Part shown: positions 1 through 64,000 of the stretch, piece by piece
Position numbering within the stretch: position 1 is the first letter of the stretch
How the letters are laid out: the number at the start of each line of letters is the position of its first letter
Source of the DNA: an uncultured Actinomycetota bacterium
GTDB lineage: Bacteria; Actinomycetota; Thermoleophilia; RBG-16-64-13
Assembly: GCA_963777945.1 (NCBI GenBank)
Contig: CAVZSN010000009.1
Location: 22,286-86,285 of the forward strand
Direction: 5' to 3'
DNA length: 64,000 nucleotides
Translations under genes and position numbers: made by a program
Notes under the pieces: model-generated
What the model was told of the DNA's origin: nothing
Database searches by the model: none
Seen by the model: the letters and a program-made list of their open reading frames with translations, nothing else

Positions 1-381
1 CTGGCCGAAGGGTTGGGGTGGCCGGAGAGCACGGTCGAACCGCATACCCTTTTCCTTGCCTTGGCGCTGGGCTACATGTACGTGGTGACGCTTCTCGCTT
101 GGCAGATGGCGCGCCATCCCGAGGCCCGCGCCTTTCCCTGGGTCCTCGTGCAGGCCAAGGGCGCCAGTGCTGTCATATGCCTGGGTCTCTTCATCTTCCA
201 GGAGCAGTACCTCCTCTACCTGGCCAACTTCGTCGTAGACGGAGCGATCGCTCTCCTGGTGTGGTGGCTTTGTTTGCGGGCCAAGGCGGTCGATACGGTC
301 GCGACCGCGAGCAGCCCAGGTGCCCCGGCCGGCGAGCCGATGGATGACCCAACGGGTCGCCTCCCTCGCACCGCCGACTGA
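1..381 (+). CDS. integral membrane protein, hypothetical; 5' end probably outside the window
   Basis: The frame is open from base 1, with no stop upstream of the listed TTG at 13. Hydrophobic helices are present (LFLALALGYMYVVTLLAW, AVICLGLFIF, AIALLVWWLCL). No family recognised. Confidence 0.35.
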   Translation: MAEGLGWPESTVEPHTLFLALALGYMYVVTLLAWQMARHPEARAFPWVLVQAKGASAVICLGLFIFQEQYLLYLANFVVDGAIALLVWWLCLRAKAVDTVATASSPGAPAGEPMDDPTGRLPRTAD

Positions 382-398
382 GTAGGGCCACGCCTGCG

Positions 399-956
399 AT
401 GAGTCTACGTCTGAGTCTGCTGCAGCGGGTGTTTCCCCTGCCGGCGCGGCAGGGGATGCTGGACCGATTGGCGCGGGTCACAGCTCAAGGGTTCGGCGTC
501 CAGTCGCCGGCCTGGGTGGGTAGGTCCTTCGACGCTCGGCTCGCCCAGTATGCAGTCTTCACCGCGCGCCAGAGCGACGAACTTCTTGCCGCGGGTGAAC
601 CGGACAGGATCAGGGCAGCACGCGAGCGCCTCTACGAGGGCGCCGCCGACCTAGGACGCTGGGCTCGGCGACTACTTGGGATCGGGACTCCAGAGGAGGC
701 CTTCACTGCGCTGACGCTGCTCTACCGCCAGATCGGCATAGAGATCAGTGGAGGCCCGACCGGGGCCATCGTGGTCAGCCGGTGCTTCTTCGCCAGCTAC
801 TACAGCGAGCCGGTCTGCAACCTGATAGGCGCGCTCGACCAGGGTGTCGCGGACGGCCTCTACGGTGGCGCGGCGCTCGACTTCTCCGAGCGTCTCACGG
901 CCGGCAGTCCGTGCTGCCGGGCCCTTCTCCTGGCATCATCGGGGGCCCGGCCGTGA
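399..956 (+). CDS. hypothetical protein, translationally coupled to the downstream flavoprotein
   Basis: 185-aa ORF with ATG at 399. Its stop TGA 954-956 overlaps GTG 953 of the next gene (GTGA). Cys-containing C-terminal part (CFFASYY..PVCNL..SPCC). No family confidently recognised. Confidence 0.45.
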   Translation: MSLRLSLLQRVFPLPARQGMLDRLARVTAQGFGVQSPAWVGRSFDARLAQYAVFTARQSDELLAAGEPDRIRAARERLYEGAADLGRWARRLLGIGTPEEAFTALTLLYRQIGIEISGGPTGAIVVSRCFFASYYSEPVCNLIGALDQGVADGLYGGAALDFSERLTAGSPCCRALLLASSGARP

Positions 957-2260
957 AGCGCGCCCTTGTCGTGGGGAGCGGCGCCGGAGGCGCGATGGCG
1001 GCGCGCGAGTTGGCAGCCGACTTCGAGGTGACCGTCGTTGAGGCCGGCGGTGAGTTCAGGCCCTTCGACGGGCGCCTCGATCGCGTCGAGCGGCTGCGGT
1101 CGTCGCGGATGCTCCGCGACCCCCGCCTGATCCAGCTTCTGTACCCGGCCATGCGCGTCACGAAGACCTCAGGAGGCATGGCCCTGGTCTGGGGGAGGGG
1201 CACTGGAGGGAGCACCACCCTTGCCACAGGCAATGCCGTCCGCGCCGACGAAGCCCTGCAGAAGCTCGGCATCGACCTCGATCCCGAATACGACGCCCTG
1301 CACAGGGAACTCCCGATATCCACCGAGCACGAGCAGCGTTGGCGACCGGTAACACGGGAGCTCTTCTCCGCATGTAGCGCTTTGGGCCTCAGCCCGGTGG
1401 TCACCCCCAAATTGGTCGACTACGGACACTGCACCCGCTGCGGAAGATGCGTCCTCGGCTGCCCCAGGGAGGCCAAATGGGATAGTCGCGAGCATCTCAG
1501 GCAAGCCGTGGCTCGCGGCGCGACCCTGCTGACGGACAGCGAAGTCGAACGCGTGGTCTTCGCCGACGGGGAGAGAGGACCACGCCACGCGACGGGGGTG
1601 CTGACCAGGCGCCGCGGGCGGAGAGAGTTCTTGCCCGCCGACCTCGTGGTACTTGCGGCCGGCGGCCTAGGGACACCGGCGGTCCTTTCCAGGTCGGGGA
1701 TCAAGACCGAGGACCGCCTGTTCGTCGACCCGGTACTGTGTGTTGCCGCTTCGTTGCCCGAGAGCCGTGCGGACGAAGAGGTGCCGATGCCGTTCCTGGT
1801 CGAAGGCGACGGCTACATCATCTCTCCCTATTTCGACTACCTGAGCTTCTTCTTCGATTCCGACTGGAGGCGGCCGCGCCGCGATATCGCAGCTCTCATG
1901 ATCAAGCTCGCCGACACCGAGGCCGGTTCTGTCGACCGCCGTCGCCGGGTGACGAAAGAACTGTCCGCCCGAGACGAACAGCGCCTGGCCGTGGCCCGAG
2001 AGTCGTGCCGGGAGATACTTACGCGCCTGGGTGTACGCCGCGAGTCCATCTTCCTGGGGATGCTCAACGCCGGTCATCCCGGCGGCATGCTCCCTCTATC
2101 GGCAGAAGAGCGCGACACCCTCCACTCCGCCCGGCTTCCCGAGAACGTTTATGTCGCCGACGCCTCGCTGCTTCCGGAGTCCTTGGGCAGGCCACCTATT
2201 CTCACCATCATGGCGCTGGCGAGGCGGGTCGCACGTCTCTGCACGGAGCGCCTAGGGTAG
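953..2260 (+). CDS. FAD-dependent oxidoreductase, GMC-like
   Basis: Rossmann dinucleotide motif VVGSGAGGAMAA...VTVVEAGG lies directly after the in-frame GTG 953. The ORF-track start at 782 overlaps the upstream gene. Internal CTRCGRCVLGCPREAKWDS motif and C-terminal NVYVADASLLP are typical of GMC-type flavoproteins. Confidence 0.7.
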   Translation: MKRALVVGSGAGGAMAARELAADFEVTVVEAGGEFRPFDGRLDRVERLRSSRMLRDPRLIQLLYPAMRVTKTSGGMALVWGRGTGGSTTLATGNAVRADEALQKLGIDLDPEYDALHRELPISTEHEQRWRPVTRELFSACSALGLSPVVTPKLVDYGHCTRCGRCVLGCPREAKWDSREHLRQAVARGATLLTDSEVERVVFADGERGPRHATGVLTRRRGRREFLPADLVVLAAGGLGTPAVLSRSGIKTEDRLFVDPVLCVAASLPESRADEEVPMPFLVEGDGYIISPYFDYLSFFFDSDWRRPRRDIAALMIKLADTEAGSVDRRRRVTKELSARDEQRLAVARESCREILTRLGVRRESIFLGMLNAGHPGGMLPLSAEERDTLHSARLPENVYVADASLLPESLGRPPILTIMALARRVARLCTERLG

Positions 2261-3130
2261 AGACTTCAGCAGGTCCACCATGGTCTTGATGTGGTCGGGA
2301 GACGTACCGCAGCAACCGCCCACGAGACGCGCGCCGGCGTGGACGCACGCTTCGACTCCCGCGGCGAATGTCGCGGGCGACATGTCGAACACCAGTTCTT
2401 TGTCCACCAGTCGCCCTTTGCCGGCATTGGGCTGGGCGATGATGGGCAAGGTCGTGGCGGCCTTCATCATCGCAACCACTTCGGCCATCTCCAGGGGGTC
2501 GAGGTTTCCGCAGTTGGCCCCTACCGCCGCAGCCCCCGCCTCAGTCAGGGCTTCCGCGCACCGGACGGCGGTGTCCCCCATCACCGTCCGCCCACCGTTC
2601 GTGGAGGTGTTGAACGCGATGGTCGCAAAGACAGGGAGGTCGGTGGCTTCCCTCGCGGCCCGCAAAGCGCACAGTGCTTCCCGCAGGTCGAACATCGTCT
2701 CGACGATGAGGCCGTCCACTCCGCCCTCCGCGAGGATGGCCGCTTGCTGCTTGAAGGCCGCGAAAGCATCGTCTTCCGGAAGTGGTCCGTACGGTTTCAG
2801 CATCTTGCCGGTGGAACTCATGTCACCGAGCACATACTGGCCCTCGCGCGCCGCCGTCCGGGCCAGCCTGGCTCCCGCCAGATTGACCTCGCTCACATCG
2901 ACGCCCACGTTGTGGGAATCGATGTTGACGCTGTTCATGGTCAAGGTGTTGGTGATCAGGAGGTCGATACCGCAGGCGGCGTAACGCTCGTGAACGGCGA
3001 GCACAGCCTCAGGGTGGGTGACGCAGTTCTGGCCCCCCATCTCCAGGCCGGCTTGACCCAATTGGGTGCCCATGGCCCCATCGAGGAAGATGGTGGTTCT
3101 GCTGCTGCTGAGAAGTTCGAGCAGACTCAT
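2252..3130 (-). CDS. homocysteine S-methyltransferase family protein (Hcy-binding domain)
   Basis: 292 aa. N-terminal IFLDGAMGTQL and C-terminal GGCCGTSPDHI signatures of the S-methyl_trans / MetH N-domain family. Convergent 9-nt overlap with the flavoprotein gene. Confidence 0.75.
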   Translation of the reverse strand: MSLLELLSSSRTTIFLDGAMGTQLGQAGLEMGGQNCVTHPEAVLAVHERYAACGIDLLITNTLTMNSVNIDSHNVGVDVSEVNLAGARLARTAAREGQYVLGDMSSTGKMLKPYGPLPEDDAFAAFKQQAAILAEGGVDGLIVETMFDLREALCALRAAREATDLPVFATIAFNTSTNGGRTVMGDTAVRCAEALTEAGAAAVGANCGNLDPLEMAEVVAMMKAATTLPIIAQPNAGKGRLVDKELVFDMSPATFAAGVEACVHAGARLVGGCCGTSPDHIKTMVDLLKSLP

Positions 3131-3247
3131 TTCGCTGTCGCCCCCTGGTCGTTGCTGGCAGTGAACGGTAGGTGGGAGATCCCGTACGCGTCCTTGGTCG
3201 CTAGTCTAGCGTTCGGCGCGGCGGCTGAGTAGCGCTCGTGGCGGCGT

Positions 3248-3722
3248 CTACAGCGGTAATCCGAGCAGGACCTCCGCGCCCTCCATCTTCCCCGTATGCT
3301 GGAACCCGGCCCGTAAATAGAACTCCTCCGGACAACCAGGTCCCGGTACGTATGAGACGAGCAGATCGGAAGGTGTCCCGCGCGCCTTGGCATGTGCGAT
3401 GACCTGCTCGAGGGCGGCCGCACCGATTCCCTGGCGCTGAGACCGAGCATCGACCATGAAACGCCAGATAGCGATCTCCGGATGCTGGGGAGGTGTAGGC
3501 CGGAGCCGCTCGTCGTACAGCATCGACGAACCCGACCGGTGAGTCATCCAGGTAGATGGCGCGGTACCAGGCCTCGGGTGTGAAGAGAGCCTCGGCGAGA
3601 GAAACCGCGTTGCTGGCGACGAAGCGCTCTTGCCCGGGGGCGACTGCGAGATCGGTGATCTGACGTACGGTGTCGGCAGTGATCTCGCGCAGCGTCACCC
3701 GGTCGGCGATCGCGGACATCAC
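3248..3722 (-). pseudogene. GNAT family N-acetyltransferase, one frame disruption near 3525
   Basis: The N-terminal part (MMSAIADRVTLREITADT...YLDDSPVGFV) is in ORF 3201..3722. The C-terminal part with the acetyl-CoA motif (RSQRQGIGAAALEQVIAHAK...FYLRAGF) is in ORF 3248..3547. The two join with a 1-nt shift. Confidence 0.65.
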
Positions 3723-3760
3723 TCATCCTCCTGGTCTGGTGCTTCCTGGACGATCCTGTC

Positions 3761-4315
3761 TCAGCCGATGTAGATCACGTTTCCTCTCGGCACGCGCTCC
3801 ATCCGGCGGAACTTGTCCTCGTCGTCGGTGTAGCCCAGGGCCAGCCCGCATTCCATCTGGGATCCCTCGGGGATGCCGGCCTCGCGAGCGAGGTCGATGT
3901 TCTCCGGTGCGTTGAGCGCGTACGCGGGCGAGCGCAGGAAGCACGAGCCCAGCCCGAGTTCGGTGGCCTGAAGCAGCATGTTCTCGGCCGCGACCGCACA
4001 GTTGAGCTGCGTGATCGCCATGTCCTTGGGGCCGGAAAGCAGGATGACCGCCGCTGCACCGTAGGTGGGGAGGTACCCGGGGAGCGAGGCCCGCTCCACC
4101 AGGAAGTCGTTGCCCGAGGCGAGCATCGCCTGTAGCGTCCGTTCGTCGATCTTGCCCAGGAGCTCGCGGTCGCGGATGACCGACATCGTGTACTCGCCCG
4201 CGTTCGGAGCCCATCTGCCGGCCGTGATGATGGCCGCGAGATCCGCTTCCGGCACCGCTTTGTCCCGATAGGAGCGGATGCTTTTCCTCTTGAGTACTGC
4301 TTCATCGACGTTCAT
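3761..4315 (-). CDS. nitroreductase family protein
   Basis: 184 aa. KRKSIRSY N-terminal motif, GRWAPNAG, and LQATELGLGSCF, typical of the NAD(P)H nitroreductase fold. Lies downstream of the Mo-enzyme pair on the same strand. Confidence 0.8.
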   Translation of the reverse strand: MNVDEAVLKRKSIRSYRDKAVPEADLAAIITAGRWAPNAGEYTMSVIRDRELLGKIDERTLQAMLASGNDFLVERASLPGYLPTYGAAAVILLSGPKDMAITQLNCAVAAENMLLQATELGLGSCFLRSPAYALNAPENIDLAREAGIPEGSQMECGLALGYTDDEDKFRRMERVPRGNVIYIG

Positions 4316-4378
4316 GTGTTTCTCCTTGGTCTTGAACCGGTGGTGTCGTCGGCTCTATCCGGTGTTCGCTCGATCTGC

Positions 4379-5209
4379 TCAACTTTTCCACAGTTCCACA
4401 TCGCCCACGTTCTGGTCGGCGACGGTGGCATCGATAGGGCCCAGCTTCTTGGTGAGATACCCGTCTTTCTCTATGGTGAGGACGTAGCTTGCGTCCCCCA
4501 GGCCCTTGAGCCAGAAGTCGCCGTAGTTGTCGGTGACGGCGGAAAGGGTGTCGCCGGTTTCCGGGTTGGTGGCAGTGACGGTGGCCCCTTGCACGCACTC
4601 ATCGGCCTCGGGGTCATAAAGGGCCCCGGCGATCCACTTCTTGGGCAGGTTCAGGTAGTAGACCCGGGGACGGGTGGGAAGCTCGGGCTTAAGGAGCTCC
4701 GCCTGGGCCAGCTTGTCCTTGACCCGGGGGTCGTCTTCGTCGGCGAAGGTGAAGGCTCCGGTGGGGCAGGCATCTGAGCAGCGGGTCTCGGTCCAGCCCT
4801 GATCTAAGAGATGGGCGCAGAAGGTGCACTTCTGGGCGATGTTGAGGTCGTCGTTGAAGTAGATGACGTTCTCGTAGGGACAGGCTTCCAGACACAGCTG
4901 GTTACCCCGGCACCACTCCGGAGAGATGATGACGATGCCGTCCTCTCTTCGGTAGATGGCTCCGGCCGGACAGGCCTCGATACAGGGAGCCTCCCGGCAG
5001 TGCTGACAGATACTGTGGTGATAGGTCACCATGACCTTGGGTACCGTACCCCGTTCCAGGTCGATCACCTTGTTCCAGAACTGACCCGTATCGGGCTGGG
5101 GTTTGGCGATGGGCGTCCAGTCGTTGGCCACGTGCTCGTCCTTGCAGGCGATCTGGCAGTTGTGGCAGCCGTTACAGATGGCGAGATCGATGAGCATGAC
5201 TTTGGCCAT
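4379..5209 (-). CDS. Fe-S beta subunit of a pyrogallol-transhydroxylase-type (BthL-like) molybdoenzyme
   Basis: 276 aa starting at MAKVMLIDLAICNGCHNCQIACKDEH. Cys groups: CNGCHNCQIAC, CQHCREAPCIEACP, CLEACP, CTFCAHLL..CSDACP. KPELPTRPRVYYLNL is followed by a C-terminal beta-sandwich-like tail (GATVTATNPETGD...YVLTIEKDGY), as in the small subunit of the Pelobacter transhydroxylase. ATG 5209 overlaps the corrected alpha stop. Confidence 0.8.
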   Translation of the reverse strand: MAKVMLIDLAICNGCHNCQIACKDEHVANDWTPIAKPQPDTGQFWNKVIDLERGTVPKVMVTYHHSICQHCREAPCIEACPAGAIYRREDGIVIISPEWCRGNQLCLEACPYENVIYFNDDLNIAQKCTFCAHLLDQGWTETRCSDACPTGAFTFADEDDPRVKDKLAQAELLKPELPTRPRVYYLNLPKKWIAGALYDPEADECVQGATVTATNPETGDTLSAVTDNYGDFWLKGLGDASYVLTIEKDGYLTKKLGPIDATVADQNVGDVELWKS

Positions 5210-7853
5210 CAGGCACCCCCTTCCGTGAAGCCCGCTATGCAGGGCCCGGCGGTGATGTGGCACTCGCGGGCGAACGCTTCGGGATACTTGGACCTGCAGA
5301 CCCTCGAGGTCGGTCTTCTCCACTTCCACCAGGAAGCCGGAGACGGCCATGCCCACCGTGTTCTTGGAGGTGCAGTTGCGGGGCACGATGGTGTTGATCA
5401 CCCCGCCTCGGTCGATCTCGCCGGGGACGATGGGGTCGTACTTGGCGCCGTGGTCGATACCCACCGCCCCGGCGATGATGCGCTCGGTGACGTAGGCGCC
5501 GGCCAGGACGGTGCCGCGCTCGTTGTAGATGCTGACCACATCTCCGTGCTTGATGCCGCGGGCGTTGGCGTCCGCCGGGTTCATCCACAGCGGGTGATAC
5601 TGATAGCCGTCGCTGCCCCGGATCTTGCAGGTGTCGATCTCCCGGAACCAGGTGACGTCGTCGTGCTGGGAGTGCACCCCCCAGCGGGGGTGGTTGCTCA
5701 TGACGAGGAGCGGATACTTCTTCGCGCGCTCCGTCCCCAGGGTCTCCTCGTGCGAGACGCCTTGCGGGATCCACTGCGGCACCGGCGGCCGCTCCGGGTC
5801 GTCGGGGAAGTGCTCGGCCAGACCGGTCGAGTAGAACTCCAGCTTGCCGGTCGGCGTGGAGAGGGGGTGCCTCTCCGGATCCTCGTAGAACTCGATGAAG
5901 CCGGCGGGGATGTCCTCCCAGCCAGGTTCGGTCGGCACGACGTAGTAACCCTTCTCGTTCAGTTCTTCCCAGGAGATCTTGTCGGCGACTCCGGAGAACT
6001 CCCAGCCCGACTTGATGATCTCGGGGATGGTCTGCCCTCCGGTGTATTCCTCGAGTAGTCCCAGCCTCTCTGCGATCTTGCACACCACCTCGTAGTCGCT
6101 CACCGATTCACCGAGTGACTCCATGCACCGGGGCTCGGGATAGAGCATGTCCATCTGCCCGCTGAAGATGTCGGAGCCGATGTCGTCCTCTTCCAACTTG
6201 GTGTTCACCGGCAGGAGCACATCGGCGAAGAGAGCGTCGTTCTCGATCCAAGGATGCTGACACAAAACGAACTCGATGGATTCGTCGCGCAGCGCCCGGA
6301 TGAAGTTGTTGCCATCGTTCCAGCAGGTGATCCACGACGGCGAGTCGGTCCAGATCATGTGGATCTTGGAAGCCCCCTCGGCCGGGTACTTGTACTCCAC
6401 GAACTGGTCGGTGGCTTCGCTCCGCATCCCGTGTCTGTTGCCGTACCAGGTGCCCTCACCGTCGAGGATCAACTTGGGCACCAGGGTCTTGGGGATGCAC
6501 GATTCGCGGCCCTCTTCCGGAGGGATGTCCCCCCGGTAGGCGGCATCCAGACTGATTGACACCTCGGGTTTCGGAGCGGCCTGGTTCTCGGGATCACGGC
6601 CCAGGGCCCACTCGATCATCTTGGCCTGATTGCAGCCCGGCTTGCCCAGCCCCTGCATGGCGAGACAGAGCACCTGCAGCCGGGCGGGCTCGGTGGAGTA
6701 GGGGCCACGGATGGCCGGCCCGCCGTTGGAGATGACGATGGTGGTCCTCTTCGACGCCCATTCGTCGGCCAGGGCCTTGATGATGCGCGCCGGCACTCCT
6801 GTGATGGGCGCCGCCCACTCCGGGCTCTTGGGCTGGCCGTCCTCCTCGCCCCTCACGTAGGCCTCGAACTTGTCGACGCCGTAGGCATGGGTCGCGAGGT
6901 ACTCCTTGTCATAGGTGCCTCGGTCGAACCAGCGGTGGGCGATGGCCAGATACAGGGCGGCGTCGGTGTTGGGGAGGACTGGGATCCACTTGTCGGCGTG
7001 CACGGCGTTGCCGTAGTTGCAGTCGGGCGCGATATAGATCTGCTTGATGCCCAGTTCGCTCCACCAGTAGTTGAAGCGGCTGACGAGTTGTCCGCCCCAT
7101 CCCCAGGGCGTGGTCTCGGGGTCACATCCCCAGAAAAGAAGCAGTTCCGCGTTCTTCGAGATGTCGTAGAGCAGGTTCTTCTGCGGCAGTTGCTGACCGA
7201 TGGGCTCGCAACCCCACACGTGCTTGGCTCCCCAATACCAGCCTTCCCAGGAGTCGGCATTACGCACTTGGTGAGTGTAGCCACCGAAGAGGGCTAAGCA
7301 GCTTCCGCCCGCAGCCGTGGGGTCCGTGCACGGTCTTGTTCTCGCCGTGCTGGTCGTTCTGGTAGAGGATGGCCGTCGGACCGTAGGCCTTCTTGACCCG
7401 CAGCATTTCGCTCGTGACGATGTCCAGCGCCTCGTCCCACGAGATCCGCAGGTACTTGCTCGCTCCCCGGTTCTGGATGTTACGGCCGCCCGGGCCGGTG
7501 GAGCCCGGCGCGCCGGTATGGTCGAAGTCCACGCGCTTCATGGGGTAGCGGATCCGAGCCGGGGAGAAGACCCGCTTCTTGTAGCAGAGGGAAAGCGGCG
7601 GAGGCAGGGTCTTTTCGCCGGGATCGAAGGTCTTGCCCCGGGCGTGCATCACCCAGGGTTTGACCTCCTCCTTGGTGTACTTGTCGTAGAAGCGGGCGGG
7701 GCGGATGCGAAGGACCTTGCCGTCCTTGGTGTCCACCATGCAGGCGTTGCCGCCCCAGGAGACGCCAATGAAGCACATATCGCGGACGATGGTCCTCGCC
7801 TCGGACTGCTGTGACCCGGTCGCCCCTGTCTTCGCCTGGTCGGCCACGTTCAT
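5209..7853 (-). pseudogene. bis-MGD molybdopterin oxidoreductase alpha subunit, transhydroxylase (AthL/RhL) family paralogue; two frame disruptions (near 7297 and 5290)
   Basis: The N-terminus is in ORF 7260..7853 (RBS AGAGGAG, MNVADQ...YPMKRVDFDHTGAPGSTGPGGRNIQNRG). The body is in ORF 4379..7267 (NADSWEGWYWGAKHVWG...). A shift after ...VEVEKTDLEGLQ restores the tail SKYPEAFARECHITAGPCIAGFTEGGA-stop, with TGA at 5211-5209. There is no Tat signal and no N-terminal Cys cluster, as in AthL. Confidence 0.75.
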
Positions 7854-7894
7854 CTCCTCTCGTCAAGACCTCGAGCCATCATAGTACGAGGAGG

Positions 7895-7918
7895 GCCTCC
7901 GGTGCATCCACCGGAGGC
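7895..7918. promoter_or_regulatory. perfect 10-bp inverted repeat (GCCTCCGGTG-CATC-CACCGGAGGC) in the divergent intergenic region
   Basis: Read directly from the sequence. It lies about 40 nt upstream of the Mo-enzyme start codon. The A-run follows it on the + strand and a T-run precedes it on the - strand, which is the wrong geometry for a terminator of either neighbour. Confidence 0.3.
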
Positions 7919-7978
7919 GCCAAAAAACTGGATGCGCTCCGGGCAGTGGCCCCTCGGCACCAGCCACCGGGCGCCGCC

Positions 7979-8067
7979 GTGTCCCTAGCGTGTCCCCGGA
8001 GGTTGACATGTAGATGCCCCAGGTATAGGATGCCTGATGCGGGCCCATGTGTCCCCATGGTGTCCCC
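7979..8067 (+). promoter_or_regulatory. candidate promoter (TTGACA 8003-8008, 17-nt spacer, TAGGAT 8026-8031) bracketed by two pairs of GTGTCCC(C) direct repeats
   Basis: The repeats start at 7979, 7990, 8049 and 8060, all on the same strand, with 11-bp spacing inside each pair. Pair 1 abuts the -35. Pair 2 lies in the predicted 5' UTR of the gene starting at 8128. Confidence 0.45.
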
Positions 8068-8127
8068 GAACGCAGAATGGATCAGCCCCCGAGGTCGACT
8101 GTCGGGACGCAGCCGGGAGGTACGCCG

Positions 8128-10956
8128 ATGGCCAAGATCACGAAGCGGCTCGTGGACAGCCTCAAACCCGATCCGACCCGCGAGACATTCGTTGCCGACG
8201 ACGAGCTTCCCGGCTTTGGGATCCGGGTCAGGCCGTCCGGGGCCGCCTCGTACATCCTGAGGTACAGGAACGCCGCAGGACTGTCACGGCGGCTCACCAT
8301 CGGCCGGGTGGGCGTCCTCTCACCGGAAGAGGCCCGGCGAGCGGCGCAGCAGCACCTGGCGGCGGTCAAAGGTGGGGCGGACCCGGCGCAGGCGAAGAGG
8401 CAGGCCACCCAGGCCGCAGACCAAGAGCCCAAGGAGGTCCAGCACGGCATCGACGAGCTTCGCCGGTTCAGGATCTTCGCCGAACTGGAAGACGAAGACT
8501 TCGAAGCCATCGCTCACATCGCCCGGGTCAAGGAATTCGAAGTGGCCGAGAAGCTCACCACCGAGGGGGCGCCGGCCGACCAACTCTATCTGTTCTTGAA
8601 GGGGCAGGCGGCGGTCAAGGTCCGTGATCCCTACGGTCGCCAGGTACTCATCGACGAACTCGGCCCCGGAGAGCTTCTAGGTTGGGGAGCAGTGACGGAG
8701 CCCCACGTCTACACGGCTTCGGCGTGGACCAGCCGACCCTCCCAGGCGATCGTCATCGACGGCAAGCGGCTGCGCGACCTCTGTGAAGAGAACAAGCGGA
8801 TCGGCTACGAAGTGGCCAAGGGCGTGGGGGAAGTCATCTCCAAGCGTTTCGGACTTGCTGTGGCCGGCCGGGGGGGTCAGACCCTCGCCGGACACGGCAT
8901 CGACGAACTTCGCCAGTTCAAGATCTTCGCCGAACTGGACCTGGGCGATCTGGACGCCATCGCGCGCATCGCCTATGTGCGCGAGTTCGCAGCCGGGGAG
9001 GAGCTGACGGTGGAGGGCGCTCCTGCCGACCACCTCTATCTGTTCCTCAAAGGCAAGGCCAGGGTCAAGGTCAAAGGCGCCAACGGTCGTCACGCAGTCA
9101 TCGATGAACTCGGCCCCGGGGAGCTCTTGGGTTGGGGAGCCGTCATGGAGCCCCACGTCTATACGGCCTCCGCGTGGACGACGGAACCCAGCGAGGTGAT
9201 CGTCGTCGACGGGACGGATCTTCGCGAACTCTGCAAGACCAGCAAGCACCTGGGATACCAGGTCTGCAAGGGCATCGGCGAGGTCATGTCCACCCGGTTC
9301 GGGCAGGCCGTGACCGGGCAGGGCACTCCCGCGCTTGCCGATCACGGCACGGACGAACTTCGCCAGTTCAGGCTCTTCGCGGAGCTGGAGGACGAGGACT
9401 TCGAGTCCATCGCGCGGATCGCGCGCATCCAGGAGTCCCAACCCGGCGAAGAACTGACCACAGAGGGAACTGCGGCCGACCATCTCTACCTCTTTCTCCA
9501 AGGCAAGGCGGCGGTCACGGTCAAGGGCGCCGACGGCCGCCAGGTGCTCATCGACGAGATCGGTCCCGGGGAGGTGCTGGGCTGGGGAGCGGTGACCGGA
9601 CCTCCTCATGTGTACACGGCCACAGCCTGCACGATGGAACCGTCTCAGCTGATCGTCTTCGACGGCAAGGACCTTCTCCGGCTCTGCGAGACCAACAACC
9701 GCATCGGCTATCAAGTGGCGAAAGGCATCGGCGACATCGTCTCCAAGCGCTTCGGCCGGGTCGCATCGGGCAGGAAGGGGCAGGTTCTGGCGGGACATGC
9801 CATAGACGAACTCCGCCAGTTCAAGATCTTCGCCGAACTGGATGTGGCCGACCTGGATTCCATCGCCCACCTCGCCTATGTCCGGGAGTTCGACGCGGGC
9901 GAGGAACTGATAACGGAAGGCGACCCTGCGGAGCAACTCTACCTGTTCCTGAACGGCAAGGCGGTGGTCAAAGTCCGGGGTGCAGACGGCCGTCAGGTCC
10001 CCATCGACGAGCTCGGTCCCGGCGAGGTGCTGGGTTGGGGAGCGGTCATGGAACCGCACATCTATACGGCTTCCGCGTGGACCCTCGAACCGTCCGAGCT
10101 CGTGATCGTCAAAGGGAATGATCTGCGCGGCCTGTGCGACGCCAACAAGCATTTGGGTTACATGGTGTGCAAGGGGATCGGCGAGGTCATGTCCACTCGC
10201 TTCGGCCAGGCCGTCCGGGGCCATGGGATCGACGAACTGCACCAATTCAAGATCTTCGGGGAGCTCGACTTCGCCGATCTCGACGCAATCGGGCGTATCG
10301 CCCACATCCGAGAGGTCGGACCCGGTGAGGAGCTCATAGCCGAAGGCAAGTCGGCCGACGAGCTGTATCTCTTCTTGGAGGGGAAGGCCTCCGTGAAGGT
10401 ACGTGACCCCGACGGCCACCAGGTGCTCATCGACGAGATCGGTCCCGGAGAGGTGCTGGGTTGGTCGGCCGCGGTGGAACCCTACGTCTACACCGCCTCG
10501 GCCTGGACGAGCGAGCAGTGCGAGCTGATCGTGGTGAACGGCCAACGTCTGCGCCAGCTCTGCGAGAGCAACAAACGCCTCGGCTACCAGGTCACCCGGG
10601 GTATCGGTGAGATCATCTCCAGACGCTTCGGACGAGCCATGGGCGCCCGGGGAGATTTGCAGGATAAGGATCTGCGGGCCTTCGGCGGCGAGGAGCGGGT
10701 CGTCTGGGATGACGGTCTGCTCCAACTTACCACCGAAGCGATCCTCATCGGTATGGGGAGCGACAGCCCCGAGGTGATCCCTCTTGAGGCCGTCTACGAC
10801 GTCGACGTGGAGAACGGTTGCCTTGTCTTCCACGTGCAAGGCGGCGACGTCTGCTCGCACTGCATCGACGATCCGGATCATCTGGCTGCACTGGTCCGTG
10901 ACGAGATGCTGCGCAGCCGCCACGCTCAGAGACGCAAGGACTACTACGTCCACTAG
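8128..10956 (+). CDS. multidomain protein: integrase Arm-type DNA-binding domain (DUF4102-like), five tandem cNMP-binding-like (CAP effector) domains, and an uncharacterised C-terminal domain
   Basis: ATG 8128 is preceded by GGGAGG (8115-8120). The N-terminus MAKITKRLVDSLKP...ELPGFGIRVRPSGAASYILRYRN..RRLTIGRVGVLSPEEARRAA...GGADP matches the P4-type integrase arm domain. It is followed by five ~150-aa units of pattern ELRxFxIFAEL..EG..AD.LYLFL.G...V......G.....IDE.GPGE.LGW. No recombinase catalytic domain is present. Confidence 0.8.
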   Translation: MAKITKRLVDSLKPDPTRETFVADDELPGFGIRVRPSGAASYILRYRNAAGLSRRLTIGRVGVLSPEEARRAAQQHLAAVKGGADPAQAKRQATQAADQEPKEVQHGIDELRRFRIFAELEDEDFEAIAHIARVKEFEVAEKLTTEGAPADQLYLFLKGQAAVKVRDPYGRQVLIDELGPGELLGWGAVTEPHVYTASAWTSRPSQAIVIDGKRLRDLCEENKRIGYEVAKGVGEVISKRFGLAVAGRGGQTLAGHGIDELRQFKIFAELDLGDLDAIARIAYVREFAAGEELTVEGAPADHLYLFLKGKARVKVKGANGRHAVIDELGPGELLGWGAVMEPHVYTASAWTTEPSEVIVVDGTDLRELCKTSKHLGYQVCKGIGEVMSTRFGQAVTGQGTPALADHGTDELRQFRLFAELEDEDFESIARIARIQESQPGEELTTEGTAADHLYLFLQGKAAVTVKGADGRQVLIDEIGPGEVLGWGAVTGPPHVYTATACTMEPSQLIVFDGKDLLRLCETNNRIGYQVAKGIGDIVSKRFGRVASGRKGQVLAGHAIDELRQFKIFAELDVADLDSIAHLAYVREFDAGEELITEGDPAEQLYLFLNGKAVVKVRGADGRQVPIDELGPGEVLGWGAVMEPHIYTASAWTLEPSELVIVKGNDLRGLCDANKHLGYMVCKGIGEVMSTRFGQAVRGHGIDELHQFKIFGELDFADLDAIGRIAHIREVGPGEELIAEGKSADELYLFLEGKASVKVRDPDGHQVLIDEIGPGEVLGWSAAVEPYVYTASAWTSEQCELIVVNGQRLRQLCESNKRLGYQVTRGIGEIISRRFGRAMGARGDLQDKDLRAFGGEERVVWDDGLLQLTTEAILIGMGSDSPEVIPLEAVYDVDVENGCLVFHVQGGDVCSHCIDDPDHLAALVRDEMLRSRHAQRRKDYYVH
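8443..10635 (+). repeat. in-frame tandem array of five ~450-nt coding units (cNMP-binding-like domains)
   Basis: Units begin at 8443, 8893, 9343, 9796 and 10222 (periods 450, 450, 453 and 426 nt), each with CA(C/T)GG/CxATxGACGAACT. The units are diverged, alternating between two subtypes. Confidence 0.85.
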
Positions 10957-10976
10957 AGGTTGGGGGGCCCCTGGTC

Positions 10977-11807
10977 ATGCATATCATCGTCGACCGTCGT
11001 GAGCTCACAAAGGGGGACATGATTTCCCTGACGGTGGAGGCCCCCGCCATTGCTCGCAAGATCCGCCCCGGGCAGTTCATCATCCTCAGGGTGAACGAGA
11101 CCGGCGAGCGCACGCCCCTCACCGTGGCCTACAAGGATGAGATCCACGGCACGATAACCATCATATTCCAGGTCCTGGGCAAGACCACGGCCATGCTTGC
11201 CTCCCTCAAGGTCGGCGACGCTATCAAGGACCTGGTGGGTCCGCTGGGCTGTGACGAGCGCTTCAACAGGATCGGCACGGTAGTGGGGATCGGGGGGGGC
11301 TCGGGAATAGCCGTTCTCCACCACATCCTGCAAGGGTCCAAAGAGGTGGGGAACTCACTCATAGGCATCATCGGAGCCCGGGAAAAAGCCCTTCTCATAC
11401 TTGAGGACGAGATGGCGGCTCTTTGCGACCGGCTGCTCATCACTACCAACGACGGCAGCGCCGGCATGCACGGCCTGGTCACCGATGCCCTCGCCAAGCT
11501 GGTGGAGGAGCAGGTCCACATCGACCAGGTCATCGCCGTCGGTCCGCTCATCATGATGCGTGCCGTCTGCGAGATGACCAAGCTCTACAAGATCCCCACG
11601 CTGGTAAGCCTCAACCCCATCATGGTCGACGGTACCGGGATGTGTGGCTGCTGCCGGGTGACGGTCGCCGGGGAGTGCAAGTTCGCCTGCGTCGACGGTC
11701 CCCATTTCGACGGCCATCAGGTGGATTTCGACGAGCTCATCCAGCGCAACAGCATGTACTCCCGCGACGAGAGGGCTTCCCTTCTGACCTCGATCAGGGC
11801 CCGCTAG
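10977..11807 (+). CDS. nfnA: NfnA/SudB-type ferredoxin-NADP+ oxidoreductase small subunit (FAD/NAD-binding, 2Fe-2S)
   Basis: 276 aa. RPGQFIILR, GIGGGSGIA and the C-terminal MVDGTGMCGCCRV..CKFACVDGPHFDGH cluster motif. Starts 20 nt after the upstream stop. Confidence 0.75.
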   Translation: MHIIVDRRELTKGDMISLTVEAPAIARKIRPGQFIILRVNETGERTPLTVAYKDEIHGTITIIFQVLGKTTAMLASLKVGDAIKDLVGPLGCDERFNRIGTVVGIGGGSGIAVLHHILQGSKEVGNSLIGIIGAREKALLILEDEMAALCDRLLITTNDGSAGMHGLVTDALAKLVEEQVHIDQVIAVGPLIMMRAVCEMTKLYKIPTLVSLNPIMVDGTGMCGCCRVTVAGECKFACVDGPHFDGHQVDFDELIQRNSMYSRDERASLLTSIRAR

Positions 11808-11816
11808 GAGGTGAGC

Positions 11817-13631
11817 ATGGCGCCGAGGACCGAGACCGAGTCCAAAGGCCTTCCCGCGGGGACCGAGATCGCGGCGTATTGCCCGCACTGTCACCAGGCG
11901 CTGAACGTCTTCGATGCGGCGACCAAACAGGTGTGGGTGCGCCTGATGGTGTCTGCCGACGGGGAGGGGGGAGAGTTGCTCCTGAGCCCCAAGCCCGATG
12001 TGTTCGAGCGACAGGTGAGCGTGGAGCTGAACGAGAGCAGGGTGGTCGACGACGTCTCCTGCCCTCACTGCGGCCGTTCGCTCGTGGAGCAAGGTGTCTG
12101 CGAGGTCTGCGGCGCGCCTGCGGCGCGCCTCGTCATCTATGCACAATCCCGGCTGGTCGAATATTCGATATGCACGAACATGACCTGTCACTGGCACGGG
12201 ATGTCTCGCGCCGACCAGGCCAAGATCAAACCGAAGGTCCCCAGACAGAAGAAGCCCGAGCAGGATGCCCTTCTTCGGATACGTAACTTCAATGAGGTCT
12301 CGTACGGCTTCGACCGGGAACTGGCCGTCCTCGAAGCGAGCCGCTGTCTGGAGTGCAAGAAGCCGGCCTGCGTCGGGGGTTGTCCGGTGGGTATCGACAT
12401 CCCGGGCTTCATCCGCCTGATGAAAGCCGGCGAGTTCGTGGAGGCCGCCAGGCACATCAAGCAGAAGAACGCCCTTCCTGCGGTGTGCGGACGGGTCTGT
12501 CCCCAAGACGATCAGTGTGAGAAGGTGTGCATCGTCGGCAAGAACGGTGACCCGGTGGCCATCGGCAATCTGGAGAGGTTCGCCGCCGACTTCGAGCGCG
12601 AGACCGACTCCGTCTCTCTCCCCCGCAAAGCCACGCCCACCGGCAAGCGCATAGCGGTGGTGGGTAGCGGTCCCGCCGGCCTCACCCTGGCGGCCGATAT
12701 GGTGGCCAAGGGGCACTCGGTCACCGTGTTCGAGTCGCTCCACAAGGCAGGGGGGGTGCTGGTCTACGGGATCCCCGAGTTCCGGCTGCCCAAGGCCATA
12801 GTCGAGTCGGAGATCGACTACCTTCGCCGCCTGGGAGTGAAGATAGAGCTAAACTCCATCGTGGGACGCCTCTACACTCTCGAAGAACTCCTCGAGACCG
12901 GCTACGACGCCATCTTCGTGGGCACCGGCGCGGGGCTGCCCATATTCATGGGACTTCCAGGCGAGAACCTGTGCAACATCCTCTCCGCGAACGAGTACCT
13001 CACCCGGATCAATCTCATGAAGGCCTACGCCTTTCCCGAGTACGACACCCCGGCTCCGAAAGGTCAGCAGGTCGCCGTCCTTGGCGCAGGCAACGTGGCC
13101 ATGGACTGCGCTCGGACTGCGGTACGCATGGGGGCCCGCGAGGTGACCATCGTCTATCGGCGCACCCGAGACGAGATGCCGGCCCGCAGCGAGGAGATCG
13201 AGCACGCCCTGCAGGAAAACGTGAGGTTCCGCTACCTGTCCAGCCCCATCCGTTTCGTCGGAGACGACCGGGGCTGGGTCAGGCAGATGGAGTGCATCCA
13301 GATGCAGCTGGGGGAGCCCGACGCGTCAGGACGGCCGAGGCCGATCCCCAAGGCCGGTTCCAACTTCATCATGGATGTGGATCTGGTCATCGTCGCGGTG
13401 GGGGCAGGTCCTAACCCTGTGCTCTTCTCCGGCTCTCCCGGTCTGGAGCAGACCAAACGGGGCTACATACAGGCGGTGACCCCTTCAGGTCGCACGAGCA
13501 TCCCTCGCGTATGGGCCGGGGGTGACATCGTCACCGGATCGGCTACGGTGATCCTCGCCATGGGCGCCGCCCGTCAGGCGGCCGACGACATGGACGAGTA
13601 TCTGAGAAGCGATTCGGCCGAGTGGCCGTAA
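11817..13631 (+). CDS. nfnB: NfnB/GltD-type NADPH-dependent oxidoreductase large subunit with an extra ~150-aa N-terminal Cys-rich (zinc-ribbon-like) extension
   Basis: AGGAGG at 11806-11811 precedes ATG 11817 (an in-frame GTG at 11811 is also possible). The core has CLECKKPACVGGCPVGIDIPGFI, CGRVCPQDDQCEKVC, VAVVGSGPAGLT and VAVLGAGNVAMD. The extension carries CPHC(24-27), CPHC, CEVC and CTNMTCHWH. Confidence 0.75.
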   Translation: MAPRTETESKGLPAGTEIAAYCPHCHQALNVFDAATKQVWVRLMVSADGEGGELLLSPKPDVFERQVSVELNESRVVDDVSCPHCGRSLVEQGVCEVCGAPAARLVIYAQSRLVEYSICTNMTCHWHGMSRADQAKIKPKVPRQKKPEQDALLRIRNFNEVSYGFDRELAVLEASRCLECKKPACVGGCPVGIDIPGFIRLMKAGEFVEAARHIKQKNALPAVCGRVCPQDDQCEKVCIVGKNGDPVAIGNLERFAADFERETDSVSLPRKATPTGKRIAVVGSGPAGLTLAADMVAKGHSVTVFESLHKAGGVLVYGIPEFRLPKAIVESEIDYLRRLGVKIELNSIVGRLYTLEELLETGYDAIFVGTGAGLPIFMGLPGENLCNILSANEYLTRINLMKAYAFPEYDTPAPKGQQVAVLGAGNVAMDCARTAVRMGAREVTIVYRRTRDEMPARSEEIEHALQENVRFRYLSSPIRFVGDDRGWVRQMECIQMQLGEPDASGRPRPIPKAGSNFIMDVDLVIVAVGAGPNPVLFSGSPGLEQTKRGYIQAVTPSGRTSIPRVWAGGDIVTGSATVILAMGAARQAADDMDEYLRSDSAEWP

Positions 13632-13653
13632 GCCGGCGGCCGCGCACATCCCT

Positions 13654-14850
13654 GTGGAGTCGATCAGACCCATCTTCAAGATTGGGCACGGGCCGTCGAG
13701 CAGTCATACCATAGGTCCGGCCCGGGCGGCGGCGATCTTCGCCGGCTGGAACGAGTCCGCCTCTCGGTTCAGGGTGACGCTCCACGGGAGTCTGGCGCTC
13801 ACGGGACACGGTCACGGTACCGATCAGGCGATCGCCAAGACACTCTCGGATCGCCAAGTGGACGTGGTCTGGCGCCCCGACGTCGAGCTCCCGCTCCATC
13901 CCAACGGCATGGTCTTCGAGGCTCTCGATACCGCTGGGGTGCCGGTGGATTCCTGGGTGGTCTACAGCGTGGGAGGAGGCGATCTTCGAGACGATTCCGG
14001 TCGATTCTCGGAAGAGATCGTCACGTTCCCCCACGATACCTTCGCGGAGATCCTCGGCTGGTGCGAGAGCACCGGCAGGGAGCTCTGGCAGTATGTCGAC
14101 GATTTCGACCGGCAGCCGGGAGTGCGCGACCATCTGGCCGACGTTTGGGCGGAGATGCAGGCTTCGGTAGAAAGGGGGCTGGTGGCGGAGGGCGTGCTAC
14201 CCGGTCCACTGCGGTTGGCGCGAAAGGCGAAGCACTACCACGCGCACGCGCTCGAAGGACGAGGAAGCGCCGACCGCGGTCTCGCGTTCGCTTTCGCGTT
14301 GGCAGTGGCCGAAGAGAACGCTGCAGGCGGGATCGTGGTGACCGCTCCCACGTGCGGCGCCTCCGGTGTAGTACCGGCGGTGCTCATGGTGGCACAGCAG
14401 ACTCTGGGCAGCTCGGAGGCGGAGGTGATCAAGGCCTTGGCCACCGCCGGCCTGGTGGCCAGCCGGGTGAAAAGCGGCGCCTCCATCTCGGGCGCCGAAG
14501 TGGGTTGCCAGGGGGAGATCGGCACCGCGTGCGCCATGGCAGCGGCGGCTGCGACCTTCCTGATGGGAGGAACGCCCAAGCACGTGGAATATGCTGCAGA
14601 GATGGGGCTGGAGCACTATCTCGGGCTTACCTGTGACCCCATCGGGGGATACGTGCAGATTCCCTGCATCGAGCGGAACGCTCTGGCGGCGGATCATGCC
14701 TGGGCCTGCGCCGTCTACGCCCTGTACTCCGACGGGTCACATGACATCTCCTTCGACCGCATCGTCAGGACCGTGCTGGAGACCGGGCGCGACATCCCGG
14801 CGGCATATCGGGAGACCGGCCTTGGAGGGCTGGCTGGCGGCTACGCTTGA
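13654..14850 (+). CDS. sdaA: L-serine ammonia-lyase (Fe-S dependent L-serine dehydratase)
   Basis: GTG start. N-terminal IFKIGHGPSSSHTIGP, then PTCGASGVVPAV and the GCQGEIGTACAMAA motifs. Confidence 0.8.
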   Translation: MESIRPIFKIGHGPSSSHTIGPARAAAIFAGWNESASRFRVTLHGSLALTGHGHGTDQAIAKTLSDRQVDVVWRPDVELPLHPNGMVFEALDTAGVPVDSWVVYSVGGGDLRDDSGRFSEEIVTFPHDTFAEILGWCESTGRELWQYVDDFDRQPGVRDHLADVWAEMQASVERGLVAEGVLPGPLRLARKAKHYHAHALEGRGSADRGLAFAFALAVAEENAAGGIVVTAPTCGASGVVPAVLMVAQQTLGSSEAEVIKALATAGLVASRVKSGASISGAEVGCQGEIGTACAMAAAAATFLMGGTPKHVEYAAEMGLEHYLGLTCDPIGGYVQIPCIERNALAADHAWACAVYALYSDGSHDISFDRIVRTVLETGRDIPAAYRETGLGGLAGGYA

Positions 14851-14859
14851 AACCAGTTC

Positions 14860-16665
14860 CTAGGGCGTATGGCCGTCCTCTGCGGCCGGCAGCCTCACGG
14901 TGAAGGTGGACCCCGACCCCAAGATGCTCGAGACCTCGACCTTGCCGCCATGCCGCTCGGCGACGTGACGCACGATACTGAGGCCGAGGCCGGTGCCGCC
15001 GGTCTCCCGCGATCGCGCCTTGTCGACGCGATAGAAGCGTTCGAAGATGCGGCGCTGCTCGGCGATCGGGATGCCCACACCATCGTCTTCCACGGTGAGC
15101 ACGACCCAGCGGCGCTCGGCGAGCCCCTCCTCGTGCTGTACGCTCACCGTGATGTGCCCGCTGGGCTCGGTGTAACGGATGGCGTTATCGAGCAGGTTCC
15201 GGATGAGGGTCCGAAGGGCGATCTCGTCCCCGAGGACCACTCCGCCGAGCTTCACCTCGACAGTCAGGCCCTGGTTCTTCGCCTGCGCCAGAGGCAGCAG
15301 TTCGGCCGCGGTCTCCTCGGCCAGCCGACCGAAGTCGACGGGGACGAACTCACTCTGTATCTGCGCGCCCGGTTCCTCGAGCCGCGATAGCGTGAGGAGG
15401 TCGTTGGCCAAGTCCAGCAGACGCTCGATCTCGGCCGAGAGCCGGTCGACGAACACCGCCGCTTGCTCCGGATCCTCTCGGATGGCGTGTTTGAGCGTCC
15501 CCGCTAGCAGAGAGAGCCCGGCCAAGGGTGTCTTCAGCTCGTGGGAGACGTTGGTGGCGAAGTCCCGCCGGATGCGATCGGTGATAAGCCGCGCGGTCTC
15601 GTCACGGATCACGAACAGGGTCTGTCCTTGTTCGCCGCCTGCCGCGTGGAGGGGGACTACCTCGACTGCCGCGTACTGCTGCCCCGGTAACTCGACGATC
15701 TCATGCACGGGTCCATCGGCCTGGCGCGATCTCTCGGCCAGCGACCAGGCCGGGAAGGCTCGGGCCGCGACGACCAAGGGAGCGCCTTCGGTCCCTTCCA
15801 GCCGGCTTTGGAGGATGCGTTCCGCGGCCGGGTTGGCCCGTACCAAGCGGCCTTGCTCATCGACCACCACGACTCCCTCGGACATCGCCGTGAGCACCTG
15901 ACCCGAGCGCTCCGTCTCGGTACCGAGCCTGGTGACCTGGGTCTCGAGTTGAGAGGCCATGCTGTTGAGCGATTCCGCGAGTTCACCGAGTTCATCTCTC
16001 CGGCGGACGCTGGTCCGATAGGCCAGGTCACCCGAAGCGACGCGTCTGGTCATCTCTTGCAGCCGCTCGATGGGTCTTGTGATCGACCGGGTGAACAGAT
16101 AGGAGACGGCCAGGGTGGGTAGCAGCAGCACGGCCCATACGATGAGCGGTATCCGCCAGGAGGCGGCCACCATGGCATCGACCCGGCTGGCGGGTAGCGC
16201 AGCGCGCACCACGCCGTCCGACCAGCCGGCGTCGCCGGCGGGCAGCGGCATGGCGACATAGACTTCCTCCTGCTTCAGCGTGGCCGACTCGCGGCGCGCC
16301 CGGCCCTCGTGGCCGGCGAGGGCCTGAGCCACCTCGGGGCGGTCGGCGTGGTTGTCGAGCGTGGCCGGATCGACCTCCGAGTCGGCCAGGACCGTGCCGT
16401 CCTCGGCGATGATGGTGAGGCGGAGCCCTCCCGCGTCGCCCGCCGCGTCGGTGAGCGTCTGCAGGTAGGCCGGGTCATCGCCGGCCGAGGTGGAGGCCTC
16501 TTGTTCCAGGACGGCCGCGTACTGATGGGCCTGCCGGGACATGTCGTCCTCCAGCCGGTCAAGATAGACACCACGCAGCACCAGGGCCGCCACCAGCGCG
16601 ACGATGCCGGCGAAGACCAAGGTGATGAGCGCGAAAGCCAGTGGCAGCCGGTAGCGCAGGCGCAT
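14860..16665 (-). CDS. phoR: sensor histidine kinase, PhoR/SenX3-like (2 TM, HAMP, PAS, HisKA, HATPase)
   Basis: 601 aa, intact. TM helices at the N-terminus and around residue 180, H-box SHELKTPL, and G-boxes DDGVGI / GGTGLGLSIV. Sits next to an OmpR-type regulator and pstSCAB-phoU. Confidence 0.8.
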   Translation of the reverse strand: MRLRYRLPLAFALITLVFAGIVALVAALVLRGVYLDRLEDDMSRQAHQYAAVLEQEASTSAGDDPAYLQTLTDAAGDAGGLRLTIIAEDGTVLADSEVDPATLDNHADRPEVAQALAGHEGRARRESATLKQEEVYVAMPLPAGDAGWSDGVVRAALPASRVDAMVAASWRIPLIVWAVLLLPTLAVSYLFTRSITRPIERLQEMTRRVASGDLAYRTSVRRRDELGELAESLNSMASQLETQVTRLGTETERSGQVLTAMSEGVVVVDEQGRLVRANPAAERILQSRLEGTEGAPLVVAARAFPAWSLAERSRQADGPVHEIVELPGQQYAAVEVVPLHAAGGEQGQTLFVIRDETARLITDRIRRDFATNVSHELKTPLAGLSLLAGTLKHAIREDPEQAAVFVDRLSAEIERLLDLANDLLTLSRLEEPGAQIQSEFVPVDFGRLAEETAAELLPLAQAKNQGLTVEVKLGGVVLGDEIALRTLIRNLLDNAIRYTEPSGHITVSVQHEEGLAERRWVVLTVEDDGVGIPIAEQRRIFERFYRVDKARSRETGGTGLGLSIVRHVAERHGGKVEVSSILGSGSTFTVRLPAAEDGHTP

Positions 16666-16694
16666 CGCTCAGGTCTCCAGGGGCGATCGAGTTC

Positions 16695-17424
16695 TCACGA
16701 CGGGGTCAGACGGTAGCCGACGCCACGTACGGTCTGCAGCTCCACCCTCGCCTTTATGCCTTCCAGCTTGGCCCGCAGGCGGCGCACATGCACGTCCAGC
16801 GTCCGCGAGGCCGGGATATAGCGCTGGTGCCAGACGCGCTCCACGATCTCCTCTCGCGGGAAGAGGTGGCCCGGCCGGGAGAGCAGCAGCTCGAGCAGAT
16901 CGTGCTCCTTGGGGTTGAGCGCCACCTCCCCGCTGGGTGTGCGGACGACGTGGGCATCGCGGTCGAGTATCAGATCCCCGGTGCCGAGACTTCCGCCGTC
17001 GGGCGCGGCCGAGGGAACGGCAAAGCCGCTGGGCGCGCGCCGCAGGCGCGCCGCGATGCGGGCCAGCAGAACGTCGAGGTCGAACGGCTTGGTGATGTAG
17101 TCGTCGGCGCCCGGCCGAAGCCCTCCAGCATCGTCTCGCGCTCGCTGCGGGCGGTGAGCATGATGATGGGCAGAGTGGGCTTTCGCCGGACGATCTCCGG
17201 CTGGCCGCCATGCCGTCCAGTCCGGGCAGCATGAGGTCCATGAGCACCAGGTCGACGTTGCCGGCGAGGGCCGTCTCCAGCCCGGCGCGCCCGTTGTGCT
17301 CCTGCAGCACCTCGTAGCCGGCGCGCCGGAGGTTGTAGGCGAGAAGGTCGGAGATGGTCGGGTCGTCCTCCACCAGCAGGATGCATTTCTTGTCTGGTCT
17401 CAGCGCCCACCGGCCGCCTCGCAT
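16695..17424 (-). pseudogene. phoP: OmpR/PhoB-family response regulator (PhoP/RegX3-like), two frame disruptions (near 17210 and 17108)
   Basis: Receiver N-terminus KKCILLVEDDPTISDLL...DLVLMDLMLPGLDG is in ORF 16669..17424. PTLPIIMLTARSERETMLEGF is in ORF 16970..17458. GADDYITKPFDLDVLLARI plus the winged helix (LNPKEHDLLELLL...TVRGVGYRL) is in the frame of ORF 16695..16925. Confidence 0.75.
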
Positions 17425-17426
17425 AA

Positions 17427-17480
17427 TTAACCCGGGTGTAACCGAGTGTTAACACCACGCTGTCACGTCTCCGCTAGCCT
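17427..17480 (+). promoter_or_regulatory. PHO-box-like phased hexamers plus candidate -10 for pstS
   Basis: TTAACC (17427), GTAACC (17438) and TTAACA (17449), plus a weak CTGTCA (17460), sit at exact 11-bp phase. TAGCCT (17475-17480) fits TAnnnT. The element lies between the divergent regulator and pstS. Confidence 0.45.
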
Positions 17481-17520
17481 GCAAGAAGCGGACAAAGCAG
17501 CGAAAGTGAGGAAGACAGGG

Positions 17521-18645
17521 ATGACTCTGAAAGGCAAGCGCAACGGCCTGGTCGCCGTCCTGGCCATGGCGCTGATGTTGATAGTCGGCCTGGGGATCGC
17601 GGCCGCAGGCTGCGGCGGCGGCGATCTGCCCAGCGCGGGCGGCGGCACGACGACCTCGGACGGCACCGGCACCACCTCCGGCGGTGAACTCTCCGCCTCC
17701 CTCAACGGCGCCGGCGCCACCTTCCCCCAGCCGCTCTACGTCGAGTGGATCGGCGAGTTCCAGTTGGCCAACCCCGACGTGAAGATCAACTACCAGGGTA
17801 TCGGCTCGGGCGGCGGCATCGAGCAGTTCACCAAGCTGACCGTCGACTTCGGCGCCTCTGACGCCCCCATGAAGGACGAAGAGATCACCGCCGCTGAGGC
17901 GGCGAGTGGGGCCAAGGTGCTGCACATCCCCACCGTGTTCGGCGCGGTCGTGCTCGCCTACAACCTGCCCGAGGTGTCGACGAGCTCAAGCTCGACTCCG
18001 ACACTCTGGCCGGCATCTTCCTGGGCAAGATCACCAAGTGGAACGATGCCAAGATCGCCGCGCTCAACCCGGGCGTGACTCTGCCGGACAAGGCCATCCA
18101 GACCGTGCACCGCTCCGACTCCTCGGGCACCACCAACATCTTCACCGGCTACCTGACCAGCGTGAACCAGGCCTGGGCCGACGCAGTCGGCAAGGGCAAG
18201 GAAGTCAAGTGGCCGGTGGGCGTGGGTGGCAAGGGCAACGACGGTGTGGCCGCGGTGGTCCAGCAGCAGGAAGGCGTCGATCGGCTACGTCGAGCTCTCC
18301 TACGCGATCGAATCGGACTGACCATGGCCACGCTCAAGAACAGCCGGCAACTTCATCGCCCCCAGCCTGGAATCGACCTCGGCGGCGGCCGCGGGCGTCG
18401 ACTTCCCCGACGACCTGCGCTTCTCGGTAGCAACAGCGCCAACGCCGACGCCTACCCGATCGTGGGCGCCACCTGGATCCTGGCCTACGACAAGATGCCA
18501 GACGCGGCCAAGGCCGAGGCTCTCAAGGCCTTCCTGACCTGGTCGCTGACGACGGCACCGCCATCGCCGAGGAGCTGGGCTACGCCCCCCTCCCGAGGAT
18601 CTGAGAGCCCTGGCTCTCGCCAAGGTGAATGCGATCGGCAGCTGA
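17521..18645 (+). pseudogene. pstS: phosphate ABC transporter substrate-binding lipoprotein PstS, several frame disruptions
   Basis: Lipobox LGIAAAGC. GAGATFPQPLY, INYQGIGSGGGI and FGASDAPM are in ORF 17446..18078. HRSDSSGTTNIFTGYL and PIVGATWIL are in ORF 18075..18677. The reconstructed C-terminus ...LGYAPLPEDLRALALAKVNAIGS ends at TGA 18643-18645. Confidence 0.8.
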
Positions 18646-19628
18646 CATCTCCTCCTCGACCGCCGACACCCCCCTAGGCGGTGGCCGCCAGACCCCGGTC
18701 CGGGGGTCTGGCAGCGAGAAGGGAGTCGGCCGCAGGGCCGACTCCCTCTTCGCCATCCTCGCCGGCTCTCTGCGGCGTGCTCGTCCTGCTGGTGCTGGCC
18801 TACATGGTCGTCTCCACCACGGGCACGGCGCTGCCGGTCTTCCGGTCGCAGGGCATCTCGTTCGTCACCGGCAGCGACTGGGACCCCAGCAACGGGCGAA
18901 TTCGGAGCCCTCTCCTTCATCTACGGCACGATCGTCACCTCGGTCATCGCTCTGATCATCGCCGTGCCGCTGAGCCTGGGGGTCGCCCTCTTCTCTCACC
19001 GAGTACGCTCCCAAGCGGCTGCGGAGCCCCGATCGGGTACGCGGTCGACCTGCTGGCGGCGGTGCCCAGCGTGATCTACGGCCTCTGGGGCGTGTTCGTG
19101 CTGCTGCCGCTCTTCCTGCAGCCGGTGACCGACTTCCTGGCCAAGTACCTGGGCTTCATCCCCATCTTCAAGGGCCCTGCCTCGGGGCTCTCGTACTTCG
19201 GCGCCGGCGTGATCCTCGCCATCATGATCACCCCCATCATCACCTCGCTCACCCGGGAGGTGCTCGCCACGGTGCCCACCGCCGACCGGCACGCCGCCTA
19301 CGCGCTGGGGGCCACCCGGTGGGAGATGATCCGGCAGGCGGTGCTGCCGCGCAGCCGAGCGGGCATCGTGGGCGCGACCATGCTCGGTCTGGGCCGGGCT
19401 CTGGGCGAGACCATCGCCGTGGCTCTGCTCATCGGCTCGGCAGCCAAGGTCGACGCCTCGATCGTCAGACCGGGCTACTCCATGGCCGCGGTCATCGCCA
19501 ACAGTTCTGGGAGGCCACCGGCGACCACATCCGGGCCCTGGTGGGGATCGGGGTGGTGCTGTTCGTCATCACCATCATCGTCAACATGGCCGCGCGCGCG
19601 CATCGTGTGGCGGTTCAACCGGATATGA
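18629..19628 (+). pseudogene. pstC: phosphate ABC transporter permease PstC, at least seven frame disruptions
   Basis: The pieces RRADSLFAILAGS / LCGVLVLLVLAYMVV / EFGALSFIYGTIVTSVIAL / LTEYAPKRLRS / PIGYAVDLLAAVPSVIYGLWG...LGRALGETIAV / QFWEATGDHIRALVGIGVVLF / IVWRFNRI are spread over three frames. Confidence 0.75.
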
Positions 19629-20563
19629 ACACCGAGCTCGACACCACCGCCGCCTCGGGCGATCCGGCCGACCGCTGGGCCGGGAGGCAGGGTCGGCCCC
19701 GGCGTGTCGCTGCGCGACTGCCGGCCCGCCCGGCGGCGGGTGTGGCGCAACCGCCGCAACACCTTCCTGATCGTGCTCGCGGTGGTGCTGACCCTCATCC
19801 CGGTGGTGATGATCCTGCTACAGATCGCCATCAAGGGCATCTCCGACCATGAGCTGGGAGTTCCTGACCAGCTCGCATGCCCTTCAGCATCCGCCGCGAA
19901 GGGGGAGGCTTCCTGAACGGTCTCATCGGCACGGCCATCATGGTGGGCCTGGCCAGCGTCGTCTCGGTCCCGCTGGGCATCCTGGCCGCCGTCTACCTGG
20001 TGGAGTACGGCAAGGGCAACTGGCTGGCCAAGCTCATCCGCTTCTTCTCCGACGTCATGACCGGCGTGCCCTCCGTCTTCGTGGGCCTGTTCGTCTACAC
20101 GGCCCTGGTGATCCAGTTCGGGTTCGGCGCGCTGATGGGCGCGGCCTCGCTGGCCATCATCATGATGCCCATCATCGTGCGCTCCACCGAGGAGATGCTC
20201 AAGCTGGTCCCGCACGAGCTCAAGGACGCCAGCTACGCGCTGGGCGCGGCCAAGTGGCAGACGATCACCAAGGTGATCCTGCCCTCGGCCGCGCCGGGCA
20301 TCACCACCGGGGTCATGCTGGCGGTGGCCCGGGCCGCCGGCGAGACGGCGCCTCTGATCCTGACCGCGCTCGGCTCGCATCCAGCTGACGACCAAGCTGT
20401 GGGGCGAGCCCATCTCGTCGCTGACCCTGGCCATCTTCGACGGAGCGGGCAACCCGTTCGCGGCCGGGCAGGCGCGGGCCTGGGCCGGAGCGCTCGAGCT
20501 GCTGGTCATCGTCCTGGTGTTCACCATCGTGGCCGGTGGTCGCCAAGGAGCCGTATCAGATGA
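19625..20563 (+). pseudogene. pstA: phosphate ABC transporter permease PstA, multiple frame disruptions
   Basis: ATG 19625 overlaps the pstC stop (ATATGA). The core GFLNGLIGTAIMV...SYALGAAKWQTITKVILP..AAGETAPLILTA is in ORF 19877..20563. The N- and C-terminal pieces are in other frames. Confidence 0.7.
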
Positions 20564-21428
20564 TCAAGAGTCCGTCGAGAGGCGAGCGCGAGGTGATACC
20601 CTCGCTGGCGAGTGGCCGCGCGGACGAGCGAGGCCGTCGGCCGCCGAGAAGCCGGTCTTCACGCGTCCGCGACCTGAACGTGCACTACGGCAAGAACCTC
20701 GCTCTCAAGGGCGTGACCATGGACATCCAGCCGCGGCGCATCACGGCCATCATCGGTCCGTCGGGCTGCGGCAAGAGCACGCTCATCCGCTGCTTCAACC
20801 GCATGAACGAGCTCATCCCCGGGGCCAGGGTCTCGGGCGAGGTGCTCTATCACGGCGAGAACATCTACGCTCCGGGCGTCGACCCGGTGGTGGTGCGCCG
20901 GCACATCGGCATGGTGTTCCAGCGGCCCAACCCCTTCCCCAAGTCGCATCTACGACAACATCGCCTTCGGGGCCAAGATCAACGGCTACAAGGGCGACAT
21001 GGACGAGCTGGTGGAGCGGTCGCTGCGGCGGGCCGCCCTGTGGGACGAGGTCAAGAGCAAGCTCAAGAAGAGCGCGCTCGACCTCTCCGGCGGCCAGCAG
21101 CAGCGGCTCTGCATCGCGCGGGCCATCGCGGTGGAGCCGGACGTGATCCTCATGGACGAGCCCGCCTCGGCCCTCGACCCCATCGCCACCACCCGCATCG
21201 AGGACCTCATGCAGGAGCTGAAGCAGGACTACTCCATCATCATCGTGACCCACAACATGCAGCAGGCGGCGCGGGTCTCGGACGAGACCGCCTTCCTCTA
21301 CACTGAGGTGGACGAGGCGACCTCGGCCCGCTGGGGGATACTGGTGGAGTTCGGCGAGACCGGCCAGATCTTCACCAAGCCCGCGCGACAAGCGCACTGA
21401 CGACTACGTTTCGGGCCGCTTCGGATAA
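20560..21428 (+). pseudogene. pstB: phosphate ABC transporter ATP-binding protein PstB, at least two frame disruptions
   Basis: ATG 20560 overlaps the pstA stop (ATGA). Walker [10 protein letters not shown] is in ORF 20536..21306. [27 protein letters not shown] is in ORF 20999..21400. The reconstructed tail ...[10 protein letters not shown] ends at TAA 21426-21428. Confidence 0.8.
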
Positions 21429-21455
21429 GCGGCCCGAGAAGGAAGGCTGAGCACG

Positions 21456-22112
21456 ATGCGAGACGCATTTCACAGGGAGCTGGAGAGCCTCGACCAGGAG
21501 GTCGTGCGCATGGGCGCGCTGGTCGAGAAGAGCATCGCAGCTGGCGACCACGGCGCTGGTCGAGGGCGACAAGGAGCTGGCCCAGAAGGTGCGCGACGGG
21601 CGACGACGAGATCGACGCCATGTTCATGGACATCGAGAAGCGCTCCCTGGCCCTGCTGGCCCAGCAGGCGCCGGTGGCCGGCGACCTGCGGCTGATGGTG
21701 GCCATCCTGCGGGTGGTCAACGACCTGGAGCGCATCCGGCGACCTCGCCTACAACATCGCCAAGCTGGTGCAGCTGGAGGACTTCTGCGAGCCGGGGCCC
21801 AAAGGCCGTGCGCGCGCTGGTGGCCGAGCTGGGCGCAGGCGGCCAGCCAGCTCATGGCCGCGGCCATCGACGCCTGGGCGACCAAGGACGAGGCTCTGGC
21901 CGCCGACATCGAGCGGCAGGACGACCGCTCGACGAGCTGCACGCCCGGCTCATCGCAGCGCCTGCTGCGAGCTGAAGGGCGAGGACAGCGTGGCTCCGGC
22001 CATCCGCCTGGCCATGGTCGGCCGCTACTTCGAGCGCATCGGCGACCACGCGGTCAACCTGGGCGAGCGCGTGCGCTACTTCGTCACCGGCGACGAGGAG
22101 CACCTGGGGTAG
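21456..22112 (+). pseudogene. phoU: phosphate signalling regulator PhoU, several frame disruptions
   Basis: FHRELESLDQEVVRMG, DDEIDAMFMDIEKRSLALLAQQAPVAGDLR, VVNDLERIGD, and MVGRYFERIGDHAVNLGERV are distributed over three frames (ORFs 21456.., 21620.., 21768..). Confidence 0.75.
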
Positions 22113-22137
22113 GACCCTGACCCCTCGGGGCAGGGTC
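22113..22137 (+). terminator. GC-rich hairpin immediately after phoU (GACCCTG-A-CCCC-TC-GGGG-CAGGGTC)
   Basis: The stem-loop starts 1 nt after the phoU stop. There is no U-tract, so it is at best a non-canonical terminator. Confidence 0.3.
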
Positions 22138-22226
22138 GCCGGCTTACTCGGCGGCTTGCGGGTCACGCCCGGTCGCACGCCCGACCCGGTAGCGCCACCG
22201 TCTGGTCCGACGTACACTGTTGGCAG

Positions 22227-25200
22227 GTGACGCCTGGACGTGGACGTCGATTGTGGGGCCAAGTGGATCGATCGGCCGAACGTCTCCACGATCAGAATGC
22301 TGAAGCTGATGCTCTCGTCAGTAGCTCGGATGCGGCCCTCGGATATCCGCCATCACCGCCGAAGGATCCTGATCTGCTTGTCGCCGGGGGGATATCGCTT
22401 CACCTGGCGGGCCGGAGCGCGAGGCTGGAGGATCAGCCCCTCTACTTGACGCAGACCGAGTTCGAACTCCTCAGACACTTCATGCAGCGCCCGCGCTGGA
22501 TCTGGAGCCGGGAACAGCTGCTGGAAGAGATATGGGGGTACCAGTTCGCCGACCCACGTGTCGTTACTGTCCACGTGGGCAATCTGCGGCGGAAGCTTGC
22601 GCAGGCGGAGATCGAGGCGAGGCGGTCGGGCGCGCGCTCGCCGGTGGGAGGTGGGGAGGCGGAGCACGAGGCGCCCGGGGTGGCTTCGGACGGCCGCGCG
22701 GCCGCGCGACGCGCCTACATCGAGACGGTAAGAGGGATCGGGTACCGATTGGCCGATCGCCAGGTTCTCTGCGACCCGCGCCCCGAGGAGAAGCATGGTG
22801 AGGAGCGGGCGAACGCAGGGACGGGCGAGCTACAGGCGGCTTCAGACGCGGTGGCGGATCGACCTCCGTTTGTCGGGCGAGAGCGCGAGATGGCGGCGTT
22901 GAAGGGGGCTCTGTCCGGCATGGTGGCCGGGCAACTCCGGGCCGTGGGGCTTGCGGGCGACGCCGGTATTGGAAAGACGCGCCTTGCTGAGGAGTTCGCA
23001 TCGTACGCGCAGCGGTGCGGCGTCGAAGGTCTCCTGGGGCAATTGCCACGAGGGCCTGGTCAGGGTGCCCTACGAACCGTGGGTGGAGATCCTGGACTCC
23101 TGGGATCGCGATGCGACGTGGACGGTCCTGGGCAGGGCCGGGAGAAGATCGGCTGGAGACGCCGGCGTCGAGCAGAGAGGCACAGCACGGCAGACTCCTG
23201 CTGCTCGAGCGACTTGCGGACGTTGTCCGTCAACGTGCGACCGGGCATCCTCTGTGTCTTGTGATCGAAGATCTTCACTGGGCTGATGTCTCGACGCTGC
23301 TTGCTCTCCAGCACGCCGATCCGGCACGTCCGCGAGGTCCCCCTCATGCTGGCGATGACCTACAGGCCTGGAGAGGGCTCGGCGCAGCGCGCTTCCGCCT
23401 CTCTCCTCAACCAGGTCCTCGCCGATATCACACGTAGCGCCGGCGGTTTCATCGTGCCTCTCGGCCCCCTGTCCGAGACCGAGGTCCGCGAGTTCGTGGA
23501 CTCCTTCGGAGCCGGTCGAAGCAGCGGTCGGACCTGGCGCGTTTGGGCGGCGAGGCCTATCGTCAGAGCGAAGGAAATCCCTTCTTCCTGACCCAGTTCA
23601 TGCGCCTGCGCAGACTCCAGCCGGACGGGCCGGACAGGGGAGCGTCGCAACTCCGCCTGGGCTCGCCACGAAGGAGTCCGCAGCGTCGTCCTGCAGAGGG
23701 TGTCGCCGCTATCCAGCCGATTGCCGGCGGTGGCTCGACGCGGCCAGCGTCTGCGGTCGAGAGTTCGTAGGCGCTGGTAGCGGCTGAGGCAGGCGACCTC
23801 GCTCCGGAGCTGCTGCTGCAGTTGCTCACCGAGGCGGCGGCCGCCCGGTTGATCACGCTCGACGAAGACAGACCCGAGGTCTGCCGGTTCGCTCACAGCC
23901 TGATCCGCGATGTCCTCTATGGCGAGCTTTCGCCGTCGAGCGGGCAGGTCTTCACGCCCGGGTGGGGGCGGATCCTCGAACGTCAACACGCGTGGCGACG
24001 GGGGGCATCGCGCCGCCGAACTGGCCCACCACTACTGCTGCGCCCTCTCCCTCGGCTACCGCCGAGAAGGCTTTCGACTTCTGTCTGCAGGCCGGCGACG
24101 TCGCCGCTCGCCAGTACGCCTGGGAAGAGGCGTGCGGTCACTATCAGCGCGCCCTCGATGTCGAGCCGCTCCTCCCAGTGCCGGCGGAGGGGCAGAGGGG
24201 TGCCGTGGCCGGCAAGGTGTACGAAGAGATGGGTGACGCGTTCGCGCTGGCGGGAGCGTTCGACAGAAGCGTCGACGCGTACGAGAGCGCCGCCGCTCGT
24301 CTGCCGAAGGAAGATCGGATCGCCGCGGCCCGCGTCAAGCAGAAACAGATGCTCCCGCTCTACAGACGCGGACAGTACGATCTGGCGCTCGTCGCAGTGA
24401 CGCAGGCCGAGATCGCTCTGGGCTCGAACGCTGCCGAAGGCGCAGGCAGCGGTTGGTGGCAAGAATGGATCGAGGTGGAGCTGGATCGTTCGCTTCCTCC
24501 ACTGTCAGGCGGGTGAGATCGAGGAAGCGGACGCCCTGACTCGAGAGCGTGCGCGCGGTCAGTTGAGGCCCACGGCACGGACGCGCAGCGGGCCAAACTG
24601 ATGGTCACCACATGGCTGGTCGACCTGACGCAGCCGCCGCTACGTGGCCACGCGGAAACGCGGCGGATGGCCGAGGATGGCGCGCGGACGGCGATAGCCC
24701 GAGGTTCCCTCCTCGACCTGGAGGACGCGGAGATGATGTTGGGCACGACCCTCTTCTTCTTTCCGCAGGGAACGGAGGAAAGCGAGAGGGCAGGTACGCA
24801 ACTGTATCGATATCGGGAACTCGCGACGCAGACTAACGATCACGTCTTCCAGATAGACGCGGCCGGGATGCTCTCCACCTGGCATCGCCTGCGCGGTGAC
24901 GTGGAACAGGCCCGCCGGTACGCCACGGAGGTACTATCGGTGGGAGCCGGCAGTCAGGTGGTCAAGTACCGGGCAGAGGCGCACGGCAACCTGGCCTGGG
25001 CTGCGTGGAGGGCGGGTGACAAGGTCGGCGCCGAGAACCGAGGCCGCTTCCGCACTCGACGATTTCCAGGCGCGTTCTCCCCGCAGCCCCTTTGAATGGA
25101 CCGCGCGCTGGCCTGCACTGGCGTTGAGCGCAGCGAACGGAGACCTCCGGGACGCCGCGCGGCAGGCAGCGGCCATGCTCGACCCCCTGCAGCAGAAGAT

Positions 25201-25321
25201 GCCTGACGACCTGGAAGAACTTGCTCGGAGCTTTGTCGACCAGCAGGCGCTGGACCTTCCGGAGGCACGCACCAGCCTGGGCAGCCTACTGGCTCTTGCT
25301 CGCTCGTACGGCTACCTGTGA
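22227..25321 (+). pseudogene. large transcriptional regulator: OmpR-type winged helix + AAA/NTPase + TPR-like C-terminus; many frame disruptions
   Basis: wHTH (LTQTEFELLRHFMQRP...ETVRGIGYRLA), Walker A GLAGDAGIGKTRLAEEF, Walker B LCLVIEDLHWAD, GNPFFLTQF, and helical-repeat C-terminal pieces lie in at least 8 ORF fragments across all three + frames. The start is uncertain. Confidence 0.6.
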
Positions 25322-26985
25322 TCACTCAGCCGCCAACCAGCAGGACCGCAGATTGAACGCGCCCTGCGGGCTGTAGATAAGGTGCCGAACCCGGTCGGAC
25401 ACCACCAGGCGATGGCGGTAGCCGACGATGGGGATCACGGGCGCCGACTCTCCGATCTCTCGGACGATCGCCCGATACGCGTCGACGCGCTCGCCGTCAT
25501 CGCCGATCTGCCGTGCCGCCCTGATCAAGGCGTCGACGGCCGGGTTGGCGTACCCTGCCAAGTTATCGGGGCTCGTCGCTCATGAACAGCGGGTAAACGA
25601 AGCAGTCGATGACCGGTGAGTCGGCGATCCAGCCTAGATTCCCTATCTGGAACGAGCGGTTCTGAAGCTTGTCGAAGTACGTACCCCACTCCATGCCGTC
25701 CAGCTTCGACTCTACTCCGATCGCGCTCAGGTCGGCCTGCACCAGCTCGAGGACGTGGTCATGCCCCTTCCCGGTATTGTAGGAGAGGCTCGAGGGTGGG
25801 AAGACCATCCCCACCGGGGAAGCCGGCCTTTTCCAGCAGCGCCCTCGCCTCGTTCGGATCGTAGCGGCTGTAGGGCCAGGCGTTCGCCTCGTAGCCGATC
25901 ATGCCTTCGGGGACGATGCTGGTGGCCGGTCGGCGCGCCCCGTCGAACACCGTCTCGGCGATGGCATCACGGTTTATCGCCAGCGAGAGTGCGCGGCGGA
26001 GGTCGGCGTTCTTCAGAAGGTTCGTCCCGGCCGTTCACGACCAGGTAGTAGACGGCGAGTTCAGGGCCGAGAAGCACCTGGTGCCCAGGTGACGCCTCGA
26101 GACCGTTCGCCGACTCCCCGTACTCCTCGACCGCCGCTGGACCTGCCCGGTGGGAATGAGTGCCGTATCGACTGCTCCGGCTTTGAACTCGAGGAAGGCC
26201 GTCTCCTGATCTTTGAAGATCCGAAAGTCGACGCCATCGAGCAATGCGGAGTAACTCCCGAGTAGTCTTCGAAACGGACCACTCTTGACGTACTGATCGT
26301 GACTCCAGGGCTCGGCCATCTTGAAGGGTCCGTTGCCCACCGGCATCTCGGAGAATGCTCGGGGGTCTTTCTCGACCTCCTCGCGTGGGACCGGGGCGAG
26401 TACGGGTAGGGCTAGTCCATACGGGAAATCAGCAAAGGGATACGCGAGGGTGATCCTGAGCGTGTACGCGTCGACCGCTTCGACACCGGTCAGCTCACTG
26501 GCCTGCCCCGACTGCATCTCCTTGAACCCTGCGACGGCCGCGAGGTAGAAGGCCACCGGCGACTCGTTCTGGGGGTCGCAGAGCCGCTCCCACTGGTACT
26601 TGAAATCCTTGGCGACCACTTCGCGACCATTGTGGAACTTCGACCCCTTCCTCAGGTGAAAGGTCCAGACGGTGCAGTCTTCGCTCGACTCCCAGCTCTC
26701 GGCCGCAAGGGGTTGGATCTCCGAGGTGAGCGGATCGGACGTGACCAGAGGATCGAAGAGTGCCCGGCCCACCTCGATCCCCCACAATTCCTGGATGCGC
26801 AACGGGTCGATGGCTTTGGGCTCCGACGTCGCGATGCGAAGGATGCCCCCCGAGCGTGACTGCTCGGTCGTTGCAGGCGCGGTTGCGGCTGCGCTCTGGG
26901 CAGGACCATCGCAGCCGCCGCCGGCGAGGGCGGAGATGCAGAGCACCCCCAGGCCAAGCAACGCGGCGAGCCGGAGAACTGGCAC
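25322..26985 (-). pseudogene. ABC transporter substrate-binding lipoprotein, peptide/nickel family 5; C-terminal half frame-disrupted
   Basis: GTG 26985 with an AGGAGG upstream. Lipobox LAGGGC. 316 intact N-terminal codons (ORF 26035..26985). The remainder is split over ORFs 25759..25950, 25563..25814 and 25322..25561. Confidence 0.7.
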
Positions 26986-27145
26986 CTTGATCCCCCTGCC
27001 TCCTGTGCCACTTCCGCGAATACACCCAATCTGCGTCCTGTTTCCCTCTGCGTCAAGGGCCGTCTTTATTTAATCTTGCCTTCTTCTTGTTATTGCGCCG
27101 CCAGAATGAAGACAAGGCGGTCCGGAGCAGGAGGGTGTCTGCACC

Positions 27146-27298
27146 ATGAGGTCCAAGAAGCCGGTGTCAGTCTTCCTGGCTGCCGCCGCGTCCATGCTTC
27201 GCGTGGCGCTTACCCTAGTCGCGCTCTTGGTCGGAGAGACCAGCGCATTCAACAACCGTGTCAGCGCTAGAAGAGGTGCCATCACGAGTAGGAGGTAG
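27146..27298 (+). CDS. possible 50-aa small membrane/signal-like peptide
   Basis: ATG 27146, MRSKKPVSVFLAAAASMLRVALTLVALLVGE..., stop TAG 27296-27298. The 3' end contains the AGGAGG of the next gene. Below the ORF-track length cutoff. Weak RBS spacing. Confidence 0.2.
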   Translation: MRSKKPVSVFLAAAASMLRVALTLVALLVGETSAFNNRVSARRGAITSRR

Positions 27299-27303
27299 GG
27301 TCG

Positions 27304-27807
27304 ATGAAAGTCAAGAAGCCACTTCTCGTAGTCGTGTTCCTTGCGTTGGTCCTGGCAATCGCGATCGCACCCGAGGCGCTCGCGAAATCGGCCCCGGTCG
27401 CCGGCTCGGGCTCGTGGGTATGGTCCGAGGGCGAGGTGCTCAGGTTGAATGAGCTGCCCAACGGAAAGGTCTTCGGCAAGGTCGTCGAGATCGGACTGTG
27501 GTCGGGCACCTTCTCAGCAGCCGACGTGTACGAGCCCTACACCTTGATGGTCAACAAGTCAGGAGACGTCTGGTTTCACCTCTATATCCACTTCAAGGAT
27601 GCCACCGTGGACATGGGGAGTGGTGTACTCCTTCACGGAGACATGATGATGCTGGTCAAGTTCCTGGCCGCCTCCGCGGGGGACGGAGCTACTTGGCACA
27701 TCATGAACGGGACGGGTGACCTCAAGCACCTTGGCGGAAGGGGTACCCTTGTCTGGAATGAGTCGGGGTACATGGACTACACGGGCGCGATCTGGACTAA
27801 CAAATAG
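27304..27807 (+). CDS. secreted hypothetical protein
   Basis: 167 aa. Signal peptide MKVKKPLLVVVFLALVLAIAIAPEALA. Strong AGGAGG RBS. Lower GC than the surrounding sequence. No family confidently recognised. Confidence 0.55.
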   Translation: MKVKKPLLVVVFLALVLAIAIAPEALAKSAPVAGSGSWVWSEGEVLRLNELPNGKVFGKVVEIGLWSGTFSAADVYEPYTLMVNKSGDVWFHLYIHFKDATVDMGSGVLLHGDMMMLVKFLAASAGDGATWHIMNGTGDLKHLGGRGTLVWNESGYMDYTGAIWTNK

Positions 27808-27822
27808 AGACTGCCACCGGGG

Positions 27823-28038
27823 GTGCCGCTCCTCGATCCGATCGTCGCCTACCTTCGTGGGATGGCCAGGACCGCCGTGGCGTGGTCGTCCGACGGGGAG
27901 GCCTTGGCAATAGCAGGTCTCTTTGACAGTGGCCGGGAGCCGTTCACTCATCTCTACGTTGTGAACGCCGACGGTAGCGGGCTTTCAATGGTCCCCGGCG
28001 TCGAGGCAGCGAGAGACCCCGCTTGGCGACCTGAGTAG
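27823..28038 (+). CDS. short PD40/TolB-like beta-propeller repeat fragment (probable gene remnant)
   Basis: 71 aa with AWSSDGEALAI...LYVVNADGSGL...PAWRP, which resembles one to two PD40 repeats. Too short for a propeller. Confidence 0.3.
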   Translation: MPLLDPIVAYLRGMARTAVAWSSDGEALAIAGLFDSGREPFTHLYVVNADGSGLSMVPGVEAARDPAWRPE

Positions 28039-28068
28039 ACGCCCCGGCGGTGCCGGGGCCTCGCCGCA

Positions 28069-29399
28069 TCAGCGCTGAGGGCGCGGCGGGACCAAGTAGC
28101 GCAGAAACCAATCGCCGGCGAGTCGGGAGACCTGCTCCAGAGTGCCCGGCTCCTCGAAGAGGTGACTGGCGCCGGGTACGATCTGCAGGTCTTTGATCGC
28201 GGTCAGGCGCGTGAGCGCGCTCTGGTTCATCTGTATCACTGCGTGGTCGTGACCCCCCACGACGAGCAGGGTGGGGGCGACGACCTTGGGCAACGCATCC
28301 ATGGCCAGGTCGGGCCGCCCCCCGCGGGAGACCACGGCGCGCACGATGTTGGGCTCATCGGCGAAGTGGGCCGCCGCCTGCAGGGCGGCCGCCGCCCCTG
28401 TGCTTGCTCCGAAGTATCCGATCCCCAAGTTGAGCGCCTCCGGGCGCTGTCGCAGCCATTCGGTGGCCCCGATCACGCGTTGGGTGAGCAATCCGATATC
28501 GAAGCGCAGCTCCGCGGTCATCTGGTCCACGCGGTCCTCGTCCTCGGAAAGAAGATCGAAGAGGAGCGTAGAGAGACCACGCGACTGCAGGTCGCGCGCG
28601 ACCGCCTGGTTGCGTGAACTGAAGCGACTGCTTCCGCTGCCGTGCACGAACAGAACAAGACCGGCCGAGTCGGGAACCAGGCTCGAGGATAGCCCGGCAG
28701 AACAGTCGCACCGAGGGTGATCTCGACGTCATGTTCGTCGCCCTGCGCCGGCCGGCCGAAATCCGCCGCCTTGCGCAGCGCCTCGAGTACCTCGTCGTCG
28801 GTGGTCTGGGAGAAGTCCGCGTACCACTGACCCACGCCGAAGAACATCTCAGGCGTCATGAGACAGACGGCCTCGTCCACCTCACTCTCGAGATCGCGGC
28901 AGGTAGACGAGGGGGCGGTCGGGACGGCCATCACCACTCTCCCCGGGCCGTGGGCCGCCAGCGACCGGATGGCCGTGCGCATGCTGGCTCCCGTTGCCAG
29001 TCCATCGTCCACGATGATGACCGTCTTGCCTGCCAGCTCCCGAGGAGGGGAGTCCCCACGGTATGCTTTCTCCCGGCGTTCGAGTTCGATCTGCTCCCGG
29101 GCGGCGACAGCGTCGATGCGGGCCTGGTCGAGTCCGACGCCTCGCACCACATCTGCGTTGAGGACCCGTATTCCACCGCTGGCGATGGCGCCGAAGGCCA
29201 ACTCCTCCTGGCCCGGCACTCCCAGCTTGCGGACCACGTAGACGTCGAGGGGGACGCCCAACGCCCGAGCGACCTCATACGCCACCACGACGCCTCCCCG
29301 GGGGAGCCCGAGGACCACGACGTCGCTGCGGCCCGCGTAGGCGGCGAGTTTCTCGGCCAACCGGCGTCCGGCCTCGCTCCGATCTGCAAAACCGCGCAT
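28069..29399 (-). pseudogene. phosphoribosyltransferase domain fused to a dienelactone-hydrolase-like alpha/beta hydrolase; one frame disruption near 28680
   Basis: The PRTase part ([28 protein letters not shown]) is in ORF 28518..29399. The hydrolase part ([24 protein letters not shown]..., YFGASTGAAAAL, GGHDH) is in the frame of ORF 28069..28647. The join is at ...[10 protein letters not shown] / LSSSLVPDS. Confidence 0.65.
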
Positions 29400-29589
29400 C
29401 GCTCGGCTCCCCTCGGCCCGTTCCCCCGATGACTCATACTCAGGGCCTGTGTTCGACGACCGGATATTCCCCGTTGTGGCGCGAGACTAATCCGTCCTGC
29501 GCTGATCGCCCGCAGAACGATAGAATCGCCAGTGAGGGCTCACTCGCTACAGCGGCGGCTAAAGAGCCGGAGCCGCGGAGGTCGTAGCT

Positions 29590-32250
29590 ATGCCGGAGAC
29601 AGCGGGGGAGATAAGGAGACTGACGACCTGCACCAACGGCGGGCCTCTCTTTGTCGATGTACAGGGCGGCCGCATCGTCCGGATGACACCCATCATCTTC
29701 GACCAGTCTGACGCGCCTTCGTGGGCCATCACCGCCCGGGGACGTACCTTCCGGCCCCCGCGCAAGACGACCAACTCCCCTTACACCGTGGCATATCGCT
29801 CGCTGGTGTACTCACCCAAACGGATCCTCACCCCGCTCAAGCGGGTGGACTTCGATCCCTCGGGCGCTCCCGGCTCGACCGGTCCGGGCGGGCGCAACGT
29901 CCAGAACCGAGGGACCTCCGGCTACGAGCCCATCCCGTGGGATGAGGCCCTCGACATCGTGGCGGCAGAGATCAAGCGGGTCAAGCGCGAATGCGGACCG
30001 GGCGCCATCCTCAGTACGCCCAGTTCGCACCACATGTGGGGCAATATCGGGTATCGCCACAGCACCTACTTCCGCTTCATGAACCTGGTGGGCTTCACCT
30101 ACGGGGAGCACAATCCCGACAGTTGGGAAGGTTGGCATTGGGGGGCTACCCACATGTGGGGTCAGAGTCACCGCCTGGGCCTCCCCGAGCAGTACGACCT
30201 GCTGGAGGACGCGCTCCAGAACACCGAGCTCGTCGTGTTCTGGTCGGCCGACCCCGAGGCTACCTGCGGTGGCATCTACGCTGCGTTCGAAAGCACGCCG
30301 CGGCGGCAGTGGCTCAAAGATCTCGGGGTAAGAATGATCGTCATCGATCCCTACTTCAACCACACCGCGGGGTTGGTCGCCGACACCTGGCTGGCTCCGC
30401 GCCCGGGCACCGATGTCGCCGTGGCCCTGGCCATCGCCCATGTCTGGTTGACCGAAGGCACCTACGACAAGGAGTACGTCTCCGGCCGCACTGTGGGTTT
30501 CGAACAATGGAAGGACTACGTCCTTGGTGTGAGCGACGGCGTTCCCAAGACTTCGGAGTGGGCGAGCGCCGAGTCTGGGGTGCCTGCGCGCGAGATCCGC
30601 GCGTTGGCTCGGGAATGGGCCGCGAAGAGGACCATGCTCGCTCCGGGCAGCAACCACGGTATGGGCGGCGCCTGTCGCGCGGCCACGGGCAACGAGTGGA
30701 CGCGGGCGATGGTCGCCCTGGCCGCGATGCAGGGGATGGGCAAGCCGGGCAGCAATATCTGGGCGACCACGACCGGGACTCCCGTCGACTGCTCCTTCGT
30801 CATGGACGGCTACGCCGAAGGCGGCATCTCCGGCGACGTCGACAACACGGCTGCGGGCTTCCGCTGGGTCTATCGCATGTTCCCCCAGGGCGGCGCCACG
30901 CGCACCGCCCATCACTCCACCGAAGGTCAAACGGTCGATCGCCTGCGTATCCCCGAAGCCCTCATGGGCGACCGGCTCGAGTGGCGGGGCAAAGGGTTCT
31001 GCGGCAGCTCCATCGAGAGCCAGTTCAAACTCTACAAGTACCCGGCCTCGGGTTACTCGCCCATAGCCATGTACTACCGCTACGGCGGTTCCTACTTGGG
31101 GACCATGACCGAGAGTAACCGTCTGGCCCGCGCCTACCGCGAGGGCGAGGTGCCGTTCGTGGTCAACCAGAGCGTGTGGTTCGAAGGCGAGACCAAGTTC
31201 GCCGACATCGTGCTGCCTGCCTGCACCAACCTGGAGCGCTGGGACATCGGCGAATGGGCCAACTGCTCCGGCTATGTCACCGACTCGTACAGCATGTGCA
31301 ACCATCGGGTGATCGTCCTGCAGCAGAAATGCATCGAACCGCTGGGCGAATCCAAGTCCGACTATCAGATCTTCGCCGAACTGGCCAAACGCCTGGGGCT
31401 GTGGGAGATCTTCACCGACGGGGGCAAGACCGAGTACGACTGGGTGAAGCAGTCGTTCGCCGCCTCCGATCTGCCGAAGCACATCTCCTGGGAGGAGTTC
31501 CTGAAGAAGGGCTACTTCGTCGTGCCGCCTCGGCCGGCCGACAAGCCTTCCACGCCGGCCTTCCGATGGTTCGCGGAGGACCGGGAGCGCGACACTCCCG
31601 ACTGGGGTCCCCATCCGGCCGACACCGTCGGACTCAAGGGTCTCCAGACCGCTTCGGGCAAGATCGAGTTCGTCTCCTCCAGCCTCACCCGGTTCGGGAA
31701 GACCGATACCGCCGACCCGGAGCGCCCCGCGATGGGACCGCAGTACATCCCCAGCTGGGAGGGACACCGCACCGTCGGCCTTGTCGCCCGGTTTCCGCTC
31801 CAGATGATCTCCCCGCACCCACGCTTTTCCTTCCACACCATGGGCGACGGCAAGGAGAGCTGGATGAACGAAGTGAAGGACCACAGAGTGCTCAAGGAGG
31901 ACGGGCACCGCTACTGGATCATGCGCATGAGCGCCGCCGATGCCGCCGCAAGGGGCATCGGCGACGGCGACCTGATCCGGGCCTTCAACGATCGGGGGTC
32001 GGTGATCCTGGCGGCGCAGGTGACCGAGAGGCTGGCCCCGGGAGTGGTGCATGCGTACGAGAGCTGTGCCGACTACTTGCCCCTCGGGGAGCCCGGCCGC
32101 TCCCCAGAGCGCGCCGGCTGCGTCAACACGCTGACTTCCAAGCGCTACATCACCCCCACGTCGACAGGGATGGCGCCCAACTCCTGCCTGGTCCAGGTGG
32201 AGAAGTGGGGACACGGCACCTTTCTCGCACAGAAGGAGATGCAATCATGA
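29590..32250 (+). CDS. athL: pyrogallol-phloroglucinol transhydroxylase large subunit homologue (bis-MGD molybdoenzyme), intact, no adjacent beta subunit
   Basis: 886 aa. Long stretches match my recollection of Pelobacter AthL (ILSTPSSHHMWGNIGYRHSTYFRFMN, HNPDSWEGWHWG, PEQYDLLED, MQGMGKPGSN, LPACTN.ERWDI, SPHPRFS.HTMGDGK, NDRGSVILAAQVTE). No signal peptide and no N-terminal Fe-S motif. Confidence 0.75.
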   Translation: MPETAGEIRRLTTCTNGGPLFVDVQGGRIVRMTPIIFDQSDAPSWAITARGRTFRPPRKTTNSPYTVAYRSLVYSPKRILTPLKRVDFDPSGAPGSTGPGGRNVQNRGTSGYEPIPWDEALDIVAAEIKRVKRECGPGAILSTPSSHHMWGNIGYRHSTYFRFMNLVGFTYGEHNPDSWEGWHWGATHMWGQSHRLGLPEQYDLLEDALQNTELVVFWSADPEATCGGIYAAFESTPRRQWLKDLGVRMIVIDPYFNHTAGLVADTWLAPRPGTDVAVALAIAHVWLTEGTYDKEYVSGRTVGFEQWKDYVLGVSDGVPKTSEWASAESGVPAREIRALAREWAAKRTMLAPGSNHGMGGACRAATGNEWTRAMVALAAMQGMGKPGSNIWATTTGTPVDCSFVMDGYAEGGISGDVDNTAAGFRWVYRMFPQGGATRTAHHSTEGQTVDRLRIPEALMGDRLEWRGKGFCGSSIESQFKLYKYPASGYSPIAMYYRYGGSYLGTMTESNRLARAYREGEVPFVVNQSVWFEGETKFADIVLPACTNLERWDIGEWANCSGYVTDSYSMCNHRVIVLQQKCIEPLGESKSDYQIFAELAKRLGLWEIFTDGGKTEYDWVKQSFAASDLPKHISWEEFLKKGYFVVPPRPADKPSTPAFRWFAEDRERDTPDWGPHPADTVGLKGLQTASGKIEFVSSSLTRFGKTDTADPERPAMGPQYIPSWEGHRTVGLVARFPLQMISPHPRFSFHTMGDGKESWMNEVKDHRVLKEDGHRYWIMRMSAADAAARGIGDGDLIRAFNDRGSVILAAQVTERLAPGVVHAYESCADYLPLGEPGRSPERAGCVNTLTSKRYITPTSTGMAPNSCLVQVEKWGHGTFLAQKEMQS

Positions 32251-33089
32251 AACCTACCCGCGTGTGTCTGCTGGACGGTGGCTCCCTCGCTATCGACGGC
32301 TACAAGGTCTACTGGAACCGCGGTCCAGGCGGAGATATCCGCTTTCCCGTCTACTCGGTGCTCATCGATCACGAGGACGGGCTGTTCATCTACGACAGCG
32401 GCTTCGATCTGCCGCACATGCAGACCTTTATCCCGGGTGACCAGCCGCTGCAGACGCCGGAGCAGACCCTCCCGGCGCAGCTGGCCAAGGTGGGTCTGCA
32501 GCCGGCGGACGTGACCCACGTCCTCAGCTCTCATCTGCACATCGACCACTGCGGAGGCCACGAGTTCTTTCCGCAGGCCCTCGTCTATTGTCACGCCTAT
32601 GAGTACGCCCAGGCGATGAAGCCCGCGCTCTTCGAGCGGCTTAGCTACTCCGACCTGAGTTTCGACCCCGGCCTGGAGGCGGTGCGCGATGGCCGGCAGG
32701 CCGGCAGCGAAGGGGACGGCGATCACCTGGTCTCCCCCCGGTACAAGCTCGTGAGAGGTGACTTCGAAGTGGCCAGAGGCGTGAGGCTCATCGAGACGCT
32801 GGGCCACTCCGCCGGACACTACAGCCTGCTGGTGGAGTTCCCCGGGGAGGAGGGTGTGGTTGGTGACGGCGCTCTGCGGAAGCCCATGCTCTTCACCGGA
32901 GACGCGGCCATGACGCCTCGCAATCTGGAGATCATGGTCATAGGCGGCTTCCATCTCGACCCGCTCAAAGGCGTCGAGTCGCTGCAGAGGATCAAGGACA
33001 TCCAGGCGGAGTACGGCGCGGAGCTCTTCTTCTCCCACAGCATGCCGGAGTATGAGACCTGGCTCAAGGCTCCCGATTGGTACCAGTGA
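32247..33089 (+). CDS. metallo-beta-lactamase-fold hydrolase, N-acyl-homoserine-lactonase-like
   Basis: ATG 32247 overlaps the athL stop (ATGA). SHLHIDHCGG (HxHxDH), TLGHSAGH and FTGDAA metal-ligand motifs. The upstream 357 codons of ORF 31176..33089 are an out-of-frame overlap of athL. Confidence 0.75.
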   Translation: MKPTRVCLLDGGSLAIDGYKVYWNRGPGGDIRFPVYSVLIDHEDGLFIYDSGFDLPHMQTFIPGDQPLQTPEQTLPAQLAKVGLQPADVTHVLSSHLHIDHCGGHEFFPQALVYCHAYEYAQAMKPALFERLSYSDLSFDPGLEAVRDGRQAGSEGDGDHLVSPRYKLVRGDFEVARGVRLIETLGHSAGHYSLLVEFPGEEGVVGDGALRKPMLFTGDAAMTPRNLEIMVIGGFHLDPLKGVESLQRIKDIQAEYGAELFFSHSMPEYETWLKAPDWYQ

Positions 33090-33128
33090 GACCGGGAACG
33101 GTATCGGCCCGATGGGGTCTTCTTCGCC

Positions 33129-33764
33129 TTGAAGCCTGACGCGCTGGTATTCGACCTGGACGGTACCCTCTGGGACGCGGCCGCCGCATCCACCTATGGG
33201 TGGAACTTGGCGCTCGAGGAGCTGGGCGCATCGCAACGGGTGACCGTCGACGACATCCGCTCGGTGAGCGGCCGGCCCTTCGTTCGCTGCGTGGAGATCC
33301 TTCTGCCCGGACTGTCCCCTGCCCCGGACTCGATGCTCCAGCAGCTTGAGGCAAGGGAGCGGACCGGTATCGAGCTCATGGCGGGGGTGCTCTACGATGG
33401 CGTCGCCTACGGGTTGGCGCGGCTTTCGGCCAGGTATCCCCTGTTCCTGGTGAGCAACTGCCCCGCCTGGTATCTGGACGAGTTCTTCCGGGTCAGCGGT
33501 CTGCGGGGATGCTTCGCCGGGTGGGACTGCCACGGCCTATCGGGGGCCCCGAAATCCAGGATGCTCCGGCAACTGTCGGATACGCACCGCCTGGCAGCGG
33601 CCGTCTACGTCGGCGACACGCAAGGGGACCGCGAAGCGGCCGAACGGGCAGGTATGGATTTCGTCTTCGTCTCGTACGGGTTCGGTCACATCGACCCGGC
33701 CGCCGAAAGGCCGCCGCCGTCCTTCGCGGGTTTCAGCGAGCTGGTCGACCACTATCTGGCCTAG
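33129..33764 (+). CDS. HAD-superfamily hydrolase (phosphatase-like)
   Basis: 211 aa. TTG start. Motif I VFDLDGTLWD. C-terminal VGDTQGDREAAERAG (motif IV-like). Confidence 0.65.
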   Translation: MKPDALVFDLDGTLWDAAAASTYGWNLALEELGASQRVTVDDIRSVSGRPFVRCVEILLPGLSPAPDSMLQQLEARERTGIELMAGVLYDGVAYGLARLSARYPLFLVSNCPAWYLDEFFRVSGLRGCFAGWDCHGLSGAPKSRMLRQLSDTHRLAAAVYVGDTQGDREAAERAGMDFVFVSYGFGHIDPAAERPPPSFAGFSELVDHYLA

Positions 33765-33839
33765 CCGGCGGCCGCTCGTCGGCGGAGGGGCGGTTGGCGC
33801 CCGACGCCCTCCTCCCGCAGCCTCCATTGCGGTCTTCTC

Positions 33840-34257
33840 TTAGCGGCCCGAGCGCTCTAGCTCCGTGTACGGAAACCAGGTAGCTCCCTTGTCGAGCTTG
33901 ACCATGGCCCCGCCTGCGGTGGTCCAAAGTATCCTGCCGGTGCGGCCCAGGTACTGGTCAAGCCATTCGGGCGGGTAGCGTATGCCCGAGGTATGGTCCT
34001 TGACGACCGTGACCGTGTCGCCCGCCTTGAGTACTTCCGACGGCGGAGGAACAAATCGCGTCTTCTCCGCGGCCGGCCGCCGCGGCGGCGGAGAACTTCA
34101 CCGTGACCTCGATGACGGCGGGCGCGGGCTGCGGAAGTGCTCCGCTATCCAGCGATAACGTCCCCAATACCAGGGGCTTCTCACCCGTCGGCTCTTCGAC
34201 ATAGTGGGTGCGCCCATCCGCATCTCCGAGCAGCGAAAGGCTGACTCTCAAAGGCAT
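33840..34257 (-). pseudogene. hypothetical small protein, one frame disruption near 34070 in a GC run
   Basis: The N-terminus is in ORF 33958..34257 (MPLRVSLSLLGDADGRTHYVEEP...). A plausible continuation EKTRFVPPPSEVLKAGDTVTVVKDHTSGIRYPPEWLDQYLGRTGRILWTTAGG... lies in another frame and ends at TAA 33842-33840. Confidence 0.35.
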
Positions 34258-34266
34258 GTCTGCTCC

Positions 34267-34668
34267 TTATCCGACTGCGGTCGCTTCGATCTCGATGGTC
34301 CAGTCCGGGCCGGCCAGGGTGCTCACGCCCAAGAGGGTGGACGCGGGCTTGCAGCGCGCGGCCTTTAGACGCTCACCCACGATGGGCACTGCCTCCAGGA
34401 AGGCGGGCACGTCGGTGACGTAGTAGTTCAGGCGGACCACGTGGGACAGATCGAGGCCGGCCTTGCCGAGGACGATCTCGAGGTTATCGAGGCACTGGTG
34501 GAACTGCGCTGTCATGTCGCCGGCGTGCAGCGGCGCCCCGGTCCCATCCACCGAGGTCTGGCCGGCGCAGTACACCACTCGTTCTGCGCCCCGCACTTCG
34601 ATCGCCTGCGAGAAGTCGAACTGGTCTTGCCAATCGCCGGGGTTCAGGGCACGCATCTCCATGATCAC
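34267..34668 (-). CDS. RidA/YjgF/L-PSP family protein
   Basis: 133 aa. CAGQTSVDGTG, HVVRLNYYVTD, and the C-terminal IEIEATA pattern. The start overlaps the upstream hydrolase stop (ATGA at 34665-34668). Confidence 0.7.
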   Translation of the reverse strand: MIMEMRALNPGDWQDQFDFSQAIEVRGAERVVYCAGQTSVDGTGAPLHAGDMTAQFHQCLDNLEIVLGKAGLDLSHVVRLNYYVTDVPAFLEAVPIVGERLKAARCKPASTLLGVSTLAGPDWTIEIEATAVG

Positions 34669-35450
34669 GCCTCCGACCAGAGGAAATCCCTGATGGCCTT
34701 GGCCACCTCGCCGGGGATCTCGTAGTGCGCGCCGTGGCTGCCCGGCATCACAGAGACGGTCGCTCCCAGTCGCTCCGCAAGCCAGGAGGCCGCCTCCATG
34801 AAGAAAGGCGCGCTCTCGGCGCCGCAGAACACGGTGATCGGCGTGGAGACTCGTGCCAAGTCCTCGTCCGCGGGGCGGTAGTACTCGAAGTTGTCGAACT
34901 CGAGGTCGATCCAGGTACGGTCGTCGGCCAGCCGGGTCCGGTAATCCGCGGGGAGGCTCTCGAAGATGATGTCGCCGGTCAGCATGCGCATGAAAGGTAC
35001 CTTCCCGCTGGCTGTCGCCTCCTTGAGGAAGCCGCGCACCTTGCCCACGTCGCTCATCCCGGCGAACAGCGGAGGCTCGTGCAGCATGGCCGCGGTGACG
35101 GCCTCCGGGTGGCGGAGGGTGAGGCTGAGTCCGATGATAGCTCCCGAGCTGTTGCCCCAGACGGCTGCCGGGCCGAGTCCAAGGGCATCGAGAAGGGCGG
35201 CCGCATCGTCGGCTTGCTGCTCGACAGTGGTGTTCGCGAAACCATCGGGTCGCGGGCTGCGCGAGAAGGCTCTGCGATCGTAGGAGACGATGGTGAACTC
35301 ATCTTGGAGCAGGGCGACCACCCGCGCATACTCCTCCGCGTCCCCTTCGGCTCCGGGGATGAACAGGAGTGAGGGGCCCGAACCCCGCACTTCGTAGTAG
35401 AGTCGGGTGCCGTTCGCTTCGACCGTCCCCGTTCGCGCTGCCTTCGTCAT
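34665..35450 (-). CDS. alpha/beta-fold hydrolase
   Basis: 261 aa. NGTRLYYEVRGSGPSLLFIPG. Nucleophile elbow VWGNSSGA. C-terminal GSHGAH. Confidence 0.7.
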   Translation of the reverse strand: MTKAARTGTVEANGTRLYYEVRGSGPSLLFIPGAEGDAEEYARVVALLQDEFTIVSYDRRAFSRSPRPDGFANTTVEQQADDAAALLDALGLGPAAVWGNSSGAIIGLSLTLRHPEAVTAAMLHEPPLFAGMSDVGKVRGFLKEATASGKVPFMRMLTGDIIFESLPADYRTRLADDRTWIDLEFDNFEYYRPADEDLARVSTPITVFCGAESAPFFMEAASWLAERLGATVSVMPGSHGAHYEIPGEVAKAIRDFLWSEA

Positions 35451-35638
35451 GGTGCCTCCCCCTTGTCGGGCTGCGACTCACCTTGCCGTGACCCACCCTG
35501 CGGCGGCTCACCTTGCTCGACTCACCTGTCAATTGAATGACTCCAGCCGCATTAAGTCAACGCCTGGTACTGAGTCTGGTGTCGCAGTGTATCTTTGAGC
35601 CAAGGTTGACCCGTGCCTATCAAGGGAAGAAGCTTCTC

Positions 35639-37081
35639 ATGAACGCCATGCCCAACGATATCGGAATGATCGGCCTGGGTACGATGGGCCGGAATCTGGT
35701 GCTCAACATGGCGGACAGGGGCTTCGCCGTGGCGGCGTTCAACCGCACGTCCTCCGTCACCGACATGTTCGTCTCCGGACTCCGGCCCGATCAGCACGTG
35801 CACCCCTGCCACTCACTGGACGAACTCCTCGACTCGCTGAAGCGGCCGCGCGTGATCATGATGATGGTCGACGCCGGAAGGCCGGTCGATGCGGTGCTCG
35901 AAGGCCTCGAGCCGCTGCTCGAGCCCGGCGATATCGTCGTGGACGGGGGCAATTCTCACTTCAGGGACACCGATCGGCGTGGAGCTGCCCTCGATGGCCG
36001 GAGCGTGCGCTACCTGGGTGTGGGCATCTCCGGAGGCGAGCTGGGAGCGCGTCACGGTCCGAGCATGATGCCCGGAGGACCGCGCGCCGCCTTCCAGGCG
36101 GTGCAGCCGATCTTCGAAGCCGTGGCAGCGAACGTGGAGGGAAGGGCCTGCGTCTCGTACTTGGGGCCCGGCTCGGCCGGCCATTACGTCAAGATGGTGC
36201 ATAACGGCATCGAGTACGGGTTCATGCAGCTCATCGCGGAGAGTTACGCTCTGCTCAAGCAGGGTCTGGGCTTGACCAACCCGGAACTCGCGGACGTCTA
36301 CGGGGAGTGGCAAGGGGCGGAACTCGATTCCTATCTTGTCGAGATAACATCCCAGATCCTGCGACGCCGCGACGAACGATCCGGGGGCTTCCTGATCGAT
36401 GTGATCCGGGGAGAAGCCGGTCAGCTGGGGACGGGCACCTGGACTTCGCAGAACGCGATGGACCTGCACGTACCCACTCCCACCGTCGATGCCGCCGTCA
36501 GCATGCGCAGTCTCTCGGGACTCGAGCAAGAGCGTGCGGAGGCTCGAAGGACAGCAGACGCCGGCGGCGTGGCCGGTGGCGTGGCCGGCGCGGCGGCCCG
36601 CGCGTCGACGCCCCCCGCGTTGACCGTGGAGCTCGTGCGGGACGCACTGTATGCGGGCTTGATAGTGGCGTACGCGCAGGGCTTCGCTCTGCTGCGGCGT
36701 GCGTCGGAAGTACAGGGCTATGGGCTCTCCCTCGGTGAGGTGGCCTCGATCTGGCGTGGCGGCTGCATCATCAGATCCGCACTGCTCAGAGTGATCAGCG
36801 CGGTCTTCGAGGGACAGCCCGGACTTGCCAACCTGTTGCTCGACCCAGGATTGAGTGCCGAAGTGAACATGCGGCGGGGAGCACTCGCCGCTGTCGTTCG
36901 CGCGGGTGCCACAGAGCAGATCCCCATACCCGGCATGATGACGGCTCTCGCTTACGTCGACAGCTACCAGACCGGTTGGCTGCCGACCAACCTGATACAG
37001 GCTCAGCGCGACTTCTTCGGAGCGCACACGTATCAGAGGGTCGACCAGGAGGGCATCTTCCACACCGACTGGTCATCATAG
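35639..37081 (+). CDS. gnd: 6-phosphogluconate dehydrogenase (decarboxylating)
   Basis: IGMIGLGTMGRNLVLNMADRGF, GGNSHF, GISGGELGARHGPSMMPGG and HYVKMVHNGIEYGFMQLIAE. Start chosen at the in-frame ATG 35639; ATG 35648 is also possible. Confidence 0.85.
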   Translation: MNAMPNDIGMIGLGTMGRNLVLNMADRGFAVAAFNRTSSVTDMFVSGLRPDQHVHPCHSLDELLDSLKRPRVIMMMVDAGRPVDAVLEGLEPLLEPGDIVVDGGNSHFRDTDRRGAALDGRSVRYLGVGISGGELGARHGPSMMPGGPRAAFQAVQPIFEAVAANVEGRACVSYLGPGSAGHYVKMVHNGIEYGFMQLIAESYALLKQGLGLTNPELADVYGEWQGAELDSYLVEITSQILRRRDERSGGFLIDVIRGEAGQLGTGTWTSQNAMDLHVPTPTVDAAVSMRSLSGLEQERAEARRTADAGGVAGGVAGAAARASTPPALTVELVRDALYAGLIVAYAQGFALLRRASEVQGYGLSLGEVASIWRGGCIIRSALLRVISAVFEGQPGLANLLLDPGLSAEVNMRRGALAAVVRAGATEQIPIPGMMTALAYVDSYQTGWLPTNLIQAQRDFFGAHTYQRVDQEGIFHTDWSS

Positions 37082-37105
37082 GCCGGAAGAGGGCAAGAAG
37101 CGGCC

Positions 37106-38134
37106 ATGCGCAGATCGGGTCACTATGAGGGGAGCCCGACCAGCACTTCAGTGACGGTGCTTCCGGACGCAGAGTCCCTCTCGCTGGCTGCAGCGGCGGC
37201 CGTCGTGGCCGAGGCGCGCCGCGCCGTCCGCCGGTCGGGTGCATTCACCATCGCGCTTTCCGGCGGGTCGACGCCCGAGCCGGTCTACAGGCTCCTGGCC
37301 GGACCGCCCTTCCGCGACCTCCTTCCGTGGGGCGCGATCCACGTGTTCTTCAGCGACGAGCGGTGCGTCGATCGCGATGATCCTCGCAGCAATGAGGGCA
37401 TGGCTCGACGCGCCCTTCTAGACCTCGTGCCGATACCGCCCGAGCAGGTACATGCCATGGCCTGCCCGGTCGGCATCGCGGCCTCGAGTTCTGATGCTGC
37501 CCTTGACGCTGCCCGATCGGCCGCCGACGAGTACGAAGACCTGCTGCGGTCGCCGGCCGCCGCCGTCCGGGGCGGCCGGCTGGACCTTGTCATGCTCGGA
37601 CTCGGGACCGACGGTCACACGGCTTCACTCTTCCCCGGTTCGGACGTTCTGGATGAGCAGGTGCGGTGGGCCGCCGCGTGCCGAGCTCCGTTCGCCGAGG
37701 GCGCCGGAGGACCGCTCGGGCGGGTCACGCTCACGGCCCCCTTCATCAACCGGGCGGCGATGGTGCTGTTCGTTGTGAGCGGGGCCGCCAAGGCGGCCGC
37801 GGTCAAGGAGGTCCTCCAGGGTGACGCCGCCCCCGGGCTCGTGCCCGCGCGGCTGATCCGTCCCGCCGGCGGGCGGCTGTGCTGGCTGCTTGACGAGGAG
37901 GCAGCCTCGGGGTTGGACCTCGCGCGAGATCCCGCCGGACTGGATGCGCCTCCGCCTTGCTCCTCGGCGATGAAGGAGCGGAATGATGCAGGCTTCCAGG
38001 TCCGACGCCATCGTCGTGTTCGGCGTCACCGGCGATCTCGTACACAAGGAGATCTTTCCCGCCCTGCACGGGCTCTTCCGGGACGAGGACGTGGAGGTGC
38101 CGGTGATCGGCGTGGCTCGGTCCGACTGGAGTGA
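37106..38134 (+). CDS. pgl: 6-phosphogluconolactonase
   Basis: [21 protein letters not shown] and [15 protein letters not shown]. As written, the ORF runs 152 nt into zwf. An alternative frame ends at TGA 37984-37986, overlapping the zwf ATG, so the 3' end is uncertain. Confidence 0.7.
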
Positions 38135-39455
38135 CGAGCAGCTCGTCGCGCGCGCCAGGCATGCCGTCGAGGCGCGGGGAAAGCTCGATCAGACGGCCTT
38201 CACCCGACTGGCCAAGATGCTGCGGTACGTCCGCGGCGACTACGGTGCTCCCGAGACCTACGCCAAGATGTGCGATGTTCTCCAAGGAGCAGCGTCGCCC
38301 CTGTTCTACATGGCCATCCCTCCCAGCGTGTTCCCGGTCGTCACCAGTTCACTCGCCGAATCCGGCTGCAGCCTCGACGCCCGGGTGGTCATCGAGAAGC
38401 CTTTCGGTCGCGATCTCCAGTCGGCCCTGGGGCTCAATCAGACGCTTCGCCGACACTATCCGGAATCGGCCATATTCCGTATCGATCACTTCCTGGGCAA
38501 GGAGCCGGTGCAGAACATCACCTACACTCGGTTCGCCAACCCACTCCTCGAGCCCATCTGGAATCGGGACCACATCCGTAGCATCCAGATCACCATGGCC
38601 GAGGATTACGGGGTCAGGGAGCGGGGTGGCTTCTACGAAGAAGCCGGTGCCCTCCGGGATGTGATCCAGAACCACCTGCTGCAGCTCCTCGCGGTGGTCG
38701 CCATGGATCCCCCGGGGGGAGGGATACCCGACGCCTTTCGAGACGAGAAGTCCCGATTGCTCTTGGCGGTCCGGCCGGTCGAACCGAGACATATCGTGAG
38801 GGGCCAGTACGTGGGATATCGATCGGCGCCGGGAGTGGCCTCCGACTCGAACGTGGAGACCTATGCCGCACTCAAGCTCATGATCGACAACTGGCGTTGG
38901 GCGGGTGTCCCCGTGTACGTTCGGAGCGGGAAGCAGCTGGCCGCCACCGCCACCGAGGTCTTCATCGAGCTGAAGCGGCCCCCACGCGAAACGTTCGGAG
39001 AGCGCGTGGCGAACTCCTCGGGACACGTGCGCATCCGGATCAGCCCCGATGTGGTGATCGCGCTCGGTCTGCGGGTCAAGGTGCCGGGCGAGCGGATGGT
39101 GGGTCGGGATGTCGAGCTGTTGCTCACCTCCTGTCCCGGAGACATGAGGCCCCCCTATCAGCGTCTGCTTACCGATGCCCTGTATGGGAATCAGGAACTG
39201 TTCGCCCGGGAGGATGCCATCGAGGCGCAATGGAGGATCGTCGGGCCCATTCTCGGCTCTGGGGTCCCCCCGCTTCCCTACTCACCGGGGAGTTGGGGGC
39301 CGGCAAAGGCGGGCAGGCTGATCGGTAAGGACGGGCCGTGGATCGACCCGGTTCTTGGTCCGGCGATCGAGACCGCCATCTGCGAGGCGCCCGTACCTCC
39401 CGCGCGGCGCGCTGGACGCGGCCACCCCCCGGAGGTACCATCTCAGGCACTGTAG
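37983..39455 (+). CDS. zwf: glucose-6-phosphate 1-dehydrogenase
   Basis: [31 protein letters not shown] and the [19 protein letters not shown] motifs. 490 aa, intact. Confidence 0.85.
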
Positions 39456-39482
39456 CTAAGGCTTCTCGGGCTGTGGGGGGCG

Positions 39483-40652
39483 ATGGCCAAAGCGACGACG
39501 CTGGATCCTACGGGGACCTCTGACGGGATCATTCCGACTGCTGGGCACTCCACGTTCCCGCCATTCGCGCCCGCACCTCCCCGAAAAGCCCCGGTCAGTC
39601 CGGAGCGTTCCGCGACCGTGCTCGGCACCCTGCAGGAGATCGGCAGGGCCAGTCCAGACCTGGAGGGTTGTCGGCGGCTGCTGCACTGCATCTCGGAGGA
39701 GGTTCGAGCCGAGCAGGCAGTCCTAATCCTCTGCAACCCACTCACGAGAGAGCTGGAGTTCGTGGTCCACAACCAGGATCCCGCCGTGGCGCAGCTTTAT
39801 GCCGACTACTACGCCGATCTGGATCCCACCGGGCTACCCGACTACATCAGGGGCTACGGTTGTCTACCGCGCGAATCACCGGCCCATTCGGTATCCGATC
39901 TCATGGAGGTCGTCGACTACAAGGCTCTGGTCGCGACCGAGTTCTACAACGACTTCATGAAGAGCGCCGAGATCCACTACGATCTTGTGGCGTTCGTTTC
40001 ACCCAACTCCTCTACTCGGGGAGCTCTGTGCCTTCACCGAGCTCGTCGCGGCCGTCCGTTCTCTGCAGAGGAGCTGGCCGTCTTGGATATCCTCGCCCCG
40101 TTCGTGGGGAACCATCTCGAGAGGATGTTCTCGGCGAGCCTGCGTTCAGCGCAGCCGACCGCTGCGGGCAGAGGTGTGATCGTCTGCGACACCCGGGGCC
40201 GGGTCCTTTTCTGCAATGACATCGCCCGGATGCTTTACGCGCCCTTTCGGCAGACGGCAGGGAGTCCCAACCTTATCGCCGAAGCCTGCTTCGTCGGCTT
40301 CACTCTGAGCAGTCCCGAGATTCTCGCCGAGAGTTTCAATGTCGGGGTCAGCTCGAGGGAGGTCACGCTGGATCACGGTGACCGCGGCCGCCTAATCATC
40401 CTCGAGCCCCCCGATGGCCTCGACCGGAGGTGGAGCGAACCGTTGAAGGCACGGTTCGCATTGACCGACCGGGAGATCGAGGTGCTCGATCGGCTTATCG
40501 TCGGCGGCAGCAACAGGGAGATATCCCAGGCGCTCTTCATCGCTGAGTGTACCGTGAAGAAGCATATCCAGAGCATCTCGGCCAAGGTCGGAGCCCGGAC
40601 CCGGACATCTATCGCGCACGCGGTGAGACAGGAACTGGGGTTTACCCCATGA
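39483..40652 (+). CDS. LuxR-family transcriptional regulator with N-terminal GAF-like sensor region
   Basis: C-terminal HTH LTDREIEVLDRLIVGGSNREISQALFIAECTVKKHIQSI. 389 aa, intact. Confidence 0.7.
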   Translation: MAKATTLDPTGTSDGIIPTAGHSTFPPFAPAPPRKAPVSPERSATVLGTLQEIGRASPDLEGCRRLLHCISEEVRAEQAVLILCNPLTRELEFVVHNQDPAVAQLYADYYADLDPTGLPDYIRGYGCLPRESPAHSVSDLMEVVDYKALVATEFYNDFMKSAEIHYDLVAFVSPNSSTRGALCLHRARRGRPFSAEELAVLDILAPFVGNHLERMFSASLRSAQPTAAGRGVIVCDTRGRVLFCNDIARMLYAPFRQTAGSPNLIAEACFVGFTLSSPEILAESFNVGVSSREVTLDHGDRGRLIILEPPDGLDRRWSEPLKARFALTDREIEVLDRLIVGGSNREISQALFIAECTVKKHIQSISAKVGARTRTSIAHAVRQELGFTP

Positions 40653-40852
40653 GCGCCGCACAATCATACTTTCGGATACTTGCGCCTCGCTCTCGCTTCT
40701 GTTGACATGCGGTGGTGAGCTCGCGCTCACGCGCGGCTATTGACACGAGAACACTCCGGAGGTCGTCCACCGGCAAGGAGGTGACCCGAGAAGAGGCAGC
40801 AGGTTCGGGGGAAACGGGTAGCACACTGCATGCATTGTTAGGGGGAAGCATC

Positions 40853-42170
40853 ATGCCAAAGAGAAGGACCTACGCTCTGGTCTGCGTCTTCGCGGTGTTG
40901 ACGGCGCTGCTGTTCGCTGTCGCCGCGTGCGGAGACACGGAGGACACTACGACGACCGCAGGCCCGGCCACCACTGCTGGTCCGGCCACGACCGCAGGCC
41001 CGGCGACCACCGCGGGTCCGGCCACTACGGGCGCGCCGACTGGTGAGGCCAAGACTCTCAAGATCGGCTCGATCATGCCGCAGACCGGTCCGTTGGCCAT
41101 CCTCGGGCTTTCGTTCACACGGGCGTGGGATATCTACGCCGAGGACGTGAACAATGCGGGGGGCGTCAAGATCGGCAACGACACCTACACGATCGAGTTC
41201 ATCCACGAGGACAGCAAAGGGTCGGCTGAGGGCGCCGAGCACCGCGGCCAGCAAGCTCGTGAACCAGGACAAAGTCAATCTGGTCATCGGCGGCCATCCT
41301 CGAGAGCGAGATGGCGGCCATCAACCAAGTGACGCAGGCCGCCGGGGTGCTCTACGCGCAGGCGAACGCGAACATCCCGGGTGCTCCCCAGGACGTCGCG
41401 CGCCGACAAGCCGTTGCAGGTCCGGCCGTTCATCAACCACGACGACACCCAGCCGATCGACCTCGACTACATCCTCGAGACCTACCCGCAAGCGAAGAAG
41501 ATCGCGCTGTCGGTACCTGACATCGGCTACGACGGCATGGTCGAGCGGATCAGACGCGCAGGTGACGGCGCGGGGCATGGAGATAGTGGCTCAGGAGACA
41601 TGGACTGGGGGACCACCGACTTCGTGCCGGTGATGACGAAACTCAACGGGGCCAAGCCCGGACATCATCTGGGCCATGGTCAGCGGACAGGCGAACGACC
41701 AGCTTAAAGCGGCACGGCAGCTAGGCTTCAAGGGCGTCTTCGTGTCGAACTCGCCGCTGGGGGCCGATGTCTTCCAGGTGACCGTTCAAGACCCGGTCGC
41801 TCTGACCGACGTCATCTGCAACAGCGTCGACGTCACCCATCCGACCCCCGAGATCCAGAAGCTCATGGACGCCTGGAAGGCGAAGTGGCCGAACGACCCC
41901 TTCATCTCCGACGCCGTCCATGCCTACGACATGCCCTGGGTGATGGTCCAGGTCATGCAGAAGGCGGGAACGACCGACGCGGCGACAGTCGTGACGACCA
42001 TGGAGGGCATGACCAACCCCGGTGATCTGCAGACACTGCACGGGCCGGGCTACATCGGCGGCGTGGACCGCTTCGGAGTGAACCGGGTGCTATACAGGCC
42101 TCTCCCGCTCAGCCGCCTCATGAACGGCCAGATCGAGTTCGTCGGCTTCAAAGAGCCTGTGGCGGAGTAG
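40853..42170 (+). pseudogene. branched-chain amino-acid-type ABC transporter substrate-binding lipoprotein (LivK-like), frame-disrupted after about 125 codons
   Basis: ATG 40853 with a GGGGGAAG RBS. Lipobox AVAAC. KIGSIMPQTGPLAILG and VNNAGGVKIG are in ORF 40712..41332. Later pieces are in ORFs 41311.., 41381.. and 41676..42170. Confidence 0.7.
40958..41029 (+). repeat. 4 x 18-nt imperfect tandem repeat encoding (AGPATT)x4 in the lipoprotein linker
   Basis: Units at 40958, 40976, 40994 and 41012, read directly from the sequence. Confidence 0.8.
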
Positions 42171-42312
42171 ACCCGCTTGACTCTGCCCCGGCAGGCGTCT
42201 TGAGCAAGCAGTTGATGCACGGGAAGGCCGGTCGTCCACGACACCGGGCGGCTCCATGACCGCGCCGGCGCATGAACGACCGGCCTTCCCCCGACCCTGC
42301 CAAGGAGCCTGA

Positions 42313-43181
42313 TTGGATTCGCTAGATCTCTGGCTGCAGGCGATCAATCAACGGGATAGCCCTCGGCTGGCTATACGTCCTGATGGCCCTGGGGCTCACG
42401 CTGATCTTGAGCATCATGGGCATCCTCCAGCTCGCCCACGGCGAGATCTACATGCTGGGGGCGTTCGCGCGTCCACTATTTCGTGGGCCGGGGATTGGGC
42501 CTCTACCCGGCGATCGCCGTCTCGATGATCATGATGGCGGTGTTCGGGGTCCTGTTGGAGCGAGGACTGTTCCGGCCCCGGCCGGGCCGCGACGTGGTGC
42601 TCAGCTCCATCGTCGTGTCCACGGGCTTGACCCTGATACTGACCAGCGCCACGATCGTCGCGTTCGGGCTCTACACGAAGAGCCTGCCCTTTCTCATCTC
42701 GGGCTCGTTCACCGTGTTCGGAGCCACGGTCCCGCGGGACCGGATCCTGGCGATCGGCTTCTCCGTGCTCGCGCTGCTGCTGCTCTACGCCTTTCTCAAG
42801 CGGACCCGGCTGGGACTGGCCATGGTCGCGAGCGCCCAGAACCGCGAAGGGTCGTTTCTCAAAGGCATCAACCCCAATAGGATGTCCATGTCTGCCATGG
42901 CGATCGGCTGTGCGCTGGCCGCGCTGGCCGGGGCCTTAGCCGGCTCCATCCTGCAGCTGCAGCCCTACATGGGCGGGCTGCCGATGATCAAGGGTCTCGT
43001 GATCATCGTGCTGGGCGGGCTGGGCAGCATCCCCGGCGCGGTGATCGGCGGTCTGATCCTCGGTCTCATCGACGGCATCGTGCCGGTGTTCTTCAGCCCG
43101 GCGATGGCATCGGTGGGGCCCTTGGTCATGGTCATCCTGGTGCTCCTCTTCAGGCCCAAGGGCCTCCTCGGCCATGACTAA
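42313..43181 (+). pseudogene. livH: branched-chain amino-acid ABC transporter permease (LivH-like), frame-disrupted
   Basis: AAGGAG RBS, then TTG 42313. INGIALGWLYVLMALGLTLILSIMGILQLAHGEIYMLGAF is split across frames. The C-terminal 230 aa are in ORF 42483..43181. Confidence 0.7.
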
Positions 43182-45045
43182 GCGCGGGTCTGGCGAAGCT
43201 CCTGGTGTGGGTGGCGATCGTCGTGGTCGTCTTCCTGATGCCGCAGCTGCTGTCGGGCAACCGGTACTGGCTGACCGTCCTGGGCCTGCTTGCCATCAAC
43301 ATCTTGATGGTGAGCAGCCTTCGCAGCATCACGCTGATCAACGAGATATCGCTGGGCCAGGTCGGCTTCGCCGTGCATCGGGGCGTACGCGCACGCCGCG
43401 CTCATGATGAAGGGAGGGATGCCGTTCTGGCCGTCGCTGATCATCAGCGGTCTCTTCTCCGCCTTCATAGCCCTGCTTCTGTCGTATCCGTTCCTCAAGG
43501 TCAAAGGGATCTACTTCTCGATCCTCACCCTGCTGACCGCAGAGACCTTCCGCTTGGTGGCCTACTACTGGACTTCGCTCACGGGTGGTTCGCTAGGCCT
43601 GACCGGCGTTCCGGGCCCGGGGACGCAGAACGTCCCGTTTGCCGGACAGGTCGACTTCGACAAGACCCGAGAACTACTACTACATCGCCGTCGGCGTCGT
43701 CCTGATCGCTCTGCTGATCCTGTACTACGCTAGAACGGGCCTACATCAGCTTCCAGTGGCGAGCCATCAAGGACGACAACACTCTGGCCGGTGCGGTGGG
43801 GATCAACGTCATCGGCTACAAGACGGTCAACTTCGTGCATCGCGGCCTTCATGGCGGGCATCTCCGGGGCGTTGTTCGCGTCGTTCCAGCACAACCTCAG
43901 CCCCGACACCACCTCGCGCTTCGGTGTCACCATGTCCATCTACCTGCTGGTCTACATGGTGGTGGGAGGCAAGGACTACTTCATAGGCCCTCTCGTCGGC
44001 ACGACCGTTCTCACTCTGCTCGCCGAGAACACCCGGTTCGATGCAGGAGTACCAGCCGATGATGACGGGTGCCATAGCCATTCTCGTGATGATCTTCATG
44101 CCCATGGGTCTGGTGGGACTCCCGGCCCAGGTCCGTGGCTGGAGGCGGGCGAGACGGCTGAAGGTGGCCGTGGCAGCCGCCAGCGGTTCGCCGGCGGCGG
44201 TCGGCGGACCGGGGGCCACAGAGCCGCCGGCCCCGGTCGGTGAGGCTCGAGAAGGGGTGACGGCGATGGCGCTGCTCGAAGTCACCGAACTCTCTCGCCA
44301 TTTCGGGGGGCTCGCTGCCGTCAACAAGGTCGATCTGACGGTAGAGGAGGGCGAGATCCTGGGTCTGATAGGTCCCAACGGGGCGGGCAAGAGCACCATG
44401 CTCAACCTGATCGACGGGACTCTCAAGGTCTCGAGCGGTACCATCATGTTCGGGGGGCACAACGTCACCCGCTACCCACCTCACCGCCGGGCTCGGATGG
44501 GCATCGCAAGGGTGTTCCAGAAGAACGCCCTCTTCAAGAGCATGACCGTTCTCGAGAACGTTCTGGCCGGTATGTACCTGCAACACCAAGCACGGCCCCT
44601 TCGCCGTCATCGGACGGAGCTTCGAGCACGTGCGGAAGCAGGCCGGAGGTTGTCGACGCGCTGCACCGAGCTGCTCGGGATTCGTGGGCCTCACGGACAA
44701 GACGCACGAACTATGCGTCAACCTTCCCCACGGCAGCCAGCGGGAATTGTGCGTCGCGGTCGCTCTGGCTTCGGACCCCACGCTGCTCCTGCTCGACGAA
44801 CCGCTCACCGGCATGAACGCCGAGGAGACCGACCTCGATGATCGACATCATCAAGAGTGTGAACGCGATCGAAGGGCACTACGGTGATCGTGGTCGAGCA
44901 CAACGTGCGGGCGGTCCTTGGCCTGTGCGCCAGGAGCGTCGTGCTCAACTACGGACAGAAGCTGATCGAAGGCACGCCTCGGGAGTGCGTGGCCGACCCG
45001 GCCGTGATCGAGGCCTATCTGGGGACGGATTCCGATGTGGCTTGA
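43174..45045 (+). pseudogene. branched-chain amino-acid ABC transporter permease (LivM-like) continuous in frame with the ATPase (LivG-like); multiple frame disruptions
   Basis: ATG 43174 overlaps the livH stop. Permease pieces are in ORFs 43205.., 43404.., 43791.. and 44041... ORF 44041..44841 runs without a stop from the permease C-terminus (ILVMIFMPMGLVGLP) through an A/P/G-rich linker into MALLEVTELSRHFGG...GPNGAGKST. The ATPase tail ends at TGA 45043-45045. Confidence 0.6.
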
Positions 45046-45744
45046 GATCAAAGAACTGGCGGTCAGATACGAAGGCGCGGAAGTGGTCAAGGGTGTCTCC
45101 ATGCATCTCGAGCCGGGCGAGATCGTGACCTTGATCGGAAGCAACGGTGCCGGCAAGTCCACCATACTGAGGGCTCTATCGGGACTCAAAGCTCCCGCCA
45201 GCGGGGAGATCTGGTTCGATGGAGTCCGCGTCGACGGACGCAAGCCGCAGAGCATCGTGAAGATGGGCATCGTCCAGGTGCCGCAGGACAGGGGGCTGTT
45301 TCCCTACATGACGGTCGCCGAGAACCTCAAGATCGGCGCCTATCTGCGAAAGGACCGCAAGGCCACCGCCAAGGACCTGGAGGAGATACTCAAGCATTTC
45401 CCACGGCTTAGAGGAACGAGCCCGGCAGCAGGCGTCCACGCTCAGCGGCGGCGAGCAGCAGATGCTGGCGATAGCCACAGCCGTGATGTGCAGGCCGCGC
45501 GTGCTCCTACTGGACGAGCCGTCGATGGGGCTGTCACCGCTCATGGTCGCCGAGATCGTCAAGATCATGCGGGAGATCAACGAGACGGGCACCGCCGTCC
45601 TCGCTCGTGGAGCAGAACTCGCGGCTGGCGTTGAAGCTGGCGATGAGGGCCTACGTGCTGGAGACGGGCAATATCGTGGTCGAGGGACTCGCGAGCGAAC
45701 TGCTGCACAGCGAGCACGTGCGCAAAGCGTATCTGGGGGAATAG
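45035..45744 (+). pseudogene. livF: branched-chain amino-acid ABC transporter ATP-binding protein (LivF-like), two frame disruptions
   Basis: Walker A GSNGAGKST is in ORF 45035..45634. LSGGEQQMLAIA...LLLDEPSMGLSP is in ORF 45462... The tail LVEQNSRLALKLA...AYLGE ends at TAG 45742-45744. Confidence 0.75.
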
Positions 45745-45780
45745 ATCGGTGCGGTTGTCTACGACCTCCGGGGGTGCGAG

Positions 45781-47488
45781 ATGAGCGGTTGGACCGCAGA
45801 TTCCATCTATGTGAACGGCAAGGTCGTCACGGTGGACGCGCGCGACTCGATCGCTCAGGCGCTGGCGGTCAAGGGGGACCGGATCCTCGCGGTCGGCACG
45901 AACGAGGAGATCAGGTGGCTCGGCTGGCCCGACCACGGAAGTGATCGACCTTGGTGGCAAGACGGTGCTTCCGGGTATCAACGACTCGCACACGCACGCG
46001 GCGATGTACGGGGGTAGCCGGCCGCCGCTAACGCTCGACGTGGGCTTCCCGGCGGTGCGGTCCATCGCCGACATCAAGGAGTCGGTACGGGCGCGGGCTG
46101 CGACGCTCAAACCGGGGGAGTGGATACGCGGCAACGGCTGGGACGACGGGTACCTGGATGAGTGTCTGGCCGACCCGACTCGGCACATGACGCGGGCGAC
46201 CTCGACGAGGTCGCGCCAGACAACCCCGTATACCTGGTGGACTTCACGCAGCACCAGCTGGTTGCGAACAGTCGGGCGCTCCAGCTGGCGGGTATCACCC
46301 GCGACTCCACCACCGAACCGGGTCGGAGATCGTCAAGGACCCGCGACACGGAGAGCCCACCGGCAGTCCTGGTCGAACTGCCGGCCAGGGGATCCTGATG
46401 CGGGTGGTGCCGCCGTGGACCAGGGAGGAGAAGCGGGCGGCCATCCTCGCCATGATGCGGACCATGAACGCGCGAGGCATCACCAGCGTGACCGATGCAG
46501 CCTCGGCCCCGGCGGGATCGGCTACCAGGGCGGGCTCTTGGGGTCGGAATGCATCAGCGTCTACAACGATCTTCATAACGAAGAGGCGATGACGGTGCGG
46601 GTGAACGTCCTCTACCTGTTCGGAGAGTACGGCGCCATCTCTCTCCAGGACTTCCAGAGGAGCATCCTCGAGATCGGCATCCACAGCGGGTTCGGCGACG
46701 AATGGCTCCAGATCGGCGGATCAAGCTGTTCGCCGACGGTATCCCTCAGACCAAGACGGCCTGGCTGTACGAGGACTATCCCGACGGGGGCAACGGCAGC
46801 CTGGTGCTACCGGGAGCGACCGAGGAGGAGCGCTGCGAGGAACTCGTCAACATGATCGTCTTCGCCCACACGCCGCGGCTTCCAGTGCGGCGTCCACGTC
46901 ATCGGCGATCGGGCGATCAAGGCGTGCGTCGACGGGTTCGCCAAGGCGCAGGCGGAAGACCCTCGGGATCTACGCCACTATCTGATCCATTGCGACCTGG
47001 TAACGCCTGCCGACATCAAGCGCATGGTCGACCTCGGCATCGGGGTGAGCACCCAGCCCATTCTGAAGTGGGTCTTCTCCGACGTCGTCGACAAGCTGAT
47101 CGGAATCGAGCGCTCCGCGTGGCAGTTTCCCGTGCGGACCCTGCTCGACGCCGGCGTCCACGTGAGTCTCTCGTCGGATACGCCAGTGACCGAACCCGAC
47201 TGGCTCCAAGGGGTGGAGGCGGCGGTACTGCGCAAGTCGAAAGCCTCGGGGACGGTGCGGGGTCCGGCCCAACGTATCTCCGTGAGCGAGGCGGTAAGGC
47301 TCTACACCATGGGCGGGGCCTGGCAGGATCACATGGAGAAGCGCAAGGGCTCGCTCGAACCAGGCAAGCTCGCCGACTTCTGTGTCCTCGATCGGGATGT
47401 CCTGTCCGCCGATCCCGAGGAGATCCACACCATCAAGAACGTCGCCACCGTGGTCGGCGGCAGACGGGTATACGAGGAGGGGCTCTAG
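45781..47488 (+). pseudogene. amidohydrolase-3 (YtcJ-like) family metal-dependent hydrolase, many frame disruptions; last ~200 codons intact
   Basis: The N-terminus ADSIYVNGKVVTVD...LAVKGDRILAVG, LPGINDSHTH, HVIGDRAI and the SLSSDTPV motifs are found across at least 7 frame segments. The C-terminus is in ORF 47024..47488. Confidence 0.7.
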
Positions 47489-47577
47489 ATCCCTCCGGGC
47501 GGCTGCCGGAGTGCCGCCTTACCGCGCGGTCGTCGCGGGGCGCCGCCGATGCGTCCAGCGCCCGCTCGGCGCCGCTC

Positions 47578-48318
47578 TCAGTGCTCTCCGGTCACCCGTT
47601 TGAAGCGCTCGCTGTAGTTGTCCCGGCCGTCCTCGTAGGCGGGGAGGACGAAGGGCATCTCCTCGAGGTTCTCCACCATCGTCGGCAAGGCGTCCCAGGG
47701 CACCGAGACGATCACGTTGCCCTCCGTGCCGACCTCTCGCGCGATGTGGCCGAAGGTCAGGCCCGTCACCGAGAAGTTGATCTTGCCCGAGACGTACGGG
47801 TAGACGAGGGTCCAGGCGCAGCCCAGGACCGGGGTGCCCTTGCTCTCATACGTCTGTCCGGTGGTCCAACTCATGGAGCGCAGCACGATCTCCATCTTGC
47901 GGGCCCGGCCGGTGAGCACCAGTACATCGGGATCGAAGGTCAGCTTGTCCAGGGGGGCGAAGGCCGTGTAGTTGCACGTACCCCTCTCGAGCCGGGGCAC
48001 GACGTCGTAGATGCGGCGGTTCGCACGGGCCTCCTTGAAGACCTCGAGGCACGGACCGATCTGGCCGCTGAAGTAGAAGGGCTCTACGTCGACCATCCCC
48101 AGGGGGACCGGGCCGGCGCACTCGTGGTCTTCAAAACCGGCATAGAAAGCCTTGCCTGTCTGAGCCTCGGACACCATCTCGCAGAGCCCGAGGGTCCGGT
48201 CGAGGCGGGGCAGTTCCTTCGGTTCGCCGAACAGGAACTTCACTCCTACGGGAGGCTTCTCCAGTTCGAGCTTGTTGAAGACGGATAGATCGCGCGTGAG
48301 GGGCGTGAGTTCACTCAT
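47578..48318 (-). CDS. DUF169 family protein
   Basis: Start chosen at ATG 48318 (AGGAGCATCC-ATG) rather than the ORF-track start at 48444. KPPVGVKFLF, LCEMV and the HECAGPVPLG pattern. Confidence 0.6.
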   Translation of the reverse strand: MSELTPLTRDLSVFNKLELEKPPVGVKFLFGEPKELPRLDRTLGLCEMVSEAQTGKAFYAGFEDHECAGPVPLGMVDVEPFYFSGQIGPCLEVFKEARANRRIYDVVPRLERGTCNYTAFAPLDKLTFDPDVLVLTGRARKMEIVLRSMSWTTGQTYESKGTPVLGCAWTLVYPYVSGKINFSVTGLTFGHIAREVGTEGNVIVSVPWDALPTMVENLEEMPFVLPAYEDGRDNYSERFKRVTGEH

Positions 48319-48326
48319 GGATGCTC

Positions 48327-48707
48327 CTACTGGGCGGGCTGAAACAGCTTGCTCACGATCTTCCATTGACCGTCGATCTTGAGCAGGTGGAAGTAGTTGA
48401 CGAAGTCCATGGTCCCGAAGAAGCCAGTCTCTTCCAGGCGGCAACTCGCCGTCAGGCCCGAGGTGTGGATATCGCGGATCTTGGCCTTGTAGGGCGCTTT
48501 GGCCTGCTCCATCGAGGGACGGCCGGCCAGATCGGCGAAGAACGGCTCGGGACTTCCCGTCAGCAGGGTATCGCCGAGATACCCGGACATGGCCGCCGCG
48601 GGGTGGAACAGGGTCTTCAGGGCCTCCACGTCGGCGATGTAGACTGCGTCGACATACCTCTCCATGAACCGCTCGACCTGGGCCTCGGGCGATTGCTCGA
48701 TGCTCAT
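48327..48707 (-). CDS. NTF2-like fold protein (putative lumazine-binding / SnoaL-like family)
   Basis: 126 aa. C-terminal FVNYFHLLKIDGQWKIVSKLF pattern. Its stop TAG (48329-48327) lies inside the Shine-Dalgarno sequence of the DUF169 gene. Confidence 0.55.
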   Translation of the reverse strand: MSIEQSPEAQVERFMERYVDAVYIADVEALKTLFHPAAAMSGYLGDTLLTGSPEPFFADLAGRPSMEQAKAPYKAKIRDIHTSGLTASCRLEETGFFGTMDFVNYFHLLKIDGQWKIVSKLFQPAQ

Positions 48708-48734
48708 TCGCTCTCTCCCTTCTGATGTGATTTC

Positions 48735-48808
48735 GTCAGACCGGCAGCAGGTGGCGGTCTGACTACCAGCTTACCGCGCGCGGGGGGCCGGGCGGAACGC
48801 CCGGCCCC
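48735..48808. other. two strong perfect hairpins in a divergent intergenic region
   Basis: The first is GTCAGACCG (48735-48743) paired with CGGTCTGAC (48755-48763), with an 11-nt loop. The second is GGGGCCGGGCG (48784-48794) paired with CGCCCGGCCCC (48798-48808), with a GAA loop. Confidence 0.5.
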
Positions 48809-48858
48809 TACTCGCGGGGATCACGCCTATACTGGGCGCGGTACAGGCAAGAGGAGGA

Positions 48859-49610
48859 ATGATCGAAACGGCGGCGAGACAATCAGGGAGCAGCAGGCCG
48901 CCGCCATCCTCGACAGAGCCGTCGAACTGGGGGCGACCAGGGCGGGGATCGTCTCGGTCGACGACCTGAGGCGCGCGCCCTCGTACGAGCTGGCAGCGCG
49001 CAGTCCCGACTTTCCGACCGTTGTCTGGCCCGAGGGAGCGCGGACCGTCTTGGTGATCGCCCTGGCGCATCCCCGCGACCAGCCCGAGCTCGACTGGTGG
49101 TCCGGGCGCATCGATCCCCCGGGGAACCGGCTGCTGGCGGCGATCGTGCGGGATCTCTGCGAGTGGATCCCCCGGACCTTCGGGATCGCCTGCGTGCATC
49201 TCCCCTACCATGTCGAGAAGGGTGGCATCTATCTGAAGGACGCCGCCATCTTGGCCGGGTTGGGGAGTATCGGCCGCAACAACCTCCTCATGGTGCCGGG
49301 ATACGGGCCTCTCGTCCGGCTCCGCGCCTTGACGCTGGACATCGCTCTGCCTTCCACAGGGCCCGCCGCACTCGACCCCTGCGCCGGCTGTCCCGCGCCG
49401 TGCCAAGCCGCGTGTCCCCGGGCCGCGTTCGACAAGAACGAGCGGGTCGAAGCGGTGCGCGCGGGGTCTGCCGGACTGCCTGGAGGCTTCTCACGCTCTG
49501 CCTGCTTCGTGCAGATGGACGCCGATATCGCGGCGGCCGGGGAGCCGGCAGTCATCAGATACTGTCGAGCCTGCGAACTGAGTTGTATCGGAGCCGCTCG
49601 CCCGGAGTAA
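48859..49610 (+). pseudogene. QueG/reductive-dehalogenase-related 4Fe-4S protein (epoxyqueuosine-reductase-like, short form); frame disruption within the first ~6 codons
   Basis: GAGGAGG is followed by ATG 48859, which is +1 relative to the long ORF frame. That frame has no canonical start between its upstream stop (48723) and 49044. LKDAAILAGLGSIGRNNLLMVPGYGPLVRLRALTLD and CAGCPAPCQAACP motifs. Confidence 0.5.
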
Positions 49611-49648
49611 AGACTCCGCCTCTCCCGGTCGATAAGGTGAATAACAGC

Positions 49649-50749
49649 GTGCACCGGGGATGGCCTCCTTTGATCGATTCCACCTATACCGACGCTGGGA
49701 TCCTCGTCATCGACGACGAGGCCCGCGACACCTGCTCTCTAGCGCATGCGCTGGAAGGTGCCGGCTACAGTCGCGTGCAGGCCTGCACCGATCCGGCGGC
49801 GGTCAGCGCCTGCCTCGAGGAGCAGACCCCCGATCTCATCGTCCTTGACGTCGACACGACCACCCGTGATGGTCTGACGGTGCTGGAGGACCTCCAGCGG
49901 CGCGTGGCGGACGATGACTTCGTTCCGGTGATCGCCGTGGGCACGGGCGACTCCACCGGCTTCAAGGCGCGGGTGATCCGGGCGGGAGCGAAGGACTACC
50001 TGGCGAGACCGGTCGACGTTCAAGAGTTCTTGGTGCGCGTGAACTCTCTGCTCGAGGTCCGCTTCATGAGCTGTCGTCTGCACGAGACCAAAGCCCTACT
50101 GGAAGAGATGCTCCGCCGACGCACTCGGGAATCCCACGAAAGCCACATGGAATTGCTCGATCGCCTTGCCCGCGTGGCCGAACTCAGGGATGACCCTGCC
50201 GGCGGACACCCGGCGCGGGTCGGCAGGCTCAGCGGCCTCATCGCCCAGGAACTCCTCCTTCCGGCCGACGAGACCAGGTTGATCATGAAGGCGGCTCCTT
50301 TGCACGACCTGGGAAACGTGGCAGTGCCGGACGAGGTTCTTCACGGAGAAGGGGCCTTCACCGACGAGCAGCGGGAGCAGATGCGTCAGCACACCTCCCT
50401 CGGTGCCTTTCTCCTGCACGGCGCCGAGAGCGAAGTCCTGCAGACCGCTGAACAGATCGCGCTCAGTCACCATGAACGCTGGGACGGCCTTGGGTACCCA
50501 AACGGGCTGGCGCGCCTGGCCGTACCTATAGCCGCCCGTATCGTGGCGGTCGCCGACGCCTTCGATGCCATGACCCATCCTCGAGCGTACAAGGAACCAT
50601 TCTCCGTCCCGCAAGCGCTCGACGAGATCAGGCGAGACAGCGGCTGGCAGTTCGACCCCGAAGTGGTGGCGGCGCTGATCCGCGTCTACGAACGCCAGCC
50701 GGGGATGCTCACCATCACCCCTCGCGCGCGGAGGAACCCCACCGGCTGA
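49649..50749 (+). CDS. response regulator with HD-GYP output domain (RpfG-like, putative c-di-GMP phosphodiesterase)
   Basis: Receiver (ILVIDDE...LIVLDVD...AKDYLARP) followed by HD-GYP signatures (PLHDLGNVAVP, SHHERWDGLGYP). Start at GTG 49649 after AAGGTGA; GTG 49637 is an alternative. Confidence 0.75.
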   Translation: MHRGWPPLIDSTYTDAGILVIDDEARDTCSLAHALEGAGYSRVQACTDPAAVSACLEEQTPDLIVLDVDTTTRDGLTVLEDLQRRVADDDFVPVIAVGTGDSTGFKARVIRAGAKDYLARPVDVQEFLVRVNSLLEVRFMSCRLHETKALLEEMLRRRTRESHESHMELLDRLARVAELRDDPAGGHPARVGRLSGLIAQELLLPADETRLIMKAAPLHDLGNVAVPDEVLHGEGAFTDEQREQMRQHTSLGAFLLHGAESEVLQTAEQIALSHHERWDGLGYPNGLARLAVPIAARIVAVADAFDAMTHPRAYKEPFSVPQALDEIRRDSGWQFDPEVVAALIRVYERQPGMLTITPRARRNPTG

Positions 50750-50842
50750 GCCAGCGCGGCTGAACCCGTGGGCCTTCGGACTACGGGTGCGGCGCAGCGG
50801 CACGGCCGGGCCTGACGGCGCCGGCCCCAGCATCCGCAGCAG

Positions 50843-50850
50843 GGTAGAAT
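50843..50850 (+). promoter_or_regulatory. candidate extended -10 element GGTAGAAT upstream of the radical SAM gene
   Basis: TAGAAT at 50845-50850, 27 nt upstream of ATG 50878. No convincing -35. Confidence 0.25.
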
Positions 50851-50877
50851 CGTCTCCTGGACTACTTTGGAGACGGC

Positions 50878-52032
50878 ATGTCAGCTGAAGGCGCTCAGTA
50901 CAGGGGATTCGAACAAGGGCCCATCCGCCCGCCGAGCGAGGCTCGGAGCCTGCTCATCAGGGTCACGCGCAACTGTCCTTGGAACCGCTGTCGTTTCTGC
51001 CCGGTGTACAAGGACACCGACTTCAGTCGCCGCCCGCTGGCGCACGTGCTCGCAGACATCGAGGCCGTGGCCGCGTGGGTGGAGACGTTCGCTCCCGAGA
51101 CAGTCAGCCGCGGAGCTGGGGCTGCAGGCGAGGATCCTGCGGCAGCATCCGGTCCCCCGCTCGATCCCGGCGCTGAGCACGCAGCCTGGGGTTGGTATCG
51201 CAACGGCATGAAGTCCGTCTTCCTGCAGGACGCCAATCCCCTGGCCGCGCCCCCGGCGGAGATGATCGCCATCTTGAGTCTGCTCAAGGAGCGCTTCCCC
51301 GGCATCGAGCGCATCACCACCTACGCCCGTTCGCGGACCGTCGCGCGGATCGACCCCGAGGATCTCGCGAAGATGCGGGCGGCGGGACTCGACCGGGTGC
51401 ACATCGGCTTTGAGACCGGCTCGGACGAGATCCTCCAGTCCATGGACAAGGGTGTGACCAAGGCCATCCAGATCGAAGGTGGGCGCAAGATCAAGGCCGC
51501 GGGAATGGAACTCTCGGCCTACTACATGCCCGGGCTTGGCGGCAAACGGCTGTGGCGAGAGAACGCCCTCGAAACGGCCGACCTCATGAACCAGGTGGAT
51601 CCGGATTTCATCCGGCTGCGGACACTGGCAGTCCCCGACCACTTGATCCTCGCGGAGGACATAGCCCAGGGGAAGTTCGAGAAGGCGAGCGACCTTGATA
51701 CCGCCCGAGAGGTGCTTCTCTTCCTCGAGAACCTCGAGGGGATCGGGAGCACGGTGGTGAGCGACCACATCCTCAACCTCACCGAGGACGTGCAGGGGAG
51801 GCTCCCGGGCGACCGGGAGCGCATGATCGCCGAACTCCGCGCGATCCTCGACCTGCCGCCGGAGGCTCAGGTGCTGTATCGGATCGCCCGTCGTGCGGGG
51901 CTGGTACGCGGACTTGCGGACCTGGACGACCCCCAGCGGTATGATCGGGCGCAGCGTCTGGTGCGCGAGCTCGACGTCACTCCGCTGACCGTGGACGCAG
52001 TCACCGACCAGATGGTCAAGCGCTTCATCTGA
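50878..52032 (+). CDS. radical SAM domain protein, uncharacterised subfamily
   Basis: 384 aa. Cluster motif RNCPWNRCRFCPVYK near the N-terminus (read from DNA as C-x4-C-x2-C). Later FETGSDEIL and a TIM-barrel-like pattern. Confidence 0.6.
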   Translation: MSAEGAQYRGFEQGPIRPPSEARSLLIRVTRNCPWNRCRFCPVYKDTDFSRRPLAHVLADIEAVAAWVETFAPETVSRGAGAAGEDPAAASGPPLDPGAEHAAWGWYRNGMKSVFLQDANPLAAPPAEMIAILSLLKERFPGIERITTYARSRTVARIDPEDLAKMRAAGLDRVHIGFETGSDEILQSMDKGVTKAIQIEGGRKIKAAGMELSAYYMPGLGGKRLWRENALETADLMNQVDPDFIRLRTLAVPDHLILAEDIAQGKFEKASDLDTAREVLLFLENLEGIGSTVVSDHILNLTEDVQGRLPGDRERMIAELRAILDLPPEAQVLYRIARRAGLVRGLADLDDPQRYDRAQRLVRELDVTPLTVDAVTDQMVKRFI

Positions 52033-52051
52033 AGAGAGAACGGAGGCTCCG

Positions 52052-53330
52052 GTGGGTTTCGAAACGGTGTTCACGATCGACGCGGCGAGCATCAAGTTCG
52101 GCAGCGGTGCGACCCGTGAGGTCGGCTACGACGTCAGGGAACTTGGCGCCCGCAGGGTGATGGTCGTCGTAGACCCGCACCTTGCTCACAGTGAGACCGC
52201 AGCCATCGTCCTCCAGTCGCTCAAGGCCGAGGGGATCGACGCGGTGATCTACGACCAGGTGCGAGTGGAACCCACCGACGTGTCGCTCAAAGAGGCCGTC
52301 GCGTTCGCGACGGCCGGCAAGTTCGACGGATATGTGGCGGTCGGCGGCGGCTCCACCATCGACACGGCCAAGGTGGCCGACCTCTACTCCACCTATCCCG
52401 CCGAGTTCCTCGAATACGTGAACGCTCCTATCGGCAAGGCCACTCCCGTGCCGGGCCCTCTCAAGCCCCTCGTCGCCATCCCCACCACCGCCGGGACTGG
52501 AAGCGAGACCACCGCGGTGGCCATATTCGACCTCTCGGAGATGCACGCCAAGACCGGAATCTCCCACCGAGCGCTGCGACCCAAGCTGGGTATCGTCGAC
52601 CCCGACAACACCCGCACGCTCCCGCGCATGGCGGTCGCCTGCACGGCGCTCGACGTGTTCTCGCACGCCATCGAATCGTTCACCGCTCTGCCCTTCGAGC
52701 AGAGGGAAGCCGCAGACAGCCCTCGTGTGCGGCCCGCCTACCAGGGCGCCAATCCGATCAGCAGCATCTGGGCGGCCAAGGCTCTCGAGATCGGCTCCGA
52801 GTACGTGGTGCGGGCGATGAACGACTCCGAGGACGACGAAGCGCGGACCCACATGATCCTCGCCTCCACCATGGCCGGTGTGGGGTTCGGCTCGGCTGGG
52901 GTGACACTCCCTCACGGCATGTCATATCCGATCTCCGGGCTGGTCCGGGACTACCGTCCCGAGGGGTACTTGAGCGACCATCCCCTCATCCCTCACGGCA
53001 TGGCGGTGATACTCGGTGCGCCGGCCGCCTTCCGCTTCATGGCCCCGGCCAATCCCGGTCCCTGTCTGCAGGCGGCGGCGCTCATCGGGGCGGATGTCCG
53101 TGGAGCCGGCCCCGACGATGCCGGCGAACTGCTCGCCCAGGCCGTCATCGAGGTGATGAAGCAGGTGGGGATGCCCAATGGACTGCGAGCGGTGGGCTAC
53201 ACGGAGGCCGATGTACCCGCGCTGGTGGAGGGGGTGTTGCCCCAGCATCGGGTGACCAAGCTGTCGCCGCAGGCCCGCGAGTGCCGACGACTTCCGCCAG
53301 CTCTTCCTCGATTCGATGACCATCTGGTAG
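52052..53330 (+). pseudogene. iron-containing alcohol dehydrogenase family (hydroxyacid-oxoacid transhydrogenase-like); single frame disruption at about 53282
   Basis: VAVGGGSTIDTAK, PTTAGTGSE and HGMSYP motifs. Dropping one base at GAG-T-GCC restores the tail ...EADDFRQLFLDSMTIW, ending at TAG 53328-53330. As written, the ORF reads into an Ala/Arg-rich run-on to 53461. Confidence 0.7.
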
Positions 53331-53447
53331 GGGGGCCTGCGCGTCCAGCCGCGCCCGCAGTCCGCGCCTGCGGCCCTGGCCCGCGCCGCGCGCCGTCGCG
53401 CCACGCGGCCGCGCGCGCTGCGCGCCCGCGCGCTCGCGCCCGCGCTG

Positions 53448-54902
53448 CTACGGCTCGATGACCGGGGCCGGCTCCTGCGGCCGCTTCGCGGCCGGCACAT
53501 CGCCGCGCGCCAGCGAGGCCAGCACGCTGAGGAACGAGAGGAACGCCATGATGCCGAAGCTGATGCGGATGGCGCTGAGCAACTCAGGGGAGTCGGCAGT
53601 CGTGAACACGTGCCGGCCCACCACCACCGCAATGATCATAGTAGCCAGGGCGATGCTCAGCGCCTGTCCGATGACCCGCATGCTGCCTACGCTGGCCGAC
53701 GCCATGCCCACATCCTTGCGTTCGACGCTACTCATGATGGCCGACTGGTTGGGCCCGGAGAAGAAAGCGTACCCCAGGCCCAGCGCGCAGAGTGCGATGA
53801 CGATCTCCCAGTAGGGCGTCTCGAAGCCCAACATCGTGAAACTGGCCAGGGCCAGGGCGCAGAGTCCCATACCGACGGAGACCACCCAGCGTGGCTGGAC
53901 CTTGTCGGCCAGCCTACCTCCAAACGGTGACATCACCGTCTGTAGAGCCACGCCGACGATCATGATGAGTCCAGCCGTCTGGGCATCGAGGCCGCGTACG
54001 AGCTGCAGATAGAGACTCATGAGAAAAGTCACGCCCCACGCAGAGGCGTAGCTGATAAGCGAGGTGAGGTTGGACAAGGCGAACAGCCGGTTGTGCCGGA
54101 ACATTCTGACCTCGAACACCGGGGACTCCACCCGGCTCTCCCACCAGGTGAAGCCCGCCATACCCAAGACCCCGATCAGCGCGAGCGCTATGCCGTGGAC
54201 GAGGGGCAGCCAGGACATCCCCAGCAGGAAGGCCGACAGCGCGAAGCCGTAGACGACGGAACCCGTCCAGTCGAAGCGGCCTGAGCGCGTGTCTTTCCAC
54301 TCGGCCCGGCGCAGCAGCACGGCGTCGAGGAGCAGGTTGAACGCGGCGAAACAGGCGCCTACAACGAACAGCCAGCGCCACCCGAGATTGTGCACGATCA
54401 CCCCACCGACGGGCGGCCCGATGGCCTGACCGAGGTAGGCGGTCATGGCCATCACGCCCATGGCGAACCCCCGGCGGGTGCGAGGGTAGGCCAGTGTCAC
54501 GGCCGCAGTGGCGCTGGCGAAGATCATCCCGCTCCCGATCCCTTGCATCACTCGAAAGACTATGAGTAGGGTGTAGGAGTCGATGAAGATGACTGCCGCG
54601 GTCCCCACGAACGCGATCGACAGTCCCGTGACGAACACCAGCCGCCGGCCGGCCGTGTCGGCGATGCGCCCGAACGGCACCAGGACGACCGCAGCTGCCA
54701 GGATGTAGCAGAGTGGGATCCAACCGAGGGCCACCGGTCCGAGGTTGAACTCGTCCTTGATGTCCGGCAGGGCGATGTTGATGGAGGAGGTCAGGAAGGC
54801 GGCGAGCACGTTGGTCATGGACATGACCAAGAGGACGTAGGCCGGCTTGACCGCGCTCGCCGCCTGGGTGCTGAAGAAGTTCGCTCTGGATCTCACTGGC
54901 AA
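53448..54902 (-). CDS. MFS transporter, DHA2 (14-TMS drug:H+ antiporter-like) family
   Basis: 484 aa, about 14 hydrophobic segments. The GRIADTAGRR motif lies between TM2 and TM3. Confidence 0.75.
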   Translation of the reverse strand: MPVRSRANFFSTQAASAVKPAYVLLVMSMTNVLAAFLTSSINIALPDIKDEFNLGPVALGWIPLCYILAAAVVLVPFGRIADTAGRRLVFVTGLSIAFVGTAAVIFIDSYTLLIVFRVMQGIGSGMIFASATAAVTLAYPRTRRGFAMGVMAMTAYLGQAIGPPVGGVIVHNLGWRWLFVVGACFAAFNLLLDAVLLRRAEWKDTRSGRFDWTGSVVYGFALSAFLLGMSWLPLVHGIALALIGVLGMAGFTWWESRVESPVFEVRMFRHNRLFALSNLTSLISYASAWGVTFLMSLYLQLVRGLDAQTAGLIMIVGVALQTVMSPFGGRLADKVQPRWVVSVGMGLCALALASFTMLGFETPYWEIVIALCALGLGYAFFSGPNQSAIMSSVERKDVGMASASVGSMRVIGQALSIALATMIIAVVVGRHVFTTADSPELLSAIRISFGIMAFLSFLSVLASLARGDVPAAKRPQEPAPVIEP

Positions 54903-54957
54903 GGCGATGCTCTCACAGCACGAGACACGGCGATAGGACGAGGCTGCGCGCGATCGG

Positions 54958-55788
54958 CTAGGACAGGATGTCCTTGCTTCTGAATCTCCAGTAGGCGAGG
55001 CCGGTCGTGCCGACGATCCACACGGCGAACGTGATGAGGGCCTTGATGATCGGGTCCCAGTCCACGGGCGAGCTCAGGAAGTTCGTCCACGCGTCCCAGC
55101 GGCTGGGGAACATGTAGGGCCTGAGGAAATCGAACACCTCGAAGGCGCCGAGAGCCTCCATGATGATCACCAGGATGAGCGCGGCCGCGACCGCCGTGAG
55201 GCTGGAGTCGGTGAGGGTCGAGAAGAGCACGGCCAGCGACACGACGCACACCATGCCGACGAACACGAAGAGGTACGAGGCCACGGCCAATCCGAGCGCG
55301 TGCCCTACCCCGATCTCTTGGCCGGTGAAGAGTCGCACCGGGTCGAGGCCGAACACCGACCCGCCGGCGATGAGGGCGGCAAGGCCGAGGATCGCCAGGC
55401 AGATGGCCACGTAGATGTTGGCCGCCCCCCACTTCGCCATCAGGAGCGCCCCGCGCCGGATGGGCTGCATCAGCGTGGTCCGCAGGGTGCCCTTCTCCGC
55501 CTCCCCGGCCACGGTGTAGCTGCCGGCCATGGAGGAGAGGAGGGGGAGAAAGAAGGTCGCCATCGCCATGAGCACCGCCACCAGCAGGTACATCCCGTTG
55601 TCGCGGATCTGAGTGAAGATCATCTGGCCGACGTCGGGTGCGCCGCCGGCGCCCTGCCCATGCGGGCCGCCTTCGGCGAAGCGGAAGGCGAGCATCATGA
55701 GGAAGGGGATGACGAACAGGCCCGCCCACCCGATGTAGGTGCGCTTCTGGAAGAGGGTCTTGACGAATTCCCGGCGGAGTGCGCTCAT
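54958..55788 (-). CDS. ABC-2 type transporter permease
   Basis: 276 aa from MSALRREFVKTLFQKRTYIGW, six hydrophobic segments. ATG 55788 overlaps the ATPase stop (ATGA). Confidence 0.65.
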   Translation of the reverse strand: MSALRREFVKTLFQKRTYIGWAGLFVIPFLMMLAFRFAEGGPHGQGAGGAPDVGQMIFTQIRDNGMYLLVAVLMAMATFFLPLLSSMAGSYTVAGEAEKGTLRTTLMQPIRRGALLMAKWGAANIYVAICLAILGLAALIAGGSVFGLDPVRLFTGQEIGVGHALGLAVASYLFVFVGMVCVVSLAVLFSTLTDSSLTAVAAALILVIIMEALGAFEVFDFLRPYMFPSRWDAWTNFLSSPVDWDPIIKALITFAVWIVGTTGLAYWRFRSKDILS

Positions 55789-56763
55789 CGCACCCCTCCT
55801 TCTACTCCGGACGTGAGCTCGAGGAACATGTCCTCGAGGCCCTGCTCGATGGCCGGGACCACGGCCAGGATGTCCACGTCGGCGGCGACCAGGCGGCGCA
55901 CCATCTCGGGTACGAAGCCGTCGCCGGACTCCACCACGAGGTAGCCCTCGTCCTCCCTGACCCCTCCCGGAGACGTCATCTGCCGGAGGATCTCCAGAGC
56001 TCGGGTCTGGTCGCCGGTGAGCACCTTGACCGCGTGGCTGGCCGGCCGCAGCTCGGAGACGGGTCCCTGGACCACCACCCTGCCTTTGCTCATGATCACC
56101 GCTCGGTTGCAGACCAGTTCCACCTCGTGGAGGAGGTGCGACGACAGGAAGACCGTGGTGCCGCCTGCTCCCAGCTGGCGGATGAGTTCGCGCACGTCCT
56201 TCATCCCCTGGGGATCCAGCCCGCTGGTGGGTTCGTCCAGGACGATCACGTCGGGGTTGTGGATCAGGGCCAGGGCGATGCCCAGGCGCTGGCGCATCCC
56301 GTGGGAGTATCCCCCCACCTTCGAGGTAGCCCGGTCGGCGAGCCCCACCATCTCGAGCACTTCGGAGATGCGCTCTTCGGTGACGTGCCCGTTCATCTCC
56401 GCCAGCATCCGCAGGTTGCGCCGGGCCGTCATGTTGCCGTAGAACATGGGGTCGTCGACGAAGCCCCCCAGGTGGCGCAGGGCGCTCAAGGCGATCGTCG
56501 GGCACCTTGTGGTCCAGCACGCGCACGTAGCCGCTGGTGGGGTAGATGAGGCCGAAGATCATGCGGATGGTCGTGGTCTTTCCGCATCCGTTGGGACCGA
56601 GGAAGCCGAACACGTCTCCGCGGCATACGCGCAGGTCGAGGTTGTCGACGGCGCGAAGCCTCTTGAAATCCTTGGTGAGGCCATGAGTGGAGAGGACGAC
56701 CGGGCGGCCTTCGCAGACCTCTAGTCTTCCATCCTGGGCCGGGTCGAACCTTTCGGCGGACAA
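55785..56763 (-). pseudogene. ABC transporter ATP-binding protein (ABC-2 partner), one frame disruption near 56490
   Basis: AAAGGAG RBS, then TTG 56763. Walker A GPNGCGKTT is in the frame of ORF 54958..56763. YSHGMRQRLGIALALIHNPDVIVLDEPTSGLD is in ORF 55785..56489. Confidence 0.7.
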
Positions 56764-56920
56764 GGTAGCTCCTTTGCACTCATGCGTAGCTCGTGGGCAT
56801 TCTGCGCAGAGCGTATGTTACTTGCTTCTGCGGCGCCGGGTCACGCCAACATGGCCGCTGCTCGGCAGAGGAGGCGGAGAGCGGGAGCCGTGGTGGCTGC
56901 GAAAATCCTCTGTCCCCGGT

Positions 56921-57479
56921 CTACCAGCCGATCCCGAAGTAGCGGCGGGTCGGTCGGAGGAGGGTCAGGACGACTATCGCCGATCCCGAGGAGCCCCATG
57001 CCGATCTGCATGCCGATGCCGGCCCCAGGGAGGTAGCCCAGCATCGCCACCTCGGCGATGATCCAGATGACCAGTCCTCCACCGGATGCCAGCGAGAGCC
57101 ACCACGCCGGCTTCCACCGACGCAGGAGCCCGGCCCATACAAAGAGCGCAAAGATGCCTACCACCACGAGCAGAATGATCCCGGGGATGAGGTAGTCCTT
57201 GAACGGACTGCCTTCCAGCATGCTGAGCGGCATGCCGATATTGTCGATGGGGTCGCGTACCAGTCCGATACCGCCCGCGATGGCGCCGATGGCCTGGATG
57301 GCCGTCAGCACGAGGAGGGCGACGACGGTGCCCGGCCGCCTGCGGCTTTGCGCGGCGCCATGCTTGCCGGACCCGCCGGTCTTGCTCGCGGCGCCGTGCT
57401 TGCCGGGCGTTCCGCCGGACTTCTTCGATCGGTTCTTACTCTTCTTGGAGATGGCGGCCTCCGTTCGGGCGCGGATCAC
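56921..57479 (-). pseudogene. hypothetical membrane protein with a basic Lys/Gly-rich N-terminus; possible frame disruption near 56978; start uncertain
   Basis: TM segments GTVVALLVLTAIQAIGAIAGGIGLV, LIPGIILLVVVGIFALFVWAG and WWLSLASGGGLVIWIIAEVAMLG are in ORF 56841..57611. An alternative C-terminus GIGIVVLTLLRPTRRYFGIGW is in ORF 56921..57151. Confidence 0.35.
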
Positions 57480-57511
57480 TGGTGAGCGCACGGGATGCGG
57501 CAACGTGGCGC

Positions 57512-57519
57512 ATTCTACC
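57512..57519 (-). promoter_or_regulatory. candidate extended -10 element GGTAGAAT (minus strand) upstream of the membrane-protein gene
   Basis: The + strand reads ATTCTACC. This is the same octamer as at 50843-50850. Confidence 0.2.
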
Positions 57520-57650
57520 GCGCCGGATTCGGAAAATGGGAGCGTTTCGTCTGCCGGTACCCAAGAATGCTCCCTCAAGTCATGGAACCTTACCGGCCGT
57601 GGGGCTATCATAGAGCTAACAGTGTTCGGAGAGTCGCGCAGCGTTTAACT

Positions 57651-57665
57651 GAACATATCATGTTC
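57651..57665. promoter_or_regulatory. candidate TetR operator: inverted repeat GAACAT-ATC-ATGTTC
   Basis: Lies 30 nt upstream of the tetR ATG. The half-site TGTTCGGA recurs at 57623-57630 and 57661-57668. Confidence 0.4.
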
Positions 57666-57694
57666 GGAAAACCCTGATGAGGGAAGGGATAGGC

Positions 57695-58324
57695 ATGGAA
57701 GACACCGTCGTTCTCTCTCGACGTGACCGTCGCCGCCTCGCCACGCGAGCCGAGATCCTTGCCGCTGCTCGGGAATTGCTCCTCGAGGTGGGTCCGGAGG
57801 ATCTGAGTCTCCGCCAGGTGGCTCGCCGCGCCGACTTCAGCCCGGCGGCCCTCTACACCTACTTTCCCAGCAGGGATTCGCTCGTCGCGGCGCTCTTTGC
57901 CGAGTCGTTCGAACGGCTGGACGCCTGCGTCCGCCGGGTGCCGGCCGAGCTGCCCCCCGACCAGAGGATCGTGGAACTGGGCCTCGCCTATATGGAGTTC
58001 GCCCGAGACAATCCCATGGACCTGCGCTGCATGATGCTCTCCACCTCCTTGGACCTCCCGCCCTCCAGCGGGAAGGCCTTGGGCCAGGGGCTCGCCCGGC
58101 TCATCGGTGAGACCTTCCGTGAGGGCATGGAGCAGGGGGTCTTCAAGCCCAACGGCTTCATGTCCGCTCCGGAGATGGCCTACGGTGCGTGGGCGCTGGT
58201 GCACGGGATGGTGTCGATAGCCGGTATCGATTTGAGTGAAGTGTCTCAGGAAGTCTCCGCAGACCCGCGGCGGGTGCTCGAGACATTCGTCGACCTGCTC
58301 AAGGCCAAGCGGCCGGACCAGTAG
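57695..58324 (+). CDS. TetR/AcrR family transcriptional regulator
   Basis: N-terminal HTH RAEILAAARELLLEVGPEDLSLRQVARRADFSPAALYTYF. Start at the second in-frame ATG, after GGGAAGGGATAGG. Confidence 0.8.
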   Translation: MEDTVVLSRRDRRRLATRAEILAAARELLLEVGPEDLSLRQVARRADFSPAALYTYFPSRDSLVAALFAESFERLDACVRRVPAELPPDQRIVELGLAYMEFARDNPMDLRCMMLSTSLDLPPSSGKALGQGLARLIGETFREGMEQGVFKPNGFMSAPEMAYGAWALVHGMVSIAGIDLSEVSQEVSADPRRVLETFVDLLKAKRPDQ

Positions 58325-58424
58325 TCCGCTCCGTCCACGTCCATAACCCGCAACCGGGGCGCGCCCCCGACGTTAGAACGCAGCAAGGGTTCAAAGAGTA
58401 GAGAACGAGCAACGAGGATAGTAG

Positions 58425-60833
58425 ATGTTCCACGCGCTAGGAAGTTTCTGTTACCGATTTCGATGGATCGTCATCGCGGTCTGGGTGGTGCTGTTCGGCG
58501 TCAGCGTAGTGGCGACCCCACTGCTGGCCGATGTGCTCCAGGCCGGCTTCACCAACCCCAACGCCCCTTCGCAGGAAGCGGCGGACCTCATTCAGAAGAC
58601 GTTCGATCAGGGCGAGACCAACGTACTGGTCGTGTTCCAGAGCGATACTCTGCAGGCCGGCAGCGAGGAGTTCCAGGCGGCGGAGCAGGAAGCACTGGGT
58701 GGTCTTGAGGCTGCGAACATTCCGCACCTGGAGAGCATCCAGACCTACGCCAGCACCGGAAGCGACCTGCTCCTGTCCAAGGATGGGACCAGCTCGGTGG
58801 CGGTGCTCAACTTCAGTGCACCTTCTCAAGTGGTGCAGGAAGAAACGCAGCAGATAAAGGACGCCCTTGCCGGGAGTGAGCTCAAGGCTTACGTGACCGG
58901 GGAGCCGGCGATCGACGCGGAATTGACCGAGTACTCGTTCAGGGATCTCCGGAAGGTCGAGCTCTACGGTCTGCCGGTGGCGCTGATCGCTCTGATCTTC
59001 GTCTTTGGCAGCCTGGTTTCGGCGGCGCTTCCCGTGGTCACCGGAGGTCTGGCCGTGACCGTCACTCTTGGCGGCATGTACCTGATCGCCCGGGCGACCG
59101 ATATGTCCGTGTTCGCGATGAACACGGCCACCCTTCTGGGATTGGCGGTGGCCATCGACTACGCCCTCTTCATGGTCTCGCGCTTCAGGGAGGAGTTGCA
59201 CAAAGGCGCCTCGGTGAAGGAAGCGGTGGCGGTGACCACGGCCCGAGCCGGGCGGTCCGTCTATTTCAGCGGGATCGCGGTGATGGTCGGCGTGGTGGGT
59301 CTGGTCTTCTTCCCCTCACCTGGTCTACGCTCCCTCGGCATCGGCGGCGCGCTTGTGGTGTTCTTCTCCGTTGCGGCGTCTGTCACGTTCCTGCCCGCGC
59401 TGCTCGGGGTGCTCGGCCATCGGGTCGACAGACTGCCGGTGATCAGACTCCATGAGGCCCGCGAGGGCCGCTTGTGGCGGCGGTGGGCCAACGTGCTCCT
59501 CAAGCGCCCCTGGGCGTCCATAGTCGTGGCCGTGGTCCTCATCGCCCTCGTGGCTGCGCCGGCCGCGACGATGAAGAGCGAGATGACAGGGGCTACGACC
59601 CTGCCGCCCGAGTCTGAATCGCGGCAGGGCCTGGAGATCCTCGATCAGCAGTTCGATCGCACCGCGCTGTCGCCGATCTCCGTGATGCTCACCTGGGATG
59701 ACGGTGGCGGTGTCGACATGATCCGCGCGGGCACCATCTTCGCGTACGGACAGCAACTTTCTTCGATGCCGGGAGTGGCCTCGGTACTCAGTCCGTTCAC
59801 GCTCACCGGTATGAGCGATCCCAGCGCCATGGTGGCCTTCTGGCCGCAGTTCGAGAAGCTGCTCAACGATCCCGACGGCTTTGTGGTCCCCGCGGAGGGC
59901 ATAGACCTTGGCGGAGGACAGACGATAACGGCCGCCCAGCTGGAGCAGTTCAAGCAGCTGGTCCAAGGCTCGGTGGCTCCGGGGGCGGTGCTCTTCAGCG
60001 TCACCCCTACGGGCGATCCCAACTCGGCCGCGGCCCAGGACCTCGTGGCCGCCCTCCACGAGTCGACGGTGCCCGGTGGCTACCAACTTCACGTGGCGGG
60101 AGAATCCGCTTCCACCTACGACTTCTTCCGGGAGATCGAGACTTGGTTCCCCTGGGTCATCGCCTGGGTGGTCGCGACCAGTCTGATCGTGTTCGTGGTG
60201 CTCTTGCGCAGCGTGGTCCTGCCGGCACTGGCCGTCGCGGTCAACCTTCTCACCATCGCGATGAGTTACGGGTGGCTGGTGCTGCTGTTCCAGGGCACCA
60301 CGTTCGAGAAGATACTGCGGTTCACCTCCACCGGGGGCATCTCTGCAGTGGTCCCGGTGGTGCTTCTCTGCATTCTCTTCGGTATCACCATGGACTACGC
60401 GGTGTTCATGCTCACCCGCGCCCACGAGCGTTGGAACCGGACGCACGACAACCGGGACAGCATCGTCACCGGCCTCACCCGCACCGGGAGGATCATCGTG
60501 AGTGCGGCTCTCCTCGTGGTCATCGTCACCGGGACCTTCGCCTTCACGAGCATCAGCGAGACCAAGATGATGGGGCTCGGTATCGCTCTGGCGATCATCG
60601 CCGACACGATCCTCATCCGGCTGATCCTTCTCCCGGCGATCATGGCCTACCTGGGCGGCGCCAACTGGTGGTGGCCTGGGTTCAGCTGGATCAAAGGGAT
60701 CAAGGGTCTGACGCGCAGGAAAGGCGCCGGCACCGAGGGCTCGCAAGACGCGCCCCCCAACCCGAAGACGCGTCCCACCGGCCCGCGGCCGGCAGGCAGG
60801 CCCGGGCGGGTGAACCCTCAGCTCCCGCAATAG
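58425..60833 (+). CDS. MMPL-family (RND superfamily) membrane transporter
   Basis: 802 aa. Duplicated 6-TM blocks with two extracytoplasmic loops. AIDYALFMVSRFREE and GITMDYAVFMLTRAHE motifs. Confidence 0.8.
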   Translation: MFHALGSFCYRFRWIVIAVWVVLFGVSVVATPLLADVLQAGFTNPNAPSQEAADLIQKTFDQGETNVLVVFQSDTLQAGSEEFQAAEQEALGGLEAANIPHLESIQTYASTGSDLLLSKDGTSSVAVLNFSAPSQVVQEETQQIKDALAGSELKAYVTGEPAIDAELTEYSFRDLRKVELYGLPVALIALIFVFGSLVSAALPVVTGGLAVTVTLGGMYLIARATDMSVFAMNTATLLGLAVAIDYALFMVSRFREELHKGASVKEAVAVTTARAGRSVYFSGIAVMVGVVGLVFFPSPGLRSLGIGGALVVFFSVAASVTFLPALLGVLGHRVDRLPVIRLHEAREGRLWRRWANVLLKRPWASIVVAVVLIALVAAPAATMKSEMTGATTLPPESESRQGLEILDQQFDRTALSPISVMLTWDDGGGVDMIRAGTIFAYGQQLSSMPGVASVLSPFTLTGMSDPSAMVAFWPQFEKLLNDPDGFVVPAEGIDLGGGQTITAAQLEQFKQLVQGSVAPGAVLFSVTPTGDPNSAAAQDLVAALHESTVPGGYQLHVAGESASTYDFFREIETWFPWVIAWVVATSLIVFVVLLRSVVLPALAVAVNLLTIAMSYGWLVLLFQGTTFEKILRFTSTGGISAVVPVVLLCILFGITMDYAVFMLTRAHERWNRTHDNRDSIVTGLTRTGRIIVSAALLVVIVTGTFAFTSISETKMMGLGIALAIIADTILIRLILLPAIMAYLGGANWWWPGFSWIKGIKGLTRRKGAGTEGSQDAPPNPKTRPTGPRPAGRPGRVNPQLPQ

Positions 60834-60974
60834 GCGGGGCGCCGCCCTACACCCTTCTGCTCGCTCATTGCGAGTACGCAAAAGGCTCGCCTCAGGGTGC
60901 AGGGCGGCGTCGGCACACAGTTCACAGGTCGGCGCCGGCGGTGGCGCCGATCGCGGACGTCGGGTGGCGCCCGA

Positions 60975-62546
60975 TCAGGCCGGGAGGAGCACGGAGAAGG
61001 TCGACCCCCTCCCCTGCTCGCTGACGAGTCGCACCTGACCGCCGGCGCGCTCCGCGAGGCGCTTGACGATGGCCAGCCCGAGACCGCTTCCCTCGAGGCC
61101 TTTGGTCTCCGCCCGCTTTTCGCGGAAGAACTCGCCGAACACCAGGTCGACGTTCTCCTGGGCTATGCCGATGCCCGTGTCCTCGACGTCGACGCGCACC
61201 CACTCGCCCTCGTGGCGTGCGCGCACGGTGACCGCGCCGCCGTCGCGGTTGTACTTGACCGCGTTGCCGATGAGGTTGGTCAGGATCATCTGCAGGTCCT
61301 CGGGTGGGGCGAGCACGGGCGGCAGCCCCGATTCGACGTCGGTGGACGCCGTGATTCCCCGCGCGGCCAGATGCTCCGCTTGGGAGGCGAGGACCGATTC
61401 CACCAGGGGTCCCAGGTCGAGCAGCTCGGGTTGGCTCGCCGCCTGCGCCTGTTCGCTGCGGGACAGGGACAGCAGGTCGCCGATGAGCTGCACCAGGTCG
61501 TCGATGCGGTTCTCGGCGCGAGAGAGGAGGGGAAGATAGGCTTCGAGCTCGTCTCCCAGACTCTTGTCGGTCGTCACTTCGATGAGACTCCGGACGGCTC
61601 CCAGAGGCGATTTGAGCTCGTGCACCATGGTGCGGATGAAACGTTCCTTCTCCATGGCGAGGCGCCGTACCTCGGAGATATCGGACAGCGTCAGGATCCG
61701 CCCCAGAGCTTTGCCGTCCTCCGACCGGAAGGTGACGATGCTGGTCATGTAGCTGCGCTCGCCGATCGCCAGTTGCCCGACGGTGCGGTCCTTGGCGGGC
61801 GCCGCAAGTGGCTCCGCGAGGGCGGCCAGAGGGCCTCTGTCCAGCAGCTCGCCGGCCGGCCTGCGCAACACCTCTTGCTCCTCCACGCCGAGGAGGGCGG
61901 TCATGGCCCGGTTGGCGAGCACCACATCGCCGTGCTGGTTGACGACAAGGACGGCGTCGCGTAGCGAGGAGATGAGGGAGTGGGTCTGTGTCTTCTCCTC
62001 GGCTAGGGCGAGGAGGCTGGCCTCGTGCTCCAAGCGCAACCGCTCCTGCTCCGCGCGGGCCTGCTTGCGCTTGACCAGCGTCTCGATCACGCTCAGCAGG
62101 TCGTCGGGCAGGAACGGCTTGGGCAGGAAGAAGTCGATCCCCTGGAAGGTGGCCGCGCAGGCCAGGTCGATGTCGGCGTAGGCAGTGATCATGCAGGTCA
62201 TGATCTGCCGGCCCGTGTCTACCATGTGTTGATGGAGGGCGAGCCCGTCGGTGTCGGGGAGACGGTGGTCCAGAAGGGCTATGTCGTACTCGTGGGCGGC
62301 AAGAAGTGCGAGTGCCTCCGCGCCCGTCTCCGCGCCGGCCACTTCGTAGCCCTCGAGCTCCAGGATCTGCTGCACCGCCGAACGCACGCCGTACTCGTCG
62401 TCGACCACCAGGATGCGGGCGGGGGCGCCGCCGGCGACGGGGGCGCCGCCGGCATCCGCGCCGCCGGTCGGCATGCCGGCCTCGGGAGCGGGGGCGGCTC
62501 CGGGGGCGACGGGGCTAGGCCCGGCGGCGGGGGCCGGCGCGCTCAC
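60975..62546 (-). CDS. hybrid signalling protein: N-terminal receiver + PAS + HisKA + HATPase
   Basis: ILVVDDEYGVRS...IALLDHRLPDTDG receiver. H-box VHELKSPL. G-boxes DTGIGI / GSGLGLAIV. GTG 62546 overlaps the upstream stop (GTGA); ATG 62474 is an alternative start. Confidence 0.75.
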   Translation of the reverse strand: MSAPAPAAGPSPVAPGAAPAPEAGMPTGGADAGGAPVAGGAPARILVVDDEYGVRSAVQQILELEGYEVAGAETGAEALALLAAHEYDIALLDHRLPDTDGLALHQHMVDTGRQIMTCMITAYADIDLACAATFQGIDFFLPKPFLPDDLLSVIETLVKRKQARAEQERLRLEHEASLLALAEEKTQTHSLISSLRDAVLVVNQHGDVVLANRAMTALLGVEEQEVLRRPAGELLDRGPLAALAEPLAAPAKDRTVGQLAIGERSYMTSIVTFRSEDGKALGRILTLSDISEVRRLAMEKERFIRTMVHELKSPLGAVRSLIEVTTDKSLGDELEAYLPLLSRAENRIDDLVQLIGDLLSLSRSEQAQAASQPELLDLGPLVESVLASQAEHLAARGITASTDVESGLPPVLAPPEDLQMILTNLIGNAVKYNRDGGAVTVRARHEGEWVRVDVEDTGIGIAQENVDLVFGEFFREKRAETKGLEGSGLGLAIVKRLAERAGGQVRLVSEQGRGSTFSVLLPA

Positions 62547-62964
62547 GACAGCAGCTCCTCCGCCACGGCGAGGAGCTGCTTGCCGGTGGCCGGTTTGTCG
62601 ACGAAGCGGTCCAACTTGGACCAAGCCAGCAGTCCCTGACCCTCCTGGTCGAAGCGCTGACCCGTCTCTCTGGCGACGCCGCTCAGCATCACCAGGGGCG
62701 TGGCGGCGAGGTGTTCGCGCTTGCGCAACTCGTAGGCCAGGCGGAAGCCGGAGTCGTAGCGCTCCATCATCAGGTCGAGGAAGATGATGTCCGGCGTGTA
62801 AGCCTCGAGCAGTTCCAGCGCTTCGGTGCTGGACTCGGCCGTGCGCACGTCGTGGCCGCGGCTGCCGAAGTAGGCCGCCTGCGCGGTGAGGAAGTCGGAA
62901 TCGTCGTCGACGAACAGGATCTCCCAGCGCCTGCTCCAGCGCCGGACGACTCAGGGTGGCTCAT
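62543..62964 (-). pseudogene. single-domain response regulator (receiver only), one frame disruption near 62914
   Basis: ATG 62964 (MSHPESSGAGAGAG) overlaps the upstream kinase stop (ATGA). The receiver frame EILFVDDDSDFL...IIFLDLMM...FVDKP has no start codon after its own upstream stop at 62953-62951. The shift falls in a CCC run. Confidence 0.65.
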
Positions 62965-64000
62965 CTCATGCTCCTTTCACCACTCTTGCGGGTGACCGGG
63001 ACCTCGACGTGGAAGGTGGTCCCCACCCCCGGTTCGGTCTCGTACCAGATGTTGCCGTTGTGCATCTTGACGATGCCGTAGGAGATGGGCAGGCCAAGCC
63101 CGGTGCCCTTGCCGATGCTCTTGGTGGTGAAGAACGGCTGGAAGATCTTGTCCCGAGCCGAGGCCGAGATGCCGGTGCCCTGATCGGTCACGCTGAAGCG
63201 GATCCGACCCGTATCGGGGACCTCGCGCGCCGACACCTTGATGACGCCGGCGCGTCCCTCCATGGCTTCGGCGCCGTTCTTGATGAGGTTCACGAGCACC
63301 TGGGTCATCTGGTCGCGATCGAGATCGGCCCGCAGACCGGGGGTCACGTCGGCCACCACCCGCAGGTCGTGACCGGGTCCGCTCGGTACGCTCGCCATCG
63401 CGCCGTCGACAGACGAGGCCACCAGGTCTTCCACCGACGTCGATTCGATCCTGACCCGGCTCTGGCGCGCGAAGTCGAGGAGGTTGCCGATGATCTTCTT
63501 GCACCTGGCCGACTCCTCGGCCATGAGGCGGAGGTCGTGACCCAGATCCTCGCGGTCCTGGAGTTTCCTCTGCAGGATGTGCGAGTACAGCAGGATGGTA
63601 CTGAGCGGGTTGTTCAGCTCGTGAGCCACCCCGGCAGCCATCTGGCCCATCGACGCCAGCTTCTCGCTGTTGATGAGGTGGCTGTGGACGTCCCGCAGGT
63701 TGCTCCACGGCACGTTCAGCTCGTGGCACACCCGCTCTGCCTGGTCGATGATGAACGGCAGGCACATGGCCTCTTCGGCCATACCCGCGTACACCGCCGC
63801 GGCCTTGGCGCGGCAGGTGGGATAGCCACAGGCCCCGCAGTTGAGCTCGTCTTCGGGGAAGAACTTGTTGGTGTGGGTGAGGATGTCGCGTATCTCTTCC
63901 TCGGTGGGCTCCTGGGTGCGCTGATCGTCGGAGGTGAACGAGCGGGAGAGGTCCAGGTGCCCGTTCCCGCCCTCGTAAGGGGGCAGCATGCCATGCTGCT
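62961..64000 (-). CDS. sensor histidine kinase with a C-x2-C-x4-C-x16-C Fe-S domain directly N-terminal to the HisKA domain; 5' end beyond the window
   Basis: The frame is open to the window edge (..QHGMLPPYEGG..). NCGACGYPTCRAKAAAVYAGMAEEAMC resembles the RnfB/AcsC-type putative Fe-S domain. H-box AHELNNPL. G-boxes DQGTGI / GTGLGLPISYG. Confidence 0.7.
   Translation of the reverse strand, partial: QHGMLPPYEGGNGHLDLSRSFTSDDQRTQEPTEEEIRDILTHTNKFFPEDELNCGACGYPTCRAKAAAVYAGMAEEAMCLPFIIDQAERVCHELNVPWSNLRDVHSHLINSEKLASMGQMAAGVAHELNNPLSTILLYSHILQRKLQDREDLGHDLRLMAEESARCKKIIGNLLDFARQSRVRIESTSVEDLVASSVDGAMASVPSGPGHDLRVVADVTPGLRADLDRDQMTQVLVNLIKNGAEAMEGRAGVIKVSAREVPDTGRIRFSVTDQGTGISASARDKIFQPFFTTKSIGKGTGLGLPISYGIVKMHNGNIWYETEPGVGTTFHVEVPVTRKSGERSMR

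Follow-up and report, generated by a model that had tools for sequence, protein, structure and literature searches.

Phased direct repeats upstream of an integrase-type Arm domain fused to CNB-like domains: a putative autoregulatory operator in uncultured Actinomycetota

Arm-binding domains, the general role of which has been summarised (PMC8138268), count as a hallmark of the integrases of mobile elements (PMC8138268). Negative autoregulation via arm-type sites has been shown for IntS of KplE1, where the sites are situated at the promoter of the integrase gene itself, and has been reported for P4 Int (PMC2951348). The same kind of control has been shown for IntS of ICEMlSymR7A, a DUF4102-type integrase with experimentally defined arm-type P sites (consensus TGKTGGTATC), which are the same kind of element as the phased repeats at Arm-type integrase genes described below (PMC11963761).

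The locus described here, named Arm-CNB after the domains of its product, is similar to these three systems in that the protein carries an Arm-DNA-bind_3/DUF4102 domain and short direct repeats are located just upstream of the gene of the presumed binder. As in IntS and P4 Int, the sites are positioned at or just past the (predicted) promoter, and by analogy self-repression would be expected. The Arm-CNB protein differs from IntS and P4 Int, however, in having neither a core-binding nor a catalytic recombinase domain and in being fused to five CNB-like domains, and its locus is a conserved chromosomal operon without attachment-site core or tRNA and with the motif TGTGTCCCC. In lambda Int, the N-terminal domain is a small beta-sheet domain with one ~10-bp site, and the arm sites P'1-P'2-P'3 are adjacent. 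Adjacent direct repeats about one helical turn apart, for separate subunits of an oligomer, are the feature in common, whereas lambda Int represents another Arm subfamily and its arm sites serve assembly of the recombination complex, not transcription control. Arm-type sites and self-repression of integrases are already well known; new is the combination of such sites with an Arm domain that has lost its recombinase and become part of a multi-CNB protein, the gene belonging to a conserved chromosomal operon and the motif variant being unseen among the integrases examined. No description of an Arm-CNB fusion was found in the searched literature on DUF4102, PF13356 or Arm-DNA-bind.

Layout of the repeats and the downstream operon

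The whole stretch of DNA analysed (the window) was 64 kb long, and the features of the locus within it are the following.

7978–7986, + strand: putative arm-type repeat 1a, CGTGTCCCT, with the heptamer GTGTCCC at 7979–7985; member of pair 1
7989–7997, + strand: putative arm-type repeat 1b, CGTGTCCCC, 11 bp past 1a and 5 nt short of the -35 box
8003–8031, + strand: predicted sigma-70-type promoter, TTGACA (8003–8008), 17-nt spacer, TAGGAT (8026–8031)
8048–8056, + strand: putative arm-type repeat 2a, TGTGTCCCC, 17 nt past the -10 box and at about +10 from the predicted transcription start
8059–8067, + strand: putative arm-type repeat 2b, GGTGTCCCC, 11 bp past 2a
8115–8120, + strand: Shine-Dalgarno sequence GGGAGG, 7 nt 5' of the ATG; the GGAGG column is kept in the alignment of upstream regions
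8128–10956, + strand: Arm-CNB gene, 942 aa, comprising the Arm domain, five CNB-like domains and an unassigned C-terminal domain of ca. 85 aa (seven strands and a long helix)
8128–8421, + strand: coding region of the Arm DNA-binding domain, aa 1–98, containing R35 and R45
10977–13631, + strand: two downstream genes for a 276-aa DHODB_Fe-S_bind protein and a 606-aa Fer4_20/Pyr_redox_2 protein, NfnAB/SudAB-like

The first-pass annotation had described four same-strand copies of GTGTCCC in two 11-bp-phased pairs, and both positions and strand were re-found exactly: GTGTCCCT starts from 7979, and GTGTCCCC from 7990, 8049 and 8060. The spacing is 11 bp inside each pair and 70 bp from pair 1 to pair 2, and the pairs form part of a 20-nt repeated unit with 85% identity between its copies, GTGTCCCTAGCGTGTCCCCG (7979–7998) and GTGTCCCCATGGTGTCCCCG (8049–8068). 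The repeats are direct and not palindromic. The 70-bp separation of the pairs corresponds to ca. 6.7 helical turns, which is out of phase for simple looping.

The heptamer as such is not enriched across the window (14 copies against 13.9 expected), as had been anticipated by the earlier remark that it is not globally rare. Its clustering is another matter, and the earlier judgement that four copies within 89 bp are unlikely by chance held: for any 7-mer, this is the sole site in the 64 kb with four non-overlapping copies within 100 bp, and first-order Markov simulations produced on average 0.04 such four-copy clusters per window. No other phased pairs with two or fewer mismatches were found in the 64-kb window, where two sites with three mismatches were at chance level and no wider regulon was seen.

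The pairs flank a promoter-like site, TTGACA-17-TAGGAT, as previously proposed, which scored 10/12 and was the sole match between 7700 and 8300. Pair 2 starts 17 nt past the -10 box of this predicted promoter and pair 1 ends 5 nt short of its -35 box, in keeping with negatively autoregulated integrase-type promoters, where the binding sites overlap or directly follow the promoter. The position of pair 1, from -59 to -41, is also a classical activator position. The Arm-CNB gene starts at the ATG at 8128, not at 8130, and is probably co-transcribed with the two oxidoreductase genes across a gap of 20 nt. A molybdenum oxidoreductase gene and the NfnAB-like genes flank the Arm-CNB gene.

The Arm domain matched Pfam PF13356 (Arm-DNA-bind_3/DUF4102) with 56.5 bits against a cut-off of 27, residues 5–93 covering profile positions 2–83 of 83, and five cNMP_binding stretches were identified in the remainder of the 942-aa protein; Pfam returned no Phage_integrase, SAM-like/core-binding or helix-turn-helix match in it. 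Sequence searches against solved structures gave marginal matches only (E-values 0.065 and 0.1). The AlphaFold2 model of the Arm domain alone (pLDDT 81.6) retrieved as top Foldseek matches 3ju0, 3jtz and 3rmp_C, i.e. the arm-type binding domains of HAI7, HPI and P4-like integrases, with a probability of 1.00 and TM-scores of 0.57–0.75, and beyond these three Foldseek gave no match with E<0.5. The modelled fold is a four-stranded sheet plus helices, as in the solved arm-type binding domains. In the full-length AlphaFold2 model, the Arm domain is followed by five CNB-like barrels with low-confidence linkers between them and by the C-terminal module, and model confidence is low also for the linker residues 94–105 after the Arm domain. 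No second Arm-like coding region was found in the window.

The automatic JGI name of the Arm-CNB proteins refers to CRP/FNR regulators, with which they have domains of the cyclic-nucleotide-binding fold in common. Unlike these regulators, the Arm-CNB protein has no C-terminal helix-turn-helix, contains five tandem CNB-like domains and not one, and has putative sites that are direct repeats instead of a palindrome. The phosphate-binding segment GPGE[LV]LGWGAV.EPH[VI]YTASAWT is present in all five CNB-like domains, and in our reading of the alignment each of the five carries a tyrosine at the position of the phosphate-binding arginine of cAMP/cGMP binders. Because of this replacement, the ligand of the CNB-like domains may not be cAMP or cGMP.

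Conservation of the repeats at Arm-bearing loci

Full-length homologues fell into two classes, proteins of ca. 941–958 aa with the Arm domain and proteins of ca. 840 or 532 aa without it, and all of these came from uncultured Actinomycetota/Thermoleophilia/Gaiellales assemblies. The source organism of the window is likewise from an uncultured Actinomycetota lineage, which is known only as metagenome-assembled genomes. The N-terminus of the Arm-less protein, MLSGIDELRQFKIF, aligns to residues 105–118 of the window protein, and therefore the Arm domain and its linker were added exactly at the old N-terminus. Arm-less genes start with GTG after AAAGGAG and have in-frame stop codons upstream. Since the Arm-less homologues have no DNA-binding domain at all, the core protein is not intrinsically a transcription factor. 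The two downstream genes (276-aa DHODB_Fe-S_bind and ca. 605-aa Fer4_20/Pyr_redox_2) are common to the Arm-CNB and Arm-less classes in almost all homologues for which downstream DNA was available, and the upstream neighbour gene varies.

Upstream DNA was compared between nine Arm-CNB loci (the window, L081, L086, L087, L090, L093, L094, L160 and L161). The pattern GTGTCCC-N4-G(T/C)GTCCCC was present upstream of the gene and on the gene strand in all eight GTGTCCC-type loci, i.e. in 8/9 Arm-CNB loci, when none of the eight Arm-less homologues (0/8) had an exact phased 7-mer pair within 300 nt upstream, a tally which reflects few independent events because all GTGTCCC-type Arm proteins group together, as one clade within the Arm-less proteins, in a tree of the C-terminal 252 aa. 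A pattern search among 161 loci returned matches in seven, all of them Arm-CNB loci. Two pairs each were found in the window and in L081, one pair each in L086, L087, L094, L160 and L161, and three copies in L090.

The ninth locus, L093, encodes the most divergent Arm domain and has a different 11-bp-phased pair, TGCTTACCC-gg-TGCTTACCC, at the same place. In the tree, its protein was located off the main Arm-CNB clade, but on a long branch, and the Arm domain may have been captured once or twice. The gene contains one in-frame stop codon and two frameshifts and may be decaying.

In an alignment of the nine upstream regions, the only conserved islands were the -35 box, the -10 box, the repeat pair and the Shine-Dalgarno sequence. 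The repeats were intact among loci with 65–78% identical proteins, when the surrounding intergenic DNA was unalignable. A promoter-like site was predicted in 8/9 Arm-CNB loci, and in 7/9 the first downstream repeat begins 15–18 nt past the -10 box, with a variable 19–79 nt between it and the start codon. Such fixed spacing to the -10 box together with a drifting distance to the start codon indicates that the element is tied to the promoter and not to the ribosome-binding site. In L090, the first downstream repeat is 4 nt past the -10 box, and in L160, where no promoter was predicted, the pair is situated 80 nt upstream of the start codon and may, as we read it, cover a weak promoter missed by the scan. 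Every observed position is of the repressor type, whether just past the -10 box, covering the start of transcription as in L090, or a short way upstream of the gene as in L160.

The first-pass annotation had interpreted all four repeats as arm-type sites bound by the Arm domain of the downstream gene for autoregulation. The conservation of the repeats, together with the integrase hallmark, the covariation and the integrase precedent, speaks for this interpretation, which needs amendment in regard to the role of the two pairs: pair 1 was found only in the window and in its closest relative L081 (L086 keeps one upstream copy), and pair 2, downstream of the promoter, is the conserved element and presumably the essential one.

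Phased pairs at integrase genes and protein-DNA covariation

An exact 7-mer pair with a phase of 10–12 bp was present within 300 nt upstream of the start codon in 110 of the 123 Arm-type integrase loci (89%), against 138 of the 1629 control windows (8.5%). At the integrase loci, the median start of the pairs is -48 relative to the start codon, and the pairs end 10–60 nt before it, with the same geometry as in the Arm-CNB loci. The motifs form one family, including TGCTTACCC, TGCTTCCCC, TGCTTACG, TGCTTCCG and others, and the window motif conforms to the TGnnTnCCC family upstream of Arm-type integrase genes, with TGTGTCCCC matching TGCTTCCCC in 7/9 positions. TGTGTCCCC itself was not seen as the motif of any integrase locus examined. 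The window has a short motif of arm type in adjacent copies one helical turn apart beside the gene of the putative binder, in four copies and two pairs. It does not have the other properties of an attachment site, as there is no tRNA or tmRNA in the 64 kb and hence no tRNA 3' end or core flanked by the repeats, no integrase or attachment-site core was found in the window, and the 942-aa protein is devoid of the core-binding and catalytic domains of a recombinase.

Stand-alone Arm proteins (P0033–P0038), among the nearest matches to the Arm domain by itself, were considered as independent regulators and rejected, since the contigs examined, those of P0034–P0036, showed these three to be the front halves of frameshifted integrases. 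Just upstream of frameshifted integrases, phased TGCTTACCC pairs (11 bp) were found at L162 and L164, the L162 pair being situated beside what reads as a tRNA 3' fragment, and three copies of GCTTCCCC were found at L163. Inheritance of the promoter itself from integrases is likewise not claimed: a consensus-like promoter was present in only 16/109 integrase loci, with inconsistent spacing, and the scans of L162 and L164 gave no promoter on the + strand. Viral contigs with GTGTCCC-N4-GTGTCCC were dismissed as Arm relatives, since none of 120 encoded an Arm domain and the matches were due to chance.

Covariation between the Arm domain and the repeats was examined in 93 non-identical Arm domains with a registered TGnnTnnnn pair, using the residue numbering of the window protein, in which residue 35 is the last position of GFGxRV[X]. 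Residue 35 and base 8 of the repeat had a mutual information of 1.67 of 1.79 bits (1.69 bits with integrases alone), the next best column reaching 1.10 bits. When labels were shuffled 2000 times, no column exceeded 0.58; the shuffles ignore shared ancestry, and residue 35 is still far above the other columns, all of which are on the same tree. The pairings of residue 35 and base 8 were as follows.

Residue 35 F, base 8 G: 32 of 32
Residue 35 K, base 8 C: 24 of 25
Residue 35 R, base 8 C: 9 of 9
Residue 35 W, base 8 T: 10 of 10
Residue 35 M, L or T, base 8 A: 11 of 11

In addition, residue 45 tracks bases 3–6, Q occurring with CTT, K with GTTG, and R with TGTC or GTTC. R35 and R45 are invariant across the clade of Arm-CNB proteins with TGTGTCCCC, and L093 has K35 and Q45 with TGCTTACCC, which is the combination of the integrases using TGCTTACCC. 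On the basis of these alignments, the specificity predicted from residue 35 for base 8 and from residue 45 for bases 3–6 agrees with the repeat motif in the Arm-CNB loci, L093 included. We infer from the covariation, which is the strongest support short of experiment, that the Arm domain would read the repeats.

Alternative explanations and the proposed operator

In a typical OmpR/PhoB-type (Pho) box, direct repeats of 7 bp are separated by spacers of 4 bp, which gives an 11-bp period. Located near a promoter and with an identical 7+4 architecture and 11-bp period, the repeats of the Arm-CNB locus could be boxes for a response regulator, in which case a two-component system, instead of the operon's own product, would exercise control. 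Genes for a histidine kinase (14860–16665, - strand) and a response regulator (16669–17424, - strand) are indeed present in the window beside pstS and pstC, similar kinase and regulator genes occur near some of the orthologues, and the sequence upstream of pstS includes GTGTAAC-N4-GTGTTAAC, which is 11-bp phased and has the GTGT start in common with the repeats. GTGTCCC is, however, absent from this neighbouring pst promoter, which has a different phased repeat, and tracks instead the presence and sequence of the Arm domain: it belongs to the TGnnTnCCC family of the Arm-type integrase genes, obeys the code of residues 35 and 45, is missing as a phased pair from the Arm-less homologues in spite of their same downstream genes (0/8), and in L093 has changed together with the Arm residues. 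Control by a response regulator is consequently considered very unlikely. The repeats might also be non-functional relics of attachment-site arms, carried along in the fusion of an integrase 5' end to the CNB gene. Integrase genes have the same geometry from pair to start codon, the fusion joint is exactly at the old N-terminus of the CNB protein, L093 keeps an integrase-type motif, and no further sites occur in the window. Relics would hardly be expected to remain intact between proteins of 65–78% identity amid unalignable intergenic surroundings, or at a fixed 15–18 nt from the -10 box when the distance to the start codon drifts, and as the motif moved away from the common integrase types, residues 35 and 45, both invariant in the clade, changed with it. 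This explanation we regard as unlikely.

Action of the repeats in the mRNA leader, e.g. as C-rich anti-Shine-Dalgarno segments controlling translation, is the least probable of the alternatives. Pair 2 would be transcribed from the predicted promoter, the minimum-free-energy fold of the leader pairs the first repeat copy with the GGGAGG region, and CUUACCC of L093 could, by our reading, pair with GGGUGGG. However, the leader (8038–8145) is not unusually structured, its folding being no better than that of shuffled sequences (z = +1.46; equal or better folding in 188 of 200 shuffles), and between repeats and Shine-Dalgarno sequence the spacing varies from 0 to ca. 50 nt when the distance to the -10 box is fixed. 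Some pairs would not be transcribed, as pair 1 of the window and L081 and the pair of L160 are upstream of or over the promoter, and a loop would not fit in L086 and L087, where the second copy directly adjoins the Shine-Dalgarno sequence. An RNA element was on these grounds rejected as the main explanation. The repeats might finally serve a mobile element as arm-type sites, either for an integrase elsewhere in the genome or with the Arm-CNB protein acting in trans as a decoy or modulator of integration and excision. Related integrases with 50–60% identical Arm domains occur in similar metagenomes, and the L093 motif is common to many integrases. On the other hand, the window is without integrase, attachment-site core or tRNA, the same chromosomal neighbourhood recurs in different species, TGTGTCCCC occurs in none of the integrase loci examined, and the viral contigs with a phased pair encode no Arm domain (0/120). 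We rate a mobile-element partner as a shade less probable even than the response-regulator box.

The explanation that we consider rather likely from the sequence comparisons is that the four repeats are domesticated arm-type sites, forming an operator for negative autoregulation by the Arm domain of the downstream gene. Autoregulation by the gene's own Arm domain is supported in that every computational test able to tell against it came out for the proposal. Repression of the Arm-CNB operon is proposed because arm-type sites overlapping integrase promoters cause negative autoregulation. On top of the observed layout, conservation, integrase hallmark and covariation, we infer that the protein physically binds the repeats, that transcription starts at the predicted position, that the effect is repression and not activation, and that a ligand may exert control.

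According to the proposed course of events, the Arm domain would once have been encoded at the 5' end of the gene for a P4/SXT-type tyrosine integrase, the repeats were probably transferred along with the domain, and the domain would have been joined exactly to the N-terminus of a pre-existing protein of five CNB-like domains. The repeat module looks inherited from the 5' end of the integrase gene rather than newly evolved. One Arm domain would bind each 9-bp unit TGTGTCCCC, and an oligomer could occupy two adjacent units one helical turn apart. The conserved pair spans about +10 to +30 relative to the predicted start, and its occupancy would block binding or escape of RNA polymerase, the outcome being self-repression of the operon of the Arm-CNB gene and the two NfnAB-like oxidoreductase genes. 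Pair 1 beside the -35 box, in the window and L081, may add cooperativity or a promoter-trapping loop, for which the flexible linker 94–105 may offset the off-phase 70-bp separation. The ligand of the CNB-like domains may modulate DNA binding; the core protein would probably be a sensor or partner of the NfnAB-like enzyme, to which the Arm domain adds autogenous control.

A comparable architecture is that of PutA, an enzyme with an added ribbon-helix-helix DNA-binding domain that represses its own operon. By analogy, homologues without the DNA-binding domain occur beside the same partner genes, and the added N-terminal domain would be aimed at its own promoter. The Arm-CNB protein differs from the ribbon-helix-helix enzyme in the integrase origin of its added domain.

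The wider proposal, for which we see about even chances, is that an integrase Arm domain and its sites were domesticated as the DNA-reading head of a ligand-sensing multi-CNB autoregulator of a redox operon, with specificity re-tuned after domestication from K35/Q45-TGCTTACCC to R35/R45-TGTGTCCCC, which would insulate the regulator from resident integrases. A simple residue-base recognition code follows from the covariation as well. The proposed operator is 20 bp and the domain ca. 100 aa, and the covariation predicts which base change should follow from a residue swap. If true, the code would make it possible to derive the arm sites of P4/SXT-type integrases from the sequence of the protein, and the rule from residue 35 to base 8, as derived from 93 Arm domains, could aid annotation of the attachment-site arms of ICEs, prophages and genomic islands. 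The Arm-CNB locus would then represent a clean case of a host recruiting a mobile-element DNA-binding domain together with its cis sites as a ready-made autoregulatory module.

CNB-like domains and C-terminal module

The five CNB-like domains of the Arm-CNB protein (residues 179-800) all contained the motif GPGE[LV]LGWGAV.EPH[VI]YTASAWT, and in all five a tyrosine occupied the place of the usual cyclic-phosphate-binding arginine. Because tyrosine stands in for the phosphate-binding residue, the ligand of these domains may, judging from the sequence, be other than cAMP or cGMP. The C-terminal module (window 10699-10956, residues 857-941), which comprised seven strands and one long helix, had no match in Pfam, and its topology may be PH-like.

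Flanking genes and repeats in the window

The following features were identified on either side of the Arm-CNB gene:

7895-7918, 10-bp perfect inverted repeat GCCTCCGGTG-N4-CACCGGAGGC within the divergent intergenic region
7853..7260 and 7267..4379, minus strand, AhtL-like molybdopterin oxidoreductase gene in two reading frames
17436-17454, 11-bp-phased direct repeat GTGTAACcgaGTGTTAAC between the response-regulator gene and pstS
17446-18078 and 18075-18677, pstS as two overlapping ORFs

The inverted repeat is located upstream of the TACTAT box of the minus-strand oxidoreductase gene, and its core, GGTGCATCCACC, was also present in the Arm-CNB orthologue locus L081; the repeat may be the operator of another regulator. 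Past the oxidoreductase, the long ORF of this gene also takes in a 4Fe-4S subunit and then a CarboxypepD_reg domain. Both the break in the gene and this read-on look like the result of frameshifts, arising either from assembly indels or from pseudogenisation. Further frameshifts in the assembly are probable in the region 16669-18677, where the response-regulator ORF covered only the first 63 of the 111 positions of the receiver-domain profile and pstS was split. The GTGTAACcgaGTGTTAAC repeat of this region differs from GTGTCCC, and is plausibly a Pho-type box of the window organism.

Variant and possible relic sites at other loci

The Arm-CNB copy of locus L093 (2965-5862), which in the tree was placed outside the main Arm-CNB clade, combined integrase-type repeats (TGCTTACCC) with K35/Q45 in the Arm domain. 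Its reading frame was interrupted by two frameshifts and by a stop codon following codon 216; the copy may have been captured independently, or the gene may be decaying.

GCTTAC repeats were found about 220-260 nt upstream of the 532-aa-type Arm-less CNB genes, as four copies with spacings of 13, 9 and 11 nt in L088 (2739-2777) and as a single copy, GCTTACCC, in L089 (position 2783). The repeats of these two loci, near which no integrase was found, may be relic arm-type sites. In the integrase locus L162 (2761-2781 and about 2830-2880), a tRNA 3′ fragment, whose anticodon we read as GTA, has a GGGTAGAAA-ta-GGGTAGAAA pair on one side and the TGCTTACCC pairs on the other, and ARAGORN identified no intact tRNA in the locus. 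The arrangement is reminiscent of an attachment site whose two arms carry oppositely oriented arm sites.

Phased repeats and Arm residue 35 in integrase loci

A direct repeat pair phased by 10-12 bp was present upstream of 110 of the 123 Arm-DNA-bind_3 integrase genes (loci among L003-L164), at about -20 to -60 relative to the start codon. Arm residue 35 (window numbering) predicted base 8 of the repeat unit near-perfectly.

Arm residue 35 and the corresponding repeat base 8
F: G
K or R: C
W: T
M, L or T: A

From these sequence comparisons, the pairing of residue 35 with base 8 is a candidate recognition code that could be used to predict arm sites.

Follow-up and report, generated by a model that had tools for sequence, protein, structure and literature searches.

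One clade of uncultured Actinomycetota has gained the arm domain of an IntSXT/P4-type integrase at the N-terminus of a protein otherwise built of cNMP-binding-fold (CNB) repeats and a C-terminal tail. Judging from the candidate sites at the promoter, it is very probable that the domain binds DNA at its own gene. We consider it rather probable that an integrase self-repression cassette, comprising both the binding sites and the domain, has been captured and would now autoregulate an operon formed by the CNB gene and nfnAB. The preliminary description of this DNA regarded the architecture as new, and no description of it was found in the literature searched.

Gene and domain organisation

The analysis concerns a 64-kb stretch of DNA, referred to here as the window. 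The ORF at 8128-10956 (+ strand) provides an uninterrupted translation of 942 amino acids (aa) and is, as first noted, a fusion of an arm domain to CNB repeats without a recombinase. The source of the gene is described as soil actinobacterial. Proteins that carry the arm domain are called Arm+ and relatives without it Arm-less. The features of the gene are:

8115-8120, + strand: ribosome-binding site GGGAGG, 7 nt 5' of the ATG; conserved in two other Arm+ loci (L003 and L088)
8128-8385, + strand: arm-type DNA-binding domain (aa 1-86; DUF4102/Arm-DNA-bind_3, IntSXT/P4-type), from Pfam, AF2/Foldseek and dN/dS
8386-8445, + strand: variable linker (aa 87-106), differing in length and sequence among orthologues
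8446-10632, + strand: five tandem cNMP-binding-fold repeats (aa 107-256, 257-406, 407-557, 558-699 and 700-835)
10633-10953, + strand: C-terminal tail (aa 836-942), modelled as a PH-like domain from AF2, Foldseek and a profile search

The good ribosome-binding site claimed earlier is that at 8115-8120. An ATG further upstream (8047) is also listed but the ATG at 8128 is favoured because all orthologues and the related integrases share the start motif M-[AP]-[KR]-[IL]-[TS]-K-R.

Pfam places PF13356 (Arm-DNA-bind_3) over aa 5-93 of the whole protein (model positions 2-83 of 83, E 3e-15, 56.5 bits), and at 61.9 bits when aa 1-105 are scanned alone. This is above the gathering cut-off of 27 bits across the full model. 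Genuine integrases scanned in parallel give a comparable range (58.8-68.9 bits). The AF2 model of the N-terminal region (pLDDT 79) contains four strands together with helices, and its best Foldseek matches in the PDB are 3JU0, 3JTZ and 3RMP (E 8e-4 to 1.4e-3; TM by target 0.66-0.75), the fourth-ranked match having an E of only 0.5. The modelled fold is thus the one known from solved structures of P4-like arm-binding domains (a beta-sheet with an extra strand, and helices). The profile-HMM and structural checks proposed in the preliminary description, using arm DNA-binding/DUF4102 and cNMP_binding models for the protein and a prediction for residues 1-105, both came out in its favour. The nearest relatives of the domain (44-62% identity) are the N-termini of proteins of 400-450 aa, and all four of those scanned are complete integrases. 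The dN/dS values are 0.05-0.13 for the arm domain, 0.07-0.17 for the CNB region and 0.27-1.05 for the linker; they point to purifying selection on the arm domain as strong as that on the CNB region or stronger.

All five repeats match PF00027 (cNMP_binding; E 3e-92). They are 59-76% identical in pairwise comparisons, and TRF detects a period of 450 nt. In a canonical cassette a Glu contacts the ribose 2'-OH and an Arg the cyclic phosphate of the nucleotide. The phosphate-binding cassette here is non-canonical (LGWGAV.EPHVYTASA): when FGELS...PRTSSA of Mycobacterium tuberculosis CRP is aligned to LGWGA...VYTASA, the Glu is replaced by Trp and the Arg by Tyr in all five repeats. For this reason the earlier view of five CAP-like sensor domains stands for the fold but not for cAMP/CAP-like sensing. 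The CNB fold is shared with the CRP/FNR regulators, but no HTH model, including the C-terminal HTH_Crp_2/Crp type, matches the protein at E up to 1. The NCBIfam models of FtrB, CRP and related proteins are matched in their CNB portions alone, with a score summed over the five domains. A Pycsar/CBASS-type defence effector was considered and rejected: the PADLOC match to PycTIR involves only the CNB part, and there is neither a TIR domain nor a neighbouring cyclase.

The tail, which could not be placed previously, matches no Pfam family. It is now modelled (pLDDT 73) as seven strands and a C-terminal helix. All its leading Foldseek matches in the PDB are PH, PTB, FERM-F3 or GLUE domains, although weak (best E 7e-3, TM about 0.5). 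A profile of the tail compared with 1.84 billion representatives obtains only 16 matches, including a eukaryotic Vps36-GLUE protein (E 7e-8). These results suggest a PH-like domain (a seven-stranded beta-sandwich capped by the C-terminal helix), and this is the signature of a small CNB-tail family. In one relative (P0044) a zinc ribbon is fused to the tail.

Candidate arm-type sites at the promoter

The fragment 7979-8067, flagged in the preliminary description, contains a promoter-like site with a pair of candidate arm-type sites on either side:

7979-7997, + strand: upstream pair of candidate arm-type sites, GTGTCCCTagcGTGTCCCC (8-bp direct repeats with an 11-bp period), ending 5 nt before the -35
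8003-8031, + strand: sigma-70-type promoter-like site, TTGACA, 17 nt, TAGGAT (10 of 12 matches; a consensus match only)
8049-8067, + strand: downstream pair of candidate arm-type sites (putative operator), GTGTCCCCatgGTGTCCCC, starting 17 nt after the -10, at approximately +10 to +30

One promoter-like site was observed compared with 0.0 expected in shuffled sequences. When four loci (the window, L003, L088 and L001) are aligned, the only invariant blocks are the -35, the -10 and the downstream pair. The upstream pair is restricted to the window and L003, where it is retained despite diverged flanks, and is absent from L001 and L088. An exact repeat of at least 7 nt at an 11-bp offset occurs between the predicted -10 and the start codon in four of the five Arm+ loci with DNA, the window and L003 representing a single species-level lineage; in the fifth, L088, the downstream pair carries one mismatch. 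In L007 the corresponding pair is likewise phased at 11 bp but has another motif. None of four Arm-less loci carries such a repeat; background occurrence is 0.02 per 150 bp. Elsewhere in the 64-kb window the paired motif is absent, even when up to two mismatches are tolerated.

Related integrase genes have the same arrangement. In 69 of 73 loci, the 200 nt upstream of int include an 11-bp-phased pair of direct repeats, which usually lies between -20 and -65 and abuts the start codon (periods of 10-12 bp were tested; the background expectation is 0.07). There are at least seven classes of repeat motif, each paired with a distinct signature in the beta-strands of the arm domain, in a table that counts sequences rather than independent events, many integrase loci being closely related. 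In the window clade the signature R[VL]R.SG.ASY..RYR accompanies GTGTCCC, while in L007 RIKPSGIRSY.IQYR accompanies TGCTTACCCG, as it does in integrases. Arm domains and arm-type sites of this kind are used in intasomes (PMC8138268, PMC2951348), and integrase genes whose promoter overlaps such sites are negatively autoregulated (the KplE1 IntS paradigm; PMC2951348).

We propose that the arm domain and its cognate sites came in as a unit, the 5' part of an integrase gene; related integrase genes carry such sites abutting the start codon. A point against regulation by this domain is that isolated integrase arm domains usually bind weakly and depend on multimerisation. In the proposed model, two arm domains of an oligomer would bind the two 8-bp repeats of the downstream pair, one helical turn apart, and in the window genome the second pair beside the -35 hexamer would be bound as well. 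Binding would repress the gene itself along with nfnA and nfnB on the same transcript. The CNB-like repeats would bind some ligand other than a cyclic nucleotide in the canonical mode, and the PH-like tail may contact a partner, possibly the NfnAB enzyme. Ligand, partner contact or both would change the geometry of the oligomer and hence the occupancy of the operator, and expression of the operon would thereby be tied to the state sensed by the core protein.

The upstream pair beside the -35 could signify activation or looping instead of repression. The arm domain would then still bind at its own gene but with the opposite sign, or with a more complex logic if the promoter is looped between the site pairs, which are 70 bp apart. 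In the window and L003 this pair abuts the -35, only 5 nt before TTGACA, a position like that of class-I/II activators. However, the sole pair shared by every one of the five Arm+ loci is found 3' of the -10, a position typical of repression, as is that of the integrase pairs next to the start codon, and the documented precedent (PMC2951348) is negative autoregulation. We give activation or looping a small but real chance.

The operon and the Arm-less relatives

The gene is followed by:

10977-11807, + strand: nfnA-like gene, 276 aa (NF004862, 376 bits against a cut-off of 220), directly 3' of the CNB-tail gene at all loci examined
11811-13631, + strand: nfnB/gltD-like gene, 606 aa (TIGR01316, 569 bits against a cut-off of 472), present in all loci examined

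By their sequences these adjacent genes are predicted to encode the small (PyrK/sulfide-dehydrogenase-like) and large (GltD-like) subunits of an NfnAB-type NADH-dependent ferredoxin:NADP oxidoreductase; electron bifurcation is a prediction only. At its N-terminus the NfnB-like protein is extended by about 135-155 conserved aa that include a double zinc ribbon (Zn_ribbon_6 and DZR at aa 80-106), an extension atypical for the large subunit. A gap of 20 nt separates the stop codon of the CNB-tail gene from the start of the nfnA-like gene, and this gap contains neither a promoter-like nor a terminator-like site. In L002 the two genes overlap. The order CNB-tail, nfnA, nfnB is found in all 11 contexts examined, and several loci also share flanking genes. 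Of the linkage to nfnAB-sdaA reported in the preliminary description, the nfnA/nfnB part is present at every locus examined but that to sdaA is not conserved. A neighbouring molybdopterin oxidoreductase gene in the window contains a 1-nt insertion.

Relatives with one to five CNB repeats and the tail but no arm domain exist. The close Arm-less relatives form a larger set than the Arm+ proteins and have the same CNB repeats and tail without any DNA-binding domain. All five-repeat loci examined, including the Arm-less, share the operon with nfnA and nfnB. It follows that the core protein is no transcription factor by nature, and regulation is dispensable for its core function; the arm domain appears from these comparisons to be a late addition to a protein with another core job. 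This modifies the earlier interpretation as a ligand-sensing transcription factor with a recruited output module. A DNA-binding module acting at its own promoter, where candidate sites are present, is very probable, but the Arm-less relatives in the same operon do not fit a simple sensor-plus-output factor.

The protein could be mainly a post-translational partner (a regulatory or scaffolding subunit) of the NfnAB-type enzyme, the arm domain merely tethering it, or the enzyme, to DNA or being tolerated baggage that leaves transcription unaffected. The constant operon position of the Arm-less relatives is consistent with this, as are the gene overlap in L002, which suggests translational coupling, the PH-like tail, a typical protein-interaction fold, and the zinc ribbons found both on the tail of P0044 and on NfnB. 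Baggage, however, would show none of three properties observed here: purifying selection on the arm domain matching that on the rest of the protein, conservation of the phased promoter sites amid diverged surrounding DNA, and covariation of these sites with arm-domain residues. Moreover, a partner role of the core is compatible with autoregulation through the arm domain. As a replacement for autoregulation we judge the partner role improbable.

Origin of the fusion

The arm domain is not accompanied by the remainder of an integrase. The protein has no Pfam match to Phage_integrase, SAM-like or HTH models; PF00589, PF14659 and PF22022 are all absent, and with them the core-binding and catalytic domains (RKHRH pentad and Tyr nucleophile) that define a tyrosine recombinase. 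Integrase queries revealed no core-binding or catalytic remnant in the 64-kb window or the orthologous loci; they match through their first 70-121 residues only (mostly 90-100), that is, the arm region. The initial reading of the N-terminus as a P4/SXT-type arm domain without a recombinase thus agrees with this search as well as with the Pfam score above cut-off and the arm-domain matches in the PDB.

It is very improbable that the protein still serves site-specific recombination, by binding arm sites as the accessory or decoy of an integrase located elsewhere (for example, in ligand-controlled excision of a resident element). The domain and sites are of the intasome type (PMC8138268, PMC2951348), and the integrase search covered only the window and orthologous loci. 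Against this, no integrase remnant was found in these regions, there is no tRNA gene within the 64-kb window, the paired motif occurs in the window solely at the promoter of the gene itself, and the synteny with nfnAB, in several loci extending to the flanking genes, is what a stable chromosomal locus shows.

About 11 orthologues, drawn from independent ENA, NCBI and JGI assemblies, share the arm-CNB junction: nine are full-length, at 68-77% identity (P0002, P0004-P0010 and the near-identical L003), while P0032 and P0039 have two repeats. The search for orthologues suggested in the preliminary description thus recovered both the junction and, at the loci examined, the nfnA/nfnB neighbourhood. 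The linker is modelled with a pLDDT below 50 at aa 99-105. Its 3' end coincides exactly with the start of the Arm-less homologues (M-L-S-G-I-D-E-L), in agreement with the passage into the repeats exactly at a unit boundary noted previously. Compared with the L002 leader, its final codons (AAG GAG GTC CAG CAC) appear similar to the stretch of the Arm-less homologues that holds the ribosome-binding site and the start. That the fusion is an artefact, due to chimeric assembly or to a frameshift joining two genes, is effectively refuted: MAGs do contain indel errors (the frameshifts in L007 and the molybdopterin oxidoreductase insertion), but the in-frame junction recurs in different samples and assemblers with a linker of varying length and sequence, and there is codon-level purifying selection on both of its flanks.

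In a tree of the shared C-terminus, from which L007 was left out, the window-type Arm+ proteins are monophyletic. The arm domain of L007 nests among integrases while its CNB body groups with Arm-less relatives. L007 is riddled with frameshifts, and the source MAGs contain indel errors. It is possible, if well short of probable, that integrase genes of mobile elements supply a portable regulatory cassette (promoter-proximal arm-type sites plus the arm domain recognising them) which host genes can capture whole for self-regulation. The CNB family would perhaps have captured it twice independently, once in the window clade (with GTGTCCC and a diverged arm domain) and once in L007 (with the ancestral TGCTTACCCG), the domain and sites of the window clade then having co-evolved to a new specificity.

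Implications

If the arm domain binds the phased repeats, this would be a traceable bacterial exaptation of a recombinase DNA-binding module as a transcription-factor output, in which donor family, junction and cis sites are all still recognisable. It would show how a regulatory circuit can be newly wired in a single step, the trans-acting domain and the cis sites moving as a unit, and the DUF4102 arm domain would join the short list of DNA-binding outputs of one-component regulators. A small uncharacterised CNB-repeat/PH-like family emerges as the obligate partner, in genomic terms, of an atypical NfnAB-type enzyme, and this partnership suggests that the enzyme is controlled by a small-molecule signal. 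The motif classes, together with the corresponding arm-domain residues, provide a data set for the recognition code of P4/SXT-type arm domains. An arm domain in a protein should not by itself be read as a marker of a mobile element.

Comparison with known systems

The domain resembles the IntSXT/P4-type arm-binding domains (3JU0, 3JTZ and 3RMP) in sequence family, predicted fold, N-terminal position and the start M-x-K-[IL]-T-K-R, and these integrases also have tandem direct-repeat sites near the start of the gene (PMC8138268). Here, in contrast, there is no core-binding or catalytic domain, and the fusion to CNB repeats resides in a stable metabolic operon rather than in a mobile element. The autoregulated integrase genes of the KplE1 IntS type (PMC2951348) similarly encode a product with an arm domain and have arm-type repeats that overlap or follow the promoter and leader, and self-repression is expected in both cases. 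The present example differs in involving a CNB-protein/nfnAB operon with no att core, RDF or recombination, and regulation here is inferred.

Like the CRP/FNR regulators, the protein combines a CNB-fold effector domain and a DNA-binding domain in a single polypeptide, and after 3MDP the best PDB sequence matches of its repeats are mycobacterial and Escherichia coli CRP. However, it has an N-terminal integrase-arm domain instead of a C-terminal HTH, five CNB repeats instead of one, replacements of the cNMP-contacting Glu and Arg, and predicted sites that are direct repeats and not palindromes. The best solved relative of the repeats, 3MDP (E 6e-14), is a structural genomics entry from Geobacter metallireducens and shares the non-canonical P-[HY]-x-Y-T-[AS]-S-A cassette; it consists of a lone CNB domain (142 aa) without an assigned function and lacks both arm domain and tail.

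PutA, a metabolic protein, acquired a DNA-binding domain (ribbon-helix-helix) and represses its own operon. It provides an analogy only: the N-terminal DNA-binding domain is present in some lineages and not in others while the core and operon context remain constant, but the DNA-binding fold is a different one and the core here is no known enzyme. In the AP2/ERF and ApiAP2 transcription factors, said to have been included by Balaji et al. (2005) in an 'AP2-integrase DNA-binding domain' superfamily, a beta-sheet domain of the integrase or endonuclease type was also recruited as the DNA-binding module of a transcription factor. That recruitment is eukaryotic, ancient and of the shorter AP2 version, whereas the domain here is the bacterial DUF4102 version and the event is young enough to be traced back to integrases about 60% identical, with the cis sites apparently having come along.

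Domain architecture of the fusion protein

The gene studied here has a ribosome-binding site and encodes a protein dominated by five repeats of the cNMP-binding (CNB) fold:

8128-10956, + strand: open frame of the CNB fusion gene, 942 aa
7 nt before the ATG of this frame, + strand: ribosome-binding site GGGAGG
aa 107-256, 257-406, 407-557, 558-699 and 700-835: five CNB repeats, 59-76% mutual identity

In a Pfam scan, aa 5-93 match the integrase arm-binding domain Arm-DNA-bind_3 (PF13356, DUF4102) over model positions 2-83 of 83 with 56.5 bits (the Pfam cut-off is 27 bits). This essentially full-length match rises to 61.9 bits when aa 1-105 are scanned alone; four genuine integrases score 58.8-68.9 in the same scan. 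The AlphaFold2 model of this segment (pLDDT 79) has four strands plus helices. Its three best PDB matches, 3JU0, 3JTZ and 3RMP, are arm-type binding domains from the HAI7 and HPI P4-like integrases, and the next match has an E-value of only 0.5. DUF4102 is the typical arm-binding domain of the IntSXT subgroup (ICEs, genomic islands, P4 and Sf6; PMC8138268). Judged by profile and predicted fold, the N-terminus is a member of this family.

The same scan finds five cNMP_binding domains (E 3e-92); neither the core-binding nor the catalytic domain of an integrase is matched, nor is any HTH. This domain content rules out a tyrosine recombinase and, because there is no HTH, a CRP/FNR-type factor. The preliminary description of an arm domain followed by five CNB-like domains, with no recombinase, is thus correct in every part by Pfam, AlphaFold2 and repeat comparison.

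Among solved structures the repeats come closest to 3MDP (E 6e-14), a single-domain CNB protein from Geobacter, with CRP proteins next. Cyclic-nucleotide contacts in the CNB family are made by a Glu and an Arg in the phosphate-binding cassette. When the Mycobacterium tuberculosis CRP cassette FGELS...PRTSSA is aligned with LGWGA...VYTASA of the repeats, Glu is replaced by Trp and Arg by Tyr in all five. Canonical cAMP/cGMP sensing was rejected on these grounds, and the protein is probably not a cyclic-nucleotide receptor. The proposal of CAP-like sensor domains therefore holds for the fold and not for the canonical ligand contacts. Source annotations say 'CRP-like cAMP-binding protein' at most. 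A Pycsar-like defence system was also rejected, since the PADLOC matches arise through the CNB fold only.

The C-terminal tail (aa 836-942), which could not initially be placed, now models as seven strands followed by a C-terminal helix (pLDDT 73). Its leading Foldseek matches are all of PH, PTB, FERM-F3 or GLUE type and are weak (best E 7e-3, TM about 0.5). We read it as a PH-like domain; the tail alone has no family in Pfam or PHROG.

Conservation of the fusion

A search of 5.8 billion proteins yielded one identical protein, eight full-length orthologues with 68-77% identity (P0002, P0004-P0010) and a two-repeat Arm-CNB version (P0032). All carry PF13356 and PF00027 and come from differing ENA, NCBI and JGI assemblies. 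A further protein with an arm domain, two CNB repeats and the tail (P0039) was found later using a tail profile. The Arm-CNB junction is thus kept in many independent orthologues, which disposes of the mis-assembly or chimera that had been raised as a possible explanation.

In the orthologue alignment the arm domain is rich in invariant residues and the linker differs in length and sequence. Codon-based comparisons gave dN/dS values of 0.05-0.13 for the arm domain, 0.07-0.17 for the CNB region and 0.27-1.05 for the linker. The low arm-domain values identify it, on codon evidence, as a functional and selected part of the protein.

Arm-less relatives and operon context

Close relatives without an arm domain (Arm-less; 60-72% identity) outnumber the Arm+ set in the same search. 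They have about 840 aa (five repeats plus tail) or about 532 aa (three repeats plus tail) and start with M-L-S-G-I-D-E-L, the exact end point of the linker in the window protein. A hidden arm domain 5' of these genes was excluded: there are in-frame stops upstream (P0012 gene; Arm-less locus L002), so its absence is real.

The tail profile gave just 16 matches among 1.84 billion representative proteins: tails with one, two, three or five CNB repeats, a few stand-alone tails, a zinc ribbon plus tail protein (P0044) and one eukaryotic Vps36-GLUE protein. Repeat number varies (1, 2, 3 or 5 in P0028-P0032 and P0039-P0043) with repeat boundaries kept, suggestive of repeat gain and loss through unequal recombination. 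The gene of the one-repeat member P0041 is not adjacent to nfnAB.

Arm+ and Arm-less genes share their operon context. An nfnA-like and then an nfnB-like gene directly follow the CNB gene in 11 of 11 contexts examined:

nfnA-like gene: 276 aa; NF004862, 376 bits
nfnB/gltD-like gene: 604-616 aa across contexts; TIGR01316, 569 bits

Both products have diverged much less than the CNB protein: measured against the window copy, NfnA-like proteins are 87-93% identical, NfnB-like ones 81-90% where intact and the CNB protein 68-72% (95% in the conspecific locus L003). The CNB-nfnA gap is 20 nt in the window and contains no promoter-like or terminator-like signal. The suggested link to an nfnAB-sdaA operon is thus retained for nfnA and nfnB; sdaA is missing or replaced in most loci and was removed from the conserved unit. 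Neither sdaA nor the upstream molybdopterin oxidoreductase gene is conserved as a neighbour.

A tree built from the 250 C-terminal residues that the proteins share places the window-type Arm+ proteins in one clade (the Arm+ locus L007, with a divergent arm, was not included). From this single clade and the shared nfnAB context, the core protein is, on comparative grounds, a genomic partner of the NfnAB-type enzyme, and the arm domain was added later to a CNB-tail protein. The Arm-CNB architecture is restricted to uncultured Actinomycetota.

Several features of the neighbouring genes were recorded. In the NfnB/GltD-like subunit, a Cys-rich stretch of about 135-155 aa (window 11811-12275, aa 1-155; CPHC...CPHC...CEVC...C..C.WH) with Zn_ribbon_6 and DZR matches forms a conserved N-terminal extension; ordinary NfnB is without it. 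The distant relative P0044 (133 aa), which joins a zinc ribbon to the same PH-like tail, hints at an interaction between tail and zinc ribbon. The sdaA-like gene (13654-14850) encodes a short protein of 398 aa, of which residues 68-394 cover positions 108-447 of 450 in TIGR00720 (L-serine ammonia-lyase), so the beta domain seems partly missing. The match is in two overlapping pieces in L003 and just a 116-aa fragment in the Arm+ orthologue locus L001; erosion or sequence errors seem to have affected sdaA in this lineage. The divergent molybdopterin (DMSO-reductase-family) oxidoreductase gene (minus strand, 7853..4379), fused to 4Fe-4S dicluster and CarboxypepD_reg domains, is split into two frames by one extra base near 7262-7266 (GCTGCTTAGCCC in the window, GCTGCTCGA-CC in L001, L003 and a second Arm+ orthologue locus, L088, where the gene is intact). 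Either a long-read indel error introduced the base, or the gene became a pseudogene recently. Convergent genes downstream of nfnAB in several Arm+ genomes encode a HAMP-PAS histidine kinase and OmpR-type response regulator (window 14860-17424, minus strand; L001:14791-17360; L088:8118-10687) and then phosphate-ABC-like binding proteins.

Phased repeats at the putative promoter

Two candidate pairs of arm-type sites flank a promoter-like site upstream of the gene, and similar repeats occur at other Arm+ loci:

7979-7997: upstream candidate pair GTGTCCCTagcGTGTCCCC, 8-bp direct repeats, 11-bp period
8003-8031: promoter-like site TTGACA-17-TAGGAT (one found in the scan, 0.0 expected in shuffles)
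8049-8067: downstream candidate pair GTGTCCCCatgGTGTCCCC, 8-bp direct repeats, 11-bp period
L001, between predicted -10 and start codon: repeats GTGTCCCTattGTGTCCCC
L088, between predicted -10 and start codon: repeats GTGTCCCTattGCGTCCCC
L007 (more divergent arm domain), equivalent position: repeats TGCTTACCCGgTGCTTACCCG

Both pairs are retained in L003, where the intergenic DNA has diverged. A four-locus alignment has invariant blocks only at the -35, the -10 and the downstream pair. The four Arm-less loci (L002, L005, L006 and L008) have no phased repeats between the predicted -10 and the start codon. An exact 7-mer recurring 11 bp further on has a background rate of 1.4e-4 per bp (0.02 in 150 bp). 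Allowing two mismatches, the paired motif is absent from the rest of the 64-kb window. In the 88 fetched loci, copies are confined to the orthologous L001 and L003 promoters. A GTGTC repeat with 12-bp spacing in the L002 leader was put down to chance because the other Arm-less loci have no shared copy. Rfam found no structured RNA or riboswitch in 7000-12000 at E up to 1.

About 25-45 nt ahead of the start codon, Arm-less leaders (L002:7955-7975 and equivalents in L005/L008 and L006) have their own conserved element, GAAGCCTTGA(A)GGCC(T/C)G, which is nearly palindromic (AGCCTT g AAGGCT) and which the Arm+ loci lack. This element, perhaps another regulator's operator or an RNA hairpin, may have been replaced by the arm cassette. 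The divergent intergenic region of the window also contains a perfect 10-nt inverted repeat with a 4-nt loop (7895-7918, GCCTCCGGTG catc CACCGGAGGC), just upstream of the conserved molybdopterin oxidoreductase start (ATGATGGCTCGAGG, minus strand).

Related integrases and proposed origin of the arm domain

A metagenome scan found 78 loci (L010-L087) similar to the window protein solely over aa 1 to about 100 (42-62% identity). These regions are the N-termini of ORFs of 400-450 aa; the four scanned all have the full integrase set of Arm, SAM-like and Phage_integrase domains. Where there was enough upstream DNA (73 loci), a direct repeat of at least a 7-mer, nearly always with an 11-bp period, precedes int in 69 (background expectation 0.07). 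The repeats lie mostly 20-65 nt before the start codon, often abutting and sometimes in three to four copies (for example, L011:4980-5000, L013:4965-5000 and L036:4980-5000). The commonest motif, TGCTTACCC(G), also occurs at the fusion gene of L007. Motif classes and beta-strand residues of the arm domain covary, as expected if the repeats are cognate arm-type sites.

Arm-domain signatures and associated repeats. Site types are GTGTCCCC (window) versus TGCTTACCC (L007/integrase-type).
RVK.SG.[KR]SF..QYRN: TGCTTACC
RVF.SGKRSY..QYR: TGCTTACG / TGCTTCCG
RCR.SG...YFLKYR: GGTGGTTGCC
R.KPNG.RSFLIQYRQ: GTCAGATGGCC
RALPSGVKSCFLQYR: GTGTTTGCACG
R[VL]R.SG.ASY..RYR (window clade): GTGTCCC

The promoter of the KplE1 integrase gene intS overlaps attL arm-type sites and the gene is, by experiment, negatively autoregulated; such overlap is predicted to be widespread among integrase genes (PMC2951348). 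The fusion would have arisen when the 5' end of an integrase gene, sites and arm-domain coding region together, was joined to the front of a CNB gene. The linker's final codons, AAG GAG GTC CAG CAC (K-E-V-Q-H), resemble the Arm-less Shine-Dalgarno/start region (AAAGGAGTCGAG GTG), which is only suggestive of read-through into an old translation-initiation region. A nearby integrase core or catalytic remnant was rejected, as tblastn with four full integrases matched the arm region alone in the window and the orthologous loci. The 64-kb window has no tRNA genes.

Searches for other non-integrase PF13356 architectures gave six proteins of 75-147 aa (single sequence) and, among the matches listed, 120 of 94-164 aa (profile); candidate selection seems biased to short proteins in both. 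P0033 and P0035-P0037 look like integrase fragments.

The L007 locus may represent a second capture. In a neighbour-joining tree its arm domain groups with TGCTTACC integrases and not with the window clade (up to 61% identity to integrases, 57% to the window domain). Both the arm domain and the repeats of L007 belong to the integrase type (TGCTTACCCG), and its CNB segments are nearest to Arm-less proteins. These affinities suggest, weakly, an independent arm capture, given short sequences, distance trees and one frameshift-laden locus. Its CNB gene (5974-8874) and nfnB (9565-11587) are broken by many frameshifts, indicating a high indel error rate in a long-read MAG; Arm-linker-CNB1 is one continuous ORF.

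Proposed regulation and comparison with known systems

The regulatory model starts from what was computed: what the domains are, their conservation and the selection on them, synteny of the operon, repeats that are phased, conserved and covarying around a promoter-like site, and the absence of a recombinase. Arm domains of an oligomer would sit on the repeats, above all on the conserved pair near +10 to +30, and would thereby repress transcription of the CNB-nfnA-nfnB operon. Occupancy would be modulated by the CNB repeats (through a ligand) and/or the PH-like tail (through a partner, possibly NfnAB). Activation or looping through the upstream pair, which lies outside the invariant blocks of the four-locus alignment, is an alternative to repression. 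A second is a purely post-translational role, the arm domain of this NfnAB partner serving as a tether. The third is a residual recombination role, for a protein with an arm domain and no catalytic domain.

Consistent with the initial view that the architecture is undescribed, our literature search found no paper on DUF4102 or NfnAB with cyclic-nucleotide-binding domains, nor on tandem bacterial CNB domains. The gene is relevant to regulatory evolution and to mobile-element domestication, and the set of integrase repeats and arm residues could feed an arm-domain recognition code and the prediction of autoregulated integrases.

We rate the protein as a one-component-style regulator, which would have gained a new output domain together with its cis sites. 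It differs from CRP/FNR-type factors, which have an HTH. By analogy, its logic would be similar to that of PutA-type proteins, and eukaryotic transcription factors with recruited AP2-integrase domains offer a likeness at the superfamily level. The circuit of arm sites and arm domain appears most like that of autoregulated integrase genes, here apparently transplanted onto a metabolic operon.

Follow-up and report, generated by a model that had tools for sequence, protein, structure and literature searches.

A gene of an uncultured soil Actinomycetota bacterium (positions 8128-10956, plus strand, in the 64,000-nucleotide window, that is, the whole stretch of DNA that was analyzed) encodes a 942-aa protein that combines an Arm-type DNA-binding domain, five non-canonical CNB-like units and a PH-like domain, as assigned with Pfam, AF2 and cluster P0002. 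Judged by their sequences, the five units are complete, folded CNB domains in which the cyclic-nucleotide anchor has been replaced. Since the gene lies almost always directly before that of an NfnAB-type enzyme, its product probably regulates or docks onto this enzyme rather than sensing cAMP. The reading favored here, to which a probability of about one half is given, is that the protein acts as a multivalent accessory/regulatory partner of the downstream NfnAB-type NAD(P)H/ferredoxin flavoenzyme, the Arm-bearing forms probably being autoregulatory as well.

Domain Organization of the CNB-Array Protein

The open reading frame has the ribosome-binding site GGGAGG ahead of its ATG, and its product is 100% identical to cluster P0002, both being 942 aa long. 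Five cNMP_binding domains (PF00027) were detected by Pfam (E = 4e-92 in total), a tandem repeat with a period of 450 nt was reported by TRF (3.9 copies, score 1474), and the unit starts at 8443, 8893, 9343, 9796 and 10222 correspond to periods of 450/450/453/426 nt, all in agreement with the five cNMP-binding-like domains and the periods given in the initial annotation. The Arm domain, the PH-like domain and the nfnAB operon, which constitute the context with most functional information, were absent from that annotation.

The N-terminal Arm DNA-binding domain and the disordered linker that follows it occupy positions 8128-8442 (plus strand, as are all features of this gene). The domain was assigned to PF13356 with E = 3.2e-15 and 56.5 bits vs. 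a cut-off of 27, and its AF2 model consists of four strands plus helices at a pLDDT of ~85, linker residues 87-107 being below 50. According to Pfam, the catalytic Phage_integrase domain is absent after the Arm and the CNB units come next. A degraded integrase was rejected as an explanation, given that there is no recombinase domain and that the Arm-plus-CNB architecture is kept in several species.

Unit 1 (type A, 8443-8892) contains the cassette GWGAVTEPHVYTASA, with Trp186 at 8683-8685 and Tyr195 at 8710-8712, and is followed by unit 2 (type B, 8893-9342; Trp336 at 9133-9135, Tyr345 at 9160-9162). Unit 3 (type A, 9343-9795; Trp486 at 9583-9585, Tyr496 at 9613-9615) has one additional residue in its cassette loop (TGPPH) and unit 4 (type B, 9796-10221; Trp637 at 10036-10038, Tyr646 at 10063-10065) a shorter linker. 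Unit 5 (10222-10635), assigned to a terminal type by its membership in the terminal-unit clade described below, contains the cassette GWSAAVEPYVYTASA, with Trp779 at 10462-10464 and Tyr788 at 10489-10491. In the AF2 model all five are ordered (pLDDT 75-90) and adopt the CNB fold of a beta-barrel flanked by helices, and in Foldseek searches the individual units matched PKG and PKA-R, trypanosome PKA-R among them. A weak Pfam match of the 942-aa protein to the CNNM2 CNBH was also recorded.

In the full-length AF2 model the linkers are disordered and the domains resemble beads on a string (pTM 0.28), with no confident inter-domain packing; at this pTM the model is silent on pseudo-dimers. Its top structural match is the multi-CNB array of Plasmodium PKG (E ~3e-30), with a global TM of ~0.2 that limits the match to individual domains. 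Plasmodium PKG is a eukaryotic kinase with four tandem CNB domains, one of them degenerate, and the other three bind cGMP via canonical cassettes.

A linker and a C-terminal domain of ~90 aa occupy 10636-10953, the domain being built of seven strands followed by a long basic helix (RxRxAQRRKDYY). The domain has no Pfam match and is present in every family member regardless of unit number. In the AF2 model (pLDDT 76, pTM 0.65) it forms a seven-stranded beta-sandwich capped by the C-terminal helix, for which Foldseek against PDB retrieved almost only PH, PTB and FERM-F3 domains (TM ~0.5, E = 8e-3 to 0.1); the fold may be PH/PTB-like. A C-terminal winged helix-turn-helix of the HTH_Crp type gave no Pfam match in the 942-aa protein, and the NCBIfam matches to CRP, FtrB and FNR cover the CNB part only, their scores being reached by summing five domains. 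A CRP/FNR-type regulator was ruled out by the absence of the HTH domain.

Replacement of the Cyclic-Nucleotide Anchor

In canonical CNB domains the cassette Glu holds the ribose 2'-OH and the cassette Arg (Arg209 in PKA, Arg82 in CAP) clamps the cyclic phosphate. A Gly between beta2 and beta3 (Gly169 in PKA) packs on this Arg and is co-conserved with it (PMC2246266). The corresponding motifs of units 1-5 are HVYTASA, HVYTASA, HVYTATA, HIYTASA and YVYTASA. Tyr falls under the cassette Arg in the gapless phmmer alignment to Mycobacterium tuberculosis CRP ("PRTSSA" vs. "VYTASA"), in the alignment to the canonical domains of P0051 ("PRSASA") and in the 17-residue PBC consensus frame (Kannan et al., 2007; PMC2246266). 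With hhalign against E. coli CRP alone the register is shifted by two residues and Ala is placed under R82, still with no Arg. As the cassettes of all five units are devoid of Arg and Lys, the loss of the Arg is independent of the alignment register. The initial annotation was therefore right in reporting that the phosphate-clamp Arg is missing from all five units, and a conserved Arg elsewhere in the cassette was found in none of the registers tried.

The same annotation had described the Gly-Glu as kept, within GPGE, and the loop as about 3 residues longer, two statements that had to be abandoned. In the alignments to M. tuberculosis CRP, E. coli CRP and canonical bacterial CNB domains, the canonical G-E (FGEL and IGEL in the M. 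tuberculosis and E. coli proteins, respectively) pairs with L-G-W, Gly-Trp being present in all five units, while GPGE lies four residues upstream of the cassette Gly-Glu position and aligns with "GPSD"/"QGDF". The short cassette helix begins at this Trp in the AF2 model. The spacing from Gly to Tyr is 10 residues, as in PKA and M. tuberculosis CRP, with one extra residue in unit 3 alone; the longer loop was an artefact of anchoring on GPGE. In addition, the position of Gly169 is occupied by an invariant Ala, in E-G-x-x-A-D/E. At the sequence level, the joint replacement of Glu by Trp, Arg by Tyr and Gly169 by Ala argues that the units are not cAMP/cGMP receptors. The earlier suggestion of selection for a ligand other than cAMP/cGMP, or for a structural role, survives as a conclusion, but not the premises on which it was built (Gly-Glu retained, loop lengthened). 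The simultaneous change at three hallmark positions is larger than had been noticed.

Among ~30 orthologues, Gly-Trp is found in 146/146 units and Tyr in 141/146. Between the units of the protein, third-codon identity at identical residues is 50-62%, with synonymous sites near saturation, and the Tyr codons of units 1-5 are TAC/TAT/TAC/TAT/TAC. The persistence of these residues across the family despite near-saturated synonymous sites points to purifying selection and not to decay or recent gene conversion, and by the same sequence comparison the five units are old duplicates. Conservation is very strong in and around the cassette (P-H-x-Y-T-A-S-A-W-T) and in the C-helix lid (G-Y, R-F-G), where a near-invariant Arg, part of the S-x-R-F-G with which the C-helix ends, is 97% conserved in the wider family. 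This Arg could be a relocated anion clamp, in which case the ligand could be an anionic nucleotide.

Carried further, the C-helix Arg would take over as phosphate clamp, and the units would have retained binding of a cyclic mononucleotide (cAMP, cGMP, cCMP/cUMP) or cyclic dinucleotide, the base of which would stack against Trp and Tyr. Besides the conservation of this Arg, such binding would fit its location, inferred from an extrapolated CRP alignment, near the cAMP-contacting CRP residues T127/S128, as well as PADLOC matches to Pycsar TIR effectors, which run over the CNB part of these. It is nevertheless very improbable, considering that none of the three co-evolving hallmark positions for cNMP retains its residue, that the PADLOC matches span only the CNB portion of the Pycsar TIR (PycTIR) profiles, and that the operon context is redox metabolism and not signaling or defense. 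No TIR domain was found, nor any effector domain among the domains of the protein or cyclase gene among its neighbors, and a Pycsar-like/CBASS-type defense role was ruled out on the grounds that PADLOC matches the CNB part only, with no TIR and no neighboring cyclase.

Unit History and Family Distribution

Identity amounts to 76.8% for the pair of units 2 and 4 and to 68.7% for units 1 and 3, all other pairs ranging from 58 to 66%, and 11 informative columns support the grouping (1,3)(2,4) vs. 2 and 3 for the two alternatives. The pairing of units 1/3 and 2/4 noted before is thereby upheld, support for the A and B pairs in the cross-orthologue tree being moderate (SH-aLRT 84 and 91). The last units of the orthologues form a clade of their own (SH-aLRT 93), so that unit 5, formerly taken as mixed, represents a separate terminal type (T). 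The array order deduced from these comparisons is A-B-A-B-T, with T always adjoining the C-terminal domain; of the duplication history first envisaged, the A/B alternation holds and AB-AB-A does not.

The family is small, is known only from uncultured Actinomycetota and has one to five units per protein. In P0029 and P0030 all three units are of the terminal type, and from their sequences other lineages have expanded the unit number independently. Most family members (the 839-846-aa forms and those with 3 and 4 units) have neither the Arm nor another recognizable DNA-binding domain; in these Arm-less members the link to nfnAB persists, as do the PH-like domain and the CNB-like units.

The variable unit number and its independent expansions, together with the beads-on-a-string model and its disordered linkers, would also suit a ligand-free scaffold in which the units cluster or tether several NfnAB or NfnA-type complexes and Trp and Tyr plug the former pocket. 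The cassette Glu and Arg positions point into the ribose-phosphate subsite of CNB domains, and in KCNH CNBH domains an intrinsic ligand fills the pocket. Bulky aromatics at both positions would point into this subsite, and there are precedents in ligand-free CNBH domains, to which the weak CNNM2 match relates, and in the unliganded PDZ-GEF (PMC2246266). The conservation of the cassette and the C-helix lid, however, exceeds what a pocket plug needs, and a purely ligand-free function is considered unlikely.

The nfnAB Operon, the Promoter Repeats and the Divergent Molybdoenzyme

An nfnA-like gene (10977-11807, plus strand), encoding an FAD/NAD-binding and [2Fe-2S] subunit, starts 21 nt downstream of the CNB-array gene; its product matches Pfam DHODB_Fe-S_bind and NCBIfam PRK06222 (376 bits vs. 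a cut-off of 220), and is 87-93% identical, in the same position, in 11 related loci. It is followed by an nfnB/gltA-like gene (11811-13631, plus strand; TIGR01316, 569.5 bits vs. a cut-off of 471.75). The two downstream genes form an NfnAB-type operon whose activity is predicted from these profile scores. Residues 1-140 of the NfnB-like protein (11811-12230) form a Cys-rich, zinc-ribbon-like extension that has only 23 homologous clusters, all on the same contigs as the CNB-repeat family; in 3/3 further loci with this extension that were checked, a CNB-repeat gene and nfnA are located upstream. In the 11 related loci plus 3 more, nfnA and nfnB come next after the CNB-repeat gene, at distances of 4-70 nt or with an overlap. 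The adjacent nfnAB is missing in three short members with 1-2 units (L012, L013 and L015). Gene order alone fits both a subunit and a regulator of NfnAB and cannot separate them.

Upstream of the CNB-array gene, four GTGTCCC direct repeats (7979-8066, plus strand), arranged as two pairs at 11 bp spacing (7979, 7990, 8049 and 8060), flank a promoter-like TTGACA...TATAGG. The same phased repeats precede the Arm-bearing orthologues at L004, L009, L010 and L012, and none were found upstream of the Arm-less loci L005, L006, L007, L011, L013 and L015; they are candidate operators for the Arm domain. On the minus strand (4379-7853), with frame breaks in the assembly, lies a divergent transhydroxylase-type (AhtL/BthL-like) molybdoenzyme with alpha and beta subunits, which is a neighbor in all Arm-bearing loci except L016 and also in the Arm-less L013.

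These features can be accounted for otherwise if the protein is mainly a ligand-sensing transcription factor, such as a reversed CRP or a Rex-like redox regulator, whose Arm binds GTGTCCC, whose units sense a small molecule, for example a phenolic compound used by the molybdoenzyme as substrate or the pyridine nucleotides through their NAD(P)H/NAD(P)+ ratio, and for which the nfnAB and molybdoenzyme operons are targets and not physical partners. The presence of the Arm, the restriction of the phased promoter repeats to Arm-bearing orthologues and the divergent molybdoenzyme in most of those loci (all but L016) all speak for it, as does the fact that the CNB domains of CprK and CooA take a phenolic acid and haem, respectively, via non-canonical cassettes (PMC2246266). 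Yet the majority of the family has conserved the units, the PH-like domain and the linkage to nfnAB without an Arm, the single-domain relatives in hydrogenase operons presented below are likewise devoid of a DNA-binding domain, and five tandem sensors would be unusual. A predominantly transcriptional role is therefore rated as unlikely.

Gly-Trp Relatives in Group 3b Hydrogenase Operons

Proteins of ~150 aa with a CNB-like domain of the Gly-Trp type share the signature GW(S/G)...P..(Y/F/W)T...GY...R(F/L). In operons for group 3b [NiFe]-hydrogenases, one subfamily is encoded with hyhB on one side and hyhG, whose product is homologous to NfnA, on the other: a HyhG/NfnA-like gene lies directly downstream of the single-domain relatives in 48/59 loci, HyhB directly upstream in 39/48, and the NiFe large subunit is nearby in 20/24. 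Such a gene is included in the 3b cluster of Rhodococcus equi (PMC13332983), and one relative is fused to the HycI hydrogenase protease. The hydrogenase-linked relatives are common in soil metagenomes, with 275 confirmed in one scan.

Like the five units, the group 3b proteins have the Gly-Trp start, Pro-His, an aromatic residue at the Arg position, G-Y and the C-helix Arg, and they are likewise encoded directly upstream of an NfnA-homologous FAD/[2Fe-2S] subunit. They differ in having a single domain (~150-165 aa) with neither a PH-like nor a DNA-binding domain, Trp instead of Tyr at the Arg position (GWAWLFPPHxWHF), a hydrogenase as partner enzyme and 27-33% identity to the five units.

Comparison With Other CNB Systems

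Trypanosome PKA-R binds nucleosides and, together with several non-canonical CNB families, illustrates that the cassette Arg can be replaced with the ligand changed or lost. These families comprise the CBS-linked, HTH_ARSR, CooA/FixK, CprK and PDZ-GEF groups, and in the first two Tyr already occupies the Arg209 position (Kannan et al., 2007; PMC2246266). They differ from the units described here in that Gly-Glu is kept or the whole cassette is different, and in having neither a five-domain array nor a link to NfnAB; a Gly-Trp cassette start occurs in 0/30 of the listed consensus cassettes (PMC2246266). The best match among solved structures is PDB 3MDP (E = 6e-14), a 142-aa "CNMP-BD protein" from structural genomics, which has the same Tyr ("KPYHYTSSA") and no cassette Glu (G-V), but is a single domain with Val instead of Trp after the Gly. 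A literature search for its function or ligand found nothing.

HoxI is a dimeric CNB-like subunit on the diaphorase module of the soluble hydrogenase of Cupriavidus necator (HoxFUYHI2), where it is reported to provide an NADPH activation site (PMC3702609; PMC12319191). Similarly to the CNB array, it has a CNB fold with no DNA-binding or kinase partner, shares its operon with an NAD(P)-linked Fe-S flavoenzyme and lacks the cassette Arg (His in "TPHSLSV"). In contrast, it retains the cassette Gly-Glu, is a single-domain homodimer without PH-like or Arm domain, and its partner is the Complex-I type HoxF, not an NfnA/HyhG-type subunit (hoxFUYH vs. nfnAB). True homology was rejected after comparison with the pHG1 sequence (BLASTP E = 2.8, hhalign probability 0.5%). 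Being not detectably related beyond the fold and keeping G-E, HoxI offers a functional analogy only.

A Model for the CNB-Array Protein

In the favored reading, a partner of the downstream NfnAB-type flavoenzyme, the Trp/Tyr-lined pockets would bind a non-cyclic ligand, foremost among the candidates being a pyridine dinucleotide, as the HoxI analogy suggests; another possibility is that the pockets are self-filled and the units are protein-docking modules. The PH-like domain would dock the array onto the enzyme, with the family-specific Cys-rich N-terminal extension of NfnB as the obvious candidate site. In the Arm-bearing subgroup, to which this window belongs, the integrase-derived Arm would bind the phased GTGTCCC repeats at its own promoter, and free protein would feed back on the operon, possibly also on the divergent molybdoenzyme operon. 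The Arm-bearing forms are thus envisaged as probably autoregulatory.

More tentatively, and with odds against it, CNB-like domains of the Gly-Trp type may constitute a widespread class of partner subunits dedicated to FAD/[2Fe-2S] NAD(P)H modules of the NfnA/HyhG type, both in group 3b [NiFe]-hydrogenases and in the present actinobacterial NfnAB. Through an aromatic pocket, these subunits would detect a pyridine nucleotide or some other non-cyclic ligand and gate enzyme activity. On this view, the five-unit, PH-tailed and Arm-headed protein would represent a multivalent version of such a subunit, tethering or regulating an enzyme of the electron-bifurcating type and at the same time repressing its own operon.

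Implications

The labels "cAMP-binding" and "CRP-like" are routinely given to CNB domains, and the present family bears them in its public names; the sequence of the five-unit family contradicts them. The family being small and restricted to uncultured Actinomycetota, its immediate reach is limited. NfnAB-type transhydrogenases and group 3b hydrogenases are central to anaerobic redox balance and soil H2 cycling. A literature search for protein-level regulation of either enzyme, a CNB-Nfn link included, found none; by analogy, HoxI would be the sole, loose precedent for such regulation. If the partnership is true, the protein would represent a new regulatory or docking subunit for both NfnAB-type transhydrogenases and group 3b hydrogenases. 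It would also be a case of modular re-use, in which an integrase Arm has become an operator-binding head and a sensor fold has been repeated one to five times.

Domain Organization of the CNB-Repeat Protein

The CNB-repeat gene lies at 8128-10956 on the forward strand of the window, within a longest frame of 8047-10956; GGGAGG precedes its start codon (ATG at 8128). Its 942-aa product, which is identical to the cluster representative P0002, starts with an Arm DNA-binding domain (PF13356, E = 3.2e-15), continues with five cNMP_binding domains (PF00027, E = 4e-92) and ends in about 105 residues with no Pfam match. Tandem Repeats Finder describes the array with a 450-nt period (3.9 copies, 70% matches, score 1474), and the individual periods of 450/450/453/426 nt reported in the initial annotation are correct, with units starting at 8443, 8893, 9343, 9796 and 10222. 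Protein identity among the five units is 58-77%.

The AlphaFold2 (AF2) model of the full-length protein contains five well-formed CNB folds separated by disordered linkers (pLDDT 75, pTM 0.28). Foldseek matches it best with PKG of Plasmodium, a protein with four CNB domains, and with regulatory subunits of PKA, among them those of trypanosomes, which are cAMP-independent and bind nucleosides. The C-terminal region is kept in every member of the core family (the CNB-repeat proteins). Its separate model has seven strands and, at the C terminus, a long basic helix (pLDDT 76, pTM 0.65), and Foldseek retrieved almost only PH, PTB and FERM-F3 domains, with weak E-values and TM of about 0.5; with moderate confidence, the model suggests a PH-like domain.

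An Altered Phosphate-Binding Cassette

The initial annotation described units that retain the cassette Gly-Glu, carry Tyr in place of the phosphate-clamp Arg and have a loop about 3 residues longer than usual. A gapless phmmer alignment of unit 1 with Mycobacterium tuberculosis CRP (PDB sequences; 21 residues over 'GPGELLGWGAVTEPHVYTASA') corrects the first point: the canonical Gly-Glu aligns with Gly-Trp, and the GPGE taken for it aligns with the upstream 'GPSD'. The longer loop was a consequence of this wrong anchoring. Gly and Tyr are 10 residues apart, a spacing shared with PKA and M. tuberculosis CRP, and unit 3 alone has one extra cassette residue. The Tyr stands, the alignment placing Arg on Tyr and the next Thr on Thr. 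Canonical domains recovered by hmmsearch with the unit profile (representative P0051, 'GELSII..DGRPRSASA') fall in the same frame, and 17-residue consensus cassettes such as GELALIYGTPRAATVVA match the units without gaps (PMC2246266). The short cassette helix begins at the Trp in the AF2 model, whereas in canonical domains it begins at the Glu.

A different register was obtained by hhalign with Escherichia coli CRP, in which Gly-Trp lies on G71-E72 and a subsequent two-residue shift ('SAW' on 'SAW') places Ala under R82, the CRP loop having one residue more than the units. This register is considered the less likely of the two, and loss of the Arg holds in both, as the cassette is devoid of any Arg or Lys. 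A third hallmark is also altered: the beta2-beta3 Gly (Gly169 of PKA), which is co-conserved with the cassette Arg in CNB domains (Kannan et al., 2007; PMC2246266), is an invariant Ala in the units. At the level of sequence, the units are intact CNB folds in which all three residues associated with cyclic-nucleotide binding have been lost.

Substitutions of the cassette Arg are familiar from other CNB proteins, such as CooA, CprK, PDZ-GEF, KCNH and trypanosome PKA regulatory subunits. Tyr itself occurs at this position in the CBS-linked and HTH_ARSR families (Kannan et al., 2007; PMC2246266), and the substitution alone is therefore not surprising. A cassette starting with Gly-Trp is found in none of the 30 consensus cassettes of the same study (PMC2246266).

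Other conserved residues were observed in the units. Three of them are found in the core family only: one Cys per unit, invariant in the L-R-x-L-C helix motif (residues 219, 369, 520, 670 and 812), a His that opens each unit without exception (H-G-I-D-E-L), and either His or Tyr at the second residue ahead of the cassette Tyr. It is conceivable that these residues serve a metal or redox function. A nearly invariant Arg sits at the end of the C-helix (S-x-R-F-G; residues 240, 390, 541, 691 and 833), and its position, extrapolated from the CRP alignment, is near T127/S128 of CRP, lid residues in contact with cAMP.

Conservation and Duplication of the Units

A word-indexed search retrieved relatives in 32 clusters; all those with taxonomy derive from MAGs of uncultured Actinomycetota, Thermoleophilia or Gaiellales. 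Gly-Trp is present in 146/146 core-family units, and the Arg position is occupied by Tyr in 141, His in four and Cys in one. In the window's gene, where two units share a residue, the third base of its codon agrees in only 50-62% of cases, and the five Tyr codons alternate (TAC, TAT, TAC, TAT, TAC); the copies are therefore old, and the aromatic pair is maintained by selection rather than by recent conversion. On this sequence evidence the substitutions are under selection.

The pairing of units 2/4 and 1/3 noted at the outset was confirmed, these being the closest pairs (76.8% and 68.7%, respectively), and 11 informative columns favor the (1,3)(2,4) grouping, while the two other groupings have 2 and 3. 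In a phylogeny that covers 65 units of 15 proteins, unit 1 clusters with most unit 3s (type A; SH-aLRT 84) and the window's unit 2 with the unit-4 clade (type B; SH-aLRT 91), while the last unit of every protein belongs to a separate, terminal-type clade (T; SH-aLRT 93). Duplication of a two-unit module, as originally proposed, is plausible but no more than moderately supported, with the amendment that the fifth unit is of its own type and the array is best written A-B-A-B-T. Core-family proteins contain 1, 2, 3, 4 or 5 units; two-unit proteins combine one B-type and one terminal-type unit, and all three units of the cluster representatives P0029 and P0030 are terminal-type, which points to an independent expansion.

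Linkage to nfnAB

An nfnA-like gene (PRK06222, 376 bits) lies 21 nt downstream of the CNB-repeat gene, and an nfnB/gltA-like gene (TIGR01316, 569.5 bits) comes 4 nt after it. Eleven related loci, taken from different MAGs, keep this order, their genes being 4-70 nt apart or overlapping, irrespective of the Arm domain and of unit number (3, 4 or 5). The NfnB/GltA-like protein carries a Cys-rich N-terminal extension of about 140 aa (11811-12230) with CPHC...CPHC...CEVC and CTNMTCHWH motifs, whose resemblance to zinc-ribbon and rubredoxin-like segments is weak and non-significant (E = 0.2-0.9). A search with this extension yielded only 23 clusters, many on contigs with a CNB-repeat gene, and in three further loci picked from these matches nfnB is preceded by nfnA and a CNB-repeat gene (3/3). 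Short members are found with no adjacent nfnAB: Arm, two units and PH-like domain in locus L012 (7899-9482), two units and PH-like domain in L013 (8013-9176), and one unit and PH-like domain in L015 (8031-8756). At the sequence level, the CNB-repeat gene shows tight linkage to nfnAB and a distribution that matches that of the family-specific NfnB extension.

Locus L012 resembles locus L001 minus nfnAB. A serine dehydratase gene (SDH_alpha and SDH_beta) follows nfnB at 13654-14850 of the window; this neighbor is kept in L004, partly in L001 and L010, and is absent from Arm-less loci.

The Arm-Bearing Subgroup

Four exact GTGTCCC repeats (7979-8067), candidate operators for the Arm domain, are arranged as two pairs with 11 bp spacing on either side of a promoter-like TTGACA/TATAGG site. 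Phased repeats of a similar kind precede the Arm-bearing orthologues of L004, L009, L010 and L012, and none was found upstream of six Arm-less loci. This pattern supports putative DNA binding and autoregulation in the Arm-bearing subgroup, which cannot be the general function of the family because most members have no DNA-binding domain.

A divergent transhydroxylase-type molybdoenzyme is encoded in the Arm-bearing loci except L016, as well as in the Arm-less L013. In the window (4379-7853, reverse strand) a change of frame near 7260 divides its alpha subunit, and the alpha ORF runs on into the Fe-S beta subunit with its CarboxypepD_reg tail. The frame breaks are probably assembly indels; alignment with the L004 and L013 orthologues spans 658 alpha-subunit residues, the subunit being a single 904-aa ORF in L013.

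The Wider Family and Group 3b Hydrogenases

When unit 1 was searched exhaustively with phmmer, 4887 proteins matched at E <= 1e-3, and at E <= 1e-10 there were 455. Single domains of about 150 aa are common among the matches. Across 126 Gly-Trp domains outside the core family, Ser follows the Trp in 95%, the Pro of P-H-x-Y, six residues past the Trp, is kept in 87%, the Gly and Tyr of the C-helix region in 96% and 71%, and the Arg near the C-helix end in 97%. The position of Arg209, scored on all 171 non-core domains, is mostly Tyr, Phe, Trp or Leu.

Two distant relatives that the genome scan brought up, one from Zixibacteria and one from Actinomycetota, are encoded between hyhB and hyhG in group 3b [NiFe]-hydrogenase operons. 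Metagenome contigs were then scanned with an alignment of this hydrogenase-linked subtype, giving 275 confirmed relatives, of which 80 were retrieved and their neighbors scored by tblastn. Where the flank sufficed, a HyhG/NfnA-like gene is directly downstream in 48/59 loci, a HyhB-like gene directly upstream in 39/48 and a NiFe large subunit within 3 kb in 20/24. In many soil and sediment metagenome contigs, a single-domain Gly-Trp-type gene thus recurs as the fifth gene of group 3b operons, between hyhB and hyhG (loci compared: L018, 3036-8112; L017, 6866-11843; L026-L105). The 323-aa protein P0162 joins a HycI hydrogenase maturation protease (PF01750) and a CNB-like domain of the Gly-Trp type ('GGSIGWSVFVEPHEYTVSG') in one chain. 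The feature common to the nfnAB and hydrogenase contexts is the NfnA/HyhG-type FAD/[2Fe-2S] NAD(P)H-binding subunit.

A literature search for CNB domains linked to Nfn found no such paper, and the hydrogenase-operon relatives are mentioned only in passing. A five-unit array that combines an Arm head with a PH-like tail, encoded in an nfnAB operon, seems not to have been described before.

Possible Function

The nearest precedent is HoxI of the Cupriavidus necator soluble hydrogenase, a CNB-like protein that sits on the diaphorase module in dimeric form and supplies the NADPH activation site (PMC3702609; PMC12319191; PMC3189943). The HoxI cassette encoded on pHG1 ('VGELGFIDQTPHSLSV') differs in that Gly-Glu is kept and His is at the Arg position. 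As HoxI also has no significant sequence similarity to the units, membership of the units in its family was ruled out and the parallel is a functional one. On this analogy a pyridine dinucleotide would be the leading guess for the unit ligand; an aromatic Trp/Tyr pocket would be equally fitting for a phenolic compound or for the absence of a ligand. The co-occurrence of the NfnB extension with the PH-like-tailed protein makes the extension a plausible candidate docking site, the PH-like domain being the plausible candidate docking module, and the 942-aa protein is proposed to act on or with the NfnAB-type enzyme.
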